Shown here piece by piece: positions 1-64,000 of a stretch of 64,000 nucleotides of DNA (within the stretch, counting starts at the first letter, position 1; each line of letters starts with the position of its first letter). The notes beneath the pieces are model-generated. The model worked only from the letters and a program-made list of their open reading frames with translations, ran no database searches and had not been told where the DNA came from. Both the position numbers and the translations under genes were made by a program. The stretch comes from Escherichia phage ECBP2. The DNA lies in sequence record NC_018859.1; one strand, given 5' to 3'.

Positions 1-1716
1 CTTCCCTTTGCAGCGATTGGTTCTTATGTCAAGGACTCTAAGGGTCGCACCATTGGTGTAAATCGTACTGGTATCAACTCTGATATCAAACAGCTCACTC
101 AGAAAGTAACCTTTACACAACCTGTAACTGTTCCTGATGCAGTTGGAGATTATGATGCAGTAACTTTGAGACAGCTTCGTAATAGTGGTGGTGGTTCTGG
201 TGGTCCTACCATGAGCGGTATCTCCAACTTTGGTATTGGTGATTTCCATCTTCGTGACAGTCGTGCTTTCATTCCTGCATTTGAAGTTGTGTCTGATGGG
301 CAGCTTTTAAACCGCGCTGACTATCCAGATCTGTGGGCTTATGCACAATTATTGTCACCAATCGAGGACTCTTTGTGGCTTTCTGACAAGTTCAAGCGTG
401 GGAGATATAGTAAAGGGGATGGTTCTACTACCTTCCGTGTTCCTGATAGGAATGGCGTTCAGGCTGGTTCTATTCGTGCTTTATATGCTCGCGGTGATGG
501 TGGTTCTTCTTCTGCTAACGGAGATATTTTTGAATCAGCAGCACCAAACATTACAGCTGATGTGACCTCGTATTCTTCAACCTCATACTCACAGGTATTT
601 GGGATAACTCATGGTGCTATGTATGTAGACAACAGCACTTTCCCAACTGGTGATGGTGATGCTATCCCTTCAACTGGAAACATTGCCATCAAAGGTCGAT
701 TCAATACCTTACACCTAGACGCATCGCGATCAAACTCAATTTATGGTGCATCATCTGATGAAATCATGGGTCGTAACTTTGTTGGTGTTTGGACTATTCG
801 TGCTCATGGTGGTTTTACTGCTGCTAATACTTCTTGGTCTGTTATTAACAGCGACTCGACAGAGCCTCCTAGCGGTACACCGATTACTGGTGGTTTAGTT
901 TCTTCTAAATACTTAGTTGGAGGTGTTGATAAGTATCGGTCTTCTTTCCAATTGCAAGGGTCTAATGAAGTTGATTTATCAACTAGAATTACCACCATAA
1001 ATGATAAATATTCCATCGGAGCTGCAACTTGGGATTTTAAATTAGATGGTAAACTTCTTTTCAACAAGAGTCTAACTCCTAATGGAACAGGAAACGCTCC
1101 TGGAAATACCTACTTAACTCTAGCTAATACTTGGATGAGTTCTTCATACTCTGGATATGTAGGGTTTGTTGGTGGTGGGGCTGGGGTTTCTAATGGGGGT
1201 TGGAGAAACTTTATTTCTTTAGGGGCTCTAATCTTCCCAGACTCTAACCATCCATCCGCTGTTATTTCTCAAGTTTATGACTATGACCTTCCTACAGGAA
1301 ATCAACCTAATGGAGACATTGTCAGAAATACCTATTTCAGTGCTGAGAGCTACGACATTACCTTCGGGAACAACAGTGGGACTACTAATTACATCTTCAG
1401 TAAATCTCCAGTCTCTGACGAACGACTCAAGCATAGCATTAAGGAAGAAGGGACAGCCACAGCTCTTTCTAACTTAAACAAGATGGAGTATAAAACCTTT
1501 ATCTATAATTATGATGAGAAAGCAACTGTAAGGCGTGGGTTTATTGCCCAGCAACTTGAAGCTATTGACCCTCAATATGTTAGGAAGTATAAAACTTTCA
1601 AAGGGACTGATACCCTAGCTTTAGATGAGAATGTGTTGCTTTTAGATGCAATTGCTGCAATCCAAGAACTTACCAAAAAGGTTGAAGTTCTAGAAGCGAA
1701 GTTAGCAGAGAAGTAA
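1..1716 (+). CDS. Tail fibre/tailspike protein (5' end outside window) with C-terminal intramolecular chaperone (peptidase S74-like) domain
   Basis: Frame 1 is open from nt 1 into ORF 166..1716. It has a collar-like motif ADYPDLWAYAQ. The C-terminus SDERLKHSIKE...GFIAQQLEAIDPQYV...LLLDAIAAIQELTKKVEVLEAKL matches the auto-cleaving chaperone module of endosialidase/T5 pb1-type fibres. A hairpin terminator follows. Confidence 0.85.
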   Translation, partial: LPFAAIGSYVKDSKGRTIGVNRTGINSDIKQLTQKVTFTQPVTVPDAVGDYDAVTLRQLRNSGGGSGGPTMSGISNFGIGDFHLRDSRAFIPAFEVVSDGQLLNRADYPDLWAYAQLLSPIEDSLWLSDKFKRGRYSKGDGSTTFRVPDRNGVQAGSIRALYARGDGGSSSANGDIFESAAPNITADVTSYSSTSYSQVFGITHGAMYVDNSTFPTGDGDAIPSTGNIAIKGRFNTLHLDASRSNSIYGASSDEIMGRNFVGVWTIRAHGGFTAANTSWSVINSDSTEPPSGTPITGGLVSSKYLVGGVDKYRSSFQLQGSNEVDLSTRITTINDKYSIGAATWDFKLDGKLLFNKSLTPNGTGNAPGNTYLTLANTWMSSSYSGYVGFVGGGAGVSNGGWRNFISLGALIFPDSNHPSAVISQVYDYDLPTGNQPNGDIVRNTYFSAESYDITFGNNSGTTNYIFSKSPVSDERLKHSIKEEGTATALSNLNKMEYKTFIYNYDEKATVRRGFIAQQLEAIDPQYVRKYKTFKGTDTLALDENVLLLDAIAAIQELTKKVEVLEAKLAEK

Positions 1717-1722
1717 TCTAAT

Positions 1723-1741
1723 AGCCCCTTCGGGGGCTTTA
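1723..1741 (+). terminator. Hairpin terminator after tail fibre gene
   Basis: AGCCCC-TTCG-GGGGCT followed by TTT, 7 nt after the stop codon. Confidence 0.6.
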
Positions 1742-1810
1742 GTAGTAAGTCTGTTCAAGAAGTAATGAAACTACTATATCACAAAAGGAATACACATAGG
1801 AGATACGAAG

Positions 1811-2029
1811 ATGAAAATGATGAAACAAATCAGTTATGGGTTAGCTTGTGTTGCTACCGGTTTTGCTGTGTCAGTGGCTGTTCCTGTTAACGCAGTGCAT
1901 CCTCTGGTAACACAACCTGCACCAGTTGAGAAATTGAGTGCATCATGTAAGCAGCGTACAATTCAGAATAATCTTGTGGTTATTTGTCCGGACTCTGATT
2001 CTAGTGCTCTGAGAAATATGCTTCAGTAA
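1811..2029 (+). CDS. Small protein with N-terminal signal/TM segment (possible lysis accessory or holin-like protein)
   Basis: SD AGGAGA lies 7 nt upstream of the ATG. The hydrophobic N-terminus is QISYGLACVATGFAVSVAVPVNA. The gene sits directly upstream of the lysozyme gene. Confidence 0.45.
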   Translation: MKMMKQISYGLACVATGFAVSVAVPVNAVHPLVTQPAPVEKLSASCKQRTIQNNLVVICPDSDSSALRNMLQ

Positions 2030-2059
2030 TTTAGGGCTGACTGGAAAAGGAGGTGAAAA

Positions 2060-2551
2060 ATGGATAATGTCGCATTGCCACCGATACAACTGAGCTTAAG
2101 CCCAGAAGGGATGGAATTCATCATGAAGCATGAAGGTATGAGAACTCGTGCTTACCAAGATTCCGCAGGTATCTGGACGATATGTGTTGGGGCTACGCGC
2201 GATATGAATGGGTATCCAGTTAGACAGGGATTAACGTATTCTATAGAGGATTGTCTAGCTCTGCTAGATAGAGACACACAAGACTCTGTTCGTGCCACTC
2301 AGAAAAATATTAGGGTTCCTTTGCTAACCCACGAGTTTGATGCTCTCACCTCTTTCAATTTTAATGTAGGAGGAACAGCTCTATCAACTTCTAAGCTAAG
2401 GAAAGTGATCAACGGAGATGCTAAGGGTGATGTTTACTCAGAGTTCTTACGTTGGGATAAGATAACAGTCAGAGGTGTAAAACAACAGAGTCCGGGACTT
2501 CACAACCGAAGAGTTGCAGAAGCAGACCTATACACCATAGGTAAATATTAA
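2060..2551 (+). CDS. Lysozyme, glycoside hydrolase family 24 (T4/lambda-type muramidase)
   Basis: Motifs MKHEGMRTRAYQDSAGIWTICVG and FDALTSFNFNVGG are typical of phage GH24 lysozymes. SD is AAGGAGGTG. Confidence 0.85.
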   Translation: MDNVALPPIQLSLSPEGMEFIMKHEGMRTRAYQDSAGIWTICVGATRDMNGYPVRQGLTYSIEDCLALLDRDTQDSVRATQKNIRVPLLTHEFDALTSFNFNVGGTALSTSKLRKVINGDAKGDVYSEFLRWDKITVRGVKQQSPGLHNRRVAEADLYTIGKY

Positions 2552-2563
2552 TGGAGGTGCCTT

Positions 2564-3367
2564 TTGGCTATTGAAACTACAGCGGTAGTAACTACCGATT
2601 TAAATCCCCTGTACCCTCGTGACAGGGACTACATCTACGAAGGGGCGGCTCAACTCCGCCTCATTAAACAAGTGTTGATTAATACATTCCCTAATATCAC
2701 TGAACCAGTGAACCTGTCCTCTGAATCCTTTAAGGCTTTGTCAGAGAAGATCACATTTACTGGCGATGCAATGGATGTTGGTAATCTGATGATTAAGAAC
2801 CTAACTCCGGGTACAGGTGATAAAGATGCTGTAACCAAAGGTCAGATGGAAGCTTTCATGTTGAATTGGATGCAGAATAAACTTTATCGTATTGGTGCTT
2901 ACTATATCACTGAAGAAGATATCAACCCCGGTGATTCTAGCTCTCTCGGCTTTGGCTCTTGGGCTAAAGTTACTGGTGTTGTTATGGGTACTGGTGTTGT
3001 CAACCCCGATGGATCTGTTCCTAACGCCCAGCGTGTTGAGTTCCAAGCAGGCGGTACAGGTGGTCGTGTGTTCAATACAGTTCGTGCTGATAACATGCCT
3101 CTGACGACAATCAACGGTTCTAGTTTCCAAGTAAGTTCTTACTCTCACGCACACGGTATTACGATGGGTCGTGGTGATGCTAGTGGTCACAATAGCAACC
3201 CTAACTGGTATAGTCCGGGTGGTGGTTATACTCAGACAACTGATACAAATACTCACTCACACTCAATCTCTGGTTCTGTTAGTTTTGGTTATGATGATAT
3301 CTCTCGTCAGCCTATTAACACTTTACCACCGTTCCGAGCAGCACACATTTGGAGACGTATTAGCTAA
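2564..3367 (+). CDS. Tail fibre-like structural protein
   Basis: TTG start 5 nt after GGAGGTG. The G/S/T-rich beta-type sequence ends in LPPFRAAHIWRRIS, a fibre-like C-terminus. Located in the structural block. Confidence 0.5.
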   Translation: MAIETTAVVTTDLNPLYPRDRDYIYEGAAQLRLIKQVLINTFPNITEPVNLSSESFKALSEKITFTGDAMDVGNLMIKNLTPGTGDKDAVTKGQMEAFMLNWMQNKLYRIGAYYITEEDINPGDSSSLGFGSWAKVTGVVMGTGVVNPDGSVPNAQRVEFQAGGTGGRVFNTVRADNMPLTTINGSSFQVSSYSHAHGITMGRGDASGHNSNPNWYSPGGGYTQTTDTNTHSHSISGSVSFGYDDISRQPINTLPPFRAAHIWRRIS

Positions 3368-3376
3368 GGAGGTAGC

Positions 3377-6300
3377 ATGGCTCTCTATCCGATTAAATCA
3401 TTAGGCGCAGTTGGGGTTATCGCTGACCAAGCACCTACTGACTTAGCACCAAATGCTTTCACTAACGCTATTAATGCTCGGTTTGTTGAGCAGAGAGTCT
3501 TTAAGACGGGGGGTAATGCCCCTCTTTCTTATGTAGACGAAGATAAAGATCTGACTCCTCTCTCGTTCCTTTCAATGCCTTTCGATTATTATAGCGCAGG
3601 TACTAGCTTCCTTGTGGTAGGTACAGATAAGAAACTGTATAAACTTACCGATGAAAGTTTAACTGATATCAGCCGTAAGGTTGCTACAGCTACGAAGAAA
3701 GCATCAGCGACAATTAAGATTTATCCAGTGGTCTCTAGTATTTCCCCTAAAGAGACTTCTGTATCCATGAACTTTAACCAGACCAAGATTCTTGAAGTTG
3801 AAGTTAAACCAGTAGATGCACAGAATGCTAACCTAGTTTGGGAAGTGAGTAACTCTTCTTATGGTAGTATCGAGGTTGACCCTACTGATTCTAAGAAAGC
3901 TACACTGACTTCTAAATCAGTTGAAGGTAATCTAGTTGTTACGGTCAGTACAGCTGACGATTCTATCTCAGCTCAGATTGCAGTTAACATCATCGATGGT
4001 GATTCTGGTATTTATCTGAGTCAAGATACACTGACTATGCGTAAAGGTGGTACTTCTACTCTTACAGCTATCACAGGTAAACCTTCTGTAACTTGGACTT
4101 CTTCTAACCCATCTTTGATTTCGGTTTCTCCTAATGCTAACACTAAGACGGTTGTTCTTACAGCTCTTGGAGAAGGACAGGCAACTATCACCGCTGACAA
4201 TGGGACAAAGACTGCATCTTGTGTAGTAACAGCGATTCCTCAGATTGATAGTATCTCATTAAGCCAGACAGATGTTCAAATGAGTCGTGGTACTCAGTAT
4301 ATCTTGACAGCAACTGTTAGCCCAGCTAATGCTCCTAACCAAGCAATCACTTGGACTTCTTCTAATACCAATATTGCTACAGTAAGTGGTACAGGTACAG
4401 AAGCTACCATCACTGGTTTGCTTGCAGGTTATACGGAGATTACAGCAGTGACAGCAGAGGGAAGTCGTTCAGCAGTTTGTACTGTTCGAGTTGACCTATC
4501 CTCTCGTTTGGCAAGTAGGGCTATGTCAGCAATGGCTATCACTACAGAAGCTCCTGTAGAAGAACCGGTTGTTGAGTCAGAAGAAGTTACTTATTTTGAC
4601 ACTGATACAATTGGTATTGATACGTCAGGGATGTCAGAAGGGAATAACTTCTACGACTACTCCAACGTTATGGACTTGGAAGGATTTGGTAGAGCAGCAA
4701 TGCTTGCTAATGATCCTCCTCTCACTGGAGTTACTCTTGATGTTATTGATGCTTCTCTTGATGTAGGTGAAGAAATTGTTATCACAGCTACAGCATCTCC
4801 TACTGGAAGTTACACTTACAAGTGGACGGTTGATAAGAGTGGTTATGTTTCTACTACCTCTACAACTAACCCTACTTTGAAACTTACTGCTATTCGTAAG
4901 GGTGAGATTAAGGTGACTTGTACTGTAAGCCAGATGGTCCAGAAAGACTATGATGCGTTTGAAGATTATCCTTGGTATCATGCGATCATCTCTAACTGTG
5001 CAGTAGCAACTACTCACTACGAAACTCCTCAGGTTAAGGAATTCGATTCTGAATACTTCACTGATCTTCCGGGATGGGGTGAACAGACAGTTGTTGATGC
5101 AGATGGCAACCCTTCTGTTAAGAAGTATAACTGGAAGTGTGAACGAGTAAGGGCTTTTAATAATAGGTTGTTTGCTCTGAATATGAGAGAGTCTAACGCT
5201 TCTGGTGTTACTACTCATTATCCTCTTCGTTTACGTTGGTCTAACTTTGCAGAGGAAAACAAGGCTCCTGAGCTTTGGGATGATTATGCATACGACCGAG
5301 CAGTAACTTCTGACCTAGCAGCTAACATCGTAGGACAGACAGAAGCTCTTGAGAATGGTTACGCAGGGTATATTGACTTGGCTGACTCTAACGGTAGTTT
5401 GTTAGATGTTCTTCCTCTGAAAGATTACCTGTTCGTGTATACTGAGTTTGAAACCTACATTGGTTCTCCTACTAACAACACCTATCAGCCTTTGATGTTT
5501 AAGAAGCTGTTTAACGATTCAGGTATCCTTGCTCCTGAATGTGTGGTGGAAGTTGAGGGTGGTCACTTTGTAGTAACTCAGAACGACGTCATTCTACATA
5601 ATGGTGCTTCTAAGAAATCTATTGCTTCTAACCGAGTGAAGAACATGCTCATTAATGAGATTTGTCTGGTGAACCCAATTGCTACACGAGTTCATCTTCA
5701 TCAGGATAAGAAAGAAGTGTGGGTTCTTTATGTAGGTCCGGGTGAACCTAAAGAAAGTTTTGCTTGTACTAAGGCAGCTGTATGGAACTACGAGTTTGAT
5801 ACTTGGTCTTTCCGTACGATTCCTTACTCTTACTGTATCGGTCTGGTTGATCCTCCTGTTCTGGAACGTGGTCCTATCTGGGCTGATTTCCAAGAGATCA
5901 CTTGGGATGACCCTTCGATTGACAAACTGGTGTGGAGAAAAGATGCAACTAACTTCCGTCAGCGAGTTACAATCATAGGTTCTTTCTTGAAAGGATTTTA
6001 CCAAGTTGATATAGGAGCTTTGGATTATATCTATGACAGAACAAATGATGTGGTTATAGAGAAGCCTCTGGAAATGAGACTAGAGAGAACGGGGATTGAT
6101 TTTGATAACGTCACTAATGAATGGAATCAGAAACACATTAACCGATTTAGACCTCAAGTAACAGGAACAGGGACTTATACTTTTGAAGCAGGTGGTAGTC
6201 AATTCTCTAATGAGTATGGACACAACCACTCTACTAAAGAGTTTAGGGTTGGTGTAGATCGTCACGTAGCAGTCAGACTGAACCATCCATACCTATTCTA

Positions 6301-6382
6301 TAATGTTATAGATAATGATGTTAACAGTAATGCGTCTATGAATGGTTTAACCATAGAGTTTGCTGTTGGCGGTCGAAGATAA
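3377..6382 (+). CDS. Large virion/tail protein with tandem bacterial Ig-like (Big_2) domains
   Basis: At least three repeats have the pattern I..I.LS...V.M..G....LTATV.P.NA.NQ..TW.SSN..IATVS..G...A...G...ITA. The protein is 1001 aa and a terminator follows. Confidence 0.7.
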   Translation: MALYPIKSLGAVGVIADQAPTDLAPNAFTNAINARFVEQRVFKTGGNAPLSYVDEDKDLTPLSFLSMPFDYYSAGTSFLVVGTDKKLYKLTDESLTDISRKVATATKKASATIKIYPVVSSISPKETSVSMNFNQTKILEVEVKPVDAQNANLVWEVSNSSYGSIEVDPTDSKKATLTSKSVEGNLVVTVSTADDSISAQIAVNIIDGDSGIYLSQDTLTMRKGGTSTLTAITGKPSVTWTSSNPSLISVSPNANTKTVVLTALGEGQATITADNGTKTASCVVTAIPQIDSISLSQTDVQMSRGTQYILTATVSPANAPNQAITWTSSNTNIATVSGTGTEATITGLLAGYTEITAVTAEGSRSAVCTVRVDLSSRLASRAMSAMAITTEAPVEEPVVESEEVTYFDTDTIGIDTSGMSEGNNFYDYSNVMDLEGFGRAAMLANDPPLTGVTLDVIDASLDVGEEIVITATASPTGSYTYKWTVDKSGYVSTTSTTNPTLKLTAIRKGEIKVTCTVSQMVQKDYDAFEDYPWYHAIISNCAVATTHYETPQVKEFDSEYFTDLPGWGEQTVVDADGNPSVKKYNWKCERVRAFNNRLFALNMRESNASGVTTHYPLRLRWSNFAEENKAPELWDDYAYDRAVTSDLAANIVGQTEALENGYAGYIDLADSNGSLLDVLPLKDYLFVYTEFETYIGSPTNNTYQPLMFKKLFNDSGILAPECVVEVEGGHFVVTQNDVILHNGASKKSIASNRVKNMLINEICLVNPIATRVHLHQDKKEVWVLYVGPGEPKESFACTKAAVWNYEFDTWSFRTIPYSYCIGLVDPPVLERGPIWADFQEITWDDPSIDKLVWRKDATNFRQRVTIIGSFLKGFYQVDIGALDYIYDRTNDVVIEKPLEMRLERTGIDFDNVTNEWNQKHINRFRPQVTGTGTYTFEAGGSQFSNEYGHNHSTKEFRVGVDRHVAVRLNHPYLFYNVIDNDVNSNASMNGLTIEFAVGGRR

Positions 6383-6388
6383 CAACTA

Positions 6389-6410
6389 GGGAGCTTCGGC
6401 TCCCTTTTAT
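6389..6410 (+). terminator. Rho-independent terminator
   Basis: GGGAGC-TTCG-GCTCCC followed by TTTTAT. Confidence 0.75.
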
Positions 6411-6431
6411 TGTTTATAATTGGAGGTATTT

Positions 6432-7442
6432 ATGGGTGCTGGAGGTTTTCGTAAGAATACTGGAAGAAACAACACCACACTTCCCTACAACGTTGGGTTT
6501 CTAAACAATGTAGAGGATACGGATAAATATAACGTTGCAGTTTATGATGAATTACAGAAAGTCAGTACAGCAACCAATCAAATGTTCCAAGCAATCGACG
6601 AGATTCATGATGAGATAGATGTTCGTATTAAAGCTCTTCATGCAATGAATCTACAGTTCGATGAACTTGAGAACCGAATTACTACAGAGATTGAAACAGC
6701 AATTGCTGATATCCAAACACAGATGGGTAATCTATCCACTGAAGATATTTGGGATAGAAGCACTAATCCTCCTACTAAATTGGATGGTACAGTTGCAGGT
6801 TTCAAAACTTCTATTGAAGGTAATGACTTAAAGATTCAGACAGTACAAGGGATTGTGAACGAACAGGGAGAGGAGATTGCTTTAGTTCAAACAGAACTTA
6901 CTGCTCAGGGTACTCAGATTGCTGAAGTGGATGGTAAGGTTACTACCGTACAGAACTCTCTTTCTCAATACATGAGATTAGACAGCTATGAAGCTACATG
7001 GGGTGTCAACTCTTCTGTTAACGGTCAGTATGCTGGAGTTAAACTTACTAACAACGGTACGAATAGTCAATTCCAAGTAACAGCTAACAAGTTTATTGTC
7101 GGTGATGGTAACTCAGGTAACACACCTTTCGTATTTGAAGGCGGTAGGGCTAGGATGGAGTTCGCTGATATTAAGAACGTCAACATTACCACAGCTCAGA
7201 TTGCTAATGCTCGTATTCAGTTTGCTCAGATTGATAACGTGTGGATTACTGACGGTCAGATTGCTAACCTTACTGCTAACAAGATTACTGCTGGTTCTAT
7301 GAGTGGTTCTAATTGGAGACTTACAGTTGGTGGAGATTTTGTTATGGGTGGTACAGGTGGGGCACAGCTGTGGATGAATGGTAACAGGATTGATTTCTAC
7401 GATGGTGGTGGTGCTTTGAGAATTAGAATAGGGAGTTGGTAA
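6432..7442 (+). CDS. Tail fibre / host-specificity-like protein
   Basis: ATG at 6432 lies 5 nt after GGAGGT; the TTG at 6420 in the ORF track is unlikely to be the start. N-terminal coiled coil. The C-terminal repeats KNVNITTAQIANARIQFAQIDNVWITDGQIANLTANKITAGS resemble lambda J/fibre repeat regions. Confidence 0.55.
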   Translation: MGAGGFRKNTGRNNTTLPYNVGFLNNVEDTDKYNVAVYDELQKVSTATNQMFQAIDEIHDEIDVRIKALHAMNLQFDELENRITTEIETAIADIQTQMGNLSTEDIWDRSTNPPTKLDGTVAGFKTSIEGNDLKIQTVQGIVNEQGEEIALVQTELTAQGTQIAEVDGKVTTVQNSLSQYMRLDSYEATWGVNSSVNGQYAGVKLTNNGTNSQFQVTANKFIVGDGNSGNTPFVFEGGRARMEFADIKNVNITTAQIANARIQFAQIDNVWITDGQIANLTANKITAGSMSGSNWRLTVGGDFVMGGTGGAQLWMNGNRIDFYDGGGALRIRIGSW

Positions 7443-7443
7443 T

Positions 7444-8463
7444 ATGGCGTATGGAATATGGTGTCAACCAGTGGGGCCGGGTCCAGCTACTCCGGCTGCT
7501 TTGTTTATAGATAGTAATTTAACATTTCCACAATATCTAGGGGCTTTTAGTATATCCCCTTCTTGGAGTGCAAGGAATGCCTCTTTTACTGTCGGTTCCT
7601 TTGACGGACAAGGTGAGTTGCTTATTGTTCCTACTAGTCGGTTGATTCAAGATTATTATGTTGGTACAGACCTGATGCCAAGCTTCAGCACTGTCACTGG
7701 CATAGGAACCTCTGGTCAGACTGTTAATATAAATATAGACCCAGCTGGTGCGAGTGGTAACAACAACCGTAACTTCCCCATGAGCTTTCAAGCCTATAAA
7801 CTCTGGCCTAGAGGTAATAGGAGTTATGGTATCACTTTCTCTAACTCAGCTGACTTCTTCTCTATCTCTGATAGTGGAGTTGTTGGTCAATGCACTTGGG
7901 CATACAGAGGTGGTGTTGGTGACGGCTTCACTGTTCCTAATGCTGGACCTAATGCTCTGGTTTTTGCCAATTGGAGTCAGGGAGGTGTGTGTGTTGGTTA
8001 TAATCCAAGTAATAGTCAAATGATTATTACTCACAATAGATCTAATCAATCTGGTAATAACAGAGGGGCTTCTGTTGGAGACATGCGAATAGCAGTATTT
8101 GCCAGTGGTGTAGGAGTTCCTGAGCACAATGGTGGCCTAAACATCTATTCACCGGGGACTACTTCTTGTGTCTTTTCTACCTACAGAACTCCTTTTGCCA
8201 TAAACAGATTCTTCCCTTCTAGTGGAGGAGGTACTGGATTAGGTATTCCTATGATGTGCCTTAATACTACTAATGGAGCTATAACTGGTCAAGGTGGGGG
8301 TTGGATGTGGGTTCATGAAAGAACACATACAATGGAGAATGGTACTGTTGGTACAGGTTTTGGACCTCTGGTTGCTAACTGGACAGATCAATATCCAATC
8401 AATGTAAATATAAATTTGAACTTCACATACCCAATGCTAGAAGGTTCTTTAATATACGCTTAA
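7444..8463 (+). CDS. Structural protein, unknown function
   Basis: The start overlaps the upstream stop (TAATATG). Beta-rich G/S/N/T composition. Located in the structural block. Confidence 0.5.
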   Translation: MAYGIWCQPVGPGPATPAALFIDSNLTFPQYLGAFSISPSWSARNASFTVGSFDGQGELLIVPTSRLIQDYYVGTDLMPSFSTVTGIGTSGQTVNINIDPAGASGNNNRNFPMSFQAYKLWPRGNRSYGITFSNSADFFSISDSGVVGQCTWAYRGGVGDGFTVPNAGPNALVFANWSQGGVCVGYNPSNSQMIITHNRSNQSGNNRGASVGDMRIAVFASGVGVPEHNGGLNIYSPGTTSCVFSTYRTPFAINRFFPSSGGGTGLGIPMMCLNTTNGAITGQGGGWMWVHERTHTMENGTVGTGFGPLVANWTDQYPINVNINLNFTYPMLEGSLIYA

Positions 8464-8472
8464 GGAGGATTT

Positions 8473-9267
8473 ATGACAATACGCATGGGAGTGTCCGAGC
8501 TAGACCCTATGGTCCAGCAAGCTTCTAAAAAGTACGGCATTCCTGCTGCTCTTATCCATGCAGTTATTCAGAGGGAGTCTAGTGGTAGACCTTCTGTTGC
8601 ATCAGGTACAGGGCCGGTAGGTTTAATGCAAATAAGTAAAGGGCTGGCTAAGGATTATGGCTACAAACTAGAAGATCGTCTAGACCCTGCTAAGAATATT
8701 GATATGGGTGCTAGGTATATCAGAGACAACTTAAAAGCTTTTGATGGTGATGTGAAGAAAGCTATGGTGGGATATTCTGAAGGGACTGGTGGAGCAAAAC
8801 AAATGTTCGCTGGTAAGAAAGGATTCACACCTCAGGCTTTGGATTCTATGAACAATAAGAACTTTCTTCCTTTCTATACAGCTAATGATGCTGCTGGTCA
8901 GGTTGCTAACCCGATGGGTGCTTTACAGTCAGTACAGCCAGTGAATCAGTTCTCTCCTGAATTGGTTACTAGAGAAGGTGCTGCTAATGCTCCTACTCAG
9001 GCTGAGATTGCTGCTGCTAAGACAGGTGCTCTTGGTGGCTCCCCTACTGAGTTCTATTCTGATGATGTAGAGGAAGCTGGAGAAGATCAGAAGCCACAAC
9101 AGAACTTTGGTAATGCTGCACTAGCTGCTGCTGCAATGTTAGCGGGTAAGGCTCCTAAGTCTCAAACAGTTCAGAGAGCACATGCACCAACTCAAGCAGG
9201 TTCTCAATACAGCCCACATACACAAGCCGTTCTTAGACGTTTGGCAAGTGTTGGTGTTATTAAATAA
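8473..9267 (+). CDS. Virion-associated lytic transglycosylase (SLT domain)
   Basis: ALIHAVIQRESSGRPSVASGTGPVGLMQIS contains the catalytic E-S and GLMQ motifs of soluble lytic transglycosylases. SD is TAAGGAGG. Confidence 0.8.
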   Translation: MTIRMGVSELDPMVQQASKKYGIPAALIHAVIQRESSGRPSVASGTGPVGLMQISKGLAKDYGYKLEDRLDPAKNIDMGARYIRDNLKAFDGDVKKAMVGYSEGTGGAKQMFAGKKGFTPQALDSMNNKNFLPFYTANDAAGQVANPMGALQSVQPVNQFSPELVTREGAANAPTQAEIAAAKTGALGGSPTEFYSDDVEEAGEDQKPQQNFGNAALAAAAMLAGKAPKSQTVQRAHAPTQAGSQYSPHTQAVLRRLASVGVIK

Positions 9268-9279
9268 TAAGGAGGACGT

Positions 9280-10329
9280 ATGTCTTTATTCGGGTCTGCT
9301 TCTAAGACTAAAACTACAGTGGCTCCATCTTCTCAGGTTGATGCTCTGTTAAAACAGATTGTAGCTAATGCTCAGAATATGAATAGCAATGATGCAGGTT
9401 TCATCTCTCAGCAATTGGCTGGTCTCAATCCTAATCAACAAGCTGCTCTTTCTAACCTAGCTAACTCCTCTACCCTGAACCAGTTGAGTGGTATGTATAC
9501 TCCTCGTACACAGCAGGGCTTAGATCAGATGAATACTCTGGCTCAGAAGTATTCTGCTCTAGGTAACAACTCTATTGGTGCTGGTGATGTTAATAACTTC
9601 AGTTCTGGACTTAATAACTCAGCTCTTGCTCAGTCAACTGGTAAAGCAGCTTCTAATGTATCTCTCGGTAATGGCTCTGACTCAGGTTCTCTCCGTCGTG
9701 CTTCTGCTCAAGGTGCTGCTTTGAACTCTGCTAATACTAATCTGTCTCGTAGCATCTCTGGCAAGAATTTGGGTGTTAATGCGCTCCAGTCTAATAACTC
9801 TTTCCAACAAGGATTGCTTAATGCTCAGACTGGATTAGCTGGACAGAATTTGAATCTTGGTGCTCAAGGTACACAAGCTGCTCAACAGGCTATTCAGAAC
9901 CAACTTACTGCTGGTAATCTACAGCAACAGCAAGATCAAGCACAAGCTGACCTTAATTGGCAGAACGCTATTGGTAGTCAACAATATGGGTGGAATCAAC
10001 TCAACAACCAACTGAATGTATTAAACTCAGTAAGTCCTATGGCTGGTTACACAATTACTAACAAAGGAGCCGCTCCTAATACAACTCAACAGCTTCTTGG
10101 AGCTGGTGTCACTGGTCTAGGTATTGCAGGTCGGTTAGGTGCATTCACTCCTAGTCAACAAACTACGAATGCTTGGAACTCCTACAATGCTTCTGGTGGT
10201 CAATCTGGTATGGCTGGTCCTATGATTGGTGGGTCTAACCTTTCCAACTCTTCTGGTCAGAGTAACTGGTTGTCTACAGCTGGGAGTAATATTTTAGGTG
10301 GTGTTCTCGGAGCCTTCGGGGCGAACTAA
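9280..10329 (+). CDS. Q/N/S/G-rich low-complexity virion protein
   Basis: SD TAAGGAGG. Starts MSLFG. Extreme Q/N/G/S/A bias. Paralogous in style to the next gene. Confidence 0.55.
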   Translation: MSLFGSASKTKTTVAPSSQVDALLKQIVANAQNMNSNDAGFISQQLAGLNPNQQAALSNLANSSTLNQLSGMYTPRTQQGLDQMNTLAQKYSALGNNSIGAGDVNNFSSGLNNSALAQSTGKAASNVSLGNGSDSGSLRRASAQGAALNSANTNLSRSISGKNLGVNALQSNNSFQQGLLNAQTGLAGQNLNLGAQGTQAAQQAIQNQLTAGNLQQQQDQAQADLNWQNAIGSQQYGWNQLNNQLNVLNSVSPMAGYTITNKGAAPNTTQQLLGAGVTGLGIAGRLGAFTPSQQTTNAWNSYNASGGQSGMAGPMIGGSNLSNSSGQSNWLSTAGSNILGGVLGAFGAN

Positions 10330-10338
10330 GGAGGAGTT

Positions 10339-11307
10339 ATGGGTTTATTTGGTGGAGGGGGTAGCACGTCTACTTCCAAAATGACAAGACCTGAATATAT
10401 TCAAAATTATATTGACCAACTAGTCAATCAGGTGAATAACACAAGTTCAGGCGATTATGTTTATAAAGACAATGTAGGTTTTAATCAGAACCAAACTGAG
10501 GCTCTGAATAACCTTTCTCAATCAGGGGCACTAGGTGCTCTCTCTTCTCAGTACATGGGTGCTGCTCAATCTGGTCTAGGTTATCTTGACCAAGCTAATA
10601 CTGGTTACAACAATCTGACTAATTCAGGTCAAATCACTGGAGAACAGATTGGTGCTTTGGCTGGTCAACTCTATGATGATGACGCTGTTCAGGCTGCTAT
10701 TACAGCTAATAACGAACAGACCCAGCAAGACTTGGCTCGTAATGCTCTTCCTCAATTGGCTCAACAGTATGCTGGTCAGCAAGGTTCAGGTGCACGTATG
10801 GCTAAATCTTTTGCTCAGGGTGATGCTCTGAATCAGATGCAGAATACAGCAACCAATATTACTAACAGTGCTTATGACTCTGCTGTCAATCAGGCTCAGA
10901 GTATCCTGTCTGGTAATAGACAATCTCAGGCTTCCGCTCTAAGTGGTCTCTCTGGTATCGGTAACACTATGTCTAACCTTGGTACTCAGGCAGGTCAACT
11001 TTCTCAACAGCAGATGCAGAATCAATGGGCAGCAGGTTTGCAACAGCAACAACAGCAACAGTCTGAATTGGACAATGCTTATACTAATGCTCAGAATGCA
11101 GCCAATTGGGGCTATCAAGACATTAATAACCAACTCGGTGCAGCAGGCGTACTCAATGGTGCTTTAGGGACAACGACTACTAATAAAGTTTCAGGTGGTG
11201 GAAGTGGTTTCTTAGGTGGTGCTATGAGTGGCGCAGCAGCAGGCTCTTCCTTTGGACCTTGGGGTGCGTTAGCAGGTGGGGTCATTGGTGGGTTGGCTAG
11301 TTCTTAA
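10339..11307 (+). CDS. Q/N/S/G-rich low-complexity virion protein (paralogue of 9280..10329)
   Basis: SD TAAGGAGG. Starts MGLFGGGG. Has the same composition, polyQ tracts and glycine-rich hydrophobic tail as the upstream gene. Confidence 0.55.
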   Translation: MGLFGGGGSTSTSKMTRPEYIQNYIDQLVNQVNNTSSGDYVYKDNVGFNQNQTEALNNLSQSGALGALSSQYMGAAQSGLGYLDQANTGYNNLTNSGQITGEQIGALAGQLYDDDAVQAAITANNEQTQQDLARNALPQLAQQYAGQQGSGARMAKSFAQGDALNQMQNTATNITNSAYDSAVNQAQSILSGNRQSQASALSGLSGIGNTMSNLGTQAGQLSQQQMQNQWAAGLQQQQQQQSELDNAYTNAQNAANWGYQDINNQLGAAGVLNGALGTTTTNKVSGGGSGFLGGAMSGAAAGSSFGPWGALAGGVIGGLASS

Positions 11308-11321
11308 TTAGGAGATTAATT

Positions 11322-12953
11322 ATGCAACAAACATCTTACGCGTATCTTCGTAGTCAAGACCCGCGCAATCAGATTTATGGTGATCGTCAGAGAGGGGTTA
11401 CGGCCTCTCCTTACATGTCTAGACCTGCTGGTCCAGCTGCTGACCTTTCTATGTATCAGCGTCCTGCTGTACCTGCTGGTTTGGATGAACAAGTACAACA
11501 AGCTCAGGCTGATCAACAGGCAATGGTCAATCCGGGATTCAAGCAACGTTTGTATGAACAGCAAGGCATTTCTGTCCCTACCAGTTTGGCTGGTATTGAC
11601 GCTGGTATTAATCCGGGTGAAGAAGGCTCTATGATACCTCCTGATGTAGCTCCTGCTTCTAGTCCTCTTCCGGTTACTGCTCCTGCTAAACCAATTGAAG
11701 AGTCAGATAAAGAATTTGCCCCTGAACAAGTACAACAGGCACAAGGTGTGATGAATACTATCGCTTCTGGAGTTCCTCAGGGTGAAGGTATGAGCGGTGC
11801 TACTCGTGCTGCTGACCAAGAACGTGTTAACCAAGATATCCTTAAAGTTGCACAATCTAAGAACCCAGCAGAAGCTTGGAAGACTATGCAGAAACAACCT
11901 TTCTATCAGAACTCTAGTTTCTATACTGGTTTGATGGGTGTAGGTCTTTCTATTATGTCTGGTAAGTCTCCGATTGAAGCATTCCAGATTGGTTCTGGTA
12001 TGGCATCTCAGGATGAAGCTAAACAACAGTTGGAGTTGAACCGTGATAACCTGATTGAACAAGGTTACTCTCAAGATTCTGTAGCTGCTGCTATAGCTTC
12101 TGGTGATCCTTCGATGTTGAAGATGCGTCAGATTAGTCCTCAGGAGAAGATGGCTCTTGCTGCTCAGGATGAAGCTCGTGCTAATCAAGAGTGGGATAGA
12201 CGTCAACAGATTCAAGACCAGTCGGTTCGTGAACGTGCTGCTGAAACTCGTCGTGCTGCTGAAGAACGTGCCGATGCACAGTTTGCTAAACAGAAAGAGC
12301 TTATTGGCTATCGTGATCAGGTTAAAGCAGACCGTGCAGAACAAGCTGCTCAGAGCTTCAACTTCAGTACGAAAGAGCTTCGTAACGTTCAGAATACTGC
12401 TGAAGGCTCTGTTGCTAAACAGTGGGCAGAAAAAGCAGCTCTGTTTAAACAGTCTCACAAAGACTTGGATTTGGCAGACAAAGCCATTAAAGATGGTGAT
12501 TATCAATCTGCTCGTACCGCTTACATGCAGGCTATCATGAACTCCGCAAGGGCTGAAATTGGTGCTAACCGCTCTCTGCAAGCAGATGACTTATCCCACT
12601 TTGCAGAAGACCCGTCAATCTTTGTTAAGACTGGTAACACTTGGTCTCTCAAAGCTGGTTATCGTCCTTCTGATGCAGCTCTGTCTTATGCTCGTAAGCA
12701 GGCAACAGTTGGTGCTTCTTCCGCTGATAAGGGTGTTCTGGAATCTAAGAAAGCTACAATTGATGCTTATATTGGTTCTGGCATGGATAAGAAGCGTGCA
12801 ACTGCTGTGGTTAACCGTGGTATCCCTTCTGGTGGTTTCTATGACCCATACAAGACTTTTGATGCAGAAGCTGATGAAGCTGTTGGTGGTGCAGCAACTA
12901 ATCCCAAACTTAATGGTGCTCTGTCTTCTAATGTTGATTGGATGATTCAGTAA
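11322..12953 (+). CDS. Virion/internal protein, coiled-coil rich
   Basis: 543 aa ORF in the structural block with a charged helical central region. No catalytic motif recognised. Confidence 0.5.
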   Translation: MQQTSYAYLRSQDPRNQIYGDRQRGVTASPYMSRPAGPAADLSMYQRPAVPAGLDEQVQQAQADQQAMVNPGFKQRLYEQQGISVPTSLAGIDAGINPGEEGSMIPPDVAPASSPLPVTAPAKPIEESDKEFAPEQVQQAQGVMNTIASGVPQGEGMSGATRAADQERVNQDILKVAQSKNPAEAWKTMQKQPFYQNSSFYTGLMGVGLSIMSGKSPIEAFQIGSGMASQDEAKQQLELNRDNLIEQGYSQDSVAAAIASGDPSMLKMRQISPQEKMALAAQDEARANQEWDRRQQIQDQSVRERAAETRRAAEERADAQFAKQKELIGYRDQVKADRAEQAAQSFNFSTKELRNVQNTAEGSVAKQWAEKAALFKQSHKDLDLADKAIKDGDYQSARTAYMQAIMNSARAEIGANRSLQADDLSHFAEDPSIFVKTGNTWSLKAGYRPSDAALSYARKQATVGASSADKGVLESKKATIDAYIGSGMDKKRATAVVNRGIPSGGFYDPYKTFDAEADEAVGGAATNPKLNGALSSNVDWMIQ

Positions 12954-12973
12954 GACCTAAGTCCTATCTCTTA

Positions 12974-12982
12974 TAATGTATA
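12974..12982 (+). promoter_or_regulatory. TAATGTATA motif (candidate phage-sigma-dependent middle/late promoter)
   Basis: Exact TAATGTATA lies 37 nt upstream of the ATG at 13019, in one of the few intergenic gaps of the plus block. The same 9-mer recurs at other gene-array boundaries. Confidence 0.5.
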
Positions 12983-13018
12983 TAGGAGGTAGGACATTTT
13001 TATTTATAAGGAGAAATT

Positions 13019-16000
13019 ATGGCTAACTTAAAACCGTGGGAAGAAGCTTCTAAAAGCCCTGCGTATTTGAACGCCTCCCCTGAGCAACAGTCTCAGATGC
13101 GAGAACAATATAAAGCAGCAGGTGGAACAATTCCTGAGGCGGCTCCAGCTCCGAAACAAGAAGAACAACCGGGATTAATTGGTGACTTTGCTCAAGGTGT
13201 GTCCAATGCTATTCAATCAGGTGGTGCTAATATTGCAGCTAGTGCTGCTAGAGGTATTGGTGGATTAGTTGAGATTGGAGAGAATCTAACTGGTTCACAG
13301 ACAAGCTATGGTAAGCGTATTCAAGAGAACTCTAAGAATTTATTAGAAGAACGTCTCTCTAAGATTGAAGATGGTATTGGGAAGTCAGCTGGTCAGTATG
13401 CTGGTGTCGCTGCTGATATCGGTTTGACAGTTGCTAACCCTGCTATAGCTGCTGCTGTTATTGCAGCTCGTGAGACAGGCCGTGCTTATGCAGACCAAAC
13501 TCCAGAAGAGGGTGAAGAGAAGTCTGTTCTTGATGCTGGTTTAGTTGGTGGTGCTAACTTTGCAGCTCAGAAGATTCTTCCGGGGATGACAGGCACTGCT
13601 TCTACTACTCTAGGTCGTGTTGGTCAGAGTGTAGCATCTAATGCAGTGGCTGGTGCTAAAGGTGGTGCTCTTGTAGGTGCTGCTGAAGCACAGAACAAAT
13701 ATGGTGATGACACTACTCTTGCTAATATTATTGAAGGTGCTGTAGAAGAAGGTGCGATGGGCGCTGCTTATGGTGGGGCTATTGGTGGGGTTCATGGATT
13801 GATCAGTCGTCCTAGTCCTCAAGTATTTGACCGTACTCCAGAGCATGTTAAAACTGATATTGCCGCTGAAGATGAAGCGATACGTAGTGCTACTAATGCT
13901 GATGAATTACGTGAAGCGTATTCTAAAGCTGACAATGCTAACACTGCTTCTGCCCTTAACCTTCTGGACGAGAATGGTTTCCGTGTTACTGATGCTGTGG
14001 CTATGGATTCTCCTGCTGCTCAGCGTATCCTGAACACTGACCAAAGTCGTGCTGAGAAGGCTGCTACCATTCTGGAAGATCGTTCTAACGTTCCGGGTTT
14101 GAACCCTCTTGCTGCTCCTAACAAGCGTCAAGGTAAAGCGAACGCTGATAACGAACACAACCAGAAACAAGCCGTAGCAATGAAAGATGCGATGGCTGAC
14201 TATACGAAAGACAACACTAAGTCTCTATCTGACGTACTGGACAATCTTGACCGTGAATTAACATCTGCTCGTGCTAGTGGTGACTTTACTGGTAGTGCTA
14301 TGGATATTAAGAATCGTACTCAAGCTGACCGTGACTTCATTGATGCTTACAAAACTTTCTATAACGAAGCTAACCGATTCAAAGCTCGTGATGGTGAAGA
14401 CTTCAACAACTTCATCGAGAAAGCAACTGAACTACAGAAGCTAGCTGATAATGTTTCTCCAGAGATGAAGACTGCTATTGGTGGTTTGAAGAAACTCAAA
14501 GGTATGCCTGAAGGTTTCAACCCAATCCAAGATGCTTTCACTCTGAATAACACAGCTAAGTTAATGAGTAACCAAGACCGTGGTTGGACCTCTCTAACTG
14601 CTGACGGTTTCAAAGAAGCTGCTCCTCCGGTTCTGATTAAGAATCCACTTGGTGCTGCTAAACATGTTCTCAACCGTTTCCGTTCTGACCGTGCTCGCTC
14701 TCAACGTGAAGGCCAACAGGCGGCTAACAGCGAAGCTATTCGTTCTCTTGCTCGTAGTGATATGGAAGTAACTCGTGCTCGTGCTCAGGCTGATGAAGCT
14801 CGTGCTGCGATGGAGAAAGAACCTGAAGTTGATGACATTAAATTTAGAACTCAAAATGACCCGGAAATCGAACCGGTTCGGGAGCCTTCTGCTACTACTG
14901 TGACGGAAGAAATTTCCTCTCCTCAAACCTCTCCTTTAACTGCTCGTGATTTGGTCGCACAAAGACGTGCTTTGAAGGAAGCTCAAGCTAGACGTCAGGA
15001 AGCCGAAGCTAGTAAGATTCAGGAAGAGCCAACTCCCGAGCCAGAGCCACAAGAACCAGTTACTACAGCGAGAGATTTAGTTGCTCAACGTCGTGCTGTT
15101 TCAGAAGCTCGTAAACGTCAAGAAGCAGAAGAGGCCAGCAAGGCTGCTGAGAGCGCCCCCGAGGAACCAACTGTTCAAGCAGAGCCATTGCCTACCCGTG
15201 CTCCTAAAGCTCCTGAGGTTGAGGCTGAGCCTGTTAAACCGGCTACTGGAATCGAACGTCTGGCTGCTATGTCAAGTGCTGCTCGTCAAGCTACTAAAGA
15301 CCGTGCAGATCGCTTTGCTCGTTCTCTGTATACGGCAGGTGCGAAGGCTAAAGCTACAGCTGAAAACTTCCTTTCTTATAAAGGTGACCCGAAAGAGTTG
15401 ATGCGTCGTATTCGTCAGGAAGACCAAGCGAACAACTCCGAACGTCATGCTGAGATGGCTCGTAACCAACTTGCTTCTCAACAGGGTATTGCTGCTGCTA
15501 AGTCACAACGTGTTCGTTCTTCGTTTGCTGATTGGGTTAAGGAACGTGGTCTGCCTTCTGATATTGCTACCAAGGCATTACGTGCTGAGGAGAAAGGTAT
15601 TGGTGGGAACGTGACTAGTTTGGATTCACTGAAGCGTAGGTCTGAACGTCTGTATCAGAAACAACGTGATGATGAATTTAACAAACTATATGAGGAAGCT
15701 CTTGCAGAGAATAAGAAGATTGACAAAGCTGATGCCCCTAAACTGGTTGACCAGAAGAAAGAGTTACACAGTGAAATCAATACACTTCTTGATGCAGAGC
15801 CATTACGTCCAGCTCAGAAAGATGCTATGCGTAAGATGATGGAAGATTTTGTAGATGGGAAGTTTAAAGCTTCAGAGAGGGCTGGAAGGGAAGATGCTTT
15901 GGAAGTGGGACAGATGAAGGATATATGGGATGGCTTTATCAACACCTATAACCGTGAAGTTAACATGTTCAACAAAGCTAATAAGAACTCTCAGTACGAA

Positions 16001-17437
16001 GCAGCAGCTAAACACCTGCAAGCACGTCAGGAACGTCTTGATACGCTCCGTAACAGGGCTAAGGCTCGTAGTGATGCCAAGGCAGCGGTAGAGACAGAAA
16101 GGCAGTCTCTCGAAGCTATAGCGGCTCAGAAATCGGAGATGGAGAAACTGATGAAAGATCTGCCAGAGTCAGTACGTGAAGCTCAGGAAGGTCGTACGCT
16201 GAAACAGTTAGCAGCTCACCATGAGAAGAACTCTCCTGTACCACCAGAGCGTTTCCGTAGTATCATTGAACGTATCCACAACGCAGAGAGTGATTACATC
16301 GACCGTAAACGTCGACTCACTGAAGCGGAAGAAGATGCTCGTGAAGCTAAGTGGAATAAGATGTATGAGCAAGCGGAAGAGATGAACCGTAAGTTCGATA
16401 TTGACTCTCGTGTACAGCGTGATAAGAAGCTCAAAGAAGCTCAGGAAGCAGAGAATGACCGTATGGCAGTACAACGTCAACGTGATGACATTCACAAGCG
16501 CCTGATGCGTTCTATGGAGGATAAGGGTATTCCTAAGGAAGATGCAGAAATCTTTGCAGGTTCTTATATGGATAACCGTTACTCTCTTCTGGAGAAACCT
16601 ATGACTCCTACTGAGCACCAGAATGCTCGCTCTCGTATTGAATCTGATATCTCTAAGTTTGCTAAGGATTTTGAGAAGATGACACCAATCGAGAAAGATA
16701 TTGCTAAGGCAACTGGTGATATGGATGGGAAGGTAGAGGTGGATGCAGACACTTCGAAAGCTATCGAAGATGCGAAGAAGGTAGATTCTGAGTTGAAGAA
16801 ACTTCAGGATGAAGAGTTGGAAATGGAGAAAGTTCGTTCGGCGTTGCCGGAAGATGAAAGATCTCAAGCCTCCTCTGATATACTGGAAAGTATTAAGAAG
16901 CAGGAAGATGACTTTGCTAACAAAGCAGAGAAAGCTTTTATCGAAGGGAAAGACTTGCAGGAGCTGGCTAGTGTAGCGGAGGTTCTAGATAGGGTTCATG
17001 GTGCTGACAAAGCTGGTAATAACCGTCGCTTTGTGCGTGCTTTACAAACGGCTGCGGAGAACAAGAAACAATATGGAGATAATCCAGTGGCTTGGTTTAG
17101 TGCTGATGATTACTCTGCTATTGCGAAACTTGGTGCTGCTTCAGCGGGTGGTAACAAATCTAGAGCACTGGAGAAAATCTTTGGTTCTACTGCTGAACAA
17201 GCTAAAGGGAAACTTTTAGGGCGGGATGATGTAGCGAAGATTAGACATGTGATTGAAGAGAATCCTGATGTTAAGATTCCTTCTTACAAGACAACTACTC
17301 GACAAGAGTATTTACAGTTCTTGGAGAAGTATAATGACGAGGGAGAGTTGAAAGTCAAACGTGGTTCTCTGTCTGACAAGTTGGAGAGAGGTAAGCGTCA
17401 AGCTAAACTCCGTGTTAGAGTTCGAGCTAAGGAGTAA
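13019..17437 (+). CDS. Giant internal virion/ejection-type protein (1472 aa)
   Basis: Gly/Ala-rich hydrophobic N-terminal region, then a very long charged coiled coil with an internal tandem repeat (ARDLVAQRRA..EA..RQEAE twice). Last gene of the structural block; a terminator follows. Confidence 0.6.
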   Translation: MANLKPWEEASKSPAYLNASPEQQSQMREQYKAAGGTIPEAAPAPKQEEQPGLIGDFAQGVSNAIQSGGANIAASAARGIGGLVEIGENLTGSQTSYGKRIQENSKNLLEERLSKIEDGIGKSAGQYAGVAADIGLTVANPAIAAAVIAARETGRAYADQTPEEGEEKSVLDAGLVGGANFAAQKILPGMTGTASTTLGRVGQSVASNAVAGAKGGALVGAAEAQNKYGDDTTLANIIEGAVEEGAMGAAYGGAIGGVHGLISRPSPQVFDRTPEHVKTDIAAEDEAIRSATNADELREAYSKADNANTASALNLLDENGFRVTDAVAMDSPAAQRILNTDQSRAEKAATILEDRSNVPGLNPLAAPNKRQGKANADNEHNQKQAVAMKDAMADYTKDNTKSLSDVLDNLDRELTSARASGDFTGSAMDIKNRTQADRDFIDAYKTFYNEANRFKARDGEDFNNFIEKATELQKLADNVSPEMKTAIGGLKKLKGMPEGFNPIQDAFTLNNTAKLMSNQDRGWTSLTADGFKEAAPPVLIKNPLGAAKHVLNRFRSDRARSQREGQQAANSEAIRSLARSDMEVTRARAQADEARAAMEKEPEVDDIKFRTQNDPEIEPVREPSATTVTEEISSPQTSPLTARDLVAQRRALKEAQARRQEAEASKIQEEPTPEPEPQEPVTTARDLVAQRRAVSEARKRQEAEEASKAAESAPEEPTVQAEPLPTRAPKAPEVEAEPVKPATGIERLAAMSSAARQATKDRADRFARSLYTAGAKAKATAENFLSYKGDPKELMRRIRQEDQANNSERHAEMARNQLASQQGIAAAKSQRVRSSFADWVKERGLPSDIATKALRAEEKGIGGNVTSLDSLKRRSERLYQKQRDDEFNKLYEEALAENKKIDKADAPKLVDQKKELHSEINTLLDAEPLRPAQKDAMRKMMEDFVDGKFKASERAGREDALEVGQMKDIWDGFINTYNREVNMFNKANKNSQYEAAAKHLQARQERLDTLRNRAKARSDAKAAVETERQSLEAIAAQKSEMEKLMKDLPESVREAQEGRTLKQLAAHHEKNSPVPPERFRSIIERIHNAESDYIDRKRRLTEAEEDAREAKWNKMYEQAEEMNRKFDIDSRVQRDKKLKEAQEAENDRMAVQRQRDDIHKRLMRSMEDKGIPKEDAEIFAGSYMDNRYSLLEKPMTPTEHQNARSRIESDISKFAKDFEKMTPIEKDIAKATGDMDGKVEVDADTSKAIEDAKKVDSELKKLQDEELEMEKVRSALPEDERSQASSDILESIKKQEDDFANKAEKAFIEGKDLQELASVAEVLDRVHGADKAGNNRRFVRALQTAAENKKQYGDNPVAWFSADDYSAIAKLGAASAGGNKSRALEKIFGSTAEQAKGKLLGRDDVAKIRHVIEENPDVKIPSYKTTTRQEYLQFLEKYNDEGELKVKRGSLSDKLERGKRQAKLRVRVRAKE

Positions 17438-17444
17438 ACAAGAA

Positions 17445-17484
17445 AAGCCCCCAACCTGTAAAAAGGAAGGGGGCTTCTTTATTT
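17445..17484 (+). terminator. Terminator at convergence of plus and minus gene arrays
   Basis: AAGCCCCC...(16 nt loop)...GGGGGCTT followed by CTTTATTT. Confidence 0.65.
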
Positions 17485-17672
17485 CTAGATATAGATTCGA
17501 CATTTTGATATCAAACCTTTATCACTTCTCTTGCCATATCTACTATACAGTAGGGGTGTGTCCTTGCTCTTAATAGAAACCATTAGAACAAAGAGAAAAC
17601 CCAAGGCTATTAGAATCCATCGAATTCATCATACATCCCAATTTTCTTCTTCGAAGTCAATCATAAGACCTC

Positions 17673-18032
17673 CTAGATTAGATCATAATACTTAATAATA
17701 TCAGAGAGCTTAAACTCTCGAATGTCATTCTTGTCATTGTCCCAAGCGGTCATTATCCAACAAGGTTTGCCCCCATTATGATAACGGGAAGAAGCAACTG
17801 AGGTTCGTATAGGAACAACGGAGCGGTCTGCAATTTCACCTCTCCAATTACGATAGCTAAAGCGAAGAGTTTGTGTCGTAGATACTTGATCATTTGTATT
17901 TTCCTTGTTCATAGATTCAAAGACTTCCTTCTCTTCAGGAGTCTCTAGATTTTTTAAATTCGCGTCTTGCATCATTCTCTTCCTTAGTTTTAATCTTATG
18001 GCAAGGTTCTTTACACAAGACTTGAAAGCCAT
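17673..18032 (-). CDS. Hypothetical protein, WYL-like C-terminal pattern; start uncertain
   Basis: R..VVPIRT....Y..GGKPCWIMTAWDNDKNDIREFKLSDI resembles the WYL-domain pattern. The 5' part overlaps the upstream HNH gene, so the true start is probably an internal Met. Confidence 0.4.
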   Translation of the reverse strand: MAFKSCVKNLAIRLKLRKRMMQDANLKNLETPEEKEVFESMNKENTNDQVSTTQTLRFSYRNWRGEIADRSVVPIRTSVASSRYHNGGKPCWIMTAWDNDKNDIREFKLSDIIKYYDLI

Positions 18033-18339
18033 CTACCTCAACCAAAGCTCTCTCAATGATTTCATCCCAAGATGCTTCATGGTCCACTGGAACAATAGGA
18101 TTAATGTGGTCAACAGCTACTTCCTTAAGAGGAGAGTCATTACCACACATGGCACACTTGTAGTGCATTGCCAGCTTGCCAGTCTTAGGGTTGATCTTAC
18201 GTTCTGTCTGAGCTTCTTTGAGAGCATCAAACATAGGCTTCCACTTTCTAGTCAGAGAACGAATCCCTGACTTGATGAAGGAATTATAACGTGCTTCAGT
18301 CCACTGGTTTGAACATCTTGTTTTCTCAGCCTTCGCCAT
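17935..18339 (-). CDS. HNH endonuclease
   Basis: CAMCGN...VDHINPIVPV...QVLCKEPCHKIKT is an HNH core with flanking Cys pairs. Confidence 0.75.
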   Translation of the reverse strand: MAKAEKTRCSNQWTEARYNSFIKSGIRSLTRKWKPMFDALKEAQTERKINPKTGKLAMHYKCAMCGNDSPLKEVAVDHINPIVPVDHEASWDEIIERALVEVDGFQVLCKEPCHKIKTKEENDARREFKKSRDS

Positions 18340-18517
18340 AACCTACATCCATATCAGCGTCTTCCCAAATACGTTTGTTAATACGATGTGATTCTTTTTC
18401 AGCACGAGGGATACGTCCAGTACGACGATCAAATGCTTGATGTTTAATCTTCTGGTCTTTACGAGACTCACGATTAGAGGAATTTTCATCATACGAACGA
18501 TAGTCAAATTTACCCAT
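18326..18517 (-). CDS. Small basic protein
   Basis: SD AAGGA. 63 aa, R/K/D/E-rich. Coupled to the downstream gene by overlap. Confidence 0.4.
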   Translation of the reverse strand: MGKFDYRSYDENSSNRESRKDQKIKHQAFDRRTGRIPRAEKESHRINKRIWEDADMDVGYGEG

Positions 18518-18530
18518 TATAATATCCTTA

Positions 18531-19349
18531 TTACCAAGTTTTATCTAACCATGACCATTCAAAGAGGTCACCTTCAGCTTGTCCGACGAAGAGCAATCGA
18601 GCATTTTCTAGCATCTTAGCTTCTGCTTCTTCCTCGAACCTCTTATAGTATTCCATTCGTATAATGTGATAAAGAGTACACTTATCGAATACCTTCTCAA
18701 TAAGTTTGATTGCAGCCTTGCTACCAATACCTTTACGACGCATAACTAGGTTGCCACCCCACATCATTTCAACTTTCTCACCACATCCGGGGATGTTGTC
18801 TGTACTGTCCCCAATCAACATCTGATAGAAGAAGTTCTGCCATGCTACTTCCTCTGATACATAATGAGGAGGTACTTCTTTCTGTCGTTCACCACAAGCC
18901 CAGCGATAATGCCATCCGGGAGTGATTAACAAATCCTTATCACGAGTACAGATGATAGTGTTCTTCTCAATACGTTGTCGTTCAGCGAGTGCATCATCTG
19001 CTTCTCTACCAAACACCTCAACGTACTGATAATGTTCTTTGATGTAATCACTAACGTTCTGCCAATGATGTGGCCTTTCTCCCGGAGGTCGGTTAGCTTT
19101 GTAACCTTGTTGCTGAGCAATATCAAATCGGAAGTTACCACCTTCACTAAAATAGAAGACAGTTCTTTCACAACCAGCTCTTGAGATGATTACATCAATC
19201 TTATGTTGGAGACGTTCAATCAAGAATCCATAATCAACTGGAACACGACCTGTGTCTAGAAAAGGATGCTCTTGTGTAAGAGCACCAACCTCATACCGTA
19301 GAACATCTCCGTCCACAATCGCTACTTCTGGATAAGATATATCACTCAT
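18531..19349 (-). CDS. 5'-3' exonuclease / flap endonuclease (T5 D15 / Pol I 5' nuclease family)
   Basis: Motifs EADDALAERQ, TRDKDLL and IGDSTDNIPGCG. The start is set at MSDISYPEV (ATG 19349), which has GGAGG 5 nt upstream. Confidence 0.85.
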   Translation of the reverse strand: MSDISYPEVAIVDGDVLRYEVGALTQEHPFLDTGRVPVDYGFLIERLQHKIDVIISRAGCERTVFYFSEGGNFRFDIAQQQGYKANRPPGERPHHWQNVSDYIKEHYQYVEVFGREADDALAERQRIEKNTIICTRDKDLLITPGWHYRWACGERQKEVPPHYVSEEVAWQNFFYQMLIGDSTDNIPGCGEKVEMMWGGNLVMRRKGIGSKAAIKLIEKVFDKCTLYHIIRMEYYKRFEEEAEAKMLENARLLFVGQAEGDLFEWSWLDKTW

Positions 19350-19785
19350 GATTTCCTCCATGGTGTCGGATAAGGTGACAATTAGCACAGAGCATGACAT
19401 ATTTATCTAACTCTGCCTTAAGTTTAGGCCAGTACCGATAGTATGAAGGGTTTTCGTCTTTTGTTTGTTCATCCAGATGATGGAACTGCATAACACAAGG
19501 TGGGTATTCTTTTTTACAATCTAAGCAAACACCTCCCATGTATTCTATTGCTTTTATCTTAAGATCTCTATTTGCCTTATTAGCAACCTCTTGCCGTCTT
19601 TTTCTATTGGCAGCATACCAAGCTCTTTTCTTTTCTGCGGTACAAATCTTACAAGTTCCAGTCACACCCTTAGTGCACACCTTATTGGGGTGATATTCTG
19701 TTAGGGCTTTTTCAACCCCACAAACGTTACACACCTTAGTATCTGCATCCACAATTGCTACTTCAGGATAGATTACATCAGGCAT
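19342..19785 (-). CDS. HNH-type homing endonuclease-like protein, free-standing insertion
   Basis: Cys-rich N-terminal half plus FHHLD...K...LCANCH..RHH. Its first 15 codons duplicate those of the flap endonuclease gene. Start MPDVIYPEV (ATG 19785) overlaps the upstream stop. Confidence 0.7.
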   Translation of the reverse strand: MPDVIYPEVAIVDADTKVCNVCGVEKALTEYHPNKVCTKGVTGTCKICTAEKKRAWYAANRKRRQEVANKANRDLKIKAIEYMGGVCLDCKKEYPPCVMQFHHLDEQTKDENPSYYRYWPKLKAELDKYVMLCANCHLIRHHGGNHE

Positions 19786-20377
19786 AGAGATCTCTCCGTG
19801 TCTGTGCAATACTGTACTCTAAATACTCCACTGCCTCTTCTACAGAACCATCATTAAAGAGAAGATAGGTTGAAAGGTTCGTGCCTTCAATATAGGAACG
19901 AGAGTCTCCTTCAAAAGTACATCCATCCCGATAAATCTGAATTACTCGAACATCGAAATGCTTTTCCAGTTCTTCAACTTCTGCTTTGAATCCACCATCA
20001 GAGAAAACGATAACATCGTTCTGTCCTAGCAGTTGTTGTTGTTGAATGCTGCTAACAGCAAGTTTACCCATGCAGGTATCCCCAAACATTGGCTTCAGAT
20101 AGTTCTCACTAGTTGAAATCATCAAATCTCGAACTGACTTACCGCCCCATTCAGGACGGTTATGTTCTTTCCACTCACGGTCGTTGTACAGCTCCATGAA
20201 CTCATGAAGAGGGAGACCTAATGCAGCAGCAGCCACTCGATACATAGGCTCCTTAAAAGCCTTTACATGAGGTCTAAACTCATCGTTACCGAGTGTCTTC
20301 TCTAACCAAGAATTAGCGATTGTATCTTTACCACAACCCGGTGGTCCATTCAGAATTACTACTAATGGTTTACTCAT
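19778..20377 (-). CDS. P-loop nucleotide kinase (dNMP kinase-like)
   Basis: Walker A ILNGPPGCGKDT at the N-terminus. Size and layout match small phage deoxynucleotide kinases. Confidence 0.55.
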   Translation of the reverse strand: MSKPLVVILNGPPGCGKDTIANSWLEKTLGNDEFRPHVKAFKEPMYRVAAAALGLPLHEFMELYNDREWKEHNRPEWGGKSVRDLMISTSENYLKPMFGDTCMGKLAVSSIQQQQLLGQNDVIVFSDGGFKAEVEELEKHFDVRVIQIYRDGCTFEGDSRSYIEGTNLSTYLLFNDGSVEEAVEYLEYSIAQTRRDLYA

Positions 20378-21027
20378 TATTGAATCATCCCTTGAAGATC
20401 TTCTTTATCAAAGTGCTTCTCTACTACCGCTTCATACAGATCACGATTCTCTGCATAACGGCGATAGAAAGTTCCGTGTGAAATTCCCAGCTCCTGCTGG
20501 ATGTGATCATGAGGTATTCCAAGGAAGAGCATAGAGAACATGCTTGCCATTTTCTTGGTATCCATAATATCACTTAAGTCTTGGAAGAAGAAAAAGATTC
20601 TAGATTCCAAGAATGGGTCTCCAGTAGAGTCATGCTTATCCATCGCAATCTCTAAAGGACTTTCCCACGAGTTCATCTCAGGAGGTCTAAACATATCAGC
20701 CTCTGGAATAGAGTAGATACGTCGGTCTCCAACTGTCTGACGGTTAGAACGAATTGACCAGATGATATTCTTAACACGATAAGTCATGTGCTCAATATCT
20801 TTTTCATCAGTGAGCAGAAGTTCTTCTTGCTTTGCAAACACAAAACGCCAAGCGTTCAGTAACACTTCCTGAGCAACATCCTCTGCTTCGTGATAATCTT
20901 TAATGTCATACATAAAATACTTATGCACAACTTTCCAGTTCTCCCGATAGAATTCATCGAAGGTTGGATAATACTTAATAGGAATGCCATGAATACGATA
21001 GCGTGTAGGTGTTGTCTTTTTCTTCAT
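20377..21027 (-). CDS. ECF-like sigma factor
   Basis: Region 2-like [17 protein letters not shown] and region 4 HTH-like [27 protein letters not shown]. Confidence 0.75.
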
Positions 21028-21051
21028 AAGTCGTCCTTAACTTACTTTACA

Positions 21052-21276
21052 TTAAACTACGCAGAATAAATACATAGCCGTTTCAGGGCAAGGGATGGCT
21101 GTCTGAATGCCACTCACTTTAATCCACATATCCTCTTCAGAGTCATAATAGGCCCAATAGGATTGATCTCCATCTACAAAGAACTTAAAGGTTCGTCCCC
21201 AAATCTGGTTGTTATACTCCCATACTGCATGAAATTGAGTAACACCTTCTGGTATTGTAAGTTCCGCTCTGATCAT
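21052..21276 (-). CDS. Hypothetical protein
   Basis: 74 aa ORF with an ATGA overlap onto the upstream gene. Confidence 0.5.
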   Translation of the reverse strand: MIRAELTIPEGVTQFHAVWEYNNQIWGRTFKFFVDGDQSYWAYYDSEEDMWIKVSGIQTAIPCPETAMYLFCVV

Positions 21277-21533
21277 TGTATCCCTCTCTTCTTGAGAGCT
21301 TTCAGTAAACCATTATGGTTAGCAGCACAGGTTGTGTAGTTGTCCTGATACCACTCTAATGTTGTTGCAAATGCCACTCCCTGTGCACTCTGAAGCAAAG
21401 GGAGATCAACATCACATTCAGCTTTTAGGTTTGTTGGTAAGGGCACTAGCTGCCTGCTGTTGTCGCTCGTTGAACAAGCTGACAAATTCATCGCTAGCAC
21501 ACACATTGTAAAAAACTGGCTTAGTCTTTTCAT
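21273..21533 (-). CDS. Outer-membrane spanin subunit (o-spanin, lipoprotein)
   Basis: Signal peptide with lipobox LSAC. The ORF starts inside the i-spanin gene in another frame, the classic overlapped Rz/Rz1 arrangement. Confidence 0.65.
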   Translation of the reverse strand: MKRLSQFFTMCVLAMNLSACSTSDNSRQLVPLPTNLKAECDVDLPLLQSAQGVAFATTLEWYQDNYTTCAANHNGLLKALKKRGIQ

Positions 21534-21765
21534 AATGCATCTCTTTGTAAATAGTTTCTGTGTTCTTCTTCCAGTTTGATAAACCAGTTAGAACTTTCTG
21601 AGCTACTTCATCAGCAGCCTTAGCTCTCTCTATCTCTATCTCTTGCTGTTTCTTCTCTTGGTCAAGAGCATTACTATCATTTCGATATTGCTCAAACTTC
21701 ATACCACCAAAGAAAACCAGAGCTGTAAAGATTAAGAAGCCGATATTATTTTGAAGCTTTTCCAT
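21418..21765 (-). CDS. Inner-membrane spanin subunit (i-spanin)
   Basis: N-terminal TM IGFLIFTALVFFGG followed by a charged coiled coil. The start is set at MEKLQ because the upstream alternative start lies inside the terminator hairpin. Confidence 0.6.
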   Translation of the reverse strand: MEKLQNNIGFLIFTALVFFGGMKFEQYRNDSNALDQEKKQQEIEIERAKAADEVAQKVLTGLSNWKKNTETIYKEMHYEKTKPVFYNVCASDEFVSLFNERQQQAASALTNKPKS

Positions 21766-21776
21766 TTTAACTCCAA

Positions 21777-21801
21777 CGAAAAAAGCCACCCGAAGGTGGC
21801 T
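21777..21801 (-). terminator. Rho-independent terminator after SSB-like gene
   Basis: Minus strand reads AGCCACC-TTCG-GGTGGCT followed by TTTTTT. Confidence 0.75.
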
Positions 21802-21824
21802 AAGCTATTACAAGGAGAGATTCA

Positions 21825-22565
21825 TTAGAAAGGGCTGTCATCTTCTTCAAAGGTAGATTGCGGCTCTTCATTAATAGTAGGGATACTTGGAGTCGCGTCT
21901 TTCTGTTCAGTGTCAGAAGCGCGAGTAACTTCACGACCGGCCAGAGGAATGTTTTTAGCATCGTTAGCTTGAGTCAGAAGGTTACGTTGGAATGGAAACA
22001 TAGCTTGATAAGCAGCCAAGTTGGCGTCAGTTTCAGCGTACGGTTCGAAGAAGATAAGGTCGCTACGAGGAGCACCTACTGCATCACGATACTTGGTCGG
22101 GATTGGAGTGATGCTCTTGATGGAGTTTTTCTTCTCACCAGCTTTGTTGGTGTAAGAGTTAACTAGAATGTTGACAGGCTGACCAAGCAGCATATCTTTG
22201 AACCAACCCAAATCACCTTTCAGTGCTTGAACACTTGGGTCGATCATTTTAATTAGGTTCAGAATACCAGAGTTCTTAGCTCGTGGGTTTACATCGAAGG
22301 ATTTAAACTGACAAGCAGGACGTGGGTCCAATGCCTTACCATCACTATCTGTACCAGTTGCGTCAACACCAATCAGTTCAAATGCCAAGTCCATACGGAA
22401 AGCTGGGTTCTTAGGAGTAACTGCTTTGGTCTTAGGGTCAATCCAAGGGTCACGATTGTGAACACCTAAACCTACTACACGAACAATTCGTGCTTCGTAC
22501 TCGCCATCAGGGATTACATCGTAGTTGGATTTACGGGATACAGACAGTTCAGGGATCATAGACAT
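21825..22565 (-). CDS. ssDNA-binding protein, T7 gp2.5-like
   Basis: Size and the acidic C-terminal tail ending in aromatic F (STFEEDDSPF) match gp2.5-type SSBs. First gene behind a TAATGTATA motif. Confidence 0.5.
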   Translation of the reverse strand: MSMIPELSVSRKSNYDVIPDGEYEARIVRVVGLGVHNRDPWIDPKTKAVTPKNPAFRMDLAFELIGVDATGTDSDGKALDPRPACQFKSFDVNPRAKNSGILNLIKMIDPSVQALKGDLGWFKDMLLGQPVNILVNSYTNKAGEKKNSIKSITPIPTKYRDAVGAPRSDLIFFEPYAETDANLAAYQAMFPFQRNLLTQANDAKNIPLAGREVTRASDTEQKDATPSIPTINEEPQSTFEEDDSPF

Positions 22566-22624
22566 ATTAATATTTCCTTATATAAATTTAAGATTGTTGC
22601 TCTCTTTGAGCGGTTGGTATACTA

Positions 22625-22633
22625 TATACATTA
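22625..22633 (-). promoter_or_regulatory. TAATGTATA motif (candidate phage-sigma promoter) driving the SSB-like gene leftward
   Basis: Minus strand reads GGTGTAATGTATATAGT, 60 nt upstream of the ATG at 22565. Confidence 0.5.
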
Positions 22634-22695
22634 CACCTATACAGATAAGGTTCTATTATACTATAACCTTTTTGGTAGTAGATAACAGTAAGTAG

Positions 22696-22704
22696 TAATG
22701 TATA
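22696..22704 (+). promoter_or_regulatory. Inverted second copy of TAATGTATA motif facing rightward
   Basis: GTAATGTATATA at 22695-22706 is a perfect 12-nt inverted copy of 22623-22634. It faces a structured ORF-free 200 nt segment. Confidence 0.35.
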
Positions 22705-22913
22705 TATGGTATAGTTAGTAAAACTATTGCACGGGACCGACGACTATAAGGCGCGGACAACCACCTCTCATAAGTTTGTTAGAAATTGAGAGACTACCGG
22801 AAGGGCAGGAGACACCTGCGAGATAAAAATAGAGAATTAAGGAAATCCTTGATTTAGGTTGAGGACTCCTAGGACTTTGATTCTCTATTAAAATCAAAAG
22901 AAAACTAATTAAC

Positions 22914-23492
22914 TTACCATTCAATAAACTGATTTAGATTAGTATACTTAACTTCTCTCTGAAACTGAAGATTAGATTCTCTCTGTTTAGTAAGAAGATT
23001 AAGTTCATCTTCCTTTCTTTTATCAAACTCTTTTCTAATCTCTTGCAGAGACACAGCTCTGTAATCAATTTGTTCCATAGAAGTACAAAAGTATCTCCAA
23101 TCTTTGATAGTAGAGTTATGAGTATGAGCATAGATATTATACTTTCCTCTCATTTCATCAGAGTGAATAGGAATATGAGTTACCCAAAACTCTTTGTACT
23201 TATAATCACCACTGATGTGTCTAAAGACTTTCATCATATCAGGGAGAAGTTCTAATCTGTCATGATTTCCTAAGACAAGATGTTTCTCTCCTTTTACTTC
23301 AGCGATGATATCAAGGGCATACTTTTCAAACACCCAATCACCGGTAAAGAAAGTTTTATCACGTTTAGTAACATGGTCAAACGCTGCTAAGATAGCTTTG
23401 TCGTGTTCTTCAATACTACTAAACCTCTTCCTAAAGCTACAGATGTTACGATGGCCTAGGTGACCATCACCTGCAAAATAAACTTCAGCCAT
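22914..23492 (-). CDS. Metallophosphoesterase (calcineurin-like phosphatase)
   Basis: Motifs YFAGDGHLGH, FTGDW and VLGNHD. Start MAEVYF overlaps the upstream stop (ATGGCTGA). Confidence 0.75.
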   Translation of the reverse strand: MAEVYFAGDGHLGHRNICSFRKRFSSIEEHDKAILAAFDHVTKRDKTFFTGDWVFEKYALDIIAEVKGEKHLVLGNHDRLELLPDMMKVFRHISGDYKYKEFWVTHIPIHSDEMRGKYNIYAHTHNSTIKDWRYFCTSMEQIDYRAVSLQEIRKEFDKRKEDELNLLTKQRESNLQFQREVKYTNLNQFIEW

Positions 23493-23652
23493 TCTCGTAT
23501 GTGTCCTCATAATATGAGTAGTTGAAGGATTCAGCTTTCGTTTCAGCCTCCTCCATATCGTCTGTTTCCAGAATCACTCTCCAGCCAGAACCGTTAGGAT
23601 ATTCAGCTCCCTCATCTAGCCAGACTTTGTATCGTTTAGATTGTGCAACCAT
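23485..23652 (-). CDS. Small acidic protein (paralogue of 24220..24399)
   Basis: Shared pattern with its paralogue: KY.VW..E......GW...L.TDD.EEAE......NY..YYE. Confidence 0.45.
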   Translation of the reverse strand: MVAQSKRYKVWLDEGAEYPNGSGWRVILETDDMEEAETKAESFNYSYYEDTYENG

Positions 23653-23839
23653 CGCAGATGTAATCTCCACTAAGAGACTCTTGTAGGAGTCGAGATTGCT
23701 CATCGGCATACAGAGCATCAATTTCTTCCTTGAGCTTTGCAAGTTCTACGAAGTTTATCAATTGACCATAATCCGTCGCATCAGTGACGAATTGAAACAA
23801 ACCTTTACCTTCAGCTTTAACAATATACTCTTTAGACAT
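23636..23839 (-). CDS. Hypothetical protein
   Basis: 67 aa ORF in the coupled array. Confidence 0.45.
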   Translation of the reverse strand: MSKEYIVKAEGKGLFQFVTDATDYGQLINFVELAKLKEEIDALYADEQSRLLQESLSGDYICDGCTI

Positions 23840-24063
23840 TATAAGATCTCCCTTTGTTTGCTGTTAATGACCGTCATCGCTGTGACTGGATTGTTTGTTC
23901 CAAGATATTCCAGAACAGGGACACCCTTAGTCGGTTTATCAGCCTCTGTGTAATTCTTAACCTTGCCACCAAGAACCGCTAGAGAAGCCTGAGCTTCCGC
24001 TTCATCATAGTGAATTCGGTCAACTGTTTTCTTTCCAATCCTATAAGTGTGAACGTAAATCAT
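23839..24063 (-). CDS. Hypothetical protein
   Basis: 74 aa ORF with start/stop overlaps on both sides. Confidence 0.45.
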   Translation of the reverse strand: MIYVHTYRIGKKTVDRIHYDEAEAQASLAVLGGKVKNYTEADKPTKGVPVLEYLGTNNPVTAMTVINSKQREIL

Positions 24064-24266
24064 TTAACTTCCTCAATATCAACTAATTCAAAACTTCCTA
24101 TTTCTTCAAGCTTAATAATCTCTTTAACCTTCTCAACAGCTTTAATAGGGTTTTCTTCTTCTACAACTTTACACCCTGATACTTCAAGACTGCCTGTTCC
24201 ACGAAGGTATAAATTCAACTTATAAACTACTTTGTAGTATTTCATCGTGCTCCCAATTTCTTTCAT
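24060..24266 (-). CDS. Hypothetical protein
   Basis: 68 aa ORF with an ATGA overlap. Confidence 0.45.
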   Translation of the reverse strand: MKEIGSTMKYYKVVYKLNLYLRGTGSLEVSGCKVVEEENPIKAVEKVKEIIKLEEIGSFELVDIEEVK

Positions 24267-24399
24267 AATATCCAGAGTTGTAGTTTAGGGCGCATTTCTC
24301 GGCCTCTTCTATGTCATCTGTGTTTAGGATATTAACCCAACCACCAACTTCATCAAAACCCTCTTCTTCTTCATTAAACCATACGCTGTATTTCTTCAT
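24220..24399 (-). CDS. Small acidic protein (paralogue of 23485..23652)
   Basis: Start MKKYSVWF. Paralogue pattern as for 23485..23652. Confidence 0.45.
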   Translation of the reverse strand: MKKYSVWFNEEEEGFDEVGGWVNILNTDDIEEAEKCALNYNSGYYERNWEHDEILQSSL

Positions 24400-24575
24400 C
24401 TTGATAAGACTCTCCCCCAATCCTTGATGTAACAGCGACCGTCAACCCACTTTGTATCTGACTTAAATTCTTGAGACAGTCTCACTTCACAATCTTCTCT
24501 ACTGGCATCCCCTCCGATATCAATCAGATACAGGAATAGGGCTATACCTAAAGCCCAAAGAATTAACTTCTTCAT
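24396..24575 (-). CDS. Small membrane protein (59 aa, below ORF-track cutoff)
   Basis: MKKLILWALGIALFLYLIDIGG... ATGA overlaps at both ends fill an otherwise empty 150 nt gap. Confidence 0.4.
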   Translation of the reverse strand: MKKLILWALGIALFLYLIDIGGDASREDCEVRLSQEFKSDTKWVDGRCYIKDWGRVLSR

Positions 24576-24964
24576 CGTATCACCAGAGGCTCTTCAGAGT
24601 ATACAGGAGAGGCTATTTCTACCGGAGGTGCTGCTCTAAGGTCATTAAGCCTTACGCCCTTCAGCATACCATCTAGGTGGTCCATTTTAGGGATACCTAC
24701 AGGGAAGTCATCAATCCAAACATCCACAAAGAAACCCAAGCTCTGGGTGACGGAATCCTTCTGAACACCGTTGCAAAAGATAACAGGAATATCTAGACTT
24801 GCTGCATCTGCTAGAAGCTCCTCATTTGAATACCCATTGGGTTGAGCAAAACGATAGGTGACAATACGTACATCATGTCCACGAGATTTCATAAGACCTA
24901 CAATGTGGGTCCACATCTCTTTGTCCACTGTAAAAGTATCATCATAATCTAAACCAATATTCAT
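24572..24964 (-). CDS. HAD-superfamily phosphatase-like protein (possible 5' nucleotidase)
   Basis: N-terminal DxDxT motif (GLDYDDTFT) and a late acidic motif (VWIDDFP). SD AAGAGG. Confidence 0.55.
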   Translation of the reverse strand: MNIGLDYDDTFTVDKEMWTHIVGLMKSRGHDVRIVTYRFAQPNGYSNEELLADAASLDIPVIFCNGVQKDSVTQSLGFFVDVWIDDFPVGIPKMDHLDGMLKGVRLNDLRAAPPVEIASPVYSEEPLVIR

Positions 24965-24981
24965 ATTAGCCTCTTAGACAA

Positions 24982-25003
24982 GAAAAGCCACCCGAAGGTA
25001 GCT
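24982..25003 (-). terminator. Rho-independent terminator
   Basis: Minus strand reads AGCTACC-TTCG-GGTGGCT followed by TTTTCTT. Confidence 0.65.
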
Positions 25004-25245
25004 TATTTATTTTGTGTTTCCAGCTCGATAATACGAACCTTCAATCCATTGATTTCTGCATCAGCAGCTTCTAACTTAATCAAACTTTCTTCAGCGTTAG
25101 CTTCAATCTGGATAACAGCAGTAGTCAGTTCATACAAAGCTTGACGTAAGGTATCCTTACCCATAGAGTGAATCTGTGCAAGGAGGTGTTGTTTACCTTC
25201 AGATGTTTCCAGAGTTTCTTTTAATTCTTTAGAGGTTAGAGTCAC
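25003..25245 (-). CDS. Coiled-coil protein
   Basis: GTG start after AAAGGAA. 80 aa helical heptad sequence. Confidence 0.45.
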   Translation of the reverse strand: MTLTSKELKETLETSEGKQHLLAQIHSMGKDTLRQALYELTTAVIQIEANAEESLIKLEAADAEINGLKVRIIELETQNK

Positions 25246-25247
25246 TA

Positions 25248-25415
25248 TTAATTCCTTTCGTAGATTTTGAGAACTGTACCACCATCTTCTTCAATCTGAG
25301 CAACGACTTCATCGCGTTCTTCATCAGAATAAACTAGTTGGTTATGAAATTTACCAGTGGAGTCTTGATAATAGATATTCCACTTTGGAGCAGGTTTACG
25401 AATCAGGTCCATCAT
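25248..25415 (-). CDS. Hypothetical small protein
   Basis: The start is moved to MMDLIRK because AGGAGA lies 8 nt upstream. Confidence 0.4.
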   Translation of the reverse strand: MMDLIRKPAPKWNIYYQDSTGKFHNQLVYSDEERDEVVAQIEEDGGTVLKIYERN

Positions 25416-25546
25416 TTGGCTTTCTCCTCTCGTTCTACCCATGTTTGAAATAATTCACCGTAATCTTTGGCGTCTTCAAAACGCCCTTCATCCTGTGCGA
25501 GCTTCTGTTGATTCAAGCACCATTCAGAACTTTTTACTTCTTCCAC
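25412..25546 (-). CDS. Hypothetical small protein (44 aa, below ORF-track cutoff)
   Basis: GTG start 8 nt after AAGGAG. The stop overlaps the next start (ATGA). Confidence 0.3.
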   Translation of the reverse strand: MEEVKSSEWCLNQQKLAQDEGRFEDAKDYGELFQTWVEREEKAK

Positions 25547-25627
25547 TTCCTTGTCTCCTTAAAAAGAACTAATCAATAAGACTAGTTCATTTCGTAATAC
25601 CATTCAACTCTTCCACTGAACTAATCA

Positions 25628-25939
25628 CTACTTCTCCACCACAAAGAGGTTAACTTCAATGAAAGTTTCGTATTGTGTTGACTCCTGCTTACGGGTGTAG
25701 TAGAAATGACGACCTTCTAATGCACCTCCGTACTGAGTGGCACATCTTTTAACCATCTCTTTTATCACATCTATAACTGATACGCCTTTCCACGGACGTA
25801 ACCCATGAGTAGGAATTTCTGCTGTGCAGGTTACTTGTGTATAACCTACATCTTGTAGAGGTGTCTCAAGAATCAGCTTTGCCCAAGCATCAAAATTAAG
25901 CTTGGGGTTATATTTAACTTCAGTTTTGATATCAATCAT
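25628..25939 (-). CDS. Hypothetical protein
   Basis: 103 aa. The start overlaps the stop of the polymerase 3' exon (TAATG). Confidence 0.5.
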   Translation of the reverse strand: MIDIKTEVKYNPKLNFDAWAKLILETPLQDVGYTQVTCTAEIPTHGLRPWKGVSVIDVIKEMVKRCATQYGGALEGRHFYYTRKQESTQYETFIEVNLFVVEK

Positions 25940-26091
25940 TAGTGAGTATGATTCCAGTTTAATCCAATCTTACAATCAGATGCAAGAGGACATTCCATCT
26001 TGAGATATTCCCCTGCTTTACGGACACACTCTTCAGTGAGAGTGCGCAGAATATTAACATCATCACGATGTACAGTGAACTGGCCTTCATC
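25939..26091 (-). CDS. DNA polymerase (family A) exon 2 / C-terminal fragment
   Basis: Reads DEGQFTVHRDDVNILRTLTEECVRKAGEYLKMECPLASDCKIGLNWNHTH*, which is the remainder of motif C (HDE) plus the conserved PolA C-terminus ending in H. Confidence 0.75.
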   Translation of the reverse strand, partial: DEGQFTVHRDDVNILRTLTEECVRKAGEYLKMECPLASDCKIGLNWNHTH

Positions 26092-26698
26092 CATTCAGTT
26101 ATTCCCAAATTACTTCGGGTGTCGGACTATATCATAACAGCATAGCTAATTTGCTGTTGTTGGCGCTTCGAGGGTTTCCCTGTTAACCCCCTACTCCCTT
26201 AGGATAGTCTCTACACTTTCCACTTCCGAATCCATCTACAACCGATTCCGAAGCTCACACCAAACTTCTCTGCAAGATGTACACCAGAGCATTCTGTTTC
26301 TAGCCAATAGAGCCTTGCAGCCTCTTGCCTATCTCCATTTCTTCCAGTGTTTGATTCTATTGCATGTTCTGAACCTTCAAGCATTTCTAAGTGCTCAAGA
26401 TTGGAACAAGCTCTATTCTTGCATTTGTGATTTATTTCATAACCGTCAGGAATAGAACCAAAAGATTCTTCCCAAACATGCCTGTGATACATGACCCATT
26501 TGCCATCTATTACTTTTCTGAAATAACCATTTTTATTAAGTTTGTGTGAGATAGGGATGATACACCCTGTTTCGGTTGTTTCCAAAACAAGAGTTTTCTT
26601 AGCCATATCATCTCCTAATAGCTTAGCTCGGTATTGCCCTCAACTTAATGGTAGGGTTTCACCGAGTTCACCAACTTTTACATGCACAATGAAAGTTT
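26092..26698 (-). mobile_element. Group I intron (607 nt) in DNA polymerase motif C, carrying an HNH homing endonuclease gene
   Basis: Exon 1 ends in U. Intron nt 12-19 (GUGCAUGU) pair with the last 8 exon nt (ACAUGCAU), giving a terminal U.G wobble (P1). Intron nt 6-11 (UUCAUU) pair with the exon 2 start GAUGAA (P10). The intron ends in G. Splicing restores VIDMH-DEGQF. Confidence 0.7.
26211..26606 (-). CDS. Intron-encoded HNH homing endonuclease
   Basis: HRHVWE...EINHKCKNRACSNLEHLE (HNH_3/I-HmuI-like) with a C-terminal HTH-like segment. Own SD is AGGAGA. Confidence 0.8.
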   Translation of the reverse strand: MAKKTLVLETTETGCIIPISHKLNKNGYFRKVIDGKWVMYHRHVWEESFGSIPDGYEINHKCKNRACSNLEHLEMLEGSEHAIESNTGRNGDRQEAARLYWLETECSGVHLAEKFGVSFGIGCRWIRKWKV

Positions 26699-28393
26699 AT
26701 GCATGTCGATAACCTTCGCACAACGAACACCATCACGCTCAATCCATTTATTGAGGAATAGCATTGCATACTTCATAACAATCGCCCCAGCGCTCTGTAA
26801 GAGCGTATTTAAGGCTTTATGGACCATAACCTTTCCAGTTGCATCTCTTCTCATTGTAATACGACGTCCATCCACACCGTAGATGTATCCACTTTGTGCT
26901 TTCTCGGTCATACGTTCAATAAGGATTGCAATACAAGGATTCTCTGCTAAGAATCTTGCTCTCATAATAGCCCCTTCGTCAGAGCCACCACCTACGATAC
27001 TTCCTAGTTTAGCGTCACCTGCCCCATAGTTAAAGGCATATATAAACGTCTTAGCGTTATCGCGAGTAGGAAGACCAGCAAGTTTTTGGTTATGTGAGTG
27101 AATATCTCCTTCTAAAAGAATATCTCTGTACATAACAGCAGAAGCTAGACCACGTTCAGCTTCTCGTTTCTTAGCTGGGTTGTTTTCTCGCTCTGCTTCA
27201 GCGAGCATCTCACGACATTCTTTAATAAGGTAGTGAGCTAGCATCCTCAGCTCAAGACCAGAGCCATCGTAACCTAAGAAGATTTCACGACCAGCAGGTA
27301 CATAGAACTTATAGGCACCTACAGGTTTGTCTTTCTTGCCCGGTTTTCCCACTTCGTAGATAATGTTAGTACCTTTTCGTACGTAACACCCATCAGGGAT
27401 ATGGTTGGTAATGATGAAAGGATAGTTATGACTATCGTCTGAGGAATAGTCAGATTGAAAAAGACTGCGGCACTCGTGACCAAACAAACCGCGAGAAGGA
27501 ATATTAACAACAATACGGTGTTTAAAACGAAATGTCGGAGTAGCGCAGCTATTAGCTTCGGCGGACAACTTACCATCTTCTCGTTCCTTGTCTATAAGAC
27601 CATTAATCAAGCCAAGCCTGTGAGCCGCTACAACACGTCTCTTAAGCAAACCTCCCACACCCCCTAGCTCACCCCCAAGACCTTCTTCAAGCGTCTCCTC
27701 GAGGTTTGTAGGAGCTGTAGGCCACTTGTTTGACATGGCTAAAGCTTTCTTAATTTCATCAAAGGTTACAGGCTTCTTCCTGTTCGGATTCAAGCCTAAA
27801 CCACTGACGTAGGCTTTCATGTAGTTGACAGTGTGATAACGGAAGTGTTTATCCAAGAACCGACGAATGTCAGCATCAATCATCTCAGCTGTCTGTTTTT
27901 CTTTAGCGTTTCCTCGCATCCAAGCAGAATACCAAGCAGCATATGTGCCATACTTCTTCATCGCTTTACGGATTTCGTAAGTATTCCAAGGTTTCTTGGA
28001 TGTGTTCCACTCTGGAGGAATGAAGCCTTCATCCATCAAGGCTTCTTTGATACGTGCATCTTTCGATGGGTCGAAGTCTACATACTCAACGCAAGTAAAC
28101 GCCCCACCGATATCTTCTCTTTTAAGACCAACTCTGTCACAATAAAGCTGAGGCCACTTCTGTAAAGCACCTGACTTCTTAAAAGGTTTCGAATAAGTTG
28201 AACCATCCACCCGCATTTTGGGGAGGAGAGGAATCAGTTCTTTATCAATATTGACAATAATCTCTTTGAGAAGGTGAACAAACCACCGAGCGTTTCTTCT
28301 GTGGAAGTTGACGCCATGCTTCGCCTGCTTTGAGATTATATCAGCGACTGTCATCTCCGTTATGAAAGGTAACTTATCAGGGTTATCCATCAC
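26699..28393 (-). CDS. DNA polymerase (family A, T7-like) exon 1: polymerase domain without 3'-5' exonuclease
   Basis: Motif A YDGSGLELRMLAH and motif B DNAKTFIYAFNYGAG. The ORF reads through only 6 codons past ...VIDMH. SD AAGGAG. Confidence 0.85.
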
Positions 28394-28406
28394 CCACTCC
28401 TTATAG

Positions 28407-28760
28407 TTATTGATATATTAAATCAGTGAACGCTTGGTTATCCTCAACGATATCTAACTGTTCGTAGGATTCCGTTAGTTCATCCACATAAAAGACTGCT
28501 GGAATATCTTCTGCTCGCTGTCTACGAGCTTCTCTTCGTTCGTTACTGTTCCTCTGAACCTGTGCAAGTTTCATACCCCACACCTGCTCATACAACTCAG
28601 GATACTTATCACTAACCACTACAAAGTTTCGAGCTGGTTGGTTTCGGTTAATCTTCGCTGTTAATTCAATAAACTGACGAAACTCTTGAATGGAGAGGTT
28701 GTCATGAATATTGTCCCATTTGAGAACGCAGTGACGTTCTAGGCGTTGAGGTACTGGCAT
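28407..28760 (-). CDS. Hypothetical protein
   Basis: 117 aa ORF in the coupled array. Confidence 0.5.
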   Translation of the reverse strand: MPVPQRLERHCVLKWDNIHDNLSIQEFRQFIELTAKINRNQPARNFVVVSDKYPELYEQVWGMKLAQVQRNSNERREARRQRAEDIPAVFYVDELTESYEQLDIVEDNQAFTDLIYQ

Positions 28761-28763
28761 AAC

Positions 28764-29021
28764 TTACTCCACTGTCGGGAAAGGTTTCAGATTGTTCATA
28801 GCTGTACGAACATCATCACAGATTTCAGGGTCACGATAAGAGAGGAATTTACCATCCTTACCACGAATCATTACATTCGTCCGTGCTGTTTTATTAGGCA
28901 ATAAAGAAATCCCTCCAATAAGATGGTTGGTAGGGTGTTGTCCTTGATTAACCTTGTAGTCATGAGTCTGAGCGTCACCATTAAAGAGATGATCACGAAT
29001 TTGGATTAAGCTAATCTTCAT
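28764..29021 (-). CDS. Small protein, tandem paralogue A
   Basis: Shares TARTNV.IRG.DGKF.S.RD......NLKPFP with 29023..29274. Start MKISLI follows directly after the upstream stop. Confidence 0.5.
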   Translation of the reverse strand: MKISLIQIRDHLFNGDAQTHDYKVNQGQHPTNHLIGGISLLPNKTARTNVMIRGKDGKFLSYRDPEICDDVRTAMNNLKPFPTVE

Positions 29022-29022
29022 A

Positions 29023-29274
29023 TTATGCACCAAAGTTAGGGAAAGGTTTCAGATTTTCAATAGACTCAGCAATACGCTTAGGAACAGCCTTATCACGGAA
29101 GGAGATGAACTTGCCATCAGGACCACGAAGGGCTACATTAGTACGAGCTGTTGTTTTGTTAAACTGAATCATCTCAACAGAGCTTGTAACATTTTCTACA
29201 GGAAAAGTATAGCTCTCAGTTGTGTTCAGAGAAGGGAGGAAATCAGTTACAGTGATGTAAGTTACTTTAGACAT
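29023..29274 (-). CDS. Small protein, tandem paralogue B
   Basis: See 28764..29021. Confidence 0.5.
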   Translation of the reverse strand: MSKVTYITVTDFLPSLNTTESYTFPVENVTSSVEMIQFNKTTARTNVALRGPDGKFISFRDKAVPKRIAESIENLKPFPNFGA

Positions 29275-29295
29275 ATTTATTACCTTAGGTTACAT

Positions 29296-29325
29296 AAAAG
29301 AAAAGGCCACCCGAAATGGGTAGCC
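29296..29325 (-). terminator. Rho-independent terminator
   Basis: Minus strand reads GGCTACCC-ATTTC-GGGTGGCC followed by TTTTCTTTT. Confidence 0.7.
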
Positions 29326-29330
29326 TTATA

Positions 29331-29657
29331 TTAACTTGAGCTTAAAGCTCCTTTTCTAGACTTGACTCCGCCTGCTGATTTTCCAGCACGATCTCCACTT
29401 TTGCCGCCGTTCGAGCGATTTCCAGAGATTGATTCAACACGTAAGTTACTTGACGCATTAGAACCTCCCGACTTGATTGATCGTTTATGTCCAACGTCTT
29501 TACCTCGGACAGCAGCTTTTCCATCGCGCTTTTCAACGATGCGACGTGCACGGTGGCGCTGAGCATCTCCGCTCTTGCTACCAACACCTGTCTCCCCACG
29601 TTTGATTGCAGTTCTTCGTTCTTGTGCATAATCACGTTTCGCCTTATCGGTCATCAT
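29331..29657 (-). CDS. Highly basic G/S/K/R-rich protein
   Basis: SD AAGGAG. Codon third positions match the rest of the phage better than the overlapping alternative frame (29342..29635). Confidence 0.45.
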   Translation of the reverse strand: MMTDKAKRDYAQERRTAIKRGETGVGSKSGDAQRHRARRIVEKRDGKAAVRGKDVGHKRSIKSGGSNASSNLRVESISGNRSNGGKSGDRAGKSAGGVKSRKGALSSS

Positions 29658-29689
29658 AACTCCTTAATATATCAGTGTACACTAAGGAG

Positions 29690-29698
29690 TATACATTA
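29690..29698 (-). promoter_or_regulatory. TAATGTATA motif (candidate phage-sigma promoter)
   Basis: Minus strand reads CATAATGTATACTCC, 33 nt upstream of the ATG at 29657, in the 44 nt gap after phoH. Confidence 0.5.
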
Positions 29699-29701
29699 TG
29701 T

Positions 29702-30439
29702 TTATGATTTTTCAGATTCCATTGCTTTAACAATAGCTTTACAGAAACCTGAACGAACAATATCATCCGATTCGCCATCTACTAGAGCGGCAAATTCAAA
29801 TAACTGGTGACGGTAGATGAAATCAGTAGCCCAATCAAGACCACTCTCACCACGCATGTCGTGCTGGTTAGTGTCCCCCATGCAGAACATCTGAGAGGTT
29901 TCACCAAGACGTGTCATGATTGAATATGCTTCATCAGGAGTAGTGTTCTGGAACTCATCAACAATCACGATAGCATCGTTGAACGAGCGACCACGTAGAT
30001 ATTCCAGAGGTACGAACTCAATATTACCATTACCTACTTGACATTCGTAGAAACCTTTACCGTAGCGCTGAGTAATAACATCAACGATTGGCATTAGGTA
30101 TGGTTCAAACTTCTCACGAAGCCCACCGGGAAGTAATCCAAGACTATTACCCATACCAACAGCAGGTCGGCTTAGGATAATCTTCTCAATCTTCCCACTC
30201 TTCAGAGCATCAATCACTGTAGAAGTGATTACGAAGGTCTTACCACAACCAGCAGGAGCATCTGTGAATACAACCTGTTTGGTTTTAATTGCATCAAGCA
30301 GCTCACTCTGGAATTGGTTCTGAGGTACTACCGGCTTAGCAAGAACTACTTCTTCAAATTCCCGCTTTCCTTTCTTGGTGACGAGAGCTTCACGACGTAA
30401 TTCTCTCCGTGACGCTTTCCGAGATTCTCTACGACTCAT
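29702..30439 (-). CDS. phoH: PhoH-like ATPase
   Basis: Walker A DAPAGCGKTF, IVDEFQN and the RG.S motif region are typical of PhoH. Confidence 0.85.
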   Translation of the reverse strand: MSRRESRKASRRELRREALVTKKGKREFEEVVLAKPVVPQNQFQSELLDAIKTKQVVFTDAPAGCGKTFVITSTVIDALKSGKIEKIILSRPAVGMGNSLGLLPGGLREKFEPYLMPIVDVITQRYGKGFYECQVGNGNIEFVPLEYLRGRSFNDAIVIVDEFQNTTPDEAYSIMTRLGETSQMFCMGDTNQHDMRGESGLDWATDFIYRHQLFEFAALVDGESDDIVRSGFCKAIVKAMESEKS

Positions 30440-30617
30440 TTCCTACCTCCGTGTTCTTCATATAAGAAGCTACAGGATTTACACTCTGAGCAATGGATAC
30501 CTATAACCTTAATTTCGACAAACTTCTTATTCTTCCCTTTAGTCGGGGAGCCTTTGGCAAGCTCCCGTATTACTTTCGAGTTCAAATGGAGAAGAGTTGA
30601 TTCACATTTAAAACATT

Positions 30618-30938
30618 TCAGATTGATTTGTCCTTATGTAAACGGTATACTTCAGTAGCCATACAAGCAATACGCTCGTCATGTGGGAGATGCATACCAG
30701 TAGAGCCGTTCCATCCTTCGAACTCTGAATCAAAGAATCCAACAGGCTCGGGATACATCTCTTGCAAAGTGGTTAAGTCATCAGCCACTTGTTGCCATTT
30801 GTCATCAGACCAGATTGGGTCATCCAACCAATAATACAGATAGGAATGGATAAGCATCTGCGTTCTGTGTCGTTTAATCACTTCAGCAGGACTAATCTCG
30901 TTTCCGTTAACAGTCCTAAATGTATTATCATTAATCAT
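30618..30938 (-). CDS. Stand-alone protein resembling domain Ia of NAD-dependent DNA ligase
   Basis: HSYLYYWLDDPIWSDDKWQQVADDLTTLQEMYPEP aligns with E. coli LigA [35 protein letters not shown]. No adenylation domain follows. Confidence 0.45.
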   Translation of the reverse strand: MINDNTFRTVNGNEISPAEVIKRHRTQMLIHSYLYYWLDDPIWSDDKWQQVADDLTTLQEMYPEPVGFFDSEFEGWNGSTGMHLPHDERIACMATEVYRLHKDKSI

Positions 30939-31414
30939 TCCAAAACCCTTTCTTCTAAATCGTAAAAGATTTGATTTGTCCCATTATTCTCAACAAGCAC
31001 TGTTCCATTATCTAACAGGGTAGCAACTTGGGAATAAGGAATGTTCTTTAACATCAGAGCATTAATGGTCGGCTTATTTTTGAAGTAAGCGACAGGCTCA
31101 ACATAGAAGGAAATCCCACGACTTCCTTTAATTGGAGTGCTAGAAGATAGAACCCAAATTGTTTCTGGCTTGTCTATTTCCTTTTCAACACCAACCTCAA
31201 CAAGTGAGTCAGCAGCGAAACCTACAGGACGACTAGAAGAGCCAAGTGCCCGAATAAATCCTGGCAATTTTGACATGTTAGACCAACTACCAGTGTTTTC
31301 ATTAAACACAGGTCTTACGTCTCCATATGCCCAAACCAGATTATCATAGTCACGGGCTATGTATTTAACCCAATCAGGAACATCATACTCCCTTCCTTCA
31401 AAAATAACTTTCAT
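30935..31414 (-). CDS. Hypothetical protein
   Basis: 159 aa with an ATGA overlap. Confidence 0.5.
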   Translation of the reverse strand: MKVIFEGREYDVPDWVKYIARDYDNLVWAYGDVRPVFNENTGSWSNMSKLPGFIRALGSSSRPVGFAADSLVEVGVEKEIDKPETIWVLSSSTPIKGSRGISFYVEPVAYFKNKPTINALMLKNIPYSQVATLLDNGTVLVENNGTNQIFYDLEERVLE

Positions 31415-31684
31415 TTAGATAACCTTGTGCTTATAGATGTTAGGGTTGAAGTAGTGCAACCAGTTTATATATTGTTTCTGTTCGAGGTAGTGCCTGCAAT
31501 CATGACAAAAAGCATGACCCAAACCTGTTTCCTCATTCAGTTTGAAATTGATAAGAAGCTTCTGCTTTCGACAGAAGCTACATGCTTTAGTGGGCTTCAC
31601 GTAATGCATCCCAAGAGATTGGATATATTTTACGAAGCTCTTCATCAATTGTTGATGCGAACACTCGTACTTCGTACTGAGCAT
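31415..31684 (-). CDS. Small zinc-ribbon protein; start uncertain (overlaps thyX 3' end)
   Basis: CSFCRK...CHDCRH Cys pairs. The true start is probably an internal Met. Confidence 0.4.
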   Translation of the reverse strand: MLSTKYECSHQQLMKSFVKYIQSLGMHYVKPTKACSFCRKQKLLINFKLNEETGLGHAFCHDCRHYLEQKQYINWLHYFNPNIYKHKVI

Positions 31685-32237
31685 GGTCTGACAGTCGCTG
31701 ACGACACAACTCTGACCAACCGTATAGAGAACCAGTCCATACCCACTCAGTGATCATACCCTGAGGTAATACGAATCGAGCTTGTTCTGGAGCAATGAAC
31801 TTAATCAATTCATCGTACGACTCAAGAGCTGTTTCATATGCTCGGTTAATCAGAACTAGTGCAGAGTTTTGTGCTCCTGTGGTGAGGAGATTCCCTGCAC
31901 CTGCATGGAGGTCCGAAGGTCTTTCAAAAATCTCTTTAGGGATGAAGAGTTCAACTGCTCCATCTTTATACCGCCGGGACATTTCGTTCCACGAGAATCC
32001 AACTTGGTGTTTATTGAGTTGTCTAGCAATTGCAATGGGAGCCTTACACCGAAAGGTGATTTGAGGGTGTCGAAAAGGAGTCACATGACGTTCCCGAGCT
32101 AAGAATTTAATCAACCGCTCGTCACGTTCGTTCAGATCACCATCTCGTGTCACACCAAAGGAAACCCTTGCTGCATTGACCACAGATTTGTCGGAACCCA
32201 TGTGCTCTACCAGTGTTGCTTTTAAAAAATCAGACAT
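31587..32237 (-). CDS. thyX: Flavin-dependent thymidylate synthase (ThyX-like, divergent signature)
   Basis: RHVTPFRH and KHQVGFSWNEMSRRY sit at the positions of ThyX H.SP.EH and RHR..S....S.R. The first and third Arg of the signature are replaced. Confidence 0.7.
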   Translation of the reverse strand: MSDFLKATLVEHMGSDKSVVNAARVSFGVTRDGDLNERDERLIKFLARERHVTPFRHPQITFRCKAPIAIARQLNKHQVGFSWNEMSRRYKDGAVELFIPKEIFERPSDLHAGAGNLLTTGAQNSALVLINRAYETALESYDELIKFIAPEQARFVLPQGMITEWVWTGSLYGWSELCRQRLSDHAQYEVRVFASTIDEELRKIYPISWDALREAH

Positions 32238-32697
32238 ACTTCAACTTCTCCTTGTTGTAAATTTCTTCTGCCTCTTCGCAAGAAGCAAAAGTTCCTAAAT
32301 GTATATTCTTACCTTTGACGCCGATAATGGCTCGATATTTATCACCAGAAGCTGTCTTACGAAGATACACACCTCTAGGAAGATTTCCTATCTTGTTATC
32401 AACATCGTACTGCCTTCTGTTATGACAGTTAGTAGATGGATTCACATCTCTTAGGTTATCAATTGAGTCATTAAGTTTGTTCTGGTCAATGTGGTCAATT
32501 TCAAACTCAGGGAATTTTCCATGAACAAAGAACCAAGCAAGACGGCAAGCTCTGTAGCTTTTCCCTTCATGCTCAATGTAACGATAACCTAGAGAAGATA
32601 CATACCCAGCTTGATTTCCTTTAACCCTTCGACCTTTTGTGTTCTTCCAGAAGAAGTCTCCAGTCTTAGGGTTGTATTCCAAGTCGTCTTGTATCAT
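32230..32697 (-). CDS. HNH homing endonuclease with AP2 DNA-binding domain (free-standing)
   Basis: IDHIDQNKLNDSIDNLRDVNPSTNCHN (HNH) and GVYLRKTASGDKYRAIIGVKGKNIHLGTFASCEEAEEIY (AP2). Confidence 0.8.
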   Translation of the reverse strand: MIQDDLEYNPKTGDFFWKNTKGRRVKGNQAGYVSSLGYRYIEHEGKSYRACRLAWFFVHGKFPEFEIDHIDQNKLNDSIDNLRDVNPSTNCHNRRQYDVDNKIGNLPRGVYLRKTASGDKYRAIIGVKGKNIHLGTFASCEEAEEIYNKEKLKYV

Positions 32698-32704
32698 TTC
32701 TTAC

Positions 32705-32920
32705 TTAATAGTGAATCTTTTTATAAATCAGGTTGCTTCCACTTTCTGTTTCAATCCCTTTCTGGATTGTAACTTTAGAAGCACCGGTATTAGCAATTTT
32801 TAAAGCTCGCTTAAACCGGCGAGCCTCTTTCCGTGTGGAGTATGTTGAGAAGCTAGGGATTGTGCTATCAAAATTAAACCACTTAACTACCCAAAAAGTA
32901 ATCCAAGGTTTCTTTTCCAT
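32705..32920 (-). CDS. Small basic protein, family member 1 of 3
   Basis: Shares W-rich N-terminus, TR.EAR..K and the C-terminal K(V/I)(H/Y)Y with 34785..35000 and 35000..35212. Confidence 0.5.
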   Translation of the reverse strand: MEKKPWITFWVVKWFNFDSTIPSFSTYSTRKEARRFKRALKIANTGASKVTIQKGIETESGSNLIYKKIHY

Positions 32921-32921
32921 A

Positions 32922-33197
32922 TTAAATACCTTTCAGAGCCGTGTCTAAAAATGCACGGAGATTAGATTCAGTTTGCATACCTGATAAACTATAATGAGCA
33001 CCACTATTCTTATCAGGGACGACAAAGGCTGGGATACTGCGAACACCGTATTCAATGGCTCGCTCTCGACCATTACCTTCAGAGATATTTACTTCTTCAA
33101 CTTCTACACTGTAGTCAGCCACAACCTTCTTAAACACAGGAGCCATAGCTGCACATGGAGCACATGAATTACTATAAAACTTAATTACTTTACTCAT
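32922..33197 (-). CDS. Thioredoxin
   Basis: FYSNSCAPCAAMAP CxxC active site. Start MSKVIKF has AAGGAA upstream. Confidence 0.8.
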   Translation of the reverse strand: MSKVIKFYSNSCAPCAAMAPVFKKVVADYSVEVEEVNISEGNGRERAIEYGVRSIPAFVVPDKNSGAHYSLSGMQTESNLRAFLDTALKGI

Positions 33198-33198
33198 T

Positions 33199-33375
33199 CT
33201 ATTCCTTGTTAATAAACAGGTTGATATGACGCTGGGTAGCAGGAACAACAATAAAAGATTTATACTGACCTTTTGCTAAGTCATGAGCAATCTTCTTTGT
33301 CTGACCAAGACCCATCACACAGCCACTAACGATAATGGCATGTGCTTGTAATTCTTCAGGTAGGTTTAGTTTCAC
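33199..33375 (-). CDS. Hypothetical small protein (58 aa, below ORF-track cutoff)
   Basis: GTG start 9 nt after AAGGAA. Fills an otherwise empty 190 nt gap. Confidence 0.3.
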   Translation of the reverse strand: MKLNLPEELQAHAIIVSGCVMGLGQTKKIAHDLAKGQYKSFIVVPATQRHINLFINKE

Positions 33376-33387
33376 TCTTTAGATTCC

Positions 33388-33573
33388 TTATAGCATACAA
33401 AGAATAATAACAAGAGGTAGTGTTATAGCAAAATGTACCAGAACAACACTACCTAGCTTGATAGCTTTAACATCCTCTTCTGCTGGGTTTTCTTTAATTG
33501 CTAAATTTCGAGCTTTATATATAACAGTACCAACTATTAACGACCACACGGCCCACACAATCAGTGAAATCAT
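33388..33573 (-). CDS. Two-TM small membrane protein, tandem paralogue A
   Basis: ISLIVWAVWSLIVGTVIY...KENP....K.IK.GS..LV.F aligns with the adjacent gene. Confidence 0.5.
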   Translation of the reverse strand: MISLIVWAVWSLIVGTVIYKARNLAIKENPAEEDVKAIKLGSVVLVHFAITLPLVIILCML

Positions 33574-33582
33574 ATCAAACCC

Positions 33583-33762
33583 TTATGCAGTCAACAGGTG
33601 GAGAAGGAAAGGAATGACAACAGAGAAAATTACCAGAGCAATGCTGCCATGTTTAATGGGTTTAGCATCATTCGGATTTTCTTTAAGCATCTGTTTCTGA
33701 GCCAGATAAACGATACCACCAACAAGAATTGCCCACACAGACCATACGATTGCTGAAAACAT
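33583..33762 (-). CDS. Two-TM small membrane protein, tandem paralogue B
   Basis: The start is moved to MFSAIVWSVW (SD AAGGATG) to match its paralogue. Confidence 0.5.
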   Translation of the reverse strand: MFSAIVWSVWAILVGGIVYLAQKQMLKENPNDAKPIKHGSIALVIFSVVIPFLLHLLTA

Positions 33763-33825
33763 ATTCACATCCTTATAAAGAAGTTCGCCCCACCTCTTAA
33801 ACAAAGAGACAGGGCGGAGGTTTGA

Positions 33826-34392
33826 TTAGTAAGACACGTCACCACTAGAGTGGGACATGTTGCTCTTGACGAAGTAACAGAACTTGCCAAGACCTTCATT
33901 AATTTCTTGAAGCATACTCTGGTCTACTGGATAGGTGCACAAGTCTGAATCAAACTCGTCCATCTTTTCAATGATACACATCAGAGTCATGCACATGTCG
34001 GAAAGCATACCGTCCATGTCGAGATCAGCACTACCTTCTCTGAACCAAGCACAACTAAGATAGCTACTAGCTGTTGCATCCACTTTGATACAGTGATAAC
34101 GCATTCGCTCAGCTACTCGGTCTCCTGTTTCACGAGCATAGTCTTCTAATTCATCGAACATACCATGAACACCTTGGAAACCAGCTCCAGAGACGTTCCA
34201 GTGGTAATTCTTTGCTTTGATGTGTAGAAGCTCAAGGTTAGCCTGCACACCGCATAGGATGTGCTCTAGACTGTTACCGCTGATCAGTTTATTCATTCCC
34301 TCAAGACGAGAGATAGAGGAGTCAGTTGTAGAGAATGGGTTACTAGAACCCACTCGTGTTAGTTCAGGTAAGTCGAAGACATTATTATGCAT
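33826..34392 (-). CDS. Dps/ferritin-like protein
   Basis: KAKNYHWNVSGAGFQGVHGMFDELEDYARETGDRVAERM matches the Dps ferroxidase-site helix pattern (HWN..G..F...H..F.E). Confidence 0.7.
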   Translation of the reverse strand: MHNNVFDLPELTRVGSSNPFSTTDSSISRLEGMNKLISGNSLEHILCGVQANLELLHIKAKNYHWNVSGAGFQGVHGMFDELEDYARETGDRVAERMRYHCIKVDATASSYLSCAWFREGSADLDMDGMLSDMCMTLMCIIEKMDEFDSDLCTYPVDQSMLQEINEGLGKFCYFVKSNMSHSSGDVSY

Positions 34393-34714
34393 TAGGAGTC
34401 TCTCCTTCTAAGTTGGTTGAATTGGCTACGTTACGAGCAATGTTGTCCATGACCTGCTGGGTAATAACAATGCAATTCTGTGGGTCTACAGACTTAGAAC
34501 GCCCCATTTCAGGGTCATAAACCTTAACACGTTTGGCTGTTGAGCCAGTAACTTGCAACACTTTGAGAAGATAACCTTGATTTCCAATAGACCATGCAAC
34601 AACATCACGATTCTTGATATAACGACCAAGCATATCACGATGATAGAACTGCTGCATAACTTTAGCTTTGCTAATCTCTTCAGATGGCGGGGCCACTTTA
34701 CTCAAATCTAACAT
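34385..34714 (-). CDS. Hypothetical protein
   Basis: Start set at MLDLSK because AGGAGAG lies 5 nt upstream. Lies behind an AAATGTATA motif. Confidence 0.5.
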   Translation of the reverse strand: MLDLSKVAPPSEEISKAKVMQQFYHRDMLGRYIKNRDVVAWSIGNQGYLLKVLQVTGSTAKRVKVYDPEMGRSKSVDPQNCIVITQQVMDNIARNVANSTNLEGETPNA

Positions 34715-34751
34715 AACTCTCTCCTGTTTCATACAATATTCTTATACTGTA

Positions 34752-34760
34752 TATACATTT
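34752..34760 (-). promoter_or_regulatory. AAATGTATA (one mismatch to TAATGTATA), candidate phage-sigma promoter
   Basis: Minus strand reads CAAATGTATATACAG in the 52 nt gap upstream of 34385..34714. Confidence 0.4.
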
Positions 34761-34784
34761 GAGAGTTATCATATCTACTACCAA

Positions 34785-35000
34785 CTAGTAATAAACCTTG
34801 CTGGATATGAATCCAGCACTGTTCTGGATATTTTCAATCCAACGATGAATCTCCACCTTTTCAGCGATTCCTAAAGCTTTTGTAGCTTTTATAGTTTTCT
34901 TAGCAAGACGAGCCTCTTGTCTTGTGTTGAATAATTGAATACAATCACCACCAAGAGCTTTGTTAGCCCATTTAGTACGAACTGCCCATAATTTATCCAT
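34785..35000 (-). CDS. Small basic protein, family member 2 of 3
   Basis: See 32705..32920. Confidence 0.5.
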   Translation of the reverse strand: MDKLWAVRTKWANKALGGDCIQLFNTRQEARLAKKTIKATKALGIAEKVEIHRWIENIQNSAGFISSKVYY

Positions 35001-35212
35001 TAGTAATGTACCTTTCCGCTGATATAGAAACGACCTGATTTAAAGTCTTGAGCTTTGTGGATAGTGATCTTATTAATTGTGCTTTCACAACTTAACAAGA
35101 ACTTCTTATGAGCGCGAGCTTCTTGACGGGTATTCCTAATACCCATTGACTCTGTACCACTGCTCCAGTGAATACGAACTACCCAACGTCTTTTCATTGT
35201 TCCAAACTCCAT
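35000..35212 (-). CDS. Small basic protein, family member 3 of 3
   Basis: See 32705..32920. Confidence 0.5.
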   Translation of the reverse strand: MEFGTMKRRWVVRIHWSSGTESMGIRNTRQEARAHKKFLLSCESTINKITIHKAQDFKSGRFYISGKVHY

Positions 35213-35403
35213 TATCTGTCAACCGATTTAGGGACAAACTGCATTACACAGACCTGATTACGAGGGAGATTTATTTCACAAGCGGCTCTTCTCGTCTCAA
35301 TCTTAACGCTAGAATCTGGACCAACGTTAGATATAAATACTCCCATAGCAAATGCCCCAACTACAAAACCAATAGCTAAGTAAGTAGCTTTTTCTTCTTT
35401 CAT
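35212..35403 (-). CDS. Small membrane-anchored protein
   Basis: N-terminal TM YLAIGFVVGAFAMGVFI. Confidence 0.45.
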   Translation of the reverse strand: MKEEKATYLAIGFVVGAFAMGVFISNVGPDSSVKIETRRAACEINLPRNQVCVMQFVPKSVDR

Positions 35404-35408
35404 CTTGG

Positions 35409-35942
35409 TTATACACCTTTAGATGCAACTACACCTTCAGAGTTATTATAACGACCCTTCACTGCATAGGAGTGTTCCCCTGCATGAGAGTGCTCAAACA
35501 TCACCATCTGACCAACACGCATACCAGCACGAACTCGTAAGCTGTGGTTGTGAGTAACGTTATGGAATTCAAAGGTTAGCTTACTGCTATTAAACCCTGC
35601 ATCAGCCCAACCAGCATGAAGGTGGTTCAAACCACAACGAGCCATTGAGGAGCGGAGTACAAACAGGCTTGAGATATTATCTGGAAGGTTAAACTCTTCC
35701 ATCGAGTGAGCTAAGAAGAACTGTCCCGGAGTGATAACGATACCATCTTCAGGGATTTTTACTTCTTTCCACTTGAGGTTTTCTTTAGCATCAATGTCAA
35801 CAATGCCGTCAGCCTGTTCTTCAACAAGGATAGTATCACCAATACGGATATCCACGCTAGCAGCGTTAACATATTTATGCTCCGCATCTAAAAAGCCATT
35901 ATCAATAACGCTGTGTAATTCTTGAGAACCTAAAAGACTCAT
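35409..35942 (-). CDS. dcd: dCTP deaminase (dUTPase-fold)
   Basis: ASVDIRIGD, LRSSMARCGL and AGWADAGF...L.FEF.N align along the whole length with E. coli Dcd. Confidence 0.85.
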   Translation of the reverse strand: MSLLGSQELHSVIDNGFLDAEHKYVNAASVDIRIGDTILVEEQADGIVDIDAKENLKWKEVKIPEDGIVITPGQFFLAHSMEEFNLPDNISSLFVLRSSMARCGLNHLHAGWADAGFNSSKLTFEFHNVTHNHSLRVRAGMRVGQMVMFEHSHAGEHSYAVKGRYNNSEGVVASKGV

Positions 35943-37387
35943 GAGTTTCTATTTCCTTGTACAGATGATGCCAAATTGTTAATCATGTTGCGAGCTGTTT
36001 CACGAGATAGTGTAACACCTGCTAAGTTGTTATGAAGCTCACCAGATAGTTCACGAGCAGCAGCTCGAAGTTCTGCACCAAGTGCAGTGTCAGAGTGAGC
36101 CAGACCGTTACGACGACCGACAGGTCGAGGAGTATTGTTAGCATCATTAGCTAAAGATGGAAAATCAATACGAGCAGCTTCACGAGCCGCTATCGCTGCT
36201 ACTCGATCTTCCGTAGGGGTTGGCAAATCACCAACTTCTACACGTTCTATATCACCAGCACATAGACCCTGAACAACTGAGCTTACTGTTTCCCATGAAC
36301 GATGAGAACGCTGTAAATCACCCATTGACGGAGAAGGAATAGGACGAGCAGTTCCCCCTTGAACATGCCATGTACGGTTGTGGGTGTCCGTCCCAGAAGA
36401 ACGTGCACTACCAAAACTACCATTAAAAGTATTACGAGGGTCCATTGTAGAAGGGGCTGCGAATCTTGGGACTTCCTGTTGCCAAGAGTCACGTCTGTTG
36501 GTTCCCGGAGTCCAAGGTTGTGTGATTGCTTCAGCACCGATAGTGGTTAATCCACTAGACCATTCTGTCTGTAGGTTAACTTCCTCGTCCAGATAACTAC
36601 GACCCCTTTCCTGAGGAATGTTTAATATAGTTTCCATCATCTTCAGGGTATAATGACGACGCTGATTCTGATATAAATTTACACCAGCCATAGGTCCAAC
36701 TAAATCACTAATCAGGTGAACTTCTGGCTCACCGAAAGCTCCCATTGCAAGGTGCATATATTCGGTAGAACTGCTATAAACTGCAACAGTTGCTTCAGGC
36801 CACTTCTTGTGAACGTACTTCATTTCACGACTAGATACCACAGGAATGTCACGAGTGTATGACATTGCAAACAAACCTTCGTTTGACACATACAGATTAC
36901 CAAGAGTCATAAACCCTTGACAGATCATAGGGAAGCGACGGCTTAAAGTATCCATATCCAAAGGTAGATTAATCATCATCTGGATTTTAACTTGATCAAT
37001 CTCAATTTCCAGAATCTCTTGGAAAGTGAAAAGCGCTTCAGCATAGGTTGTCCCGTTAACAGGCTGAATTAGTCGAGATGTAACTTGAAGCCCCTTACTC
37101 TCTGTCCAAGACAAGAAGTTGTCAAGGAACAGTGCAGCATTACTTACGTTAGCAGGGCTGTTTTCCTGACGAGTGTTCCAACGGAATCCCCCTTGAACTA
37201 GGAAGATATCAACATCATTCGGAGTTCGATTTTGGAAGAACGTATCACGGATAGCACCACCTGCAATGACAGGATAGATACCATCAGGGACTACGTTATC
37301 TCTGATCAAATTACGAATTAGGTCAAGCCCTACACTGAGGGCTTCTCCTTCTTGAAGGTTCAATTCAGACAATGGAATCTTAATCAT
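35939..37387 (-). CDS. Pol-beta-superfamily nucleotidyltransferase (CCA-adding/poly(A) polymerase-like head) with long low-complexity C-terminus
   Basis: VIAGGAIRDTFFQNRTPNDVDIFLV fits the GG.(V/I)RD...(n)D.D signature of tRNA nucleotidyltransferases. The rest is not recognisable. Confidence 0.45.
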   Translation of the reverse strand: MIKIPLSELNLQEGEALSVGLDLIRNLIRDNVVPDGIYPVIAGGAIRDTFFQNRTPNDVDIFLVQGGFRWNTRQENSPANVSNAALFLDNFLSWTESKGLQVTSRLIQPVNGTTYAEALFTFQEILEIEIDQVKIQMMINLPLDMDTLSRRFPMICQGFMTLGNLYVSNEGLFAMSYTRDIPVVSSREMKYVHKKWPEATVAVYSSSTEYMHLAMGAFGEPEVHLISDLVGPMAGVNLYQNQRRHYTLKMMETILNIPQERGRSYLDEEVNLQTEWSSGLTTIGAEAITQPWTPGTNRRDSWQQEVPRFAAPSTMDPRNTFNGSFGSARSSGTDTHNRTWHVQGGTARPIPSPSMGDLQRSHRSWETVSSVVQGLCAGDIERVEVGDLPTPTEDRVAAIAAREAARIDFPSLANDANNTPRPVGRRNGLAHSDTALGAELRAAARELSGELHNNLAGVTLSRETARNMINNLASSVQGNRNS

Positions 37388-37389
37388 TT

Positions 37390-37938
37390 CTACATTTTCC
37401 AGTTGAGAGATGGGGGATTCTTATAATCAAATCCTGCCATTTGGCAAAGACACATATAAACCTTAACTGTTAAGTTAACGTCTTGCTCACAATATGTGAA
37501 CATGTCTTCAGTGAATGCATCCCATGCTTCTTCCTGCTCACCATAATCACCCTTCAGCTCACCCAGAAATTCGCCCCATTGCTTGAGGCCGTGACCACGA
37601 GGGCCATGTCTTGGGTCGCCTTTGGGATATTCTGGATTGTCTCCAATACGGTCAGGCTTGAGATAACGACTCAGGCAAAGTGTATCGAAAACATTGAAGT
37701 GGAAAGGTATTACATGAGAGTAGAATTTAAAGAGAGCTGGAAGGTCGAAGTCGATAATGTTATGACCTACAACTACATCAGCTTCTTTCAGTTTGTGAAG
37801 AGCTTCTTCAATTTGGTGAGGGCGATACCCCCACCGTTCACCTGTAAGAGCATCAAATATCCAGATACACCAGACATTTTGGATGCCCTCATAGAGATTA
37901 TCACCCTCGATATCGAAGGCGAATATTTTCTTTACCAA
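37390..37938 (-). CDS. 3'-5' exonuclease domain of T7-like DNA polymerase, encoded as a separate gene
   Basis: [10 protein letters not shown] (ExoI), [13 protein letters not shown] (ExoII) and YCEQDV (ExoIII) align with T7 gp5 residues 1-190. TTG start after GGGGAGG. Confidence 0.8.
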
Positions 37939-39722
37939 GGTCGTGCCTCCCCGTCTTGTGTGAGCAGAGAAGCTGCATCCTCACCATTGGTCAAGACAAA
38001 CGGATTAGCTTCATCAACTTCATGATCTTCTCGTTCTACAAGTCGACCTGTTTCATTGATGTACTTGGTGTAGCAAACACCTGTCTGACCATAGTTACGC
38101 TCTTTGAGGAGTCGTATGATTGACAAGTTCTTGCCTAACCCATCAGCTTGCTTATCTCGTTCAAAACCAATGATGCACTGACACCAACGCATTAGTGAAC
38201 GTGAACCAGTGAACTGAACCTCTTTCACCTGTCCACCTTCTTCGTGAGGAGCACCACCTGCCGGAGCATTCAAGTGAGATAATACAAAAGCAGTGAAGTC
38301 TAATTCCTTACACATACCAGCAAGCTCTGAGGCAATCTTACTGATTTCTGTATTCACTTCAGATGGGGTTAGGTGAGAGACTAGCGCAGTGATGTTATCA
38401 AGAATGATAAACTTACACTGATTCTCGACTACCCAGAAGCGAATACACTGCTTAATATCATCCCACTCATTCTGACCGAAGTTATCATACAAGAAGAATT
38501 TATCAGCATAACGAAGTGCTTCATCACGTAGCTGAGATTCCTCATATTCAACATCAGGTCGGTGGAAAGGTACAGATGCTGACTTACCTGCAATGTTTTT
38601 AACAGACATGCCTACCTTCTCTTCCAAGAAGAAGCCACCACCATTAAACCCATGTTCAAGGCAAAGCCATGCTACCAGTTCGTGTGCGATCAGGGTTTTA
38701 CCTGAACCAACACCACCACCGATTGCAACCATCTCTCCCCAACGAATACCGAAGGTCATTTCATTCAGAGTTTTCCACGGATAAGGAATACCCCACTCCG
38801 CTTTCTTCAGAGCATCTTCTAAACAATCAAAGACAGTAACAGCACCAGCAGGTGATTCCCGCTTCGCTGAATATTTCAGATTGTTGAATAACTCTTGACC
38901 TCGACCAGCGAGTAACATGTCATTTGCATCTTTGATTTCCTTCTCTTGACCATTGTAAGTGAAGGTTCCTTTCGGAATACGAGCAAATTTAACATGGGGG
39001 TATAATGCACGACCTTTAGTTAATGCAATCTCACCTGCATCATCATTGTCCATGCAGAGCACAATCTCCTCAAAACCATTCAAGAAGTCACGGTTACGTG
39101 AGAGAACGGAAGAGATTGAACCTGCACCAAACGGTAGAGATACACACGCAGGTTTGATGTTTGTAGCGTTCGTAAACGCAGTGAGCACATGGAAGCCAGA
39201 CATACAAGAGAGTGGGTCTTCAAAGATGAAGAGCTTCTTGTTGTACACGTCACCACGTTGTGCTTGAGCCATACCGAATAGGTCAGCTTCTTTAACACTG
39301 CCGATGTAATAGAATTTCTTGCTGTCCAGAAGCTTAACTTCATAACCAACAATGTTTCCATCACGTTCACGAGGGAAGAAATAACTATCAGGAGTTTGCC
39401 CATCCGTCTGACTTAAACCGATACGACATTCATATCGTTCAGAGACAGCTTTAGGAATCAAACGACGAGTAAGCTCGCCCTGAGGTAGCTCTAAGCAATC
39501 GTCTAAGATCTCTCGGAGTTCTTCAGGGGATAGTTCTTTCTTCTCATTCGGTGTAGGAGTTGTTCCCTTTTCGAAAACTTCATAACTGCCACAACGATTA
39601 CAACTGCCCCACTCTTCACCGGACTCTTCGTTTCGGAAGAGAATCATGTGATTGTGGGTCTTATCACGACCATGAGAGATACATTCCTTACAACCTGTAT
39701 CTCCTAGGATGATCTTTGACAT
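37932..39722 (-). CDS. Bifunctional primase-helicase (T7 gp4-like)
   Basis: N-terminal Zn ribbon (CKEC...CNRC), a TOPRIM region, then a DnaB-type helicase with Walker [10 protein letters not shown] and Walker B FIILDN. Confidence 0.85.
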
Positions 39723-39758
39723 GCTCTATCCTCCTTGGAATTCCTTGAGCAGACTTCT

Positions 39759-39965
39759 TCAATAAAACGAACGTATTTCTTCCCACACATCATCTTGAAG
39801 ACTTTTAAAACCCTGTAAAGCTGATTGGGTTCTCATGATAAAATCTTCAGAATGTTTATTGCGGTCAAGCATACTGACAAACTTATCATAACGGTTAATC
39901 TTCCACCGTAACTTTAAGTAATCAGACTCAAGCTTTCTCAGCTTCTGTCGCTCAATTACTGTCAT
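39759..39965 (-). CDS. Hypothetical small protein
   Basis: Start set at MTVIERQ, which overlaps the upstream stop. Confidence 0.4.
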   Translation of the reverse strand: MTVIERQKLRKLESDYLKLRWKINRYDKFVSMLDRNKHSEDFIMRTQSALQGFKSLQDDVWEEIRSFY

Positions 39966-40383
39966 CCTGTTCACCTGCCAGATACGCTGTCCAATCACCA
40001 GATTCAACCAGAACATCTTGTTCTTCGTCGATATGATAAATCCACGCTTCCACAGTTTCACCACTATCCAGCACTACTGGAATTAGTGTACGATTATAGA
40101 AGGTATATGGGTTGTCTTTACCACGATAACCTTCCAGACCGTCATATGGACCTTCCAGACCAGCTTGAGTTGTTTCAAACACTTCCACACGAACAGGCTT
40201 ACCATTACTGTCATGTTCCAGAGATACACTTGGGAAGTATGCTGTGCAATACTGATACAGGTTACAGTTGTTTACTGTCCACCCTTCACCAATAGACACA
40301 CCACCTGCACGAGCGTTGATAGCGTGGTTGTGTTGACCTTTACGAAGAGAACCATACGTTGCAACTAATACTTTATCAGACAT
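39952..40383 (-). CDS. Gamma-glutamyl cyclotransferase-like (AIG2/GGACT fold) protein
   Basis: ATYGSLRKGQHNH at the N-terminus (YG(T/S)L..G signature), later YFPS, GLEGY and AWIY. Confidence 0.7.
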   Translation of the reverse strand: MSDKVLVATYGSLRKGQHNHAINARAGGVSIGEGWTVNNCNLYQYCTAYFPSVSLEHDSNGKPVRVEVFETTQAGLEGPYDGLEGYRGKDNPYTFYNRTLIPVVLDSGETVEAWIYHIDEEQDVLVESGDWTAYLAGEQDDSN

Positions 40384-40387
40384 TACA

Positions 40388-40585
40388 TTACCTTTTGTTT
40401 AGAATTTCTTTTGTACAAGAAGTCCCGTTACACACGAGAATTGTTTGAGTTACAGAATCGACAACCGTTACATGGCTGCCACATTGAGTTATAATTTGAC
40501 CTCTCCCTGAATCTTTAGAGATGCATTCATCAGCGGCGATTGCTGATACGCTGAATAAGGAGAGGAGGAGTAAAATCTTTTTCAT
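40388..40585 (-). CDS. Small secreted Cys-rich protein
   Basis: Signal peptide MKKILLLLSLFSVSAIA and four Cys residues. Confidence 0.5.
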   Translation of the reverse strand: MKKILLLLSLFSVSAIAADECISKDSGRGQIITQCGSHVTVVDSVTQTILVCNGTSCTKEILNKR

Positions 40586-40591
40586 GACTGT

Positions 40592-41008
40592 TTACCAATC
40601 GTATAGGAAACCAGAATATCCGGAGAAAATGATTGATCGAACATCTTTTTCAGAGATTAGTTCAAAACTCTTCTTAACAGCTTCCACAAGATCACTGTTC
40701 GACAATTCTTTTTCCTTGAACCAATACTCTTCAAAAATATCAGAGAAGGTGTAGGTTCGATATCTCTCCAAGTCATAATAATGGTCTACTGCATAGTTAA
40801 TAACTCTGCTGATAGAGCTAGAAGCCACAGGGAAAAGGGAGCTGTGCTCCATAAACAGGCACCAGCGATTAAAGAGTGGTATGTCTTCATCTTTCAGAAG
40901 ACTCTCTAGCTCTTCCTTTGCCTCTTTCTTATGCTTCTCAAAGAGGTTTTTGGAATACTCTACGTCTAAGATACGACTTTTAAACATATCCAGTTTATTA
41001 TCAACCAT
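40592..41008 (-). CDS. Hypothetical protein
   Basis: 138 aa ORF. Confidence 0.5.
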   Translation of the reverse strand: MVDNKLDMFKSRILDVEYSKNLFEKHKKEAKEELESLLKDEDIPLFNRWCLFMEHSSLFPVASSSISRVINYAVDHYYDLERYRTYTFSDIFEEYWFKEKELSNSDLVEAVKKSFELISEKDVRSIIFSGYSGFLYDW

Positions 41009-41064
41009 TTACAACCTCCAGTTAAATTCGAACTAGCCTCCTCTTTCGAAGAGGCTAAAGCAAA

Positions 41065-41250
41065 TTATTCTACTTCGAAGTGTTTGATCACACCAGTCAA
41101 CACATCAGATTGGAATGTACCTACCAACTCCACTCCTCGGAAGAAGTTAACACTTGTTCCAAGCGATTCAAAACGCTCTGCTTGAATATCTAGAGATTGA
41201 ATATTACCTTCTGAGTTTACTGTACGAAACATGATTGTGTATTTATTCAC
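41065..41250 (-). CDS. Hypothetical small protein
   Basis: 61 aa with an ATGA-type overlap onto the upstream gene. Confidence 0.45.
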   Translation of the reverse strand: MNKYTIMFRTVNSEGNIQSLDIQAERFESLGTSVNFFRGVELVGTFQSDVLTGVIKHFEVE

Positions 41251-41489
41251 AGAGTTGTTACTCCCTTATCTTCTTGTGCAATTGCGATGATACGCTCAAC
41301 ACATTCCATTGAATATTTATCACCTCGTTTAAGGAAGGTGACAATTGCAGAGAACTGATTACCAATCATTCTCTTGTTTGTGATTCCAAACTCTTCACAG
41401 AGTTGGTTAATAGCTTTACGAGAACCAACAATCAGAGGTTCTTTTTGTTCGGTCATTCCACGACTGATCAAATCTTCGATAGACAACAT
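41247..41489 (-). CDS. Hypothetical small protein
   Basis: 80 aa. SD AAGGAA. Confidence 0.45.
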   Translation of the reverse strand: MLSIEDLISRGMTEQKEPLIVGSRKAINQLCEEFGITNKRMIGNQFSAIVTFLKRGDKYSMECVERIIAIAQEDKGVTTL

Positions 41490-41514
41490 TACAAATTCCT
41501 TTTGTTTTTTTTAA

Positions 41515-42762
41515 TTACAGAGTTACTGCTACTTCACTACCTTCAACAGTTACAGACTCTAACTTACGAGGGTTATTAATCTGTGCTGGATGGACTGGAA
41601 CGTTCCAACCACTGCGGTAGAAGTTACGACCATCGCAGAACAGAATGACATTGGCAGACATTGCATTAGGTTGCAGGTTGTTGTAAACATGACGAATATT
41701 TGCAATCCAGTAACCACGAGACAAAGTATAACCAGTAGGTGCATTACGAATAGTTTGAGTATTCATCTGACCTTCCAGTTGCATTTCTTCAGGAACCACA
41801 TCAACTGAATCAACCGGTTGTGCTACTTGGCCTTCCAGTGCAAAGTTTTCATCGTCAGCACTTTCACTGTCAGCAACCAACTCACCGTCTCCGTCTTCGA
41901 TTGGAGCTTCAACAGGAGTCTGGTAAACTACTTTATACTGAGGAGTATAGAGAGGGTTTTGAGCTTTAACAAACTCAAGGATGTTGTGACGGTAGATATC
42001 CAGAGTTGTGCCAGTTAGGCCCGGTGCTGTATTAACTTCCAGTACCCATGCTTCTTGACCTTTGGTGATGATATCAACTGCACCGAAATCTAGACCCATT
42101 GATTCAACAGCTTTCACTGCGTTGATCAGAGAGGCATCGTTCGGAACGTCTGTGAAGGAACTTGAGTAAACCCAACCAGTGTGATGGTTACGAACATCTT
42201 CACGATAGTTAGGGTCTTCACGATAACCGTTACGACGAATCTTTTTCTGAACATAGGTGATAGCACCTTTGAACACATGGACACGCCATTCACGACGTGG
42301 GCCTTGAATGCCTTTAGTGTACAGTTCAGCTCGACCAAGACCATCACCCGGTTCTACAACAACAATGCCCGAACCAGAGTGACCAGTCAGCTCATGGCGC
42401 TCATACACAATATTACCAGTGTTTGACCACTCTTGAGCAGTCTCTTGAACATCTGTGTATTCCACAGTTTTAACACCTGCTTGGCCCATCACGCTGAAAG
42501 CACGACGTTTGTTCGCTGCCATATGTAAGGCTGCGGTACGGTTAAGGACGGTTGCAGAACCAAAGAATGATTCAGGATAGCGACGGTTCCCGTAGTTAAC
42601 AACCACATCACCTTCACGAGAACGCCAGCGGCTATTCTCTGAAAGAAGACCCATCACGTTAGCATTGATGCGTTCATCACGGATAGTATCACTGATAGCA
42701 GATACCAGAGCGTTAACAGAATCAGACGGGCCATACGGAAGAACACGGATACGAGTAGTCAT
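41515..42762 (-). CDS. ATP-grasp ligase (RimK-like) with C-terminal extension
   Basis: Has the ANKRRAF, SGSGIVVV and EWRVHVF blocks and the C-terminal block DFGAVDII....AWVLEVNTAPGL typical of ATP-grasp enzymes. Confidence 0.75.
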   Translation of the reverse strand: MTTRIRVLPYGPSDSVNALVSAISDTIRDERINANVMGLLSENSRWRSREGDVVVNYGNRRYPESFFGSATVLNRTAALHMAANKRRAFSVMGQAGVKTVEYTDVQETAQEWSNTGNIVYERHELTGHSGSGIVVVEPGDGLGRAELYTKGIQGPRREWRVHVFKGAITYVQKKIRRNGYREDPNYREDVRNHHTGWVYSSSFTDVPNDASLINAVKAVESMGLDFGAVDIITKGQEAWVLEVNTAPGLTGTTLDIYRHNILEFVKAQNPLYTPQYKVVYQTPVEAPIEDGDGELVADSESADDENFALEGQVAQPVDSVDVVPEEMQLEGQMNTQTIRNAPTGYTLSRGYWIANIRHVYNNLQPNAMSANVILFCDGRNFYRSGWNVPVHPAQINNPRKLESVTVEGSEVAVTL

Positions 42763-42763
42763 T

Positions 42764-42994
42764 TTAGATACCTTTTAGTTTAAGAATTTCGTTACGACAG
42801 GATTGAATTTTAACTTCGATTGCCCAATACTCGGCGAACATTTCGTCTTCTTGGTCATCGTTTGGTGAATCAATTAGGTTGAAAGCAAACGGATACAGCT
42901 TTCGCTGCTCCGTCACCATTTGTTGAAGTCGGAGCTGTTGATACTCCAGCATTGTCAGGTGAGGCTTAGCTCCCTTGCTTGACATGAGGCTCAA
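42764..42994 (-). CDS. Hypothetical small protein
   Basis: 76 aa, coupled to the ATP-grasp gene. Confidence 0.45.
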   Translation of the reverse strand: MSLMSSKGAKPHLTMLEYQQLRLQQMVTEQRKLYPFAFNLIDSPNDDQEDEMFAEYWAIEVKIQSCRNEILKLKGI

Positions 42995-43199
42995 CTTTAA
43001 TCCCCTTCATTTTCACGTAGTCAGCCAACACGTTGTTAATAACGGTTGGAAAAGGGATTTCAACTGGAGAGTCAACCAGCTTCCCAATACCTTCTTGCAT
43101 CCACTTCTGAATGGCTCGAAGGTTATCACATCCTGTGCTTGTCATTGGGATACGTCGAGTAGTTACAACGTTATCCAACATCAATTTACGAACTTCCAT
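42966..43199 (-). CDS. Hypothetical small protein
   Basis: 77 aa. Confidence 0.45.
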   Translation of the reverse strand: MEVRKLMLDNVVTTRRIPMTSTGCDNLRAIQKWMQEGIGKLVDSPVEIPFPTVINNVLADYVKMKGIKVEPHVKQGS

Positions 43200-43210
43200 A
43201 ACTTCACCTC

Positions 43211-45244
43211 TTAATGTTTACCTTTACAGTAATCTGAATTACAGATCACCCTGTTTTCTTTGTTTAGTGAGCAAATTTCTGCATCACGCCACGGAATTTG
43301 TTTATAACAGACTGCACAAAACCCAATTGAAGTCCAGAGGGCTTTTGTGAACTCAGCTGTTCGTTGTCCGTCGTAACTGACAACTGTTTTTCGGAGAGTT
43401 GTTTGCTTTTCTGGAAATGTCTCCGCTTTCTCAGCGGGCACCTCCTTTGGGGCATTCTTTGGACCATAAACAGAGATGGCATAGGTATCGCCACCACGTT
43501 TTTCCAAATAAGAGTTTGGAACATCAGACAATTCAATGTCACCAGAACGTTTAGCTGAGCTGACCATTACAATCATCCGGCTAAGCATACGCTGATCAAC
43601 ACGAACTGCTACTTCAGGGCGGCGTGGGTTAGTTGTGTCAACTGCTTTAGTCCAAATGTAACCTTCAGACAATGTAGTGTTAGTCACTTTGTCTTTGATT
43701 TCTTTGGCACAGACATAACAAATGTCTTCACCACGCAGTTTACTCATTTCATTATCAAACTCGAAATCAGTTTTAACATTACCACACACAGCACAGACAC
43801 CCAAAGGAATGTCTTCATCTTCTTCAGATGGTTTGGAGAGTGCTTCGAAACAGGCCGGATGCCAATATGCTTGGTAAGCGAACACAGCTTTCTTAGCATC
43901 TTTCCAATCAATGTGCTTATCACAACCACCACAATCACCGTGAGAATGTGATTCCCAGAACTTACGAGTGACTTCTACACCATTCTTAGTGATGAAGGAG
44001 TCTTCTAAGTCAAAAGGGATATCATCATCAAAATCAGCGGTGGTGCTTTGAGGCTCCTTATCGGTAGCGTCAACAAACAGCCCTGAAGTTAGTACGAGGC
44101 GAATCATACTGTCCACTTCGGAGATACAAGCAACTGTCCCGCGATACACTACCTTTGGGTTTTCGAGAGCCTTCAAGTACTCACTCTTGGCTACATTATG
44201 AACATCACCCTCAACATATTCTTGAGCAGCATCATCATAAATATAACCAACCATCTTACCACGGTCAGTGTTGTTGTAAGCATGGAACTCGTGAGGGATG
44301 ATATCCACACGACCATCACGACGATATGGAAGACCACGATCGGCAGCCAGTTTATTCTGATCTTCAATCGCTTTACGACGGCGAATGTCTCCGCTTGTCA
44401 CGCCGGGCTTGTCGTCTTTGTTTCCGTAAATGTCGCTTGTGCTGCTGCTTGATTTGTTTGTCTGTTGGCTCTGATATAGTGAGGAGTTCGAGTAATAGCC
44501 GCCCCAGCGACTCGTTACCGTAAAAACCGGAAGCTTGTGCTCCACCTCTTGAGTCAGAGTCATACGGTTGCCAGACAAATCAAAGATGTATTCAGTTCCC
44601 ACTTTACACTCAAAGTGATCATTGATACGGTTCTTGTGTGACTTGGAACGATTAAGAATCCACATCAACATATCTTCTTCAGAAGCACCAAACCAATCCA
44701 GACCACAACGGGCCAGATGGAAAGGACGTTCATCGTTACGAATGATATGCAGAGTATTGTCTTTGGCGTCATGCCAGATTAAAGTGAACGCACCATCCAA
44801 CTTCTGGATAGTCTCTGCTGCACCAATGGTGTTGATTGAATGACAGATGTTTTCGCTATCAACTTCGAAGTTCTTATGGTCAGGTAACAGCTCTTGGTCC
44901 ATCAATGTACCATTGTGAACCAGAGTAATGTCACCATGAGAGAACGGGTGAGCATTTCGAGCATTGACAGCGCCACGAGTGGCATGTCGGCTATGACCAA
45001 CAATCCACGCTGGAGGAACTACATAGTTCGTAAGCCCCTTAGTAATATTCGTGTACTCTGTCTGAAGCATGAAAGCATAAGAAGGAAGTGCTTCTTTATA
45101 AGAAAACACTCTTGCATCACTTTTACGCTGACCGAACACACCAGTTGAGTGCTGACCACGGAAGACTCCGGCATACAGAAGCTGGTTGAATACGTCTAAG
45201 TCTGTGGAGGTCATGTTGCCCCCAGCTAATACGATACCACAAAT
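43211..45244 (-). CDS. Class II (Ntn) glutamine amidotransferase fused to a multi-zinc-ribbon C-terminal region; AUU start
   Basis: In-frame upstream of the track ATG the sequence reads TAG AAA ATT TGT GGT ATC GTA, that is (M)CGIVLAGG, the canonical Cys1 N-terminus of PurF/GlmS-type enzymes. AGGTGG lies 8 nt before the ATT. Later motifs are HSRHATRG and LVHNGTL. The C-terminal half has several CxxC pairs. Confidence 0.8.
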   Translation of the reverse strand: MCGIVLAGGNMTSTDLDVFNQLLYAGVFRGQHSTGVFGQRKSDARVFSYKEALPSYAFMLQTEYTNITKGLTNYVVPPAWIVGHSRHATRGAVNARNAHPFSHGDITLVHNGTLMDQELLPDHKNFEVDSENICHSINTIGAAETIQKLDGAFTLIWHDAKDNTLHIIRNDERPFHLARCGLDWFGASEEDMLMWILNRSKSHKNRINDHFECKVGTEYIFDLSGNRMTLTQEVEHKLPVFTVTSRWGGYYSNSSLYQSQQTNKSSSSTSDIYGNKDDKPGVTSGDIRRRKAIEDQNKLAADRGLPYRRDGRVDIIPHEFHAYNNTDRGKMVGYIYDDAAQEYVEGDVHNVAKSEYLKALENPKVVYRGTVACISEVDSMIRLVLTSGLFVDATDKEPQSTTADFDDDIPFDLEDSFITKNGVEVTRKFWESHSHGDCGGCDKHIDWKDAKKAVFAYQAYWHPACFEALSKPSEEDEDIPLGVCAVCGNVKTDFEFDNEMSKLRGEDICYVCAKEIKDKVTNTTLSEGYIWTKAVDTTNPRRPEVAVRVDQRMLSRMIVMVSSAKRSGDIELSDVPNSYLEKRGGDTYAISVYGPKNAPKEVPAEKAETFPEKQTTLRKTVVSYDGQRTAEFTKALWTSIGFCAVCYKQIPWRDAEICSLNKENRVICNSDYCKGKH

Positions 45245-45321
45245 TTTCTAATCCACCTGAAGGGTAAACCCTTTCATCTAATTAACCTTTAAATGCGCCC
45301 TTTATCAGAGCGCCCATTGTA

Positions 45322-46422
45322 TTACAGCAGTCGTTCTAATTGCATTTCCAGATGGTCTGGAATATAACCAGTGACGTTATCATCACTGCTACCCGATTCA
45401 CGCATCAATGCAAACATGTGACGAATTTCACGAACCGTTGCGATTCGAGTGCTTTCAATCTGAGGGGTGTAATAGGTCATGATCTCTTCATAGACAGCGT
45501 TGGCATTACCACGAACATATCCCAAGAAACCATAGAAGTCACCCATATCACGCAAGTTGATAAGGACTTCACCATCAGGGCCAGTCTGTTGTACACGAAC
45601 ACGACCAACCAGAGTAACAGAATGTTCACGACAGAACAGAATATCACGAGCCAAACGATAACCACCAGTCAGGTCATCATCATTAGGTGTGTAGTCCAGA
45701 GGCAGATACTGAATCATAGGAGCGAAGCGTAGCTCATTCAGTTTCTCAACATATGCTTCATTGTCCAAATCTGCATACTCAACAGCCAGTTTCTTAAGAA
45801 CCAAGAAGCGGTTGACCAGATTAAGGAGTTGGCTTTTCTTCCACTTTGGCTCTGAGATACGAAATTCAACAGAACCAAACTGAGCCAGAGGTAATAGGTT
45901 AAGGGAGGTGTACTTGTCCCAGCTATTAACAAGAGTATTGAAGAAGGCTTCACCATCTCGGTTGAACGCTGAGGAAGCATTCATTACCTGTGCTTGAACA
46001 ACAGCAAAGGCAGGACAGAAGTTGCTACGATAACGATGATATCCAGAACATTTGAACATCATCTTTTCATAGAACGTCCATCCAAGAATTACTTTCTTCA
46101 GGATATTACTATCAGCGTCACGCATATCCATATGAACGTGAGTAGAGCAGCGCCAAGTCCCTTCAGCTTCAGAGTCTTGTACTGCTTCACTCAGATTGTT
46201 AATAGCACTAAGCAATTCTACACCGTTGTAAGGCCGTGCACAAACCATCTCACAGCCATCACGAAGTGAACCATCTTCAGTACAGACCCAAAGATCTGCA
46301 TCAATTTCAGAGGTTCCTTCAACTTCCAGCTCGATGCCAATACCACACTGAAAAGCGATGCTTGGGTGCGGCTCAGCCAGACGAGCATTACGGTATCCAA
46401 AAACTTGTGCTACGGTTGTCAT
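45322..46422 (-). CDS. Glutamine-synthetase-like amidoligase
   Basis: GIGIELEVEG, CTEDGSLRDGCEMVC and RCSTHVHMD fit the amidoligase (GS-like carboxylate-amine ligase) pattern. Confidence 0.65.
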   Translation of the reverse strand: MTTVAQVFGYRNARLAEPHPSIAFQCGIGIELEVEGTSEIDADLWVCTEDGSLRDGCEMVCARPYNGVELLSAINNLSEAVQDSEAEGTWRCSTHVHMDMRDADSNILKKVILGWTFYEKMMFKCSGYHRYRSNFCPAFAVVQAQVMNASSAFNRDGEAFFNTLVNSWDKYTSLNLLPLAQFGSVEFRISEPKWKKSQLLNLVNRFLVLKKLAVEYADLDNEAYVEKLNELRFAPMIQYLPLDYTPNDDDLTGGYRLARDILFCREHSVTLVGRVRVQQTGPDGEVLINLRDMGDFYGFLGYVRGNANAVYEEIMTYYTPQIESTRIATVREIRHMFALMRESGSSDDNVTGYIPDHLEMQLERLL

Positions 46423-47045
46423 AACGTTTCCACCAACTCTACATTATATGATGACAGATCTGAAGAAATATGCTTGAACTTCTCCAGAAGGTTTAAAGAT
46501 TGACGACCATTGTCGCCGTTACCAGCAGAAAGATCAACTTGACCTACAAAAGCCCCTTTGTAGTAAACTTTACCATCAACAGGGTTAATATAGATGAAGC
46601 GAGTAACCAGACCTTCAAAGTCAGGGTTGAACAGGTTATACACCAGCTCTCCTGGAATCGAACGTCCCATTGAAGGAGGTGCACCACGCAGCTTGTTCCC
46701 CATCAGACCCTTAGCTCGCTGACGAACAGGGTTGATATGAGTCCAGCTTACCATGTTGTTACCATGTTGCAGATAGCCCACATCTGGAGATTCCAGAATC
46801 AGGCTCTGATCAAACACAGGAATACCCTGAACAACCTGTCGCTCAAACTGCCCTTCGGAGTTCTTAGACCAGCGTTCAACTTCAAAGGTTAAGGCCATTT
46901 CGGCTTCGTGAGAGAAGTCGTCTTCCCCAAAGCGGTTTGGTTGGGTTACGTTAAGCACATACAGAGGGAGATTAATCCCTCGTTCTGCGCGTTGGGCAAT
47001 CCATGTTCCGCAATAATAATGCTGAAAATCTCTTAACAGGCTCAC
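46419..47045 (-). CDS. Hypothetical protein of the amidoligase block
   Basis: GTG start after AAGGTG. ATGA overlap onto the amidoligase gene. Confidence 0.5.
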   Translation of the reverse strand: MSLLRDFQHYYCGTWIAQRAERGINLPLYVLNVTQPNRFGEDDFSHEAEMALTFEVERWSKNSEGQFERQVVQGIPVFDQSLILESPDVGYLQHGNNMVSWTHINPVRQRAKGLMGNKLRGAPPSMGRSIPGELVYNLFNPDFEGLVTRFIYINPVDGKVYYKGAFVGQVDLSAGNGDNGRQSLNLLEKFKHISSDLSSYNVELVETL

Positions 47046-47054
47046 GATAACACC

Positions 47055-47861
47055 TTAGATAATCTGAAGTTGAGAGGAGAACTTATCCGCTTCTTTAACA
47101 TCATTGCTGTTAATGATGTTGTGAAGCTTTTCGATAGGCAAACGGGAGTGCAGAGACATGAGGATTTCCATGTCACAGCCCTGAATAACCTTATCAACTT
47201 GATCGTAAACAAACTTACGAGTGGACTGTTCACCAATCCAGAAGTTCGACAGAGAACGATATTCAATACCGTAATCTTTATAACGAATCGCCGATGCCTT
47301 ACCGTAAAGTTCTTTACGACGAGTGTCCTTGTCCATCACAACCGCTGGAAGTGACAGGAAGTAATCGCACAGCACACCCAGCATCATCTGAGTCTGACGA
47401 CTAATTTCCAGTGTACCAGTAACACCGAGGTGAACGTGACCTCCAGCGGTACGCAGACCTTTGTCTGTCGCTACCGGAGATGGGTTTTTCTGACCAGTGA
47501 AGGCGTTGAAATCAGGAGTACAGCCAAATACGAAGGCTGACGGGTGGAATGATTCCAGCTCTTCAGCAGTATACACATGAGAGCTAATCCCAAGCGCAGC
47601 TTCCATACCACGTTCATGGAGAACTTTGTTGGTCAGATCAATACCACGCTGGATGTTATCATCAAACGCTTCAAACCCTTTCTGTGGGTTAATATCAAAT
47701 TCAGCCAGAACGTTGTCTTCTTGAAGACGAACATCAGGGGCCAGATCGATTTTGTTATCTTTAGAACAGCCCAGCTTACCAGCCACAGAGGTGATAACAC
47801 CAGAAGCAGTACGAACAAACATTTCAGGGTCAGAACCAATAAGGAAAGCACGCTTAGTCAT
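47055..47861 (-). CDS. Second carboxylate-amine ligase (phage COOH-NH2 ligase type)
   Basis: IGSDPEMFV, LQEDNVLAEFDINP, GCTPDFNAF, AGGHVHLG and EYRSLSNFW. Start MTKRAF overlaps the upstream stop. Confidence 0.55.
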   Translation of the reverse strand: MTKRAFLIGSDPEMFVRTASGVITSVAGKLGCSKDNKIDLAPDVRLQEDNVLAEFDINPQKGFEAFDDNIQRGIDLTNKVLHERGMEAALGISSHVYTAEELESFHPSAFVFGCTPDFNAFTGQKNPSPVATDKGLRTAGGHVHLGVTGTLEISRQTQMMLGVLCDYFLSLPAVVMDKDTRRKELYGKASAIRYKDYGIEYRSLSNFWIGEQSTRKFVYDQVDKVIQGCDMEILMSLHSRLPIEKLHNIINSNDVKEADKFSSQLQII

Positions 47862-48804
47862 TGTAATACTCCACAAGTTCATCAAAAAGGGAAACAACAC
47901 GGGCACCAGCTTCTTCTGGTGTCATTGAGGAAGGTACTGCTTGCATCAAGCGTTCAATAAAACTGCGAACAGTAATTCTGTCCATACGCTGATCTAATAC
48001 TTCACGTTTATGGCCTGCACACATTGACCAGAGACGTAACCACTCACTCATACTTTCATAATAGTCAGGGTCTTGGTCACGACGACGGGCCATACTACGA
48101 AGAACTCCGTCATTATGGTTTCGTACATAACCATCTCTGTTAGCGTCAATACCAAATATATTCTGAACCCATACGTTTTCAGAAAATTCATCAGTTGAAC
48201 AGACCAGTGGCAAAAATGCGATTGCACTCATTTCACCGGTAAAATAGGTCGCTGCTGATTCATCATCAGTATCCACATCATGTGAATAATCCCAACGACC
48301 AAAGAAGTTACGACTTAAACCAGCTAAGCGTAAAGCTAAGCCGATTCGTTGTCGCTTGAGTAACTCTTCCTTGTCTTGAACGCCTTCCTGAAGGAACTCC
48401 ATTCCCATAAAATCCCCATCCAGATAACTCCGGAGGGTCATTAATCCAGTAAACACCTTGTCTGCTGGATGGTCTCGAAGGTTCACGGCAACTGAGTTCA
48501 CCGAAGTGACAGAGAACATGTTTTTATAACAAGACATTGAGTTAAAAATGTCTGTTGCTTCAACTAAAGCTCTTTCGATATCTTTAGCTGGTGTGCTATA
48601 AAAGTTGTGAGGCCAGAAGTTAATAACTCCAATTTCTGAAGTTCTATCACGAAGGCTTGAGAGATTGATACTGTCGCCATTAATGTCTGTAACAGAATAC
48701 ATATGCTGACAGTTGAAAGTACCAAAACAAGCTCGCCCTCTGAACACTGACTCACCAAAGTCCTCTGATGGTGTTACCGGAGCAGTCGATGCGGAGATTG
48801 ACAT
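47854..48804 (-). CDS. Hypothetical protein of the amidoligase block
   Basis: 316 aa, coupled on both sides. Confidence 0.5.
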   Translation of the reverse strand: MSISASTAPVTPSEDFGESVFRGRACFGTFNCQHMYSVTDINGDSINLSSLRDRTSEIGVINFWPHNFYSTPAKDIERALVEATDIFNSMSCYKNMFSVTSVNSVAVNLRDHPADKVFTGLMTLRSYLDGDFMGMEFLQEGVQDKEELLKRQRIGLALRLAGLSRNFFGRWDYSHDVDTDDESAATYFTGEMSAIAFLPLVCSTDEFSENVWVQNIFGIDANRDGYVRNHNDGVLRSMARRRDQDPDYYESMSEWLRLWSMCAGHKREVLDQRMDRITVRSFIERLMQAVPSSMTPEEAGARVVSLFDELVEYYND

Positions 48805-48812
48805 ATTCGCCT

Positions 48813-50033
48813 CTATTTATTGAAGAATAATTTTTCCAAAATGTTTTCCCACTCTTCTGAGGGACGTACTGTATAATTACTACCTGTCAGTCCATTGGAC
48901 ATACTACTGATAATGTTATACATGTTGTAGCTTCGAGCTGAAGCTGTTTCATTGTTCCAGTTATAACCGAACACAATTTTAGCAAAAGATGTTTCAGATT
49001 CAGCCACCTCTCGGATAAATTCAACCAAGAGTGACTTTTCTGTGATGATTGGGCGGGTATCTTCCGACAGATGGCAATATTGAGGCAAAAGGATTGGCAA
49101 GAACATCGAGTTGTTCACTCGACAATCACGAACACCTTCACTGCGATAGATCAGACTGGAGAAGTCTTCATCACGCAGGTGGCCTTCACCTTCAGTGTAT
49201 TCACACTGTCGCCATTTGGTCTGGCGAGGCTCAATCATCGTACTACCAACACCCACTGTATACAGAGATGCTTGGAAGATACAGGAATCGTAATCATTCC
49301 CTGTTAAAGCAACACGTTCGTTACCGAATACATTCACTGAAGAGTTGATCAGTCGGCTGAATGCAAGAGAGGCTAAAGGAGACCAGCCCTTCTTATACAT
49401 CTTGTTCAACATTTCATACACAGCAGATTTTTCATCATCTGTATAGAATGTGCGATTCAACATCAGATAGAACAGAGCACGATCAGCGGGACAGCCATCA
49501 GTGCAAACACCCATGAACCCCACTTCATGCCACACCAGACATGAGTCAGAGTCTTTGTCCATAAATGCTGCAAAGGTTTCCATAACAACACGATCAGTGA
49601 TGTCAGGACGGTTGTTTTCTTCTGCCCATGTTTCCACATGAGAAGGAGGACGAGGGTCTTCATTTTCTAACCCTTCACGGAAATACTGAGTAGCGATATA
49701 TTCAGTATCACCATAACGTCTTACACCGTGAGCTGGAAGATGTGTTCCGGAGTTCCAGATATACTTGATTTCAGACATAGGCAACATATTCTCAAGAACG
49801 TTCTCTTCAGCAGTGCCTTGACGAACCATCATATTTTTACTCCACACCTTGATGCGGATATTCCAGCCGTAGTTGCTGTCATACGTGTTGTAGTAGTCAG
49901 GATCATCGTCTTCATCATCTTCATCATAATCACCACCCTGATAGTAACCTGCTTTAAGGAAACCATAACAAGGAGGCCAGACGGTTACAACATCTTCTGA
50001 TTCTTTCCAGCTTTGAAGTGTTACAGGGAACAT
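48813..50033 (-). CDS. Hypothetical protein of the amidoligase block
   Basis: 406 aa with an acidic DEDDEDDDPD tract. SD AAGAGGT. Confidence 0.5.
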   Translation of the reverse strand: MFPVTLQSWKESEDVVTVWPPCYGFLKAGYYQGGDYDEDDEDDDPDYYNTYDSNYGWNIRIKVWSKNMMVRQGTAEENVLENMLPMSEIKYIWNSGTHLPAHGVRRYGDTEYIATQYFREGLENEDPRPPSHVETWAEENNRPDITDRVVMETFAAFMDKDSDSCLVWHEVGFMGVCTDGCPADRALFYLMLNRTFYTDDEKSAVYEMLNKMYKKGWSPLASLAFSRLINSSVNVFGNERVALTGNDYDSCIFQASLYTVGVGSTMIEPRQTKWRQCEYTEGEGHLRDEDFSSLIYRSEGVRDCRVNNSMFLPILLPQYCHLSEDTRPIITEKSLLVEFIREVAESETSFAKIVFGYNWNNETASARSYNMYNIISSMSNGLTGSNYTVRPSEEWENILEKLFFNK

Positions 50034-50044
50034 CTTTTACCTCT

Positions 50045-50407
50045 TTACTCTGCTACCAGAAGGCCCAGAGATTTGCGAATGTAGGCAATGCTACGGAAGT
50101 TTCGGTAGTTTTCTTGGAAGCGCATTTTTTCGAATTCTGCTTCCTGAAGTTCTACCTCTGCTGCATTGTATCCTGCCACAGCCAAACTCACCACATCCTG
50201 AGGTAAGGTATTACGACGACGAATAAGATATTTATTCGCCTTTAACTTGCTTTGTGCACGAGCCATTTTGGCCTTTGCCGCCTTGATGCCATGAGCAATC
50301 CAGAGCAATTGCTGCTCCAAATCATTCTCGTCCATGCCACCCAAATCATTTGCTACTTTATGCAGCGTAGACAGGTTCACATGGCCTTTGATGGGGCGTA
50401 GGTTCAT
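50045..50407 (-). CDS. Hypothetical helical protein
   Basis: 120 aa. Confidence 0.5.
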   Translation of the reverse strand: MNLRPIKGHVNLSTLHKVANDLGGMDENDLEQQLLWIAHGIKAAKAKMARAQSKLKANKYLIRRRNTLPQDVVSLAVAGYNAAEVELQEAEFEKMRFQENYRNFRSIAYIRKSLGLLVAE

Positions 50408-50571
50408 AACTTCTCCTGTTTATCACATTGATTGGTAAGCCAGTTATAAGACCCTCTGTTGTTCTTGCTTAATTCACAAGATACAAAGGAAGTCACACGG
50501 GCAAACCCCACGGTGGCTAAGCAAATAAAGATTGCTGCCAATAAGAACTTAACTTTCAACTTATTATCCAT
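50404..50571 (-). CDS. Small membrane/secreted protein (55 aa, below ORF-track cutoff)
   Basis: SD AAGAGG. Hydrophobic segment FLLAAIFICLATVGF. The stop overlaps the next start (ATGA). Confidence 0.4.
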   Translation of the reverse strand: MDNKLKVKFLLAAIFICLATVGFARVTSFVSCELSKNNRGSYNWLTNQCDKQEKL

Positions 50572-50591
50572 ACAACCTCTTCTTTGAACTT

Positions 50592-50616
50592 AAAAAAGGA
50601 CTCTCCTAAGAGAGCC
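50592..50616 (-). terminator. Rho-independent terminator inside spacer A
   Basis: Minus strand reads GGCTCTC-TTAG-GAGAGTCC followed by TTTTTT. Confidence 0.7.
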
Positions 50617-50812
50617 AAGCTTTAAGGCCAATTAAATAGATATCACCCAATATCTGTGGATAACCTGCTCTTAAAATATTCTATCCGACGGATGTTCGAG
50701 GACTGTTCCTCTCCCTAGCATCGGCCCCATACGGGTAAGATTAAATTAAGTTTAGGTTAGTTGAGCCAGAATAGCTCACATAGCCCTCTGATACTCACAA
50801 GGGCTATAGATG
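50617..50812 (-). ncRNA. Candidate structured RNA element, copy A (homologous to 56233..56462)
   Basis: ORF-free. Begins with hairpin ATAGCCCT-12 nt-AGGGCTAT straight after a stop codon, then a TTTAAT box, then a nested stem whose base pairs covary with copy B. Ends at a terminator. Confidence 0.35.
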
Positions 50813-51064
50813 TTACTCTGTGGCTCCGTCGAAGCGTAGGATTGCTGTTGGAACAGGAATCACAACCATGTCAATCTCTAAACGGAAGAGATGGCCTGTG
50901 CTTAGCTGAACTGCTGTTACCGGTTTAGCGATACCACCAACAGATGCTGAGGGGATTCGAATAAAGAAATCCCCCGGATATTCCGTTGCACGAAATACAT
51001 CTCCCGGTGACATATCCTTTACTTGGGTAATTGATTCAGGAGGGGTTTTATTAGCAATTTGCAT
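50813..51064 (-). CDS. Small protein of the GD(V/I/F)F family (1 of 7)
   Basis: Has the shared N-terminal pattern ...(L/V)..(L/M).(P/L/A)GD(V/I/C/F)F... and a beta-rich 75-87 aa body. Confidence 0.55.
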   Translation of the reverse strand: MQIANKTPPESITQVKDMSPGDVFRATEYPGDFFIRIPSASVGGIAKPVTAVQLSTGHLFRLEIDMVVIPVPTAILRFDGATE

Positions 51065-51297
51065 TACAGACCTTTCTTAGCACGATCTTTGGCAGTTTTG
51101 CCAGTGCGGATACGGTGGGAAACATTAACCAGCTCGCCGCCTTCGACGATGGTCACGCTTTTGTTTTTCGCAATATCAAACACAGACTTCTCTGTACCAC
51201 CCAGACGAATCTGACGCGGTTCACTTTGGGTCTGAGTTGACTTGGATTCAAACTGGAACGGCTGACGGATGGCATCAATTGCGCTAACTTTAGACAT
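51064..51297 (-). CDS. Hypothetical small protein
   Basis: SD AAGGTAA. 77 aa. Confidence 0.5.
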   Translation of the reverse strand: MSKVSAIDAIRQPFQFESKSTQTQSEPRQIRLGGTEKSVFDIAKNKSVTIVEGGELVNVSHRIRTGKTAKDRAKKGL

Positions 51298-51325
51298 GTT
51301 TTTATTACCTTAAATTAAAGAGAGA

Positions 51326-51739
51326 TTAAACAACGAATTGGAACGCTTCGTATCCAAACTTGTACGAGAAACCGTGCTTGAACTTCACTACACGACCACG
51401 ATCACGGAAAGCTTTCAGACGACTGCTGAACCCAGCCATCGGCTCAGGGTCAATAGGGCTGCGAATCTTCATAGCTACAGAGTGCAGCTTGAAGCGCTTA
51501 CCAGTGCTACAGGCCATCATCACGTACTCCATACGAGTAGTCCAGATGTTAAGCACCATGCTTGTTTTCTCCGCTGACCAACCAGTCTTGCGGGCGATTT
51601 CCTTATGGATGTTAAGTTCCAAAGGAAGTGGGAATTGCTTGTTGAATGAAGCCGGATAAAGCTTGACCAGAAGATCAATGTTTTCTTTATACGTTAAGTA
51701 AGCCAATTTCTTGCTTACGTTGGGGAATTTCCCAGCCAT
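51326..51739 (-). CDS. ProQ/FinO-domain RNA chaperone-like protein
   Basis: KENIDLLVKLYPASFNKQFPLPLELNIHKEI....WSAEKTSMVLNIWTTRMEYV......GKRFKL aligns with E. coli ProQ KEVIAFLAERFPHCF...RPLKIGIFQDL...[20 protein letters not shown]...GATRVDL. Confidence 0.6.
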   Translation of the reverse strand: MAGKFPNVSKKLAYLTYKENIDLLVKLYPASFNKQFPLPLELNIHKEIARKTGWSAEKTSMVLNIWTTRMEYVMMACSTGKRFKLHSVAMKIRSPIDPEPMAGFSSRLKAFRDRGRVVKFKHGFSYKFGYEAFQFVV

Positions 51740-51807
51740 TTTTGAAGCTCCAAAACAGCGCCGAAAAGAGAGGCGTCATAGTAGCTAAAGGGAGGAGAGA
51801 AGAGGGC

Positions 51808-51924
51808 TTATTTACTTGCCTTTTTCTGTCCGTTAATGTACCAGATAACTGAACCATCAGGCTGTCGTTGACCGAAGCCTTTCAAGTTAACCATTTCTTC
51901 TTCAGAGTAGGCACGTTTTCTCAC
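51808..51924 (-). CDS. Hypothetical micro-protein (38 aa)
   Basis: GTG start 7 nt after CAGGAGA. Basic. Confidence 0.3.
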   Translation of the reverse strand: MRKRAYSEEEMVNLKGFGQRQPDGSVIWYINGQKKASK

Positions 51925-51937
51925 TGATTTTCTCCTG

Positions 51938-52195
51938 TCAGTAGAAGGTGTGTGTAGAGTCGTCGTTCATAGATAACCAAACGAAGAAGACAATCACACA
52001 GAAAGCAATAATACCGAGAGTTGCAAGGATTATAGTGTTAGCTAATGTGATATCTAACACTCTTTGCAGGTACATAAAGAATTGTATGATACCACATAAC
52101 CCTAGCACGACCCCAATAACAATAAGGAGCCAGTACGTGCAGAGAAGGACTGCATCCAATAGTGATACATACTTTGGATCATCTTTATGTTTCAC
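51938..52195 (-). CDS. Small membrane protein
   Basis: Two to three hydrophobic helices (LLIVIGVVLGLCGIIQFF, IILATLGIIAFCVIVFFVWL). Confidence 0.5.
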   Translation of the reverse strand: MKHKDDPKYVSLLDAVLLCTYWLLIVIGVVLGLCGIIQFFMYLQRVLDITLANTIILATLGIIAFCVIVFFVWLSMNDDSTHTFY

Positions 52196-52448
52196 TAATC
52201 TTCTCCACTAAATCCAGAGTTGCCGATTCAAATACAACACCAACTGGCATATTGGATGCCATATTACGAACATATCCACTCTGCATCGACACAGCTCGGT
52301 GGTATTCACAACCATTAGAGCTTTTGTTTACTTTCATGTAAATGGTTTGTTCTTTATCTTCTTTCAAAGTAAAGAAAGAGCCGATAGAAACACCTGCCAC
52401 CATTAGAGGAATATCCGCAATACGAGTTTTGTTAATGGTCAGAGCCAT
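52185..52448 (-). CDS. Small protein, distant GD.F family member (2 of 7)
   Basis: SD AAGGAG. IGSFFTLKED sits at the family motif position. Confidence 0.45.
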   Translation of the reverse strand: MALTINKTRIADIPLMVAGVSIGSFFTLKEDKEQTIYMKVNKSSNGCEYHRAVSMQSGYVRNMASNMPVGVVFESATLDLVEKISET

Positions 52449-52451
52449 TGC

Positions 52452-52706
52452 TTACTCCTTAATAGTTGCTTCAGCTTTGATAGGAATAACAGCAACATCT
52501 TTACGAGGCGCTGTCGCTCGGCCTGTGTTAAGACAGGCTACGAGTCTGTGCTCATCCGCACCTTTAATGCAGAGTCGAGTTGAGAACTCGGTAGACAGCA
52601 AGATGTATAAATCACCATCTTCACTGTTAGGATACATAAAGCAATCCCCAAGTCGCAAAGCACTGAGGGGTATTGAATTTTTACCTGCTGGCATGTTAAC
52701 TTTCAT
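52452..52706 (-). CDS. Small protein of the GD.F family (3 of 7)
   Basis: LSALRLGDCFMYPN motif. Confidence 0.5.
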   Translation of the reverse strand: MKVNMPAGKNSIPLSALRLGDCFMYPNSEDGDLYILLSTEFSTRLCIKGADEHRLVACLNTGRATAPRKDVAVIPIKAEATIKE

Positions 52707-52716
52707 TTCATCACCT

Positions 52717-53013
52717 TTATTTGTGAGAGTTTACGAACTCTTCAAGAACATTAACTGCATCTCGATATGCATTGGTAACTTTATACCAGTGATCAGTACC
52801 GAATGCACTCGGTTTGACGATTCTAACCAGACGACGGTGATAACGCACTGAGTAGACTAGATTCTCATAAGTCACCCTCAGTTCGTTTTTGCGTTCCATC
52901 TGAATAGATTTAAGGTGTCGCTTTGTTTTCCAGACTGTTACCGGCATAACCCTCTTACCTTGTTGTAAAGTATGGACCAATTTATGAAAGAACTCTCGGA
53001 AGAATGCTTTCAT
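52717..53013 (-). CDS. Hypothetical basic protein
   Basis: 98 aa. Its ATG directly follows the hairpin GGGAGG-8 nt-CCTCCC. Confidence 0.5.
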   Translation of the reverse strand: MKAFFREFFHKLVHTLQQGKRVMPVTVWKTKRHLKSIQMERKNELRVTYENLVYSVRYHRRLVRIVKPSAFGTDHWYKVTNAYRDAVNVLEEFVNSHK

Positions 53014-53231
53014 AAATAGGGGGAGGGGACGAATCCTCCCATATCCTATTAATTAATGTTGCATGTAAGACCTAACAATCCGATGCTGTAGTGGATAGCG
53101 TAAAACGCTTACCGGCATTAAACCCAGCCCATGAGGGGCTTATGTGATTAAAATGCTCAACATTGAGCGGTTAGTTGATAGGAGATCTGAAGTCCTATCT
53201 CAAAGGACTCTCGTAAGAATCCTTCACGATA

Positions 53232-53486
53232 TTACTTAGTAATAAAGACTGTCACCTTATCCATTACCCAGCCTATCAACATAAGGAAAGGTAAGAAGAG
53301 GATAAAGATCAGCATAAAAGGCCAGAAGAATATTACCGTCCAAATAGAATATTCATCAGGCTTACCACTCCATGAGGAATGGAAGAAGTTGTAGAGTGTA
53401 TTGGTTTTGAAGCACCATTTAACTACAATGGCTGCTAACCACCAACCAATAACATAAATCAGGAGGACATACGCTGCTGTAATCAT
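53232..53486 (-). CDS. Small membrane protein
   Basis: Three hydrophobic helices, W/F-rich. Confidence 0.5.
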   Translation of the reverse strand: MITAAYVLLIYVIGWWLAAIVVKWCFKTNTLYNFFHSSWSGKPDEYSIWTVIFFWPFMLIFILFLPFLMLIGWVMDKVTVFITK

Positions 53487-53713
53487 TCACCGTTCCATTG
53501 ATAGTTGCGAGTTACCACGTTTCCGTGGATAAGGAAGTGCTGGCGGCGAAGGATATCTTTAACGTTGTAGTAGGCAGCGTTACCGAGATGGCCTTCTTTA
53601 ATAAGCCAACGAAGATTACGGATATCAACCAACAGCATTTTTACTTGCTGTTGGCATGAAGTTTGAGCTGCTGTTTCAAGTAGAGCTTTCGTATCAGAAT
53701 AATGACCGGACAT
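53483..53713 (-). CDS. Hypothetical small protein
   Basis: 76 aa with an ATGA overlap. Confidence 0.5.
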   Translation of the reverse strand: MSGHYSDTKALLETAAQTSCQQQVKMLLVDIRNLRWLIKEGHLGNAAYYNVKDILRRQHFLIHGNVVTRNYQWNGE

Positions 53714-53714
53714 A

Positions 53715-54041
53715 TCACCACTCCTTACCTGTTGTTGTCACAGAGCCACCACACAGCTCACCACGGGAGATGAAGTCATAACGTGACCAATCACCTTGGG
53801 TAGCCATATCACGCTTTGCATAAGCCTTCTCGTCAACAGCACCGCCATTGGAACAAGAAGCACCAGCATAACGCATATCAATTTCACCACTAGGAATCTT
53901 CTCCCCGCTGTGCCAACGGGAAACACAGACACCTTCTACCGATAATGCACACCATCCATCAGGACGATGCTGTACGCAGCCTGTAAGAGCTACACAGGCG
54001 ATAAAGATACAGGTTAAGGTAATTACACCACCCCAGCTCAT
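53715..54041 (-). CDS. Lipoprotein, Cys-rich
   Basis: Signal peptide with lipobox LTGC. Confidence 0.55.
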   Translation of the reverse strand: MSWGGVITLTCIFIACVALTGCVQHRPDGWCALSVEGVCVSRWHSGEKIPSGEIDMRYAGASCSNGGAVDEKAYAKRDMATQGDWSRYDFISRGELCGGSVTTTGKEW

Positions 54042-54178
54042 GATCCCTCCTGAAGCGCCTTACGGCGGCTATCTCGCCAAGCCATCCAAGTGTAGATTTT
54101 GAGTTCTTCTCTTTCTTCTTCACTGAACAAACGAGGAGTGAAGATATCATCAAACCATTTATTAAACTCAGGGGTCAT
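54038..54178 (-). CDS. Hypothetical small protein (46 aa, below ORF-track cutoff)
   Basis: SD GGAGGG lies 4 nt before the ATG. The stop overlaps the next start (ATGA). Confidence 0.4.
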   Translation of the reverse strand: MTPEFNKWFDDIFTPRLFSEEEREELKIYTWMAWRDSRRKALQEGS

Positions 54179-54294
54179 ATACCCTCCTACGTTGATTGGT
54201 AGCCCCAAGATGCCGTATCTTATCCAACGACCCCATACAGACCTATAGGCTATTGTATGGCGCCGAAGGAGTACGCAAGCATCTTAGGGACATA
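54179..54294 (-). ncRNA. Candidate structured RNA immediately 3' of tRNA-Arg
   Basis: An 11-bp long-range stem CCCUAAGAUGC/GCAUCUUGGGG encloses a 7-bp hairpin CCAUACA...UGUAUGG. It shares GUAUGGGG(U/C)CG with spacer A. Confidence 0.3.
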
Positions 54295-54370
54295 TGGTGC
54301 ACCCTACAGGATTCGAACCTGTAACCAACGACTTAGAAGGTCGCTGCTCTATCCATTGAGCTAAGGGTGC
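54295..54370 (-). tRNA. tRNA-Arg(UCU): tRNA-Arg, anticodon UCU, CCA encoded
   Basis: Minus strand folds as a 76 nt cloverleaf: GCACCCT TA GCTC AATGGATA GAGC A GCGAC CTTCTAA GTCGT TGGTT ACAGG TTCGAAT CCTGT AGGGTGC ACCA. Confidence 0.9.
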
Positions 54371-54379
54371 TTGAATTGT

Positions 54380-54688
54380 TTATAAGGAGAAAGACTTCTT
54401 ACAATCCTTATCTTCAAAAGTGTAGTAGCCTGTTGTATCAGGGAAGTAGGCATACTTTGTTTCTTTGCCATCAGTAGCCATGACACGATTACCAGAAGTT
54501 GTTTCTACAAACAGAAGCCCATCTCTTACCATACCATTAGATTCTTTGATACCAGTTAAGCTATGCTCTTTAAGAGTGCATTGCTGAACACTCTGATACT
54601 TAACTCCAATCTCTGCACTATTAACAGAGATGATACCAATGGTTGTCATTAGTAGTAAGGTTGAGATGATAAAATGCTTTTGTTTCAC
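54380..54688 (-). CDS. Secreted protein
   Basis: GTG start after AGAGGT. Signal-like N-terminus HFIISTLLLMTTIGIISVNSA. Confidence 0.5.
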   Translation of the reverse strand: MKQKHFIISTLLLMTTIGIISVNSAEIGVKYQSVQQCTLKEHSLTGIKESNGMVRDGLLFVETTSGNRVMATDGKETKYAYFPDTTGYYTFEDKDCKKSFSL

Positions 54689-54706
54689 ATTAACCTCTGG
54701 ATTTAT

Positions 54707-54916
54707 TTAACTGAAGATACGCAAGGCCACATCGTGATAGATATGACCGGGGACTTTGTGCTGTTCTATTTTCAAACAGCGTTTACAGACACGAGATACA
54801 CGAGACTCTTTCGCTTCAACTGGAGTGTCTTTAGCGTGAGTGATATGTAAGTTTTCAGTGATCACCCACTCGTGTTTACATCCAGAATCTTCGGGCTTTT
54901 TCTTACGAAAGAACAT
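54707..54916 (-). CDS. Small zinc-ribbon protein, tandem paralogue 3
   Basis: CKHEW...VCKRCLK. SD AAGAGGTG. Confidence 0.45.
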   Translation of the reverse strand: MFFRKKKPEDSGCKHEWVITENLHITHAKDTPVEAKESRVSRVCKRCLKIEQHKVPGHIYHDVALRIFS

Positions 54917-54924
54917 AACACCTC

Positions 54925-55089
54925 TTAGATCAAATCTGTTTTCTTGTGCTTACCACACACTTTACAGCGGGAGTAGATACGCAACCCTTGCTGCTCTCCT
55001 CCAGCAATACGATGTGTAACCTTTAGTTCATAAGTAGAAAGATCTTCCCACTCATGGAAATGAAAGAAACGTTTGAACCATTTAATCAT
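54925..55089 (-). CDS. Small zinc-ribbon protein, tandem paralogue 2 (54 aa, below ORF-track cutoff)
   Basis: MIKWFKRFFHFHEW...RCKVCGK. Confidence 0.4.
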   Translation of the reverse strand: MIKWFKRFFHFHEWEDLSTYELKVTHRIAGGEQQGLRIYSRCKVCGKHKKTDLI

Positions 55090-55098
55090 AACGATTCC

Positions 55099-55245
55099 TT
55101 AGATTATGTCACGATGACTAACTTCACCACACACTTTACACTGGATATCGTAACGTACGCCCCTTGAATCTCCACAGATCAGCGGACGGGTGGCAATAAT
55201 CTTCCAATCATGACAATGAAAGACACGCTTTATCCACGTAATCAT
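55099..55245 (-). CDS. Small zinc-ribbon protein, tandem paralogue 1 (48 aa, below ORF-track cutoff)
   Basis: MITWIKRVFHCHDW...QCKVCGE. Confidence 0.4.
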   Translation of the reverse strand: MITWIKRVFHCHDWKIIATRPLICGDSRGVRYDIQCKVCGEVSHRDII

Positions 55246-55246
55246 A

Positions 55247-55504
55247 TTAAACACACGCCGGTAGTTCAATTAACTGAGGAGCACGACAAGGACCATCTTC
55301 ATACACACCAACCAACGTTGGCATGTAAGGCCCAGCGCACTGGTATTCGTCGAACAGTTCGTTATAGTTAGGCTTCCACTTCCAAGCCCACACATAACCC
55401 ATTCGATCAATGGCAATGTAACGAGTGTTCAGAGGAACCTGCATCATCACATCACCAACTGCTATTACTTTCGTAATAACTGCTGCTCGGAAATTTGTCT
55501 TCAT
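55247..55504 (-). CDS. Hypothetical small protein
   Basis: 85 aa. Confidence 0.5.
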   Translation of the reverse strand: MKTNFRAAVITKVIAVGDVMMQVPLNTRYIAIDRMGYVWAWKWKPNYNELFDEYQCAGPYMPTLVGVYEDGPCRAPQLIELPACV

Positions 55505-55752
55505 GGCGCTTTAATCTCAATCTGAACATTGACAACAAATACAGTATGGTTTGCACTGTACACCGAAGTGCCTATGATTGGCTTGTCATCACTGAGGATT
55601 TCAACAGCGTGTTCAAGGTTGATCTTCAGATGAAGACGCCCTGATTCCATGAAGAAATCACCAGCACGTATCTCACCGAACTTGGCTGGCACACCGATAG
55701 AGGGTATCAGTATGTCAGTGCGACCTTTACGGTCAAATAAACGATTAAACAT
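55501..55752 (-). CDS. Small protein of the GD.F family (4 of 7)
   Basis: FGEIRAGDFFMESG motif. SD AGAGAGG. Confidence 0.5.
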   Translation of the reverse strand: MFNRLFDRKGRTDILIPSIGVPAKFGEIRAGDFFMESGRLHLKINLEHAVEILSDDKPIIGTSVYSANHTVFVVNVQIEIKAP

Positions 55753-55795
55753 ATCAACCTCTCTTGTTAGTTTAAGTAAGAGTTATCCCTTAATT

Positions 55796-55826
55796 AAAAC
55801 AACAAAGGCCACCCCGAAGGGCAGCC
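55796..55826 (-). terminator. Rho-independent terminator
   Basis: Minus strand reads GGCTGCCC-TTCG-GGGTGGCC followed by TTTGTTGTTTT. Confidence 0.7.
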
Positions 55827-55831
55827 TCTTA

Positions 55832-56029
55832 TTAAGCACTACGCAGTTTGTTATTCAAGAAGCGATCTTCTGCATTATATAGGAATGCATAGAATAATTC
55901 TTTTGCTACATCCCGATCGCAATTGAGACATTTAGAAACCTGTAACAACAGGCCATCGCGACTGTTAGGATGGTCAATTATCGCAAGACGAATAATCTCA
56001 CGGATACCAACATCATGCTCAGCCGCCAT
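55832..56029 (-). CDS. Hypothetical small protein
   Basis: Start MAAEHD overlaps the stop of the upstream micro-ORF. Confidence 0.45.
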   Translation of the reverse strand: MAAEHDVGIREIIRLAIIDHPNSRDGLLLQVSKCLNCDRDVAKELFYAFLYNAEDRFLNNKLRSA

Positions 56030-56159
56030 AGAACCAATCACCTTGACGCTTACGGATGTTAGTGGTCAGACGAAGCATGGCAGACTCAATCTTCAGAGCA
56101 CCATTTGCTACTGCATCCATACGTTCAGGACGGTTCATACGTTTGGTTGTCTTTTTCAT
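56019..56159 (-). CDS. Hypothetical basic micro-protein (46 aa)
   Basis: Reads MKKTTKRMNRPERMD... Below the ORF-track cutoff. Weak SD. Confidence 0.3.
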   Translation of the reverse strand: MKKTTKRMNRPERMDAVANGALKIESAMLRLTTNIRKRQGDWFYGG

Positions 56160-56197
56160 AACGTTCTCTCTTTGTTAATGGAGGCAGGATTGCCAGT

Positions 56198-56232
56198 TAA
56201 TATAAAGGGAAGCCCTACACGTTAAGGCTTCC
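56198..56232 (-). terminator. Terminator-like hairpin inside spacer B
   Basis: Minus strand reads GGAAGCC-11 nt-GGCTTCC followed by CTTTATATT. Confidence 0.5.
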
Positions 56233-56462
56233 GCTTGTACAAACTGTCGAGAACTCTCTACCCCTAGATTGTTCTCTATCCCAAACCGATACATACCCCT
56301 ACATATCGGAATGCCATTCGAAAATTAAACAGGTTTTAGTCTATCACCGGATGTTTGAGACAAGTCTCGCCCTAGCGGTGAGCCATATGGCATTGAGATT
56401 ATAGTTAATTGAGGAACATCCTCACATAGCCCTCTGATAAACACAAGGGCTATAAGTCGATG
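56233..56462 (-). ncRNA. Candidate structured RNA element, copy B (homologous to 50617..50812)
   Basis: Same order of parts as copy A: post-stop hairpin ATAGCCCT/AGGGCTAT, TATAAT box, covarying nested stem. It has two further hairpins with UAGGGGUA loops, then a terminator-like hairpin. Confidence 0.35.
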
Positions 56463-56687
56463 TTACTTATTAGTTAGTCGAACGTTAGGCACAAGTTTAA
56501 CTGCTGCTGTTTTCATCTCTCCAATGACCTTACCGGTAGAGAGATTAACAAAATAAGCAGTGACTTCACCACCACAAGCTGTACGCATATAATAACTGCT
56601 TCCAGTTCTGTCAAACTGAAAAACGTCTCCCGGCTTTACATCACCAAGAGTTGTGACGCTTTGCTTTTTATCAATATCAATCTTCAT
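56463..56687 (-). CDS. Small protein of the GD.F family (5 of 7)
   Basis: LGDVKPGDVFQFD motif. Confidence 0.55.
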   Translation of the reverse strand: MKIDIDKKQSVTTLGDVKPGDVFQFDRTGSSYYMRTACGGEVTAYFVNLSTGKVIGEMKTAAVKLVPNVRLTNK

Positions 56688-56918
56688 TTAACCACCAATA
56701 TTCGTTACTTGTACATTAGGTACAGAGATAACTTCATGATCTTCAGGTATCTGGAACAAAGTCCCCTGACCAAGACCAACGACACGGCGCATACCCTGCA
56801 CATAGGTGTCTGTCTTTAGGTAGAGGTGTTCAGTGTTATTTTGTAATCGGAATACGTCACCCGGACGTAGATCGCTGAGCTTTTTAGTAACAACTAAAGA
56901 TGGGAGATTAATTTTCAT
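56688..56918 (-). CDS. Small protein of the GD.F family (6 of 7)
   Basis: LSDLRPGDVFRLQ motif. Confidence 0.55.
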   Translation of the reverse strand: MKINLPSLVVTKKLSDLRPGDVFRLQNNTEHLYLKTDTYVQGMRRVVGLGQGTLFQIPEDHEVISVPNVQVTNIGG

Positions 56919-57157
56919 TACTTACTCTCGATAGCAATTTTGTATTCATACTTAGAGACTTCAGCGTCCGCAGAAACCTTAAGTATATCAGAGGTGTTGT
57001 TTAATTGCATTGCCGATGAATATTGAGATGATACCTTCATCCAGAAAAAGGTGTCACCATCGGGGTTTTGAAACTTGAAGATGTCCCCATTAGAGAGGTC
57101 ACCGAAAGTTAACTTATTTTGTTTAGGCTTGGGGATGATTTCGAAATTCATTTTCAT
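56918..57157 (-). CDS. Small protein of the GD.F family (7 of 7)
   Basis: FGDLSNGDIFKFQ motif. Confidence 0.55.
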   Translation of the reverse strand: MKMNFEIIPKPKQNKLTFGDLSNGDIFKFQNPDGDTFFWMKVSSQYSSAMQLNNTSDILKVSADAEVSKYEYKIAIESK

Positions 57158-57330
57158 TTGATTAACACCAAATCAGTACGACGTTCGAAGGAAGGGGAAG
57201 ACTCACCATTCCACTGAACAAGATAACAGAGAACACCATCAATTATTGTTCTCTGACGAATAACACCTGTAATAGTTCCACCAACAAGGCGAACGGTGTC
57301 GCCAATGGTAATTTTAACCTTTGAGCGCAT
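57154..57330 (-). CDS. Small SH3/KOW-like protein
   Basis: Start set at MRSKVKITIGDTVRL, after the upstream gene. Confidence 0.4.
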   Translation of the reverse strand: MRSKVKITIGDTVRLVGGTITGVIRQRTIIDGVLCYLVQWNGESSPSFERRTDLVLIK

Positions 57331-57619
57331 CTCCTGTTTCCTCATTCTGGCGTTTAATTTCTTCAGTGAGTTGCTTATTGAGATCTTGAATACGCTTAAT
57401 CTCCCAACCCAAAGAAGCCAAACGATCATTACGTGCTTCGATTTGCTCCTGCATCTTTGCCAGCTTAAGTCGAGTAGCATCATTAAAGTCTTCCTCTAGC
57501 TTAAGAAGGAACTCGTAACAACGCTTCCAGCTTGCTGATTTATTTCTTAAAATAATAAATCCTAGAGTAGAAATCGTTACAGTGAGTACGAAAAGAAATT
57601 TATAAACCTCTAAAGTCAT
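57314..57619 (-). CDS. Membrane-anchored coiled-coil protein
   Basis: N-terminal TM FLFVLTVTISTLGFIIL followed by a charged helix. SD AAGAGGA. Confidence 0.5.
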   Translation of the reverse strand: MTLEVYKFLFVLTVTISTLGFIILRNKSASWKRCYEFLLKLEEDFNDATRLKLAKMQEQIEARNDRLASLGWEIKRIQDLNKQLTEEIKRQNEETGDALKG

Positions 57620-57820
57620 ATCTTTATCCTCTTAAAGTAAGATATTATAAGAAATATTATTTAGAATTTATTATTTCTAAACTTAATTTCTATCAATAAT
57701 TTTCAGAGGTCTATATACAGTCATTACCTCTGGTTCCGAATCACTACCACTTTTTGCAGAGAAAATCATAAGTAGGTGATTTATAAAGGAATTTAGTTTG
57801 CCAATCTTGGCACCTATGAA

Positions 57821-58207
57821 TCAGTCACGGGCACTATTATTGAACACTAAATCACCACAATACATAGGATTGGTATACCACTTTGGCACCCCTTCACTCT
57901 TACTTTGAAAGTGTGTACCGCTGTACAAAGGCACATAATCTTTCTTCAGTGCACGTCTTGCAAGCCGCTCGCTCTCTCTGATTGACTTCTTAGTCAGAGG
58001 GTTATCATCACGAATCAGCTTTACATAACGCTTAAAAGGTTTCTCCTTCTTTAATAAGACGGGTATCCACTCGAACTGGTTTCGTTGGTTTATAACCTGC
58101 TCGGCAGTCAGTTTTCGTTGTGACATTCTGTTTATTACGGTATCCGCTACTAATGCTTTGCAAGCGGTTGGCTGATTCCCTGCCTCATAATAAATAGTCA
58201 ATGTCAA
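57821..58207 (-). CDS. Cell-wall hydrolase, SleB-like; start uncertain
   Basis: YYEAGNQPTACKALVADTVINRMS...NQFEW resembles the SleB/CwlJ hydrolase core (EA..Q....AVA.V..NR). Confidence 0.5.
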   Translation of the reverse strand: MTLTIYYEAGNQPTACKALVADTVINRMSQRKLTAEQVINQRNQFEWIPVLLKKEKPFKRYVKLIRDDNPLTKKSIRESERLARRALKKDYVPLYSGTHFQSKSEGVPKWYTNPMYCGDLVFNNSARD

Positions 58208-58258
58208 AAGTAGCTGGGCTGTCGTTATCAGAACTTACTACCCCCTTGTTTTACGGGC

Positions 58259-58286
58259 ATAAAAAAGCCCCATCCGAAGACGGGGC
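58259..58286 (-). terminator. Strong rho-independent terminator
   Basis: Minus strand reads GCCCCGTC-TTCG-GATGGGGC followed by TTTTTTAT. Confidence 0.8.
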
Positions 58287-58339
58287 GACCTGAAAGAGTG
58301 AACATGACCTCACTCATTTAAGAATCCTCGCAAAGACTC

Positions 58340-58495
58340 TTAAAAAAGCGGCCTCGTTAAAGGCCCGGTCAAATGACCATCCAATAGGGATTGAACCATG
58401 CCAATGATTCACAAAGGGAGTTCCCTTTAGGCATCACTAGCTACGCAAAAAGCCGCACAAAGGCGGCAGACACAAAGACGCTCAAGAAGAGCGTC
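58340..58495 (-). terminator. Cluster of three further terminator-like hairpins
   Basis: Minus strand has three hairpins: GACGCTC-TTCTT-GAGCGTC + TTTGTGT; GCCGC-CTTTGT-GCGGC + TTTTTG; GGCCT-TTAACG-AGGCC + GCTTTTTT. Confidence 0.5.
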
Positions 58496-58527
58496 ATAGT
58501 AGTTGACTACTGGTACAGAGAAGAGGC

Positions 58528-58971
58528 TTACTTCACTCTCGCTTCCTTGATGGGGTCAATGTATTTTTCAACTCCCCATTTATGCTGACTATCAGCGTAG
58601 AAAACATCCGGTGCACACTGGCTTGTCTTAGGGAAAGCCTGCGGGTCTTTCGTGCTACCCTTAAACTTCTGTTTACCACGGGTGCGACCATTACAGAAGA
58701 TTTCTAACTTCTTCTCTTCTTCGGTTTTAGCTCCCCCGCTCTGTAACAAAGAACGTTTATGATCAGCTAACAACAACGCATCAGCACGATGGACACGATG
58801 GCCTACACGTTTTGCCACACTGGAAGGAACATGGGATTCAGCCTCAGCCTTTGCAGCACGACGTTTTAAACTGCGCTTACTGACGTGATTGGTTGCCTTC
58901 GACTTCTCTTTCTCCAGTTCAGAGATAGAAAAACAACGCCCGCCCTTCATGCTGATTTTAGATTTAGCCAC
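58528..58971 (-). CDS. Basic protein
   Basis: GTG start after AAAGGAA. K/R-rich, 147 aa. Confidence 0.5.
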   Translation of the reverse strand: MAKSKISMKGGRCFSISELEKEKSKATNHVSKRSLKRRAAKAEAESHVPSSVAKRVGHRVHRADALLLADHKRSLLQSGGAKTEEEKKLEIFCNGRTRGKQKFKGSTKDPQAFPKTSQCAPDVFYADSQHKWGVEKYIDPIKEARVK

Positions 58972-59040
58972 AATCTTATTCCTTTTAGTGATAAGTTATA
59001 TCGGGCAAGCCCATCAAGGCGATAGGCTTGAACAAATAAC

Positions 59041-59250
59041 TTAATCAAGTAAACCGAATGACTTCCAACTGCGTAGCAGGATTGTACCGTCATCCATAGT
59101 TACACATAATTTTAGTAGTTTCTTATTGGCACTACTCACCGTTGTAATTCTTCCGGTTGTGCATTTACCTTTATTGCTGTAAAGATATACAACACGACGG
59201 CCTAACAGTCGGGAAGGAGCTTTCTTAAATTCTGAGATGTTAGTGATCAT
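59041..59250 (-). CDS. Hypothetical small protein
   Basis: 69 aa. Confidence 0.45.
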   Translation of the reverse strand: MITNISEFKKAPSRLLGRRVVYLYSNKGKCTTGRITTVSSANKKLLKLCVTMDDGTILLRSWKSFGLLD

Positions 59251-59471
59251 AATGCTTGATACCTTTGAATGTGTTCAATACGGGTAGATTGAGCAAAGGA
59301 CGCTTTAACAGCCATTTTCCTAACTTCTTCTTTACGCTGATTGGTGTGTACAGTATCCCAATGGTTGTTATCACGTTGGCGCTGTAATATCTTACTGCAT
59401 TTGCGATGGTTTCCCGTGCTGCGATGTTTCTCACAAATAGGACACTTGCCAAAATTGCTACTGAATATCAT
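59247..59471 (-). CDS. Small zinc-finger protein
   Basis: CPICEKH...H..C. Confidence 0.45.
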   Translation of the reverse strand: MIFSSNFGKCPICEKHRSTGNHRKCSKILQRQRDNNHWDTVHTNQRKEEVRKMAVKASFAQSTRIEHIQRYQAL

Positions 59472-59692
59472 TTTCTCAATCCCAACTTTCTTAAGATACG
59501 GCCTAACGTTGTTTCTTGCGTGATAATATAGCTGATCGCTTCACGTTCCAACGTTTCGATCTTCATTGGCGACGGATACCATTCACCGGTAATCACACAT
59601 TTACACTCAACGCCATACTTTTTAGATAGGCGGTAATGTTGACCGTTGACAAGGTTTCTATAAATCGTGGTATGCGTAATTAACATGATCAT
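59468..59692 (-). CDS. Hypothetical small protein
   Basis: ATG at 59692 follows AAAGGTG. Confidence 0.45.
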   Translation of the reverse strand: MIMLITHTTIYRNLVNGQHYRLSKKYGVECKCVITGEWYPSPMKIETLEREAISYIITQETTLGRILRKLGLRK

Positions 59693-59713
59693 CACCTTTG
59701 ATTAAATTCTTTG

Positions 59714-59739
59714 ATTAATGCACTGAATCAATGCACTGA
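59714..59739. repeat. Tandem 13-bp direct repeat AT(T/C)AATGCACTGA x2
   Basis: Lies between the terminator at 59741..59773 and the start of 59468..59692. Confidence 0.6.
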
Positions 59740-59740
59740 T

Positions 59741-59773
59741 AAAAGAAAAGGCGCTACCCGTTAAGATAGCGCC
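59741..59773 (-). terminator. Rho-independent terminator
   Basis: Minus strand reads GGCGCTA-10 nt-TAGCGCC followed by TTTTCTTTT. Confidence 0.7.
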
Positions 59774-59797
59774 TTATGTTTATTCAAATTGTCTTAC

Positions 59798-60697
59798 TTA
59801 TGCTGCCTGACGTGCTGCCATAATCTCAGCCGCTTTACGCAATACTTCTTCCTCTTCTTCTTTCGCAGCTTGTTCGGTACGGGTAGCAACCGTTGAAGAG
59901 ATACGACCGCGCAGGCTTTCTAACTTCTCCTGCATTTTGGCAATGGTGGATTCCATTTCATCGGCATACGAATCCAGTGATTCCAGTTCCTTGCTTGATG
60001 CGTTCATCAGATAATCATCAGAGATCGCTACCGTTGAAGCCGTGACTTTCTTGATGAGTGAGTCAAAAGACTTCTTAACCTTGCCTACTTCTTCACTCAG
60101 GGCAATAGTATTATCACTGGTAGCGCCGTTACGTTCATCAGCCAATAATTTTGCTTCAATACGGATTGCATTTAAGCGTTCAACCAAAGCGTAAATATCT
60201 TGGTTAAAATCTTCCTTGTTTTTCGCCGGGATTTGCAGGTGTGCCGCCACGTTGTCATTGCAACCCTTGTAAAAGTTAGGGTTATCTACTTCAATTTCAC
60301 GACCTAACGCAAAGTTTTCGAAAGCGTTCGACCAGCGAGCGCGATTCTGTTCCATTTTGGCCTTAATTTGCGCTTCTTTCGCATCTTCTTTCGCTTTCGC
60401 TTCACCTTCCAGATTAATCCACTTTTTACGACCGTTTGCCGCATCGGTGTTAAACTTGACAGGAGTCAGGAAAGTGATTGCAGTGGCGATCACATCCATA
60501 TCACGAAAACGCTCGGTTAACAGAAAATCGACCGCCGCCTGCAATACGTCTAACTTTTTACCGTTGCTGCGGAAGTGCTGCAAATGACCTAACAGAAAAT
60601 TAGAAACATCTTGCTTAATCGCCGCGTTATTGCTACGAATGTTGTTAGCCAGTGCGTTAAAACCAGACTCTTTTACCAGATTAAAAATTTTAGCCAT
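59798..60697 (-). CDS. First gene downstream of the promoter region: acidic coiled-coil protein
   Basis: ATG at 60697 follows AAAGGTGA. 299 aa; the C-terminal half is helical and E/K/A-rich. Confidence 0.55.
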   Translation of the reverse strand: MAKIFNLVKESGFNALANNIRSNNAAIKQDVSNFLLGHLQHFRSNGKKLDVLQAAVDFLLTERFRDMDVIATAITFLTPVKFNTDAANGRKKWINLEGEAKAKEDAKEAQIKAKMEQNRARWSNAFENFALGREIEVDNPNFYKGCNDNVAAHLQIPAKNKEDFNQDIYALVERLNAIRIEAKLLADERNGATSDNTIALSEEVGKVKKSFDSLIKKVTASTVAISDDYLMNASSKELESLDSYADEMESTIAKMQEKLESLRGRISSTVATRTEQAAKEEEEEVLRKAAEIMAARQAA

Positions 60698-60763
60698 GAT
60701 ATTCACCTTTCAATTGTAAGGGCACTATGCCCCGCTCTCTATGAGCTTTTTAAGTCGCCATTG

Positions 60764-60840
60764 ACTTATCAATATCCACTCATTGTTAAGTAATTATTGA
60801 TAAGTGGGGCGGTCTTATCAGAAGTTAACCTTGCCGCCCC
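60764..60840. promoter_or_regulatory. Perfect 11-bp inverted repeat (ACTTATCAATA / TATTGATAAGT, 20-bp spacer) abutting a 7-bp GC stem (GGGGCGG / CCGCCCC)
   Basis: Read directly: arms at 60764-60774 and 60795-60805, GC stem at 60806-60812 and 60834-60840. Lies 70-140 nt upstream of the ATG at 60697. Confidence 0.4.
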
Positions 60841-61618
60841 TTTATCTGTGATGTTTCATCTGGTATCTTTAATTAGTCGCTATAAACGAAGCCGACCTGA
60901 TAGCGATGATCAATCATCACAATAAGGCAGTGCGTCCGACTCTAATTAGTTACTTTATTGTAACCGTCGGCAATATCGTCTACTTTGCTTTCGCTCTCGC
61001 CTATCCTTTTATACTAACTCTCAATCGCTAACCATCGCCCACTACGGGAGGTTATTGCGAAAGAGTCATTAGCCGTCTAATATTCCGACGTTTTATATCT
61101 TTCGGCAAGTTTACTACATAACCCGACTATGTACTTTCATCTTATGATGAATCTCAAGCCGTTCACATCGTAAACGTTCACACTAAACCTTATTGTTAAA
61201 TAGCAATTTGCCACTTTTTAACCACTCCCCGCCGCTCTCAATTGAGCGTTAATTCGTCGGACTTGCCTACCCTGATTAACTTCTTTCACTGTAGCACCAT
61301 GTTAGCGATGGCCGCCGCTACCCTTAACCGTGGGCGATTAGCTTAAGCCTTTGCGTGTACTCAATGAATCCGTTTATCAGTGGTGACTTTTCCAGTAAGG
61401 GAATGTAAAACTGTTTACCCTGATATTTTAGGGAGTTTTACGCCGTTTTATCTGGTATGCTGTCCGATGGTTATTATCTTCCAGCATATTTAACCGATAT
61501 AGGAGAATGTTTAAATTGTTAAAGAGCGGTAAATCTATCAACGTGCTTTCTCACGTTATGCAACTGTTAGCCGTTGTTACGCTTTTCACTGAAGCGGTGA
61601 TTTGCTCAAGTGATGCTC

Positions 61619-61647
61619 ATTATGGACCATGTTGTTTTTGCCGTCAA
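61619..61647 (-). promoter_or_regulatory. Sigma70-type promoter P2 with A-tract UP element
   Basis: Minus strand reads GAAAAAGATTAAAAAAGTGA TTGACG -17 nt- CATAAT GAGCAT. Confidence 0.65.
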
Positions 61648-61921
61648 TCACTTTTTTAATCTTTTTCGTCGTTCCCGCTATTGGGAGGATATATCAACCC
61701 GCTTTATTGGGTTGAAGATTAAGCGATGAGGCTTAACCCATGATTCATATTGTTAAAGAGCGTTTAGCCTTTTATAGTGTCTGCTAATCACTACATCATT
61801 AAAGGCTTACTTGTTCATTAACGGGGCGCCTAAGCCCGAACTACCCGCTGCACTATGTGCCACCTTTCCCGCGATACGTTGATTTGGGAACTAGTTAACG
61901 TTGTTTTGTTAACTTGTGGTT

Positions 61922-61950
61922 AGTATGGACTACCTTAACCACGTTTGCAA
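61922..61950 (-). promoter_or_regulatory. Sigma70-type promoter P3 with A-tract UP element
   Basis: Minus strand reads GATGATAAAAAAGAGG TTGCAA -17 nt- CATACT. Confidence 0.55.
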
Positions 61951-62250
61951 CCTCTTTTTTATCATCTTCTTTTATTCTTTTCCCTTATCTCGCGTGAATC
62001 TATGCGAAAGGGCAAGATGATAAGTCTGATTTGTCTTTTAGGAATCTAGTGCGCTTTCAAGCATTGACCATTTGAAAGTATCGAACAAATGAGGCTTATT
62101 TTGTTGCTCATCGTCCGCATGTTCACGTATGAATCAGGAATCAATTCTAGTGGTCAACTAAGCGCCTTATAGTAATGACGTTCCCGCCACCTGTAAGACA
62201 AATCATATTTTTAAAGAGCGGGATTTTTCAAGTCATCGCTGACTATGCTC

Positions 62251-62279
62251 ACTATATATCAGGCTTTTTCCGGTGTCAA
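62251..62279 (-). promoter_or_regulatory. Sigma70-type promoter P1 with A-tract UP element
   Basis: Minus strand reads GAAAATACTTGAAAAAGAGTA TTGACA -17 nt- TATAGT GAGCAT. Confidence 0.7.
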
Positions 62280-62376
62280 TACTCTTTTTCAAGTATTTTC
62301 ACTTTCTAGCCTGATTTTTAAAGAGCGGGGCAATTTCTTGCCTTGTATGTTTTACATCGTACCCGATGAAATGAAG

Positions 62377-62385
62377 TATACATTA
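62377..62385 (-). promoter_or_regulatory. TAATGTATA motif inside the ORF-free region
   Basis: Minus strand reads GATTAATGTATACTTC. Confidence 0.4.
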
Positions 62386-62557
62386 ATCAGATGAGGTTGC
62401 AATAGGGTAAAGCAAATTATTTTAAACTTTTTCACTATAGGGAGGTAAAAGAGCGGGCGCACGTGATACATCATAGGAAACGGCTTGTAAAGCGATAAAA
62501 AGCGGCCTGAAACGCACTGTAGCGAGCTAAAAGGGAGTAAGGTATACAATCACCTTA

Positions 62558-62585
62558 GAAAAGAAAAAAGCCTCATAGCGAGGCT
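62558..62585 (-). terminator. Rho-independent terminator
   Basis: Minus strand reads AGCCTC-GCTAT-GAGGCT followed by TTTTTTCTTTT. Confidence 0.75.
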
Positions 62586-62597
62586 TATAAGAAGGGT

Positions 62598-62678
62598 TTA
62601 AAACATCAGATAGATTATGACCATAGGCATGACCACGGCACAATAAAGAAGGAAGATCAGTCCTATGGATTTAAGCAT
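62598..62678 (-). CDS. Hydrophobic micro-peptide (26 aa)
   Basis: Reads MLKSIGLIFLLYCAVVMPMVIIYLMF. The start overlaps the stop of the upstream micro-ORF. A terminator follows. Confidence 0.3.
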   Translation of the reverse strand: MLKSIGLIFLLYCAVVMPMVIIYLMF

Positions 62679-62772
62679 TACCCATAGCCGATAGTAAAAC
62701 ACCCAGCAGGAGAACGACCAGAAAAAACCCTACAACCGTTTTAATGATGAATTTAATAAACCACATAGCCAT
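62671..62772 (-). CDS. Hydrophobic micro-peptide (33 aa)
   Basis: SD AAGAGG lies 4 nt before the ATG. Reads MAMWFIKFIIKTVVGFFLVVLLLGVLLSAMGNA. Confidence 0.35.
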   Translation of the reverse strand: MAMWFIKFIIKTVVGFFLVVLLLGVLLSAMGNA

Positions 62773-62860
62773 AAACCTCTTTAATTAAAGGATGTAAGAA
62801 TAAAGCATATCAGCGACGAATAACGCCACTGTAACGACGAATAAGCACCGCCAAAAATAA

Positions 62861-63127
62861 TCATTCCCCATTTATATCACCCTCAATCAGCCCATGATTT
62901 AGCAGGTTAGCAAGTGATAATCCACCGTCAAAATATATAGAACGAAAATCATCGCGGGTAATTTCAAAATCAGCAAAGGCTAGCCAATCTTTAAGAGGCT
63001 GATATTCCATCCTGCAAAAAGTGATAACAGGTAACGTTATCTGACCATCAAGTGTGTTAAACATGATAGATTGCTCGCCAACAAAACAAGAAAAGCCGTT
63101 TGATAATTTAACTTCTTTAATAGCCAT
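62861..63127 (-). CDS. Hypothetical protein
   Basis: SD TGGAG. 88 aa. Confidence 0.5.
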   Translation of the reverse strand: MAIKEVKLSNGFSCFVGEQSIMFNTLDGQITLPVITFCRMEYQPLKDWLAFADFEITRDDFRSIYFDGGLSLANLLNHGLIEGDINGE

Positions 63128-63153
63128 TATTTATACTCCAAAAAATAGATTAT

Positions 63154-63645
63154 TTACTTACTAGCCTTAATGCAGTTGGCTAAATTAACGTGAACGGTAT
63201 AAACAGCGTTATCAGCGTTATTATAAACGGTAGTCGCAAGCATTGATTCGTTCATCGGGCCATAACTGACCAGATTCGTGACAGCTTTCGCATGGCTGTA
63301 ACGTTGTACAGTGCCAAATGTAACTAGTTCAGGATCGTTATCAGTACGCTTGAGAACTAGATCACTGTTAGGCTGATTGTCTAGTGTTTTGGTACTAACG
63401 ACCAGACCATCACGGGAAACGTTACTGAATTTAACTTTTAACACGATTTGATTGGTGTCACTATCCGCACCGTTACAAATCAGCCAACCTTTATTGATGG
63501 AACTAGCGAAAACGTCAGCGGCATTAGTTGCAGGAGCAGGACTAGCGATAGCCTTATCAGAAAGAGAAGTTACCAGTGTACTAACACCGATCGCGGCGAC
63601 TAGCGCATAACTTGCCAGATTAATAGCCTGCATTACTTTCGCCAT
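63154..63645 (-). CDS. Secreted/periplasmic protein
   Basis: SD AAGGAG. Signal-like N-terminus INLASYALVAAIGVSTLVTSLSDKAIA. Confidence 0.55.
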   Translation of the reverse strand: MAKVMQAINLASYALVAAIGVSTLVTSLSDKAIASPAPATNAADVFASSINKGWLICNGADSDTNQIVLKVKFSNVSRDGLVVSTKTLDNQPNSDLVLKRTDNDPELVTFGTVQRYSHAKAVTNLVSYGPMNESMLATTVYNNADNAVYTVHVNLANCIKASK

Positions 63646-63684
63646 TTTTGTTACTCCTTAGGTAGAATCAATTAACTATTGCCA

Positions 63685-63712
63685 ACTATATAATAAAAGG
63701 AAAGAGCGACAA
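63685..63712 (-). promoter_or_regulatory. Sigma70-type promoter P4
   Basis: Minus strand reads GCTAAAAATAAATAG TTGTCG -16 nt- TATAGT, 40 nt upstream of the SD of 63154..63645. Confidence 0.5.
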
Positions 63713-63917
63713 CTATTTATTTTTAGCTTTCTTATAACTCACTGAATCTTAAAGAAATTTAATTTACTAACTTCTCTCATTCAGGGCATAGCTTACTACT
63801 TCTATTGTTACTTTATAACATAACGCCAGACCGACGGGGAGAACGTGCCGCATAAACAGACCTACGGGGCAACGGTACAACGTAACCAGCACGGGGGAAG
63901 GATAAACGGGTAACCTA

Positions 63918-63926
63918 TAATGTATG
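63918..63926 (+). promoter_or_regulatory. TAATGTATG (one mismatch), candidate rightward late promoter at window edge
   Basis: CCTATAATGTATGTTG on the plus strand resembles the site at 12974 (CTTATAATGTATATAGG). It points toward genes beyond the window. Confidence 0.35.
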
Positions 63927-64000
63927 TTGTTACATGATGCTATTGTTAGCGGCTTGCGGGGATAATATACCAATCAAATAATTAACCCATCAAACTATCA

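Follow-up and report, generated by a model that had tools for sequence, protein, structure and literature searches.

In Escherichia phage ECBP2, the gene at 43211-45244 on the minus strand of the window (i.e., the whole 64,000-nt stretch analyzed, record NC_018859.1) very probably encodes a class-II (Ntn) amidotransferase that is translated from the AUU codon at 45244-45242; we place the probability at roughly 0.85. The gene is one instance of a family pattern, in which about a quarter of the phage homologues start at AUU or AUC, typically with a strong Shine-Dalgarno (SD) sequence and a short hairpin. The start region comprises the following features:

43211..45244, minus strand: putative class-II glutamine amidotransferase CDS, ATT-started, 677 codons plus stop, from translation
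45242..45244, minus strand: ATT, the probable initiation codon (AUU), the one codon between Cys1 and the in-frame TAG that can initiate
45239..45241, minus strand: TGT, codon of the catalytic Cys1, which is residue 2 of the primary product; invariant in alignment A1
45247-45245, minus strand: AAA codon between TAG and ATT
45248..45250, minus strand: in-frame TAG, two codons before Cys1; it also ends a 9-codon mini-ORF
45212..45214, minus strand: ORF-caller ATG, which is codon 11 and an internal Met, not conserved as a start

On the minus strand, the codons run TAG, AAA, ATT, TGT, GGT ATC GTA TTA GCT GGG GGC AAC, ATG, such that AAA and ATT are the only codons separating the Cys codon from the in-frame stop; the ORF caller's version of the gene is 43211-45214. 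The sequence-only reading that preceded this analysis was accurate in every detail of coordinates and sequence, but it gave minus-strand letters with plus-strand coordinates and left the strand unstated. The AGGTGG that it placed 8 nt before the ATT was located at 45258-45253 with exactly this spacing; the gene thus has a non-canonical codon at its necessary start and an SD sequence at a functional distance. Its claim that ATT is the only possible initiator also stood, given that the stop lies two codons upstream and that the ATT is invariant in all phiEco32-like relatives examined, among them lineages that have no nearby in-frame ATG. The further argument that the Cys must directly follow the initiator Met holds here because of the in-frame stop directly upstream, but fails as a universal rule for Ntn enzymes: PurF of Bacillus subtilis is an Ntn amidotransferase with a cleaved propeptide.

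Profile searches upheld the initial assignment of the product to the class-II Ntn amidotransferases with a Cys1 nucleophile. The protein matches the Pfam families GATase_6/7/4 (GATase_6, E = 1e-14), with the GATase domain spanning residues 65-192; the remaining C-terminal ~430 residues have no Pfam match, are Cys-rich, and match phage families only (PHROG 4736). Position 2 of the PHROG 4736 profile aligns to residue 2 of the amidotransferase. The family profile A1 is collinear from end to end, over ~200 residues, with GlmS 1XFF (E about 2e-17) and PurF, and in profile-to-PDB alignment Cys2 falls on the Cys1 of the mature proteins GlmS 1XFF and PurF 1AO0/1ECB. Cys2 is invariant in the 15 diverse homologues of alignment A1 and in 159/159 viral loci; R29, R86, N111-G112, and D129 are also invariant in A1 and correspond to GlmS R26, R73, N98-G99, and D123. 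The profile match (E about 1e-17) predicts an Ntn alpha-beta-beta-alpha fold for the N-domain; an AlphaFold model of this domain, made from the single sequence, had a mean pLDDT of 32, too low to be usable.

The phage protein resembles GlmS, PurF, and AsnB in its N-terminal Cys nucleophile and in the positions of the catalytic Arg, Asn-Gly, and Asp, but differs from them in having no SIS/isomerase, PRTase, or asparagine-synthetase domain. We rejected the name GlmS, which is used in several records, as SIS (sugar isomerase) domains are absent by Pfam. The adjoining genes match Amidoligase_2 and COOH-NH2_lig (Pfam), which suggests that these amidoligases are partners of the putative glutaminase; the acceptor reaction is presumably linked to them. 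Autoprocessing of the B. subtilis PurF propeptide likewise yields an N-terminal Cys nucleophile, but the nearby stop of the phage gene bars any propeptide unless the UAG is read through. Removal of Met after initiation at AUU would be the simpler route to Cys1. In phage SU10, gp85 is produced, with nine peptides detected by proteomics; the text of that study reports gp85 without an N-terminal peptide (PMC4281155).

Comparison with phiEco32-like relatives supports the ATT start. The ICGIVLAGG of the window and the MCGIVLAGG with which ATG-started relatives begin are homologous, and codons 2-8 vary by synonymous changes only (7 haplotypes), which indicates that this segment is translated; these two observations together rule out a chance resemblance. 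The ATG chosen by the ORF caller is absent from most lineages and is therefore not a conserved start: Kuravirus and EP335 have CTG or CTC at this position, and Aeromonas phage BUCT695 has AAC. The ATT was present in every leader copy read, i.e., in nine isolate sequences (four genera), Bas89, BUCT695 (which carries a divergent leader copy), and 7 metagenome contigs; the unusual codon is thus conserved among orthologues. The TAG is kept in all Gordonclarkvirinae examined and in BUCT695. By blastn, the leader region matched 97 phage records; pattern scans of viral and metagenome sequences returned identical leader copies only and no divergent ones. The identity of the leader and ATT, the synonymous variation in codons 2-8, and the missing caller ATG together point to ATT as the start.

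An ATT start for this gene is already known, as the CDS of phiEco32 (2008), SU10, and Bas88 begin there; the annotated CDS of Bas88 has the same length and boundaries as the 677-codon CDS of the window. These orthologues, i.e., phi32_83 of phiEco32 (ABY52884.1 / YP_001671828.1), SU10_085, and Bas88_0074, are 82-97% identical in the N-domain and share with the window the leader, the TAG-AAA-ATT-TGT context, and the ATT CDS start; there is no essential difference between them and the window gene. At codon 11, the window lineage (TH42/Bas88-like, 97% identical) carries an additional in-frame ATG, which leads ATG-only callers astray. The catalytically dead truncation anticipated from such callers occurs in the public entries for SU7, 4E8, EP335, and BUCT695, and truncated records also exist for the ATC-started homologues of O4 and Klyazma. 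In our literature search, which did not reach the 2008 phiEco32 paper, no publication was found in which the ATT start is discussed or put to an experiment.

To our knowledge, infC and pcnB, the classical cases, are the only E. coli genes with an AUU start, and the AUU of pcnB is weak, IF3-discriminated, and conserved among orthologues. Both AUU and AUC are documented as inefficient initiators in E. coli that are discriminated by IF3 (PMC5499595). The AUU of infC is likewise conserved among orthologues, weak, and IF3-discriminated (PMC5499595), but serves as the sensor of an autoregulatory loop whose product is IF3. No such loop is evident in the phage gene, which encodes an accessory enzyme and has its start pinned by the catalytic Cys1; moreover, AUU, AUC, UUG, and AUG alternate among the phage homologues.

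We determined the codon preceding the Cys at 159 unique IMG/VR loci, gathered with three sub-alignments of the family alignment A1. This codon was ATG at 110 loci, ATT at 27, TTG at 12, ATC at 9, and GTG at 1, with no others observed; AUU and AUC (together AUH) account for 23% of the phage homologues. All 80 genomes sampled for a bacterial glmS control had ATG (80/80; Fisher p = 1e-7 against the viral loci, although this and the other p-values given here overstate independence, since the family loci are interrelated). A scan with alignment A3 was kept apart from these counts, because its MCGIV search pattern favours ATG. It had been proposed to align homologues and ask whether they begin with ATG or also use ATT; both outcomes occurred, with many relatives reading ATG-TGT and many others ATT or ATC. 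In most AUH cases, no canonical in-frame start lies between the upstream stop and the Cys. The AUH state is partly clustered, the nearest neighbour being also AUH in 18/36 cases (expected 8). Parsimony on an NJ tree gave at least 20 switches between AUH and canonical starts, a count that is unreliable at ~190 aa and 35-50% identity. Some amidotransferases that are 99-100% identical have unrelated leaders and different start codons: the O4 gene has ATC and that of a PA11-like phage TTG, and further such pairs are L055 (ATT) with L058 (ATG) and L075 (ATT) with L071 (TTG). We found no paper linking AUU/AUC starts to phage amidotransferases, and this family-wide use seems to be the new, undescribed part of the finding.

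The AUH and ATG starts differed in their upstream sequences. The SD duplex energy was about -8.2 to -8.9 kcal/mol for AUH compared to -6.0 for ATG starts (p = 6e-6), and the stronger SD at AUH persisted in both coupled and uncoupled strata. A hairpin directly 5' of the SD was present at 42% of AUH and 8% of ATG loci (p = 1e-5); within strata, the proportions were 44% against 3% and 41% against 9%. A terminating upstream ORF preceded 30% of AUH starts compared to 70% of ATG starts (p = 8e-5). Coupling being rarer at AUH starts, we rejected reinitiation as a general mechanism for them. It is possible, and we propose this tentatively, that an exchangeable initiation module (GC hairpin, strong SD, ~7-nt A/T-rich spacer, and AUU/AUC) has repeatedly replaced ATG-type leaders, often beside HNH homing-endonuclease genes, with the hairpin as a functional partner and expression being condition-dependent.

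The last association bears on how the AUH starts evolved rather than on how they work. By Pfam, an HNH_3 gene was the adjacent upstream ORF at 8/33 AUH loci compared to 1/123 canonical loci (p = 1.5e-5), with the HNH stop 1-34 nt ahead of the AUH codon; in Klyazma, an HNH gene sits immediately upstream of the ATC start, and BUCT695 has a putative HNH remnant upstream, as judged by eye. These observations, together with the nearly identical amidotransferases that have unrelated leaders and different start codons, would fit an origin of AUU/AUC not as fine-tuned regulators but as by-products of repeated 5' leader replacement, associated with HNH homing-endonuclease genes inserted just upstream. 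The change from ATG to ATH would have been tolerated, or favoured as a cleavage-resistant target variant, with a strong SD compensating for it afterwards. However, the HNH proteins and the amidotransferases have diverged to about the same extent (32-54% and 33-53% identity, respectively), which fits old vertical linkage rather than recent homing, and recent HNH mobility was thus unsupported. In addition, most AUH loci, the window included, have no HNH gene, one HNH-adjacent locus starts with ATG (L143), the HNH gene of Bas89 is downstream, and no cleavage site is known. We consider this origin rather doubtful.

The leader in front of the AUU contains the following elements:

45237..45291, minus strand: 55-nt invariant leader block, from TAAAGGTTAATTAG through ATT TGT GG
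45295..45313, minus strand: hairpin GCGCUCU-GAUAA-AGGGCGC (RNAfold), just after the amidoligase stop codon (45322-45324)
45248..45277, minus strand: mini-ORF ATG AAA GGG TTT ACC CTT CAG GTG GAT TAG, in frame with the amidotransferase
45260..45273, minus strand: leader hairpin AAGGG-UUUA-CCCUU, with 1 nt between it and the SD
45253..45258, minus strand: AGGTGG, Shine-Dalgarno-like hexamer 8 nt upstream of the ATT; AGGCGG in BUCT695

The 55-nt block does not vary among 9 isolates from 4 genera (100% identity), whereas the flanking 30-nt windows are only 0.17-0.7 invariant; it is also identical in 7 metagenome contigs, save for one synonymous TGT to TGC change in the Cys codon. Both the leader motif TTAAAGGTTAATTAG and the leader hairpin occur once in the window. 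In BUCT695, the stem of the hairpin is retained with the loop UUAA. The leader fold is not unusual on its own (MFE z-scores -1.6 and +0.1), and a candidate SD-sequestering helix, GGUUUACC/GGUGGAUU, was dropped, as two of its pairs are lost in BUCT695. The AGGTGG has a moderate duplex energy with the 16S 3' end (~ -7.2 kcal/mol), and the rule that a strong SD compensates for the start codon is better matched by the GGAGGA leaders found at other AUH loci. In Kuravirus and EP335, the hairpin after the amidoligase gene varies in loop length and shows a compensatory change from C-G to U-A; it lacks a U-tract, and a terminator scan gave no call. An Rfam search with the leader returned nothing above threshold (TLS-PK6, E = 0.52, and ES003, E = 0.06, were both below gathering). 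No sigma-70 promoter was found in the intergenic region, and the phiEco32 gp36 promoter consensus tAATGTAtA (PMC8948821) is absent.

The mini-ORF ends 3 nt before the ATT and contains the SD for it. An in-frame mini-ORF in this position would permit alternative ways of making the amidotransferase. Ribosomes finishing its 9 codons (ATG 45277 to TAG 45248) could re-initiate at the AUU 3 nt further on, by termination-reinitiation coupling instead of de novo binding of 30S subunits; the start would still be AUU, with translation of the mini-ORF and unwinding of the hairpin as the control point. The shared frame, the short distance, and the SD within the mini-ORF are compatible with this, as are an AAAGG 8 nt before the mini-ORF ATG in the window and the fact that BUCT695, although its copy is divergent, retains the ATG, the frame, the length, and the TAG; re-initiation is established in E. 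coli and is IF3-sensitive (PMC2268962). However, the mini-ORF ATG of BUCT695 is not preceded by an SD-like motif, and no Gordonclarkvirinae copy of the mini-ORF shows wobble variation, which indicates constraint at the nucleotide level and is unlike the evolution of a translated peptide. The lower frequency of coupling at AUH than at ATG starts further shows that it is not the general way of serving AUH starts. Re-initiation from the mini-ORF is an improbable variant of AUU initiation.

It is far less credible that translation starts at the mini-ORF ATG, reads through the UAG, and yields a 12-residue extension, MKGFTLQVD-X-KI, that is removed autoproteolytically. The window and BUCT695 both have the mini-ORF in the same frame as the enzyme, and cleaved propeptides occur among the Ntn amidotransferases, as in B. 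subtilis PurF; in Arabidopsis PurF 6LBP, the Cys is at chain residue 13. However, this route would require ordinary E. coli hosts to read through the UAG efficiently, and the SD spacing suits initiation at AUU, not merely an elongating ribosome. Furthermore, other AUH homologues have in-frame stops at varied distances and no in-frame canonical start, so AUH initiation already explains the family. A functional start at ATG 45214, with an N-terminally truncated product lacking glutaminase activity and CGIVLAGGN as a decaying remnant, would have a canonical ATG with a G-run (GGGGG) 4 nt upstream and agree with several public annotations, but can hardly be reconciled with the loss of this ATG in Kuravirus (CTG), EP335 (CTC), and BUCT695 (AAC), the purifying selection on codons 2-8, the intactness of every catalytic residue, and the invariance of the ATT and leader.

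From the frame, homology, conservation, and family statistics, we infer direct initiation at the AUU followed by removal of Met. In this mechanism, fMet-tRNA would initiate on AUU, aided by the AGGUGG SD 8 nt upstream; deformylase and then methionine aminopeptidase would strip the Met, which the small second residue, Cys, allows. The glutaminase site would thereby gain Cys1 as its free N-terminal nucleophile. The weak initiator would act within a nucleotide-invariant leader consisting of the AAGGG-UUUA-CCCUU hairpin, the SD, an A-rich spacer, and the AUU. Most likely, this leader sets a low or conditional translation of the enzyme within the amidoligase operon, perhaps for dosage or IF3 dependence. 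By analogy with the established discrimination by IF3 (PMC5499595), the AUU may place the gene under IF3-sensitive control.

These findings have consequences for annotation and for the study of weak initiators. Gene callers restricted to ATG, GTG, and TTG remove the catalytic cysteine from these enzymes; such dead truncations are present in six or more public phage records. Conversely, the catalytic Cys1 is a built-in marker of the true start site, and it is this marker that exposed the use of AUU/AUC in phage homologues and its absence from bacterial glmS. Nearly identical proteins with ATG, TTG, or ATT leaders are natural experiments on the upkeep of weak initiators. If leaders of the AUH type are indeed exchangeable modules, the invariant 55-nt leader of the phiEco32-like phages would be one fixed version, the hairpin might present the SD, stabilise the 5' end, or bind a factor, and expression of a potentially harmful glutaminase may be sensitive to IF3, ppGpp, or temperature. 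Since Cys1 pins the start exactly, the family would then be a natural test bed for the use of AUU and AUC by bacteria-type ribosomes.

The gene studied (43211..45244, minus strand) reads, on the minus strand, ...TTCAGGTGGAT TAG AAA ATT TGT GGT ATC GTA TTA GCT GGG GGC AAC ATG ACC.... The sequence-only reading held that this amidotransferase starts at the ATT, not at the ATG chosen by the ORF caller, and all of the sequence details that it gave are present, with only the strand left unstated:

45258-45253, minus strand: AGGTGG, 8 nt 5' of the ATT
45250-45248, minus strand: TAG, in-frame stop
45247-45245, minus strand: AAA
45244-45242, minus strand: ATT
45241-45239, minus strand: TGT (Cys)
45214-45212, minus strand: ATG, the ORF-caller start, codon 11 of the ATT-started protein

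AAA and ATT are the sole codons separating the in-frame TAG from the Cys codon.

Homology searches support the proposed identity of the enzyme as a class II (Ntn) amidotransferase with a Cys1 nucleophile. Pfam returned GATase_6 (E=1e-14), GATase_7, and GATase_4 matches within residues 65-192 and none in the C-terminal ~430 residues, and PHROG 4736, covering residues 2-515 only, aligned its position 2 with residue 2 of the ATT-started protein. When 15 diverse phage homologues were aligned, M1, C2, G3, R29, G30, H84, R86, T89, G91, N97, H99, P100, H110, N111, G112, D129, and S130 were invariant. The profile of this alignment matched solved class-II amidotransferases end to end, placing its Cys (position 2) on residue 1 of mature GlmS (1XFF, E=2e-17) and PurF (1AO0, 1ECB), with the catalytic Arg, Asn-Gly, and Asp positions likewise aligned. 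Together, the invariant residues and the alignment on GlmS and PurF show that, at the sequence level, the protein has the defining features of an Ntn amidotransferase; the Ntn fold itself is a prediction. The record names 'L-glutamine-D-fructose-6-phosphate aminotransferase' and 'GlmS-like' are unsupported, since the SIS domain is absent. Several CxxC-type Cys clusters are visible in the C-terminal two thirds (43211-44500, minus strand; ~430 aa).

Upstream on the same strand lie Amidoligase_2 and COOH-NH2_lig genes, which make this the phiEco32-type amidoligase cassette, the biological role of which is still only conjecture (PMC10580990). The amidotransferase gene is expressed, given that proteomics detected the SU10 homologue with nine peptides (PMC4281155). 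The COOH-NH2 ligase ORF (47055-47906, minus strand) is listed from GTG with 283 aa; PHROG 3815 aligns with it from residue 16 only, the M of MTKRAF, and this internal ATG is probably the true start, which would remove the overlap with the upstream gene.

Comparison with phiEco32-like relatives (Gordonclarkvirinae) showed that the ATT is conserved and the ORF-caller ATG is not. Escherichia phages TH42, TH34, and Bas88 match the region at 97% identity, SU7-like phages at 89%, and EP335 and Kuravirus at ~76%, and TTCAGGTGGATTAGAAAATTTGTGG is identical in Bas88, SU7, EP335, SU10, and phiEco32. Codon 11 is CTC or CTG in the EP335/Kuravirus phages, where a nearby in-frame ATG is absent. Synonymous third-position changes were the only differences that codons 2-8 (C G I V L A G) showed among seven haplotypes, a pattern that has the signature of a translated segment, while the ATT was unchanged throughout; this rules out the ORF-caller ATG as the conserved start. 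The homologue alignment that the sequence-only reading had proposed as a check gave both of the answers it allowed for: the CGIV segment is kept and the ATT invariant in these relatives, and in the wider family many homologues begin with ATG and many others with ATT or ATC.

We then surveyed the wider family by drawing loci from IMG/VR with three sub-alignments and reading the codon aligned to residue 1. Residue 2 was Cys in all 159 unique loci, and the preceding codon was ATG in 110, ATT in 27, TTG in 12, ATC in 9, GTG in 1, and any other codon in none. Two scans with internal, hence unbiased, search patterns gave AUU/AUC (hereafter AUH) in 30/130 loci. In most AUH loci, no canonical start lies in frame between the preceding stop and the Cys. 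Isolates gave the same picture: ATC, with GGAGGA 7 nt before it, is present in Pseudomonas phage O4 and in Klebsiella phage Klyazma. As a control, ATG preceded Cys1 in 80 of 80 gammaproteobacterial glmS genes (Fisher p=1e-7). Because solely initiator-capable codons occupy this position, there is strong comparative evidence that it serves as the initiation codon family-wide, AUH cases included. The observation is confirmed, and the ATT-started amidotransferase is supported as proposed, apart from the accompanying clause on a putative control through IF3.

Public annotations differ on this start. The CDS begins exactly at the ATT in phiEco32 (GenBank EU330206, phi32_83, 2031 nt, and its RefSeq copy), both SU10 records, and Bas88; since reference annotations carry it, the ATT start is already known as a finding on this gene. 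A literature search, with the 2008 phiEco32 paper outside it, found nothing in print that discusses or tests this start. Downstream ATGs are annotated in MZ342906 (SU7), OQ689734 (4E8), NC_070979 (EP335), NC_070977 (BUCT695), NC_031274 (O4), and OP125547 (Klyazma). These six records lack Cys1, losing 10 to about 60 codons (about 60 residues in EP335, 37 codons in O4, and 17 in Klyazma), as anticipated from the argument that ATG-only callers truncate away the catalytic Cys. The practical value of the ATT call is that it flags such truncated annotations.

AUH starts were accompanied by distinct leader features, in tests that take loci as independent although this independence is incomplete. Shine-Dalgarno (SD) duplex energies were -8.2 (ATT) and -8.9 (ATC) vs -6.0 kcal/mol (ATG; p=6e-6). 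A hairpin of at least 4 bp ending just 5' of the SD was found in 42% of AUH vs 8% of ATG loci (p=1e-5), the mean folding z-score at -45..-13 was -1.36 vs -0.07 (p=9e-7), and an upstream ORF ended within -14..+3 in 30% vs 70% (p=8e-5). The nearest neighbor was itself AUH for half of AUH loci, against 22% expected. Since an upstream ORF usually lies tight against the ATG starts, the comparison was repeated within strata: hairpin frequencies were 44% vs 3% at uncoupled loci and 41% vs 9% at loci with a close upstream ORF, and the SD difference persisted in both. SDs are strong at TTG/GTG starts as well (about -9.0 kcal/mol), without the hairpin. The AUH hairpins (IMG/VR loci L027-L209, -45..-13) are GC-rich and end 1-3 nt 5' of the SD; their stems vary by locus (GCCCU/AGGGC, GACUC/GAGUC, GGUC/GACC, GAGU/ACUC, AGCC/GGCU, CGAC/GUCG), such that structure and position are shared, not sequence, and the layout is the same in the window. 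A stop codon directly after the SD, at position -7 (GGAGGATAG or GGAGGATAA), was also observed in 12/33 AUH leaders (e.g., L032, L040, L078, L133, L154, L027, L130, L075), mostly closing very short ORFs; in the window, the TAG is at -6.

The longest ORF just upstream encoded an HNH_3 endonuclease in 8/33 AUH vs 1/123 canonical loci (p=1.5e-5), its stop 1-34 nt 5' of the AUH. These include loci L029, L031, L052, L055, L066, L133, and L178, and an HNH gene also lies upstream in Klyazma (L022, 1-381). By eye, a decayed HNH-like ORF is a candidate upstream of the shared leader in BUCT695 (L107, about 507-700; GDCWLWTGCINSDGYP). The linkage looks old, not recently mobile, since the HNH proteins have diverged as much as the amidotransferases. 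Amidotransferases that are 99-100% identical have unrelated leaders in O4 (ATC) vs a PA11-like phage (TTG), L055 (ATT, with HNH) vs L058 (ATG), and L075 (ATT) vs L071 (TTG). Because near-identical proteins thus differ in leader and start codon, start codons here switch by whole-leader replacement at the 5' edge of the gene, not by point mutation. Unrelated leaders were also seen in L178 vs L179 (ATT/ATG), part of a four-pair list that, with L027 vs L028 (ATC/TTG), spans 86-100% identity. A driving role of the HNH genes in this replacement is speculative, as is the idea that ATH is a cleavage-resistant variant of the HNH target.

In phiEco32-like phages, the leader takes a nucleotide-invariant form. 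Nine isolates from four genera share 55 fully invariant nucleotides, from TAAAGGTTAATTAG to ATT TGT GG (45291-45237, minus strand), compared with 17-70% invariant columns in neighboring 30-nt windows. A metagenome search using a pattern with 11 positions left free recovered seven additional copies with identical leaders, one contig having a synonymous TGT->TGC change in the Cys codon. The block holds three elements, all on the minus strand:

45277-45248, minus strand: mini-ORF of nine codons, ATG AAA GGG TTT ACC CTT CAG GTG GAT TAG, in frame with the enzyme, its stop 3 nt 5' of the ATT
Minus strand: hairpin AAGGG-UUUA-CCCUU, ending 1 nt 5' of the SD
Minus strand: the SD itself (AGGTGG)

The wobble positions of the mini-ORF are all invariant too, while adjacent coding DNA varies freely. 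This lack of wobble variation means that the constraint acts on nucleotides, not on a peptide. A single divergent copy, with 86% identity over 84 nt, occurs in Aeromonas phage BUCT695 (Grimontviridae). There the ATT is retained, the mini-ORF has the same ATG, frame, length, and TAG, and the hairpin keeps its stem while its loop goes from UUUA to UUAA; AGGTGG becomes AGGCGG, and no SD precedes the mini-ORF. Nothing significant emerged for the leader from Rfam, promoter, or terminator scans or from single-sequence folding. A second hairpin, GCGCUCU-GAUAA-AGGGCGC (45313-45295, minus strand), lies directly 3' of the amidoligase stop. In Kuravirus and EP335 its loop varies in length and a C-G pair is replaced, in compensatory fashion, by U-A; lacking a U-tract, this hairpin is unlikely to be a classical terminator. 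A weak Rfam match to the ES003 sRNA (45369-45431, minus strand; E=0.06; 21.9 bits, where gathering requires 37) is probably due to chance; it overlaps a hairpin resembling a terminator (45388-45369) within the amidoligase gene's 3' end.

Ribosomes terminating on the mini-ORF could reinitiate at the ATT and make the same protein, though we consider this unlikely: family-wide, AUH starts less often follow a terminating ORF, which counts against termination-reinitiation as a general mechanism, the mini-ORF is without wobble variation, and the BUCT695 copy has no SD before it. Readthrough of the UAG followed by autoprocessing would also yield this protein, but is highly improbable. A truncated protein from the ORF-caller ATG is effectively excluded.

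The reading frame and the homology were observed directly, as were the statistics across the family and the fact that neither the ATT nor its leader varies. From established knowledge, fMet-tRNA would initiate on the AUU with SD assistance, and the Met would then be removed by deformylase and methionine aminopeptidase, which the small Cys allows in second position, leaving Cys1 as the nucleophile. E. coli is documented to initiate at AUU and AUC, though inefficiently (in some contexts at a few per cent of the AUG level); both codons are IF3-discriminated and sensitive to temperature and ppGpp (PMC5499595). In total, 36/159 sampled phage amidotransferases (about a quarter) start with AUU/AUC, and this family-level pattern, with its stronger SDs, adjacent 5' hairpin, excess of HNH neighbors, and wholesale leader replacement, appears to be undescribed. 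Compensated weak non-AUG starts are known in kind; the frequency and clean anchoring seen here are unusual, and the pattern is easily tested. The amidotransferase is likely to be made at a low or condition-dependent rate compared with the amidoligases that share its operon.

Follow-up and report, generated by a model that had tools for sequence, protein, structure and literature searches.

Introduction

The putL and putR elements of phage HK022 are reportedly antiterminator RNAs, and the PeSL elements of T4-type phages are said to be mobile regulatory cassettes. The R sites of phage T7 are hairpins with an internal loop. Phage phiEco32, whose gp36 sigma factor and gp79 act on host RNA polymerase, serves as a model of such control by phages. 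In the literature that we searched we found no explanation of how the sigma-70-driven early region of phiEco32 passes its many terminators, nor any transcript maps or transcript-end, processing or binding data for these phages. Two further precedents concern the host: the lambda RNA LPR1/PreS enhances translation of host dnaN (10.1101/2024.10.31.621285), and a site in the Escherichia coli nrdD leader, tTTAAGAACAggTTATCCACAg, is a double DnaA box bound by DnaA in ChIP-seq (PMC11317965).

Here we describe an RNA module in the early region of Escherichia phage ECBP2 (NC_018859.1), a phiEco32/SU7-like phage of the Gordonclarkvirinae, and compare it with these systems. The window is the whole stretch of 64,000 nt that was analysed.

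Results

Two early-region spacers share a multi-hairpin module

One multi-hairpin module recurs in two spacers of the early region, on their gene-sense (minus) strand. Copy A lies 3' of ORF 50813..51064 and copy B 3' of ORF 56463..56687; a covariance-model search found no third copy in the window or in relatives, so the module occupies just two of the dozens of gene junctions of this region. Its parts follow in the order stop codon, HP1, HP2, a G-free linker, HP3 and a core hairpin with two stems around a 7x7 loop (Table 1). The original prediction had read both spacers as homologous, and all its statements on their letters were found at the minus-strand coordinates given. The joint pattern CTAGGG..AACATCCG was found at two places in the window, where 100 shuffles give an expectation of 0.00. 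Three further hairpins common to both copies were absent from it: HP2, HP3 and a tail hairpin with a GGG loop.

Each copy begins where a variable small early gene ends; a terminator or terminator-like hairpin and then the next gene follow it, and no recognisable promoter lies between. The 5' edge motif (A/G)(G/A)T(A/G)AC is kept in all copies. The upstream genes differ between phages and the break falls exactly at this edge, while the stretch from HP2 to the terminator is nearly invariant across 25 distinct copies whose upstream gene cannot be aligned. At the position of the copy A stop codon KBNP1711 has TGA, the gene upstream of copy A in phiEco32 ends 9 nt earlier, and in EcoN5 a tandem duplication is bounded by the module. 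The ORFs upstream of copies A and B are weak, distant paralogues, which indicates that a duplication did occur.

The genome record of phage Paul annotates a short ORF across the module spacer, and a mechanical ORF list contains a 39-aa ORF (56325-56444) across copy B. The frame past the copy B stop codon is open for ~40 codons in the window (that same ORF) and for 18 codons in phiEco32. Stop-codon read-through into the module was rejected, as the frame of A-type copies is closed by a TAG just two codons further.

Table 1. Features of the two copies of the module and of their flanks in the ECBP2 window
Feature	Position	Strand	Remarks
Copy A, stop codon TAA	50813..50815	-	of ORF 50813..51064; inside the 5' edge AGTAAC
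Copy A, HP1 AUAGCCC...GGGCUAU	50780..50807	-	
Copy A, HP2 UGAGCUA-UUC-UGGCUCA	50762..50778	-	
Copy A, linker, A/U/C-rich, G-free	50736..50761	-	includes CAACUAACC and the TTTAAT box
Copy A, HP3 CCC-GUAU-GGG	50726..50735	-	0-1 nt from the next helix
Copy A, core hairpin CCGAUG-CUAGGGA-GAGGA-ACAG-UCCUC-GAACAUC-CGUCGG	50685..50724	-	
Copy A, core outer stem	50724-50719 paired with 50690-50685	-	
Copy A, core internal loop	CUAGGGA 50718-50712 and GAACAUC 50697-50691	-	
Copy A, core inner hairpin GAGGA-ACAG-UCCUC	50711-50698	-	
Copy A, tail, near-copy of the nrdD leader	50646..50679		34 nt; 32/34 identity
Copy A, tail hairpin AGAUAU-UGGGUG-AUAUCU	50638..50655	-	GGG loop; fold; tentative
Copy A, intrinsic terminator GGCUCUC-UUAG-GAGAGUC + CUUUUUU	50592..50616 (stem 50616-50599)	-	
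Copy B, stop codon	56463..56465	-	of ORF 56463..56687; inside AAGTAAC
Copy B, HP1	56426..56453	-	94% identical to copy A HP1 in ECBP2
Copy B, HP2 UGAGGA-UGU-UCCUCA	56410..56424	-	
Copy B, HP3 GCC-AUAU-GGC	56382..56391	-	
Copy B, core UCACCG/CUAGGGC/GAGA-CUUG-UCUC/AAACAUC/CGGUGA	56344..56381	-	inner part also readable as GAGAC-UU-GUCUC
Copy B, tail, two hairpins with UAGGGGUA loops	56309-56286 and 56276-56249	-	
Copy B, terminator-like hairpin GGAAGCC..GGCUUCC + CUUUAUAU	56208..56232	-	

Covariation supports a fold of the gene-sense transcript

In an alignment of 36 copies from 21 sources 95.5% of the cells pair, compared with 81% in shuffles and at most 48% with slid partners, and double changes occur at 25 pairs. 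The observed value was reached by none of 500 shuffles, a statistic that overstates independence because the diversity of the alignment amounts to about five lineages. In the core stems (32 distinct cores) 98.8% of the cells pair, against at most 50% in the slid-partner control, with double changes in 4 of the 6 outer and 2 of the 5 inner pairs (6/11 in all). The five double changes that had been listed between copies A and B were correct, and a sixth, one-sided change (U.G to C-G) is also present. Pairing reaches 98% on the sense strand versus 87.6% on the antisense strand, and the 83 cells with G.U pairs make the fold strand-specific. The alignments thus demonstrate that both spacers hold copies of one conserved RNA module, predicted to fold only in the gene-sense transcript.

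The core consists of an outer stem of 6-7 bp, the 7x7 loop CUAGGGN/NAACAUC and an inner stem of 3-5 bp; in most B copies the inner hairpin is GAG-CUUG-CUC, with a 3-bp GAG/CUC stem. The loop letters, earlier described as conserved single-stranded joints, are indeed invariant except at one position per strand. There the two letters are A.G (17), C.A (12) or A.A (3), never C.G, and the switch between A.G and C.A recurs within each lineage, a pattern that would fit an isosteric non-Watson-Crick pair in a defined 3D motif. Among known structural motifs, small ribozymes, group II domain 5, kink-turns, sarcin-ricin/loop E, the 11-nt tetraloop receptor and a resemblance to 5S rRNA (GCCGAUGCUAG vs GCCGAUGGUAG) were dropped, since they gave no evident fit or a likeness at variable positions.

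HP3 has a stem of 3 bp whose pairs are formed in 100% of cases (GC:19/CG:15 and CG:21/GC:13), giving the variants CCC/GGG, GCC/GGC and GGC/GCC, and its loop, RUAU, is the sole conserved hairpin loop. The loops of HP1 and of the inner stem vary freely (UUCG, CCCG, UACG or 12 nt; ACAG, GUAA or CUUG). HP1 is GC-rich and has no U tail; its base AUAGCC/GGCUAU is invariant, its apical pairs covary (CG/UG/UA, UA/AU, UG/CG) and its loop, often UUCG or UNCG, ranges from 4 to ~12 nt. In a Citrovirus-like contig, L065, an unrelated hairpin, UUAAGCG/CGCUUAA, stands in place of HP1. The stem of HP2 is GAGCUA/UGGCUC in A versus GAGGA/UCCUC in B, a comparison made by eye because the covariance-model alignment of HP2 in B copies is unreliable, and its fourth pair is U-A, C-G or G-C by lineage. 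Judged by these variants, the invariant heart of the module is HP3 stacked 0-1 nt from the core hairpin with its CUAGGGN/NAACAUC loop, and HP1 and HP2 are kept as hairpins with replaceable sequence.

Two elements are more tentative. The GGG-loop tail hairpin of copy A resembles the copy B hairpin CCGAUAUGUA-GGGG-UAUGUAUCGG, and RNAalifold prefers a UAUCCA/UGGGUA pairing there. A second RNAalifold pairing joins the linker to sequence that follows the core on its 3' side, and it covaries between A-type and Salmonella-phage copies; the putative long-range helix is tentative since its 3' strand is the first DnaA box described below and the B alignment is unreliable at that place.

The module is kept in three phage groups

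Among relatives gathered through BLAST matches and DNA patterns, the module was found in Kuravirus, Suseptimavirus, Salmonella Grimontviridae (7-11) and L065. The last keeps the fold and the loop letters, with both outer-stem strands and all of HP1 and HP2 replaced. A covariance model for which no B copy was used, its training set being solely Salmonella-phage and A-type copies, finds the B copies with E values of 1e-7 to 1e-11 (7.9e-11 for ECBP2 copy B). An unfiltered core-only model scored the two ECBP2 copies at 79 and 64 bits (copy B, 64), and the next match in the 64 kb at 12.9 bits (E 0.33). These comparisons bear out the original prediction of a selected fold rather than the neutral decay of a duplicated spacer, and demonstrate at the level of alignments that selection has maintained the module across Gordonclarkvirinae, Grimontviridae and one Citrovirus-like phage.

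Pattern matches in L012, L013, L020, L021, L023 and many metagenome and genome loci were set aside as chance, because they lie in coding sequence, lack the outer stem and are missed by the model. CVT22 and Pecta, relatives of L065, have stop-codon-proximal hairpins without the core, and an IMG/VR search for relatives with the 406-aa neighbour ORF found none. With Rfam 15, only tRNA-Arg reached its gathering threshold over the window; at E up to 10, the two spacers gave TarB and STnc100 over the terminator (21-22 bits vs 47-80 needed) and noise, with no put-like family among the matches. We found no mention of the module in the literature searched.

Terminators and promoters around the module

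The canonical terminator that had been placed after copy A is present, as a stem followed by a T-run. It has a 7-bp stem, a 4-nt loop and CTTTTTT, abuts the RBS of ORF 50404..50571 and is annotated as a terminator in SU7, 4E8 and 7-11. It is kept in phiEco32 and 7-11, with a seventh pair that is C-G, U.G or G-C, and is nearly invariant in 25 distinct copies. Only weak terminator-like hairpins follow copy B and the module of L065; that of copy B has a weak U tract and is much shorter in phiEco32, where the stems of the copy B tail differ yet still pair (ACGUA/UACGU; CUCCUA/UAGGAG). Other terminator-like hairpins of the early region (59775, 58495-58267, 55829, 53040) have no module upstream, and no riboswitch-like alternative pairing of the module with its terminator was seen.

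A simple consensus scan (-35/-10 at 16-18 nt spacing), on which the statement depends, detected no sigma-70-like promoter in either copy, and the minus strand from the copy A terminator to about 34760 (~16 kb) contains no good promoter-like site. According to published promoter tables, these phages have sigma-70 early promoters that are near consensus and lie far upstream, and the genes downstream of copy A are classed as early (SU10 table S2). The A/T box of the linker reads TATATT, TTTAAT, TAAACA (7-11) or TATAAT by copy, and TATATC in phiEco32 B. The box had been proposed as a functional part of the module, and a discrete RNA of 150-200 nt as its product; neither was established, as the -10 hexamer is not conserved in relatives and no promoter is conserved inside the module. 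For the latter reason the module looks like a 3' UTR or intercistronic part of an early transcript.

Two candidate elements in the B tail were rejected: a gp36-type middle promoter (TAATGTATA), since phiEco32 itself has ACGTAT there, and a G-quadruplex, for which the G runs are separated by too much sequence.

Two genes upstream of copy A, ORF 51326-51739 is ProQ/FinO-like: it matches Pfam ProQ just at threshold (27.3 bits, cutoff 27) and has homologues in SU7-like and Salmonella phages; none was detectable in 16-18 kb stretches of phiEco32-type phages with both copies, and the suggested link between this protein and the module was not established.

The copy A tail is a near-copy of the host nrdD leader

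The copy A tail matches the E. coli nrdD leader at 32 of 34 nt; of 5426 E. coli genomes, 5423 have this match at a single chromosomal location. The host site lies just 5' of the nrdD Shine-Dalgarno sequence, and the sense strand of the phage is antisense to the nrdD message. As DNA, the tail reads TTAAGAGCA (50674-50666), GG, TTATCCACA (50663-50655), that is, the 9-mer TTATCCACA with a second DnaA-like 9-mer within 2-3 bp, the makeup of a double DnaA box. Every A-type and every Salmonella-phage copy has GGTTATCCACA unchanged, and the 34 nt are invariant in Gordonclarkvirinae copies, the sole exception having a single substitution. No E. coli match was found in 1.57 kb of other spacers plus B tails, and no host complementarity was detectable in the tails of copy B, phiEco32 B and L065. 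Judged from this identity, the copy A tail is a captured copy of the double DnaA box of the host nrdD leader.

At the RNA level, phage RNA and nrdD mRNA are complementary over the 34 nt with one G.U and one U.U (RNAduplex, -57 kcal/mol), so that copy A alone has the long complementarity near an RBS that is typical of antisense RNAs. Of the two differences from the host, one leaves a G.U pair in the RNA duplex but makes the first DnaA box weaker. The predicted fold of the nrdD leader pairs its own Shine-Dalgarno sequence with part of the target stretch, and the pairing core is invariant among the E. coli, Salmonella and Citrobacter leaders compared. In Salmonella-phage copies just ~19-27 nt can pair, and the Salmonella leader pairs no better than that of E. 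coli. In copy A the captured box is joined to the module and lies ~40 nt before the terminator, so that an added input or output could come from DnaA occupancy or from antisense pairing with nrdD mRNA.

Comparison with known systems

Like HK022 put, the module is present in two copies per genome, on early transcripts and on the sense strand only. It also shares with put two adjacent stem-loops 0-1 nt apart, an internal loop with conserved letters, copies that differ by compensatory changes and a position upstream of terminators to be passed. HP3 and the core thus reproduce the put arrangement of two covarying stem-loops about one unpaired base apart, a likeness of architecture only. In contrast, the put sites lie near the promoters of two divergent operons, and the module copies stand in series, kilobases into the leftward early region, with an HP3 of just 3 bp embedded in a larger multi-hairpin spacer.

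The position after a stop codon and before a terminator recalls lambda nutR, between cro and tR1, as do the two copies per genome and the single-stranded motif followed by a hairpin. By eye, sequences similar to the boxA consensus (CGCUCUUA / GCUCUUUAACAA) are CUCAUUAAC in B copies (8/11 vs rrn boxA) and CUCAACUAAC in A copies. However, this resemblance is weak (CUC-N2-3-UAAC), its CUC is the 3' arm of HP2 and partly paired, no hairpin of the module has the conserved GNRA-like loop of a boxB, and an N-like gene was not identified.

The RNase III sites of T7 and T3 are likewise intercistronic internal-loop hairpins just after stop codons in early polycistronic RNA made by host polymerase. The module differs in its strictly conserved loop, its restriction to two sites and a helix that is too short in most B copies: its 6-7 bp, 7x7 loop and 3-5 bp fall short of the at least 20 bp (about two turns) of coaxial double-stranded RNA of an RNase III site. 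As with PeSL, a conserved intergenic stem-loop borders variable small early genes and coincides with recombination breakpoints, but the module has no conserved promoter, is longer and is held by RNA-level covariation.

With the E. coli nrdD double box and datA-type titrating sites (PMC11317965), copy A shares TTAAGAGCA-GG-TTATCCACA and 12 of 13 flanking bases of the E. coli site. Unlike the host site, that of copy A is a predicted one in a phage, inverted relative to transcription and set between a structured RNA and a terminator, and copy B lacks it. Finally, copy A resembles 3' UTR-derived and phage sRNAs such as lambda LPR1/PreS (10.1101/2024.10.31.621285) in its U-tailed terminator and its long complementarity to the leader of a gene for DNA-precursor supply. 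The difference is that the complementarity coincides with a DNA-binding site and is confined to copy A.

Discussion

We tentatively favour a cis-acting RNA, bound by a protein or by RNA polymerase, that would govern read-through or 3'-end formation at the next terminator; this is a plausible reading which we hold with reserve. Where a transcription unit ends, the module would act on the early transcript: a protein, or RNA polymerase itself, would dock specifically on the internal-loop core and so set the share of transcription that passes the following terminator, and HP1 and HP2 would protect the 3' end of the upstream message. The small takeover genes could thereby be separated from the ~16 kb of downstream genes, as with lambda nut or HK022 put. 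Docking is favoured because it needs a conserved internal-loop sequence, a requirement that simple stabilising hairpins do not share. The conserved terminator after copy A and the ~16 kb beyond it with no good promoter-like site in the scan also agree with this reading. Against it speak the variability of the hairpin loops, which an N-like peptide would have to recognise, the weak terminator-like hairpins after copy B and L065, the lack of a riboswitch-like pairing with the terminator and the weakness of the boxA resemblance. Since several early terminator-like hairpins lack the module, it is not a general solution to read-through. In a bolder form, the core would be a new RNA that docks host RNA polymerase or an associated phage factor for terminator read-through in virulent phiEco32- and 7-11-type phages, and the captured nrdD operator of copy A would couple the immediate-early to delayed-early switch or the host anaerobic dNTP supply to the replication state of the cell via DnaA or antisense pairing; we consider this quite unlikely.

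A different role for the same transcript, possible though on balance unlikely, is that of a stable trans-acting noncoding RNA: a 3' UTR freed by termination and/or RNase E cleavage in the linker, whose core would bind a chaperone or phage protein and whose tails would be cargo, that of copy A pairing with the nrdD leader and altering synthesis of anaerobic ribonucleotide reductase. The canonical U6-tailed terminator of copy A, the near-invariance of its 34 nt, their strong predicted pairing with a stretch that also pairs the nrdD Shine-Dalgarno sequence, the G.U-preserving host difference, the lack of host matches in the control spacers, the LPR1/PreS precedent and the ProQ/FinO-like ORF are consistent with it. 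However, the DnaA-bound double box of the host accounts for these 34 nt as DNA, the other tails have no detectable host complementarity, the Salmonella-phage copies show no preference for the Salmonella leader, no promoter or processing site is known, and the ProQ-like ORF was not found in the phiEco32-type stretches fetched. We regard as rather unlikely a role in intercistronic processing and stability, in which HP1 and HP2 would be 3' protective, the linker an RNase E site, and HP3 with the core 5' protective or an RNase III-type site. In its favour, the module lies inside a long early region that is polycistronic and starts right at the stop codon of the gene before it, with a GC-rich HP1 that often has a UUCG or UNCG loop and no U tail, a G-free linker and a core that has an internal loop, as T7 R sites have. 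Against this stand the stacked helix of most B copies, too short for RNase III (6 bp, the loop, 3-bp GAG/CUC and CUUG), the presence of just two sites among dozens of gene junctions, and the 12 strictly kept loop letters and isosteric covariation, neither of which generic stabilisers need.

The captured box and the shifting gene neighbourhood could instead point to a DNA-level element, such as a replication origin, a DnaA-titrating site, cruciform or protein-binding palindromes, or a gene-shuffling recombination cassette. Such a function would account for the perfect TTATCCACA with a second box at a distance of 2 nt, copied from a site bound by DnaA in vivo (PMC11317965) and invariant in two phage groups. 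It would also suit the breaks at the 5' edge, the equality of the two HP1s in the ECBP2 lineage next to weakly paralogous genes, and the EcoN5 duplication. It is nevertheless very unlikely, as copy B and L065 lack a DnaA box, the G.U pairs give a good fold on one strand only, an HP1 loop of 4 to ~12 nt suits a hairpin and not an operator of fixed spacing, recombination needs no compensatory changes, and there is no conserved -35/-10. Recombination at the module is likely a by-product of its conservation. An sRNA gene with its own promoter, in which the A/T box would be a -10 element and an RNA of ~110-140 nt would start just before HP3 and end at the terminator, is more improbable still: TATAAT in copy B, TTTAAT in copy A and a phiEco32 copy A readable as CTGACT-18-TATATT favour it, but the scan was empty in both copies, a -35 is missing from copy B, relatives do not conserve the box and the true early promoters of these phages are near consensus. 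Chance, or the neutral remains of a duplicated spacer, which the distant paralogy of the upstream genes might suggest, was refuted by the larger alignment and can be practically discounted, given the pattern, model and covariation statistics and the retention of the module where upstream genes are unrelated, in three phage groups.

Taken as a candidate supported by covariation, the module has a small core of ~58 nt, sits before a conserved terminator and is common to coliphages and Salmonella phages, and it deserves its own Rfam entry. If docking of a protein or polymerase is true, it would be an addition to the very short list of RNA-based controls of transcription elongation; should it instead prove to be a scaffolded RNA that acts in trans, it would join the few described from virulent phages. 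That a phage spacer contains a near-exact copy of the DnaA operator of host nrdD suggests that regulation by DnaA or of nucleotide supply may be tapped by these gut phages.

An RNA fold shared by two early spacers

Copy A, the spacer 3' of ORF 50813..51064, and copy B, 3' of ORF 56463..56687, contained every element of the original prediction. Its five two-sided changes between the nested core hairpins were correct, with the joints CUAGGG and AACAUC kept, and one further change is one-sided. The window has two occurrences of the joint pattern (CUAGGG..AACAUC), where the expected number is zero. When each copy was folded separately, the proposed hairpins were recovered together with two additional shared ones, HP2 and HP3. 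Each spacer closes with a hairpin and trailing U residues, and the terminator proposed for copy A is indeed canonical.

Coordinates and sequences of the features (minus strand of the window unless another source is named)
Feature	Position	Sequence or remark
HP1, copy A	50780-50807	
HP1, copy B	56426-56453	
HP2, copy A		GAGCUA/UGGCUC (fold)
HP2, copy B		GAGGA/UCCUC (fold)
HP3, copy A		CCC-GUAU-GGG (fold)
HP3, copy B		GCC-AUAU-GGC (fold)
HP3, contig L065		CCC-AUAU-GGG
Outer stem, contig L065		AAUAGCG/CGCUAUU
Terminator, copy A	50616-50599	
Terminator, copy B	56232-56208	weaker than that of copy A
Tail hairpins, copy B	56249-56309	two; both loops UAGGGGUA
Host-matching tail segment, copy A	50679-50646	
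ProQ/FinO-like ORF	51326-51739	137 aa
Early spacer with hairpin AUAGGA..UCCUAU	53014-53231	hairpin followed by CAACUAACC (53169-53177)
tRNA-Arg(UCU)	54295-54370	between copies A and B
Four terminator-like hairpins	58267-58495	clustered within 230 nt
12-bp terminator	59748-59775	1.3 kb upstream of the four hairpins
Phage-sigma promoter motif	62377-62385	TAATGTATA, perfect
Sigma-70 early promoter cluster	62402-62202	strong
Two identical A copies, phage EcoN5	9046-9216 and 10564-10734 (EcoN5)	
Hairpin GGAAA..UUUCC and U6 run, E. coli treC-nrdD spacer	1535-1560 (+) (fetched spacer)	strand antisense to nrdD

The proposal that selection maintains an RNA fold was upheld by a larger alignment with covariation. 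Across the 34 distinct rows of the full model alignment, 95.5% of the cells are paired, against at most 48% when partners were slid and 81% after shuffling, a count that overstates independence since the copies represent only about five lineages (Kuravirus A, Suseptimavirus A, Grimontviridae, two B types and contig L065). Double changes affect 25 of the 46 pairs, and several positions require at least two separate double substitutions even with so few lineages. A MAFFT alignment of 32 distinct cores, fitted to no structure, gave 98.8% paired cells in the two core stems compared with at most 50% when slid, and double changes in 4 of 6 outer and 2 of 5 inner pairs. Column pair 17/50 is AU in 18 cores, CG in 8 and GC in 6, and pair 30/37 is GC in 18, CG in 6 and AU in 3; HP3 alternates between CCC/GGG, GCC/GGC and GGC/GCC with zero unpaired cells. 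Of 800 cells in the robust helices, 784 pair when the gene-sense strand is read and 701 when its complement is; the 83 G.U cells make up the gap. The fold is thus that of the sense transcript, and neither a DNA cruciform nor an antisense RNA.

The internal loop varies at one position per strand (A.G in 17 cores, C.A in 12, A.A in 3, C.G never), and the A.G/C.A switch recurs within every lineage. By isostericity this pattern presumably suits a conserved non-Watson-Crick pair, which makes the loop a candidate for a defined three-dimensional motif. Among 25 distinct Gordonclarkvirinae A copies the sequence from HP2 to the terminator is almost invariant, while the upstream coding sequence is unalignable. 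Rfam returned only tRNA-Arg at gathering thresholds and no match over the module at E up to 10, and the accessible genome papers on these phages do not mention it. We conclude that the module is genuine: a new structured RNA motif, backed by covariation, of virulent enterobacterial phages.

The stems of the copy B tail hairpins covary with phiEco32. G runs are found in their loops, in the core loop (CUAGGGN) and in the loop of the copy A tail hairpin (UGGGU), so binding may be determined by a recurring UAGGG-type motif. The early spacer at 53014-53231 is reminiscent of the HP1 and linker in copy A, has no core, and was detected by neither covariance model.

Distribution of the module

The copy A spacer gave BLAST matches in 103 phage records, mostly at two places each; six were Salmonella phages (including 7-11, SE131 and pSal-SNUABM-01, Grimontviridae) at 70-75% identity. 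We fetched the early regions of 15 annotated phages and gathered additional copies from IMG/VR, metagenomes and genomes by matching an exact pattern. A covariance model trained on 18 A-type and Salmonella-phage copies only, without B copies, recovered every B copy (E 1e-7 to 1e-11) with no other matches, and an unfiltered core-only model scored the window copies at 79 and 64 bits and the next match at 12.9 bits.

Phage EcoN5 carries three copies owing to a tandem duplication; its identical A copies lie with flanking small genes in a duplicated unit of ~1.5 kb. The most informative new member was L065 (JBOFGJ010000684.1), a 48.7-kb contig related to Citrobacter, Erwinia and Klebsiella Citrovirus phages though binned as Flavobacterium. 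Its HP1 and HP2 are still hairpins, of sequence unrelated to the other copies; its loop strands, CUAGGGC and AAACAUC, and its GAG/CUC pairs match theirs exactly. The core was absent from CVT22 and Pecta. The L065 contig, from a Flavobacterium MAG, is Citrovirus-like phage DNA and CALKAR010000070.1, from a Peptococcaceae MAG, is Kuravirus DNA; both assignments are probably binning errors.

Transcriptional and genomic context

The window belongs to a phiEco32-type podophage (subfamily Gordonclarkvirinae; nearest relatives TH34/TH43, StefiGeyer_Bas88 and SU7), and both copies are set among numerous small ORFs of its leftward, minus-strand early region. The early class comprises genes 69-125; the sigma-70 early promoters lie well upstream, in the interval between genes 120 and 121 and ahead of gene 125, and middle and late genes have tAATGTAtA promoters used by a phage sigma factor (SU10 paper and table S2). 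The phage-sigma motif in our table lies within the sigma-70 cluster, the tRNA-Arg gene keeps its place in relatives, and the early region holds 28 terminator-like sites against 10.8 expected from shuffled sequence.

The gene upstream varies among phages, and the module starts at its stop codon or at most 9 nt away. The HP1 hairpins of the two window copies are 94% identical; in SU7, 4E8, TH42 and the window, copy A bears the HP1 sequence of copy B in place of the apex seen in phiEco32-type A copies. The genes upstream of both copies are weak paralogues (35% identity, E 5e-7). These likenesses are evidence that the copies have recombined or undergone gene conversion. The module is thus also a site of early-gene exchange, which in our reading follows from its conservation.

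The copy A terminator is kept in coliphages and Salmonella phages and adjoins the ribosome-binding site of the next gene. Simple scans of the minus strand 3' of it found no good promoter-like site for ~16 kb, up to a AAATGTATA motif at ~34760, so the genes there appear to depend on read-through of this terminator.

A host nrdD segment in the copy A tail

Of 5426 complete E. coli genomes, 5423 have one chromosomal match to the copy A tail segment (32 of 34 nt), located in the nrdD leader and ending beside the Shine-Dalgarno. The host sequence tTTAAGAACAggTTATCCACAg is a DnaA-bound double DnaA box with 62-fold ChIP-seq enrichment (PMC11317965). Its phage counterpart is TTAAGAGCA-GG-TTATCCACA, and GGTTATCCACA is invariant in every A-type and Salmonella-phage copy. 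Read as sense RNA, the phage segment is antisense to nrdD mRNA beside the Shine-Dalgarno; the duplex contains one G.U and one U.U mismatch and has a predicted energy of -57 kcal/mol. No E. coli match was found for copy B, the phiEco32 B tail, the L065 tail, four other window spacers or the 7-11 copy. An unexpected by-product of the analysis is that this tail, judged from sequence, is a captured host nrdD/DnaA operator. The pairing core is identical in the nrdD leaders of E. coli, Salmonella and Citrobacter, so co-variation cannot separate the two predicted roles that remain, DnaA binding and antisense pairing with nrdD mRNA. On the host strand antisense to nrdD, the phage-shared segment is followed by a short hairpin and U run, a terminator-like arrangement.

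Possible functions of the module

The neighbouring ProQ/FinO-like protein, for which a binding test had been suggested and which is encoded two genes upstream of copy A, matches Pfam ProQ at threshold only (27.3 vs 27 bits). SU7-like phages encode homologues, as do the Salmonella phages (Grimontviridae; 27-30% identity), and none was found in the fetched stretches of phiEco32-type phages carrying both copies, so the phage protein is unlikely to be an obligatory partner.

The loop is sequence-specific and held by a conserved fold, the fold is specific to the sense strand, genomes carry two copies, and the position is at the end of a small-early-gene block, before a terminator and with no promoter after it. 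These facts lead us to favour, tentatively, a docking site acting in cis. It would bind a protein or RNA polymerase and thereby govern read-through or 3'-end formation at the gene junction, in the way of nut and put sites though as part of neither family. Against this, other early-region terminators lack the module, and those of copy B and L065 are weak. A stable scaffolded RNA, released to act in trans, is a somewhat less probable reading whose best argument is the complementarity of copy A to nrdD; copy B has no such match. That the module is a processing or stability element is rather unlikely. A mainly DNA-level role, to which the DnaA box would lend itself, is improbable given the sense-strand pairing surplus, and an sRNA gene driven independently by a promoter of its own is more improbable still. 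Chance is negligible in view of the repeated double substitutions. Docking in cis is the reading we prefer, and the function of the module is experimentally accessible.

Follow-up and report, generated by a model that had tools for sequence, protein, structure and literature searches.

In phiEco32, the gene cluster at the right end of the genome belongs to the early class and is presumed to function in host takeover (PMC8948821; PMC9965538). Its products gp95-98/104/109/113-115 and N4 gp21 are sequence-level relatives of the small proteins analysed here: they have a common length and the motif [FL]xD[LVI]xxG[DE]VF ... Y[MIL]K ... AVNLxTG ... V.PV and, as is probable here, their genes sit among other small ones whose transcription precedes that of the late genes. 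The first 22 kb of N4 contain a single copy, whereas seven are found in the window, by which we mean the whole 64,000-nucleotide stretch of Escherichia phage ECBP2 (NC_018859.1) that was analysed. Membership in an N4 gp21-like family gives a name, but no mechanism, and our literature search found no description of the paralogue family. T4 GoF, MotB.1 and Frd.2 likewise represent small-beta-barrel early phage proteins whose family was recognised mainly through structure prediction; in these an N-terminal LSm-like motif is part of longer proteins whose sequences are mutually dissimilar (PMC12152347). Judged from PHROG matches alone, which are to small families, no sequence link to the proteins described here is seen. 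phiEco32 gp79, an RNAP-binding transcription factor of 82 aa, is also small, comes from the same phage group and acts on host machinery (PMC8948821, PMC12276001). Unlike the family genes, it is located in the middle-gene region beside amidoligase genes. Kinship was considered and rejected, as the gp79 ORF (L003, 12602-12850) is matched by neither family profile.

A paralogous family of small genes

A first-pass annotation of the window proposed a family of seven paralogues of 74-87 aa sharing a GD(V/I/F)F motif. All seven ORFs, named hereafter by their first coordinate, exist on the minus strand at the coordinates given, begin with ATG and encode 83, 87, 84, 83, 74, 76 and 79 aa in coordinate order. 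In most, a purine-rich (AG-rich) stretch within ~15 nt upstream of the ATG, spotted by eye, is a candidate ribosome binding site; it is weakest for 56918. The family was borne out, six members by HMM far beyond chance and the seventh, 55501, by profile-profile comparison. Leave-one-out HMMs built within the window recovered the six at E=1e-14 to 1.2e-3, the omitted member taking the top rank of 634 ORFs and outscoring 1000 shuffles. A profile made from 120 distant homologues only, without the ORFs of the window, matched the same six at E=4e-19 to 3e-11, and no shuffle exceeded 8 bits. PHROG cross-hits also connect these ORFs with each other. Judged by their sequences, the six are true homologues. 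When significance was assessed by profile-profile comparison, many direct pairs were individually weak (probability <50%), but the hub member 56688 and family-wide profiles gave significant matches; it is because of these, and not of individual pairs, that membership is assigned. A search of the window ORFs with family profiles found no further members.

Column statistics over 126 sequences, together with the alignments, define the family motif as [FL]xD[LVI]xxG[DE]VF, Y[MIL][KR], AVxLxTG and V.(P)V. In place of the GD.F element, 52185 has GSFF; 55501 is devoid of the TG hairpin and the C-terminal motif of 56918 is weak.

The gene at 50813..51064 closes an early transcription unit and has orthologues in SU7, Bas88, PAS59 and 4E8. 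It is recovered at E=1.7e-7 by the leave-one-out HMM and at E=1.1e-16 by the distant-homologue HMM, and matches phrog_6570 at 1.3e-22, with additional cross-hits (dN/dS 0.04-0.23). ORFs 52185..52448 and 52452..52706 form a tandem pair. The former (distant-homologue HMM E=2.7e-11; leave-one-out E=1.2e-3; dN/dS 0.04-0.16) matches phrog_12612 at 5.6e-36, a PHROG also matched by 50813 and 56688. The latter has a longer central loop, matches phrog_7832 and phrog_7431 (distant-homologue HMM E=2.6e-15; dN/dS 0.03-0.05) and aligns with the 56688 group at 87% in hhalign. Three members are in direct tandem, as had been annotated. The first gene of this triple, 56918..57157 (distant-homologue HMM E=5.3e-14; phrog_10911 plus cross-hits), has orthologues, among the phages compared, only in PAS59 (62% identity) and phiEco32 (41%). 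The second, 56688..56918, is the hub of the family (leave-one-out E=1e-14; distant-homologue HMM E=2.9e-18; dN/dS 0.29-0.32). The third, 56463..56687, is the last gene of its transcription unit and encodes a protein of pI 9.4, which is recovered at E=4.4e-19 by the distant-homologue HMM, matches phrog_9955 with five cross-hits and aligns with 56688 at 96.6% in hhalign; an orthologue exists in Bas88, and none in SU7 or PAS59.

The first-pass annotation singled out 52185 as the most divergent member, but the outlier is 55501 (55501..55752), whose matches to the leave-one-out, distant-homologue and family HMMs are marginal (E=0.03-0.1). Its protein is extended by 20 aa at the N-terminus, and the central hairpin is degenerate. 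Against a 101-sequence family profile, hhalign gave 94.8% and E=5e-8 over 56 columns, which amount to the whole domain; against the 56688 group it gave 86% over 60 columns. Its own PHROG, 22099, is distant from the other family PHROGs, its dN/dS is 0-0.10, and its predicted structure is of unusably low confidence (pLDDT 40). At the profile-profile level, and at that level only, 55501 joins the family.

Genomic setting and 3' spacers

The window derives from a Gordonclarkvirinae (phiEco32/SU7-like) phage of 76-79 kb. Synteny with SU7, 4E8 and phiEco32 agrees with the annotated location of the family in the early region, and we infer from the correspondence with the phiEco32 early cluster that the genes are probably expressed early. 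They sit in co-directional units. A homologous structured spacer had been noted behind two members, and it does follow the stop codons of both 50813 and 56463. A few nucleotides after the former stop lies a hairpin with a 9-bp stem and a 12-nt loop (50779..50808, minus strand); a second copy lies behind the latter (56425..56454, minus strand), the two being identified as a repeat pair, by pattern search (two matches, none being expected) and by spacer alignment. The spacer behind 50813 comprises ~200 untranslated nucleotides, opens with the hairpin, ends at a terminator-like hairpin and aligns with the 56463 spacer as a homologue; this 3' spacer, shared by the two genes, has no Rfam family. 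On the minus strand, an intrinsic-terminator-like hairpin with a T-run (50599..50616) closes the unit ending with 50813, at a place where SU7 has an annotated terminator in synteny, and another intrinsic-terminator-like hairpin (56208..56232) closes the unit ending with 56463.

A broad phage family

The expansion is not special to one phage. An exhaustive search found family matches in 588 clusters at 50% identity, including N4 gp21 (E=2.4e-18), the phiEco32 proteins named above and multi-domain fusions. The family spans PHROGs 6570, 7832, 7431, 12612, 8365, 9955, 16423, 10911 and 34455 and, distantly, 22099, all labelled 'unknown function'. Twenty-four BFVD matches below 1e-3 come from diverse phages; 22 are without functional annotation and the other two carry the names 'Endolysin' and 'ZP domain-containing protein'. 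Tandem genes and fusions of two to six domains occur on unrelated contigs. The multi-repeat matches P0048 and P0078 were discarded as spurious, low-complexity or RCC1-like repeats. For the seven ORFs, Pfam returned no model at E<=1, including KOW, FeoA, DtxR-SH3, LSm, S1 and Gad2, and NCBIfam no match; ten distant members gave no KOW, FeoA, DtxR-SH3 or LSm match at E<=0.1, and PADLOC scans of the seven ORFs, like Pfam and PADLOC scans of distant or fusion members, gave nothing meaningful. In phages, a tblastn search with the profile consensus, a method too insensitive for a 76-aa domain, reached no further than close relatives plus a single Vibrio phage; among plasmids, tblastn matched nothing. 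As far as profiles can tell, this is one ancient, widespread, phage-specific family.

An old repertoire under purifying selection

Eight related phages carry 4-9 copies per genome, drawn from at least 18 types, none of which is universal; the family is an accessory gene set. Each of the BASEL phages Bas86-88 has five or more copies. These phages infect a derivative of E. coli K-12 in which O-antigen expression has been restored. Identity between paralogues of the same genome does not exceed ~35%, a value that does not accord with recent duplication. Because 4-9 copies are drawn from at least 18 types and paralogues are so dissimilar, we interpret the expansion as an old repertoire reshuffled by gain and loss. 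Constraint extends along the entire length of every type (dN/dS 0.03-0.32), and dN/dS computed pairwise by Nei-Gojobori detected no positive selection. Early genes nearby have values at least as high, so that arms-race sequence evolution, as initially suggested, is not borne out; the part of that interpretation that stands is a paralogous, accessory, early family. Whole-length constraint within each type, with only core residues common to paralogues, is what functional divergence of the copies would be expected to leave.

Predicted fold and conserved residues

The AlphaFold2 model of 56688 (pLDDT 81.5) is a six-strand barrel which superposes on family members in BFVD with TM 0.7-0.88. The barrel is small and can be superposed on domains of the SH3, KOW or Tudor type; an SH3-like small beta-barrel of six strands is the predicted fold of the family domain, of which each of the seven genes encodes a single copy. 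SH3-like domains of translation proteins (uL2, EF-P/eIF5A) and KOW/Tudor domains head the structural matches, all Foldseek matches to known structures having E>=0.05; as modelled, the resemblance reaches the SH3-like class level only and cannot indicate a partner. RNA-, DNA- and RNAP-binding domains are also found in this class. No sequence relation to the uL2 C-terminal domain, the KOW-type EF-P/eIF5A N-domain, FeoA, the DtxR/IdeR C-terminal SH3, Tudor or CarD/UvrD-CTD emerged from the Pfam, PDB or Foldseek searches; the best PDB-sequence profile match (E=0.48; Rpb3, NlpC/P60) was rejected as non-homologous, reflecting a local 'pGDvF..Y' hairpin resemblance. Cellular SH3-like barrels are domains of cellular machines, whereas the family members are standalone phage proteins.

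In 56688 numbering, the conserved positions comprise a hydrophobic core (F14, L17, F23, Y33, M34, V47, L49 and V63), turns (G20, T51 and G52), the N-terminal M-K-I, the basic residue K35 and, in part, D16 and D21. Outside these positions the sequence varies from type to type, and no catalytic-type conserved residues are seen in the family column statistics. The pI ranges from 5.2 to 9.4 among the members in the window, with a median of 5.7 for the 120 homologues (12% above 8), a spread that argues against a uniform nucleic-acid binder and equally against a uniform DNA mimic.

Discussion

What might these proteins do? We propose that an ancient SH3-like barrel family serves as type-specific binding modules in host takeover, an explanation to which, taken as a whole, we assign a probability of about one half. 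The most likely role is that of non-enzymatic binding modules with different partners. The domain would act as a non-enzymatic binding scaffold with a conserved surface peculiar to each type, by which the types would engage different partners, most probably host proteins, early in infection. Together they would make up an accessory toolkit for host takeover or counter-defence that arose as genes were gained, lost and exchanged and not by recent duplication. Several observations weigh against this proposal: no positive selection was detected and dN/dS does not exceed that of the neighbouring genes, the genomic contexts consist mostly of unannotated small genes with no recurrent neighbour, the fold matches stop at class level and a simple sigma-70 promoter scan showed no enrichment (11 sites against 18.6 expected). 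In Pfam, PDB profile, NCBIfam and PADLOC comparisons, no similarity to a characterised host-factor inhibitor or defence-related family was seen.

A more specific role in anti-defence is possible, though we consider it unlikely. Different types would then disable different immune systems of bacteria, whether, say, through binding to a sensor or effector or through sequestration of a signal, and the early, accessory and variable repertoire suits such a task. On a phage contig of 122 kb, a Gad2-family (anti-Gabija) gene has one distant member directly upstream of it, and a multi-domain fusion is found among conflict-type genes (PARP, GT4-conflict); the Gad2 neighbourhood is, however, a single case, other contexts being uninformative. 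Gordonclarkvirinae are reported to be highly resistant to tested defence systems (PMC11990801), which is context for the host group and no link to these genes. Structure and profile searches of the PDB matched no characterised anti-defence protein, and the absence of positive selection and of plasmid homologues by tblastn also speaks against the idea. Resistance to RM could moreover be explained without the family genes, as dCTP deaminase/nucleotidyltransferase loci suggest DNA modification. A supplementary figure depicts a locus of this type as conserved in Gordonclarkvirinae (PMC11990801).

We are doubtful that the proteins are small nucleic-acid-binding barrels of the Sm/LSm, KOW or uL2/EF-P type modulating RNA stability, translation or transcription elongation, along the lines proposed for T4 GoF/MotB.1/Frd.2. 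The identity of the top structural matches, the conserved K35, a ProQ/FinO-like gene in the same unit and the structured homologous 3'UTRs behind two members would accord with such a function, as would the hypothesis that an early family of T-even phages with LSm-like proteins plays an RNA-related role (PMC12152347). However, most members are acidic to neutral, KOW, LSm and S1 matches are absent from Pfam even at the permissive threshold, and the 56688 model is devoid of the N-terminal helix of Sm folds.

That the barrel binds RNAP, as in CarD, TRCF-RID and the UvrD C-terminal Tudor, and redirects host transcription alongside gp79 and the phage sigma factor, strikes us as improbable, even though this phage group remodels host RNAP with small proteins (PMC8948821, PMC12276001). 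The CarD/UvrD-type matches are generic and fall below uL2, EF-P and FeoA, gp79 itself is unrelated to the family, and seven RNAP binders per phage are hard to rationalise. The family is also present in N4, whose early and middle genes are transcribed by its own RNA polymerases. Finally, despite the weak direct pairs and the marginal HMM scores of 55501, chance or compositional likeness, or ORFs that are not real genes, deserves virtually no credence and is already refuted for six members by family-wide profiles down to E=1e-19 that no shuffle approaches, leave-one-out ranks and PHROG cross-hits, a common fold predicted with confidence, dN/dS far below 1 and orthologues conserved across many phages.

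What are the implications of a family of putative binding modules? It is mainly in the early regions of phages that unknown functions in host takeover and counter-defence reside. About ten PHROGs of 'unknown function', N4 gp21, the phiEco32 early block and hundreds of metagenomic clusters are here united as one domain family with a confident fold, a clear signature and a tendency to tandem arrays and fusions. The gain lies in naming and annotation and in a defined, tractable experimental target, and is not yet a new mechanism. We further speculate, at rather long odds, that phages of many lineages use the domain as a general binder scaffold open to evolution: they would diversify it, set it in tandem arrays and build it by fusion into polyvalent proteins directed against many host proteins, immune sensors included. 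If so, the 4-9 copies per Gordonclarkvirinae genome would represent a mix-and-match repertoire that helps to set host range, and a shared functional logic would emerge for at least 588 clusters of proteins now termed 'hypothetical'.

Family membership of the seven early ORFs

The seven minus-strand ORFs that the first-pass annotation had gathered into one paralogous family (50813–51064, 52185–52448, 52452–52706, 55501–55752, 56463–56687, 56688–56918 and 56918–57157; each named below by its start) were recovered at exactly those coordinates. All have ATG starts and encode 74–87 aa, and just 5' of the ATG most show, by eye, a purine-rich stretch that might be a ribosome-binding site. The three ORFs at 56463–57157 abut each other in the tandem arrangement already recognized; another pair of neighbours is 52185/52452. 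BLASTP similarity of member to member is weak to moderate, so homology was assessed with profiles. In leave-one-out tests, with each HMM trained on the remaining six sequences, the omitted ORF came out on top of the window's full set of 634 stop-to-stop ORFs for six of the seven members (E=1e-14 to 1.2e-3) and also outscored 1000 shuffled versions of itself; 55501 reached E=0.1 only. An HMM made exclusively from 120 distant homologues retrieved six members at E=4e-19 to 3e-11 and gave 9.2 bits (E=0.04) for 55501, a score that exceeds all 2100 shuffles. In a PHROG scan six members produced dense cross-matches among phrog_6570, 7832, 7431, 9955, 16423, 12612 and 10911, and 55501 matched phrog_22099 alone. 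Profile–profile comparison of pairs, proposed at first pass as the test that could refute the family, returned a mixed picture: 56688 emerges as a hub (probability 96–97% to 50813 and 56463, 87% to 52452 and 86% to 55501), but many of the remaining direct pairs are not significant on their own. The 55501 group aligns across the whole domain with a deep 101-sequence family profile (94.8% probability, E=5e-8). In 55501 the central hairpin has a degenerate motif, and modelling of this protein failed (pLDDT 40). Six ORFs are thus certain members of the family; 55501 probably belongs to it as a strongly diverged copy. The label 'most divergent', previously attached to 52185, fits 55501 instead. No other ORF in the 64-kb window reaches E<3 with the family profile.

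An old repertoire under purifying selection

The region 50000–58000 matches 108 phage records, the closest being the 76–79 kb Gordonclarkvirinae Escherichia phages SU7, IME267, EK010, Bas86-88 and TH34 (90–94% identity); Kuravirus proper (phiEco32, NJ01, MN05, SGF2) is a more remote match. Counterparts of the family genes are labelled 'hypothetical protein' in all annotated relatives. The minus strand carries genes from ~18 kb to the window end, and the homologous right-hand cluster of phiEco32 belongs to the early class, a diverse set of unknown function with a presumed part in host takeover (PMC8948821, PMC9965538). Judging from this synteny, the seven genes would be expressed early.

Pairwise comparison of the window with SU7, Bas88 and PAS59 gave dN/dS values of 0.03–0.32 for the members at dS 0.1–0.6, inside the range of neighbouring early genes (0.02–0.77). 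The members are real genes under clear purifying selection, and these substitution patterns lend no support to the 'arms-race' flavour of the earlier proposal. By profile, the syntenic early region holds four copies in SU7, five in Bas88, six in the window (seven with 55501), six in 4E8 and in PAS59, eight in MN05, and nine in both SGF2 and phiEco32. Clustering at ≥50% identity sorts the 53 family proteins of these eight genomes into 18 groups. No group occurs in more than five of the eight genomes and two members of one genome share at most ~35% identity. The 'expansion' is therefore old: phages differ today because, at a few places in the arrays, types that diverged long ago are present, absent or replaced, and not because of recent duplication.

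Fold, conservation and breadth of the family

An AlphaFold2 model of 56688 from a 23-sequence alignment (pLDDT 81.5, pTM 0.69) shows six beta-strands plus a single short helical turn. Foldseek comparison of this model with the PDB gave nothing below E=0.05, and a profile search of PDB sequences likewise found nothing. In BFVD, 24 matches fall below 1e-3, from coliphages, N4-like phages, jumbo Erwinia and Serratia phages, and Proteus, Vibrio and Pseudomonas phages. Functional annotation is lacking for 22 of the 24; the two named ones are an 'Endolysin' (vB_EcoP_EcoN5) and a 'ZP domain-containing protein' (Proteus phage Myduc). The predicted assignment is therefore to a fold class, the SH3-like small beta-barrel, and to no characterized family.

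Across 126 sequences the informative columns (56688 numbering) are the N-terminal M-K-I, F14, L17, the invariant G20, D/E21, F23, Y33, M34, K35, V47, L49, T51, G52 and V63, that is, the hydrophobic core, tight turns and one basic residue. Other positions, including the loops, are near-unconstrained across the family; inside each orthologue group, constraint extends over the entire sequence. The pI spans 5.2–9.4 for the window members and has a median of 5.7 in 120 homologues, exceeding 8 in only 12%. Taken together, conservation and charge fit the pattern of a non-enzymatic scaffold with a type-specific surface, and argue against nucleic-acid binding or DNA mimicry as a uniform role.

How widespread is the family? 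A word-indexed search returned orthologues only, on ~77 kb contigs. When 1.84 billion representatives were searched exhaustively by HMM, using a profile built without 55501, 588 clusters (50% identity) were recovered at E≤1e-3, most of them standalone proteins of 70–90 aa. The first-pass observation of a family is confirmed and considerably extended. Genuine fusions carry two to six domain copies (P0051, P0054-56, P0060, P0064, P0106, P0122), each repeat beginning 'L(T/K)FGDLK.GDKF'; two further candidates for multi-repeat members, P0048 and P0078, were rejected as repetitive, spurious matches. P0122 (679 aa; metagenomic contig L009, 10001–12040) joins an N-terminal region, in which visual inspection shows a vWA-like DxSxS motif, to six family domains, and L009 is a large phage-like contig encoding a sigma factor, a PARP, ribosomal proteins S21 and L7/L12 and a GT4-conflict glycosyltransferase. 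The family clearly includes gp21 of phage N4 (E=2.4e-18), and nine phiEco32 proteins belong to it (the tandem gp95-98, gp104, gp109 and gp113-115); the RNAP-binding gp79 of phiEco32 does not. Tandem arrangement recurs in metagenomes, for instance with five domains over three adjacent genes on contig L012 and three members on L014. Between 83 and 86 of 101 distant members match phrog_6570, 7832 or 7431, so these PHROGs, all labelled 'unknown function', are one superfamily. Pfam, NCBIfam and PADLOC scans gave no match for the family.

Shared 3' ends and neighbouring early genes

The homologous structured spacer reported behind two members is borne out: the stops of 50813 and 56463 are followed by a near-identical element, TAA-CATC and then a hairpin with a 9-bp stem, which a pattern search finds twice in the window against none expected. 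These untranslated spacers of ~200–300 nt (50572–50812 and 56160–56462, minus strand) share conserved blocks, including AACATCCG, with a stretch of ~130 nt of weaker similarity 3' of the hairpin, and a terminator-like hairpin ends each. Therefore, 50813 and 56463 each close an early transcription unit and have a common ~200-nt 3'UTR. Rfam has no family for the shared spacer, which could be a processed 3'UTR RNA or a stabilizing element. An early protein of 137 aa (51326–51739, minus strand) matches the RNA-chaperone family ProQ/FinO (PF04352) with 27.3 bits at a cutoff of 27, and its gene shares a unit with three family members. The gene is present in SU7, Bas88 and PAS59, whereas tblastn gave no match to it in 4E8, phiEco32, MN05 or SGF2. 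ProQ-type proteins bind structured 3' ends, which may bear on the conserved 3'UTR hairpins.

The other genes described here are also on the minus strand. A second tandem paralogue set of 54–69 aa (54707–54916, 54925–55089, 55099–55269) has a zinc-ribbon-like HxW...CxxC pattern; 54925 and 55099 share 39% identity (E=3e-13), and 54707 is more weakly related (E=0.002). A tRNA gene lies in the early cluster at 54298–54370 (Rfam, 73.8 bits; tRNA-Arg(tct) in the relatives' annotation). For ORFs 52717–53013 (98 aa) and 54380–54688 (102 aa), tblastn gave no counterpart in any of the seven relatives compared, so that both look recently inserted into this part of the genome; the product of the latter has, by eye only, an N-terminal hydrophobic run, possibly a signal peptide or membrane anchor. 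The 109-aa ORF 57154–57483 overlaps the gene 57314–57619 (phrog_12154, annotated 'DNA helicase' despite its 101-aa size). Comparison with SU7_106 indicates that the real gene in this ORF is probably its 58-aa C-terminal part (57154–57330), whose 'GDTV...G' pattern recalls small barrels and which matches no Pfam, PHROG or family profile. A SleB-type cell-wall hydrolase domain (PF07486, E=4e-7) is present in the 128-aa product of 57821–58207, a gene of the early region distant from the late lysis genes.

Implications for function

What might so many divergent copies of one small fold do? The analysis establishes homology, constraint on coding sequence, a fold class, a pattern of conservation, an accessory distribution and a tendency to form tandem arrays and fusions. 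From these we propose that the seven proteins would act as compact binding modules, made early in infection, each type recognizing a different partner, most likely a host protein; we put the probability of this reading at about one half. The functional interpretation offered at first pass is plausible. A specifically anti-defence role is unlikely; its support is circumstantial, in that one distant member adjoins a Gad2-family gene, one fusion lies among conflict-type genes and the phage group is reported to be highly resistant to tested defences (PMC11990801). Somewhat more doubtful still is a role directed at RNA or translation: uL2/EF-P/KOW matches, the ProQ/FinO-like neighbour gene and a T4 LSm-like precedent (PMC12152347) suggest it, but the charge is mostly acidic to neutral and there is no sequence match of any kind. 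RNAP binding, suggested solely by generic Tudor-like matches, is improbable. On present evidence the family does not amount to a new mechanism. It is of a familiar kind, namely multi-copy families of small-barrel early proteins in phages, and is worth naming and testing.
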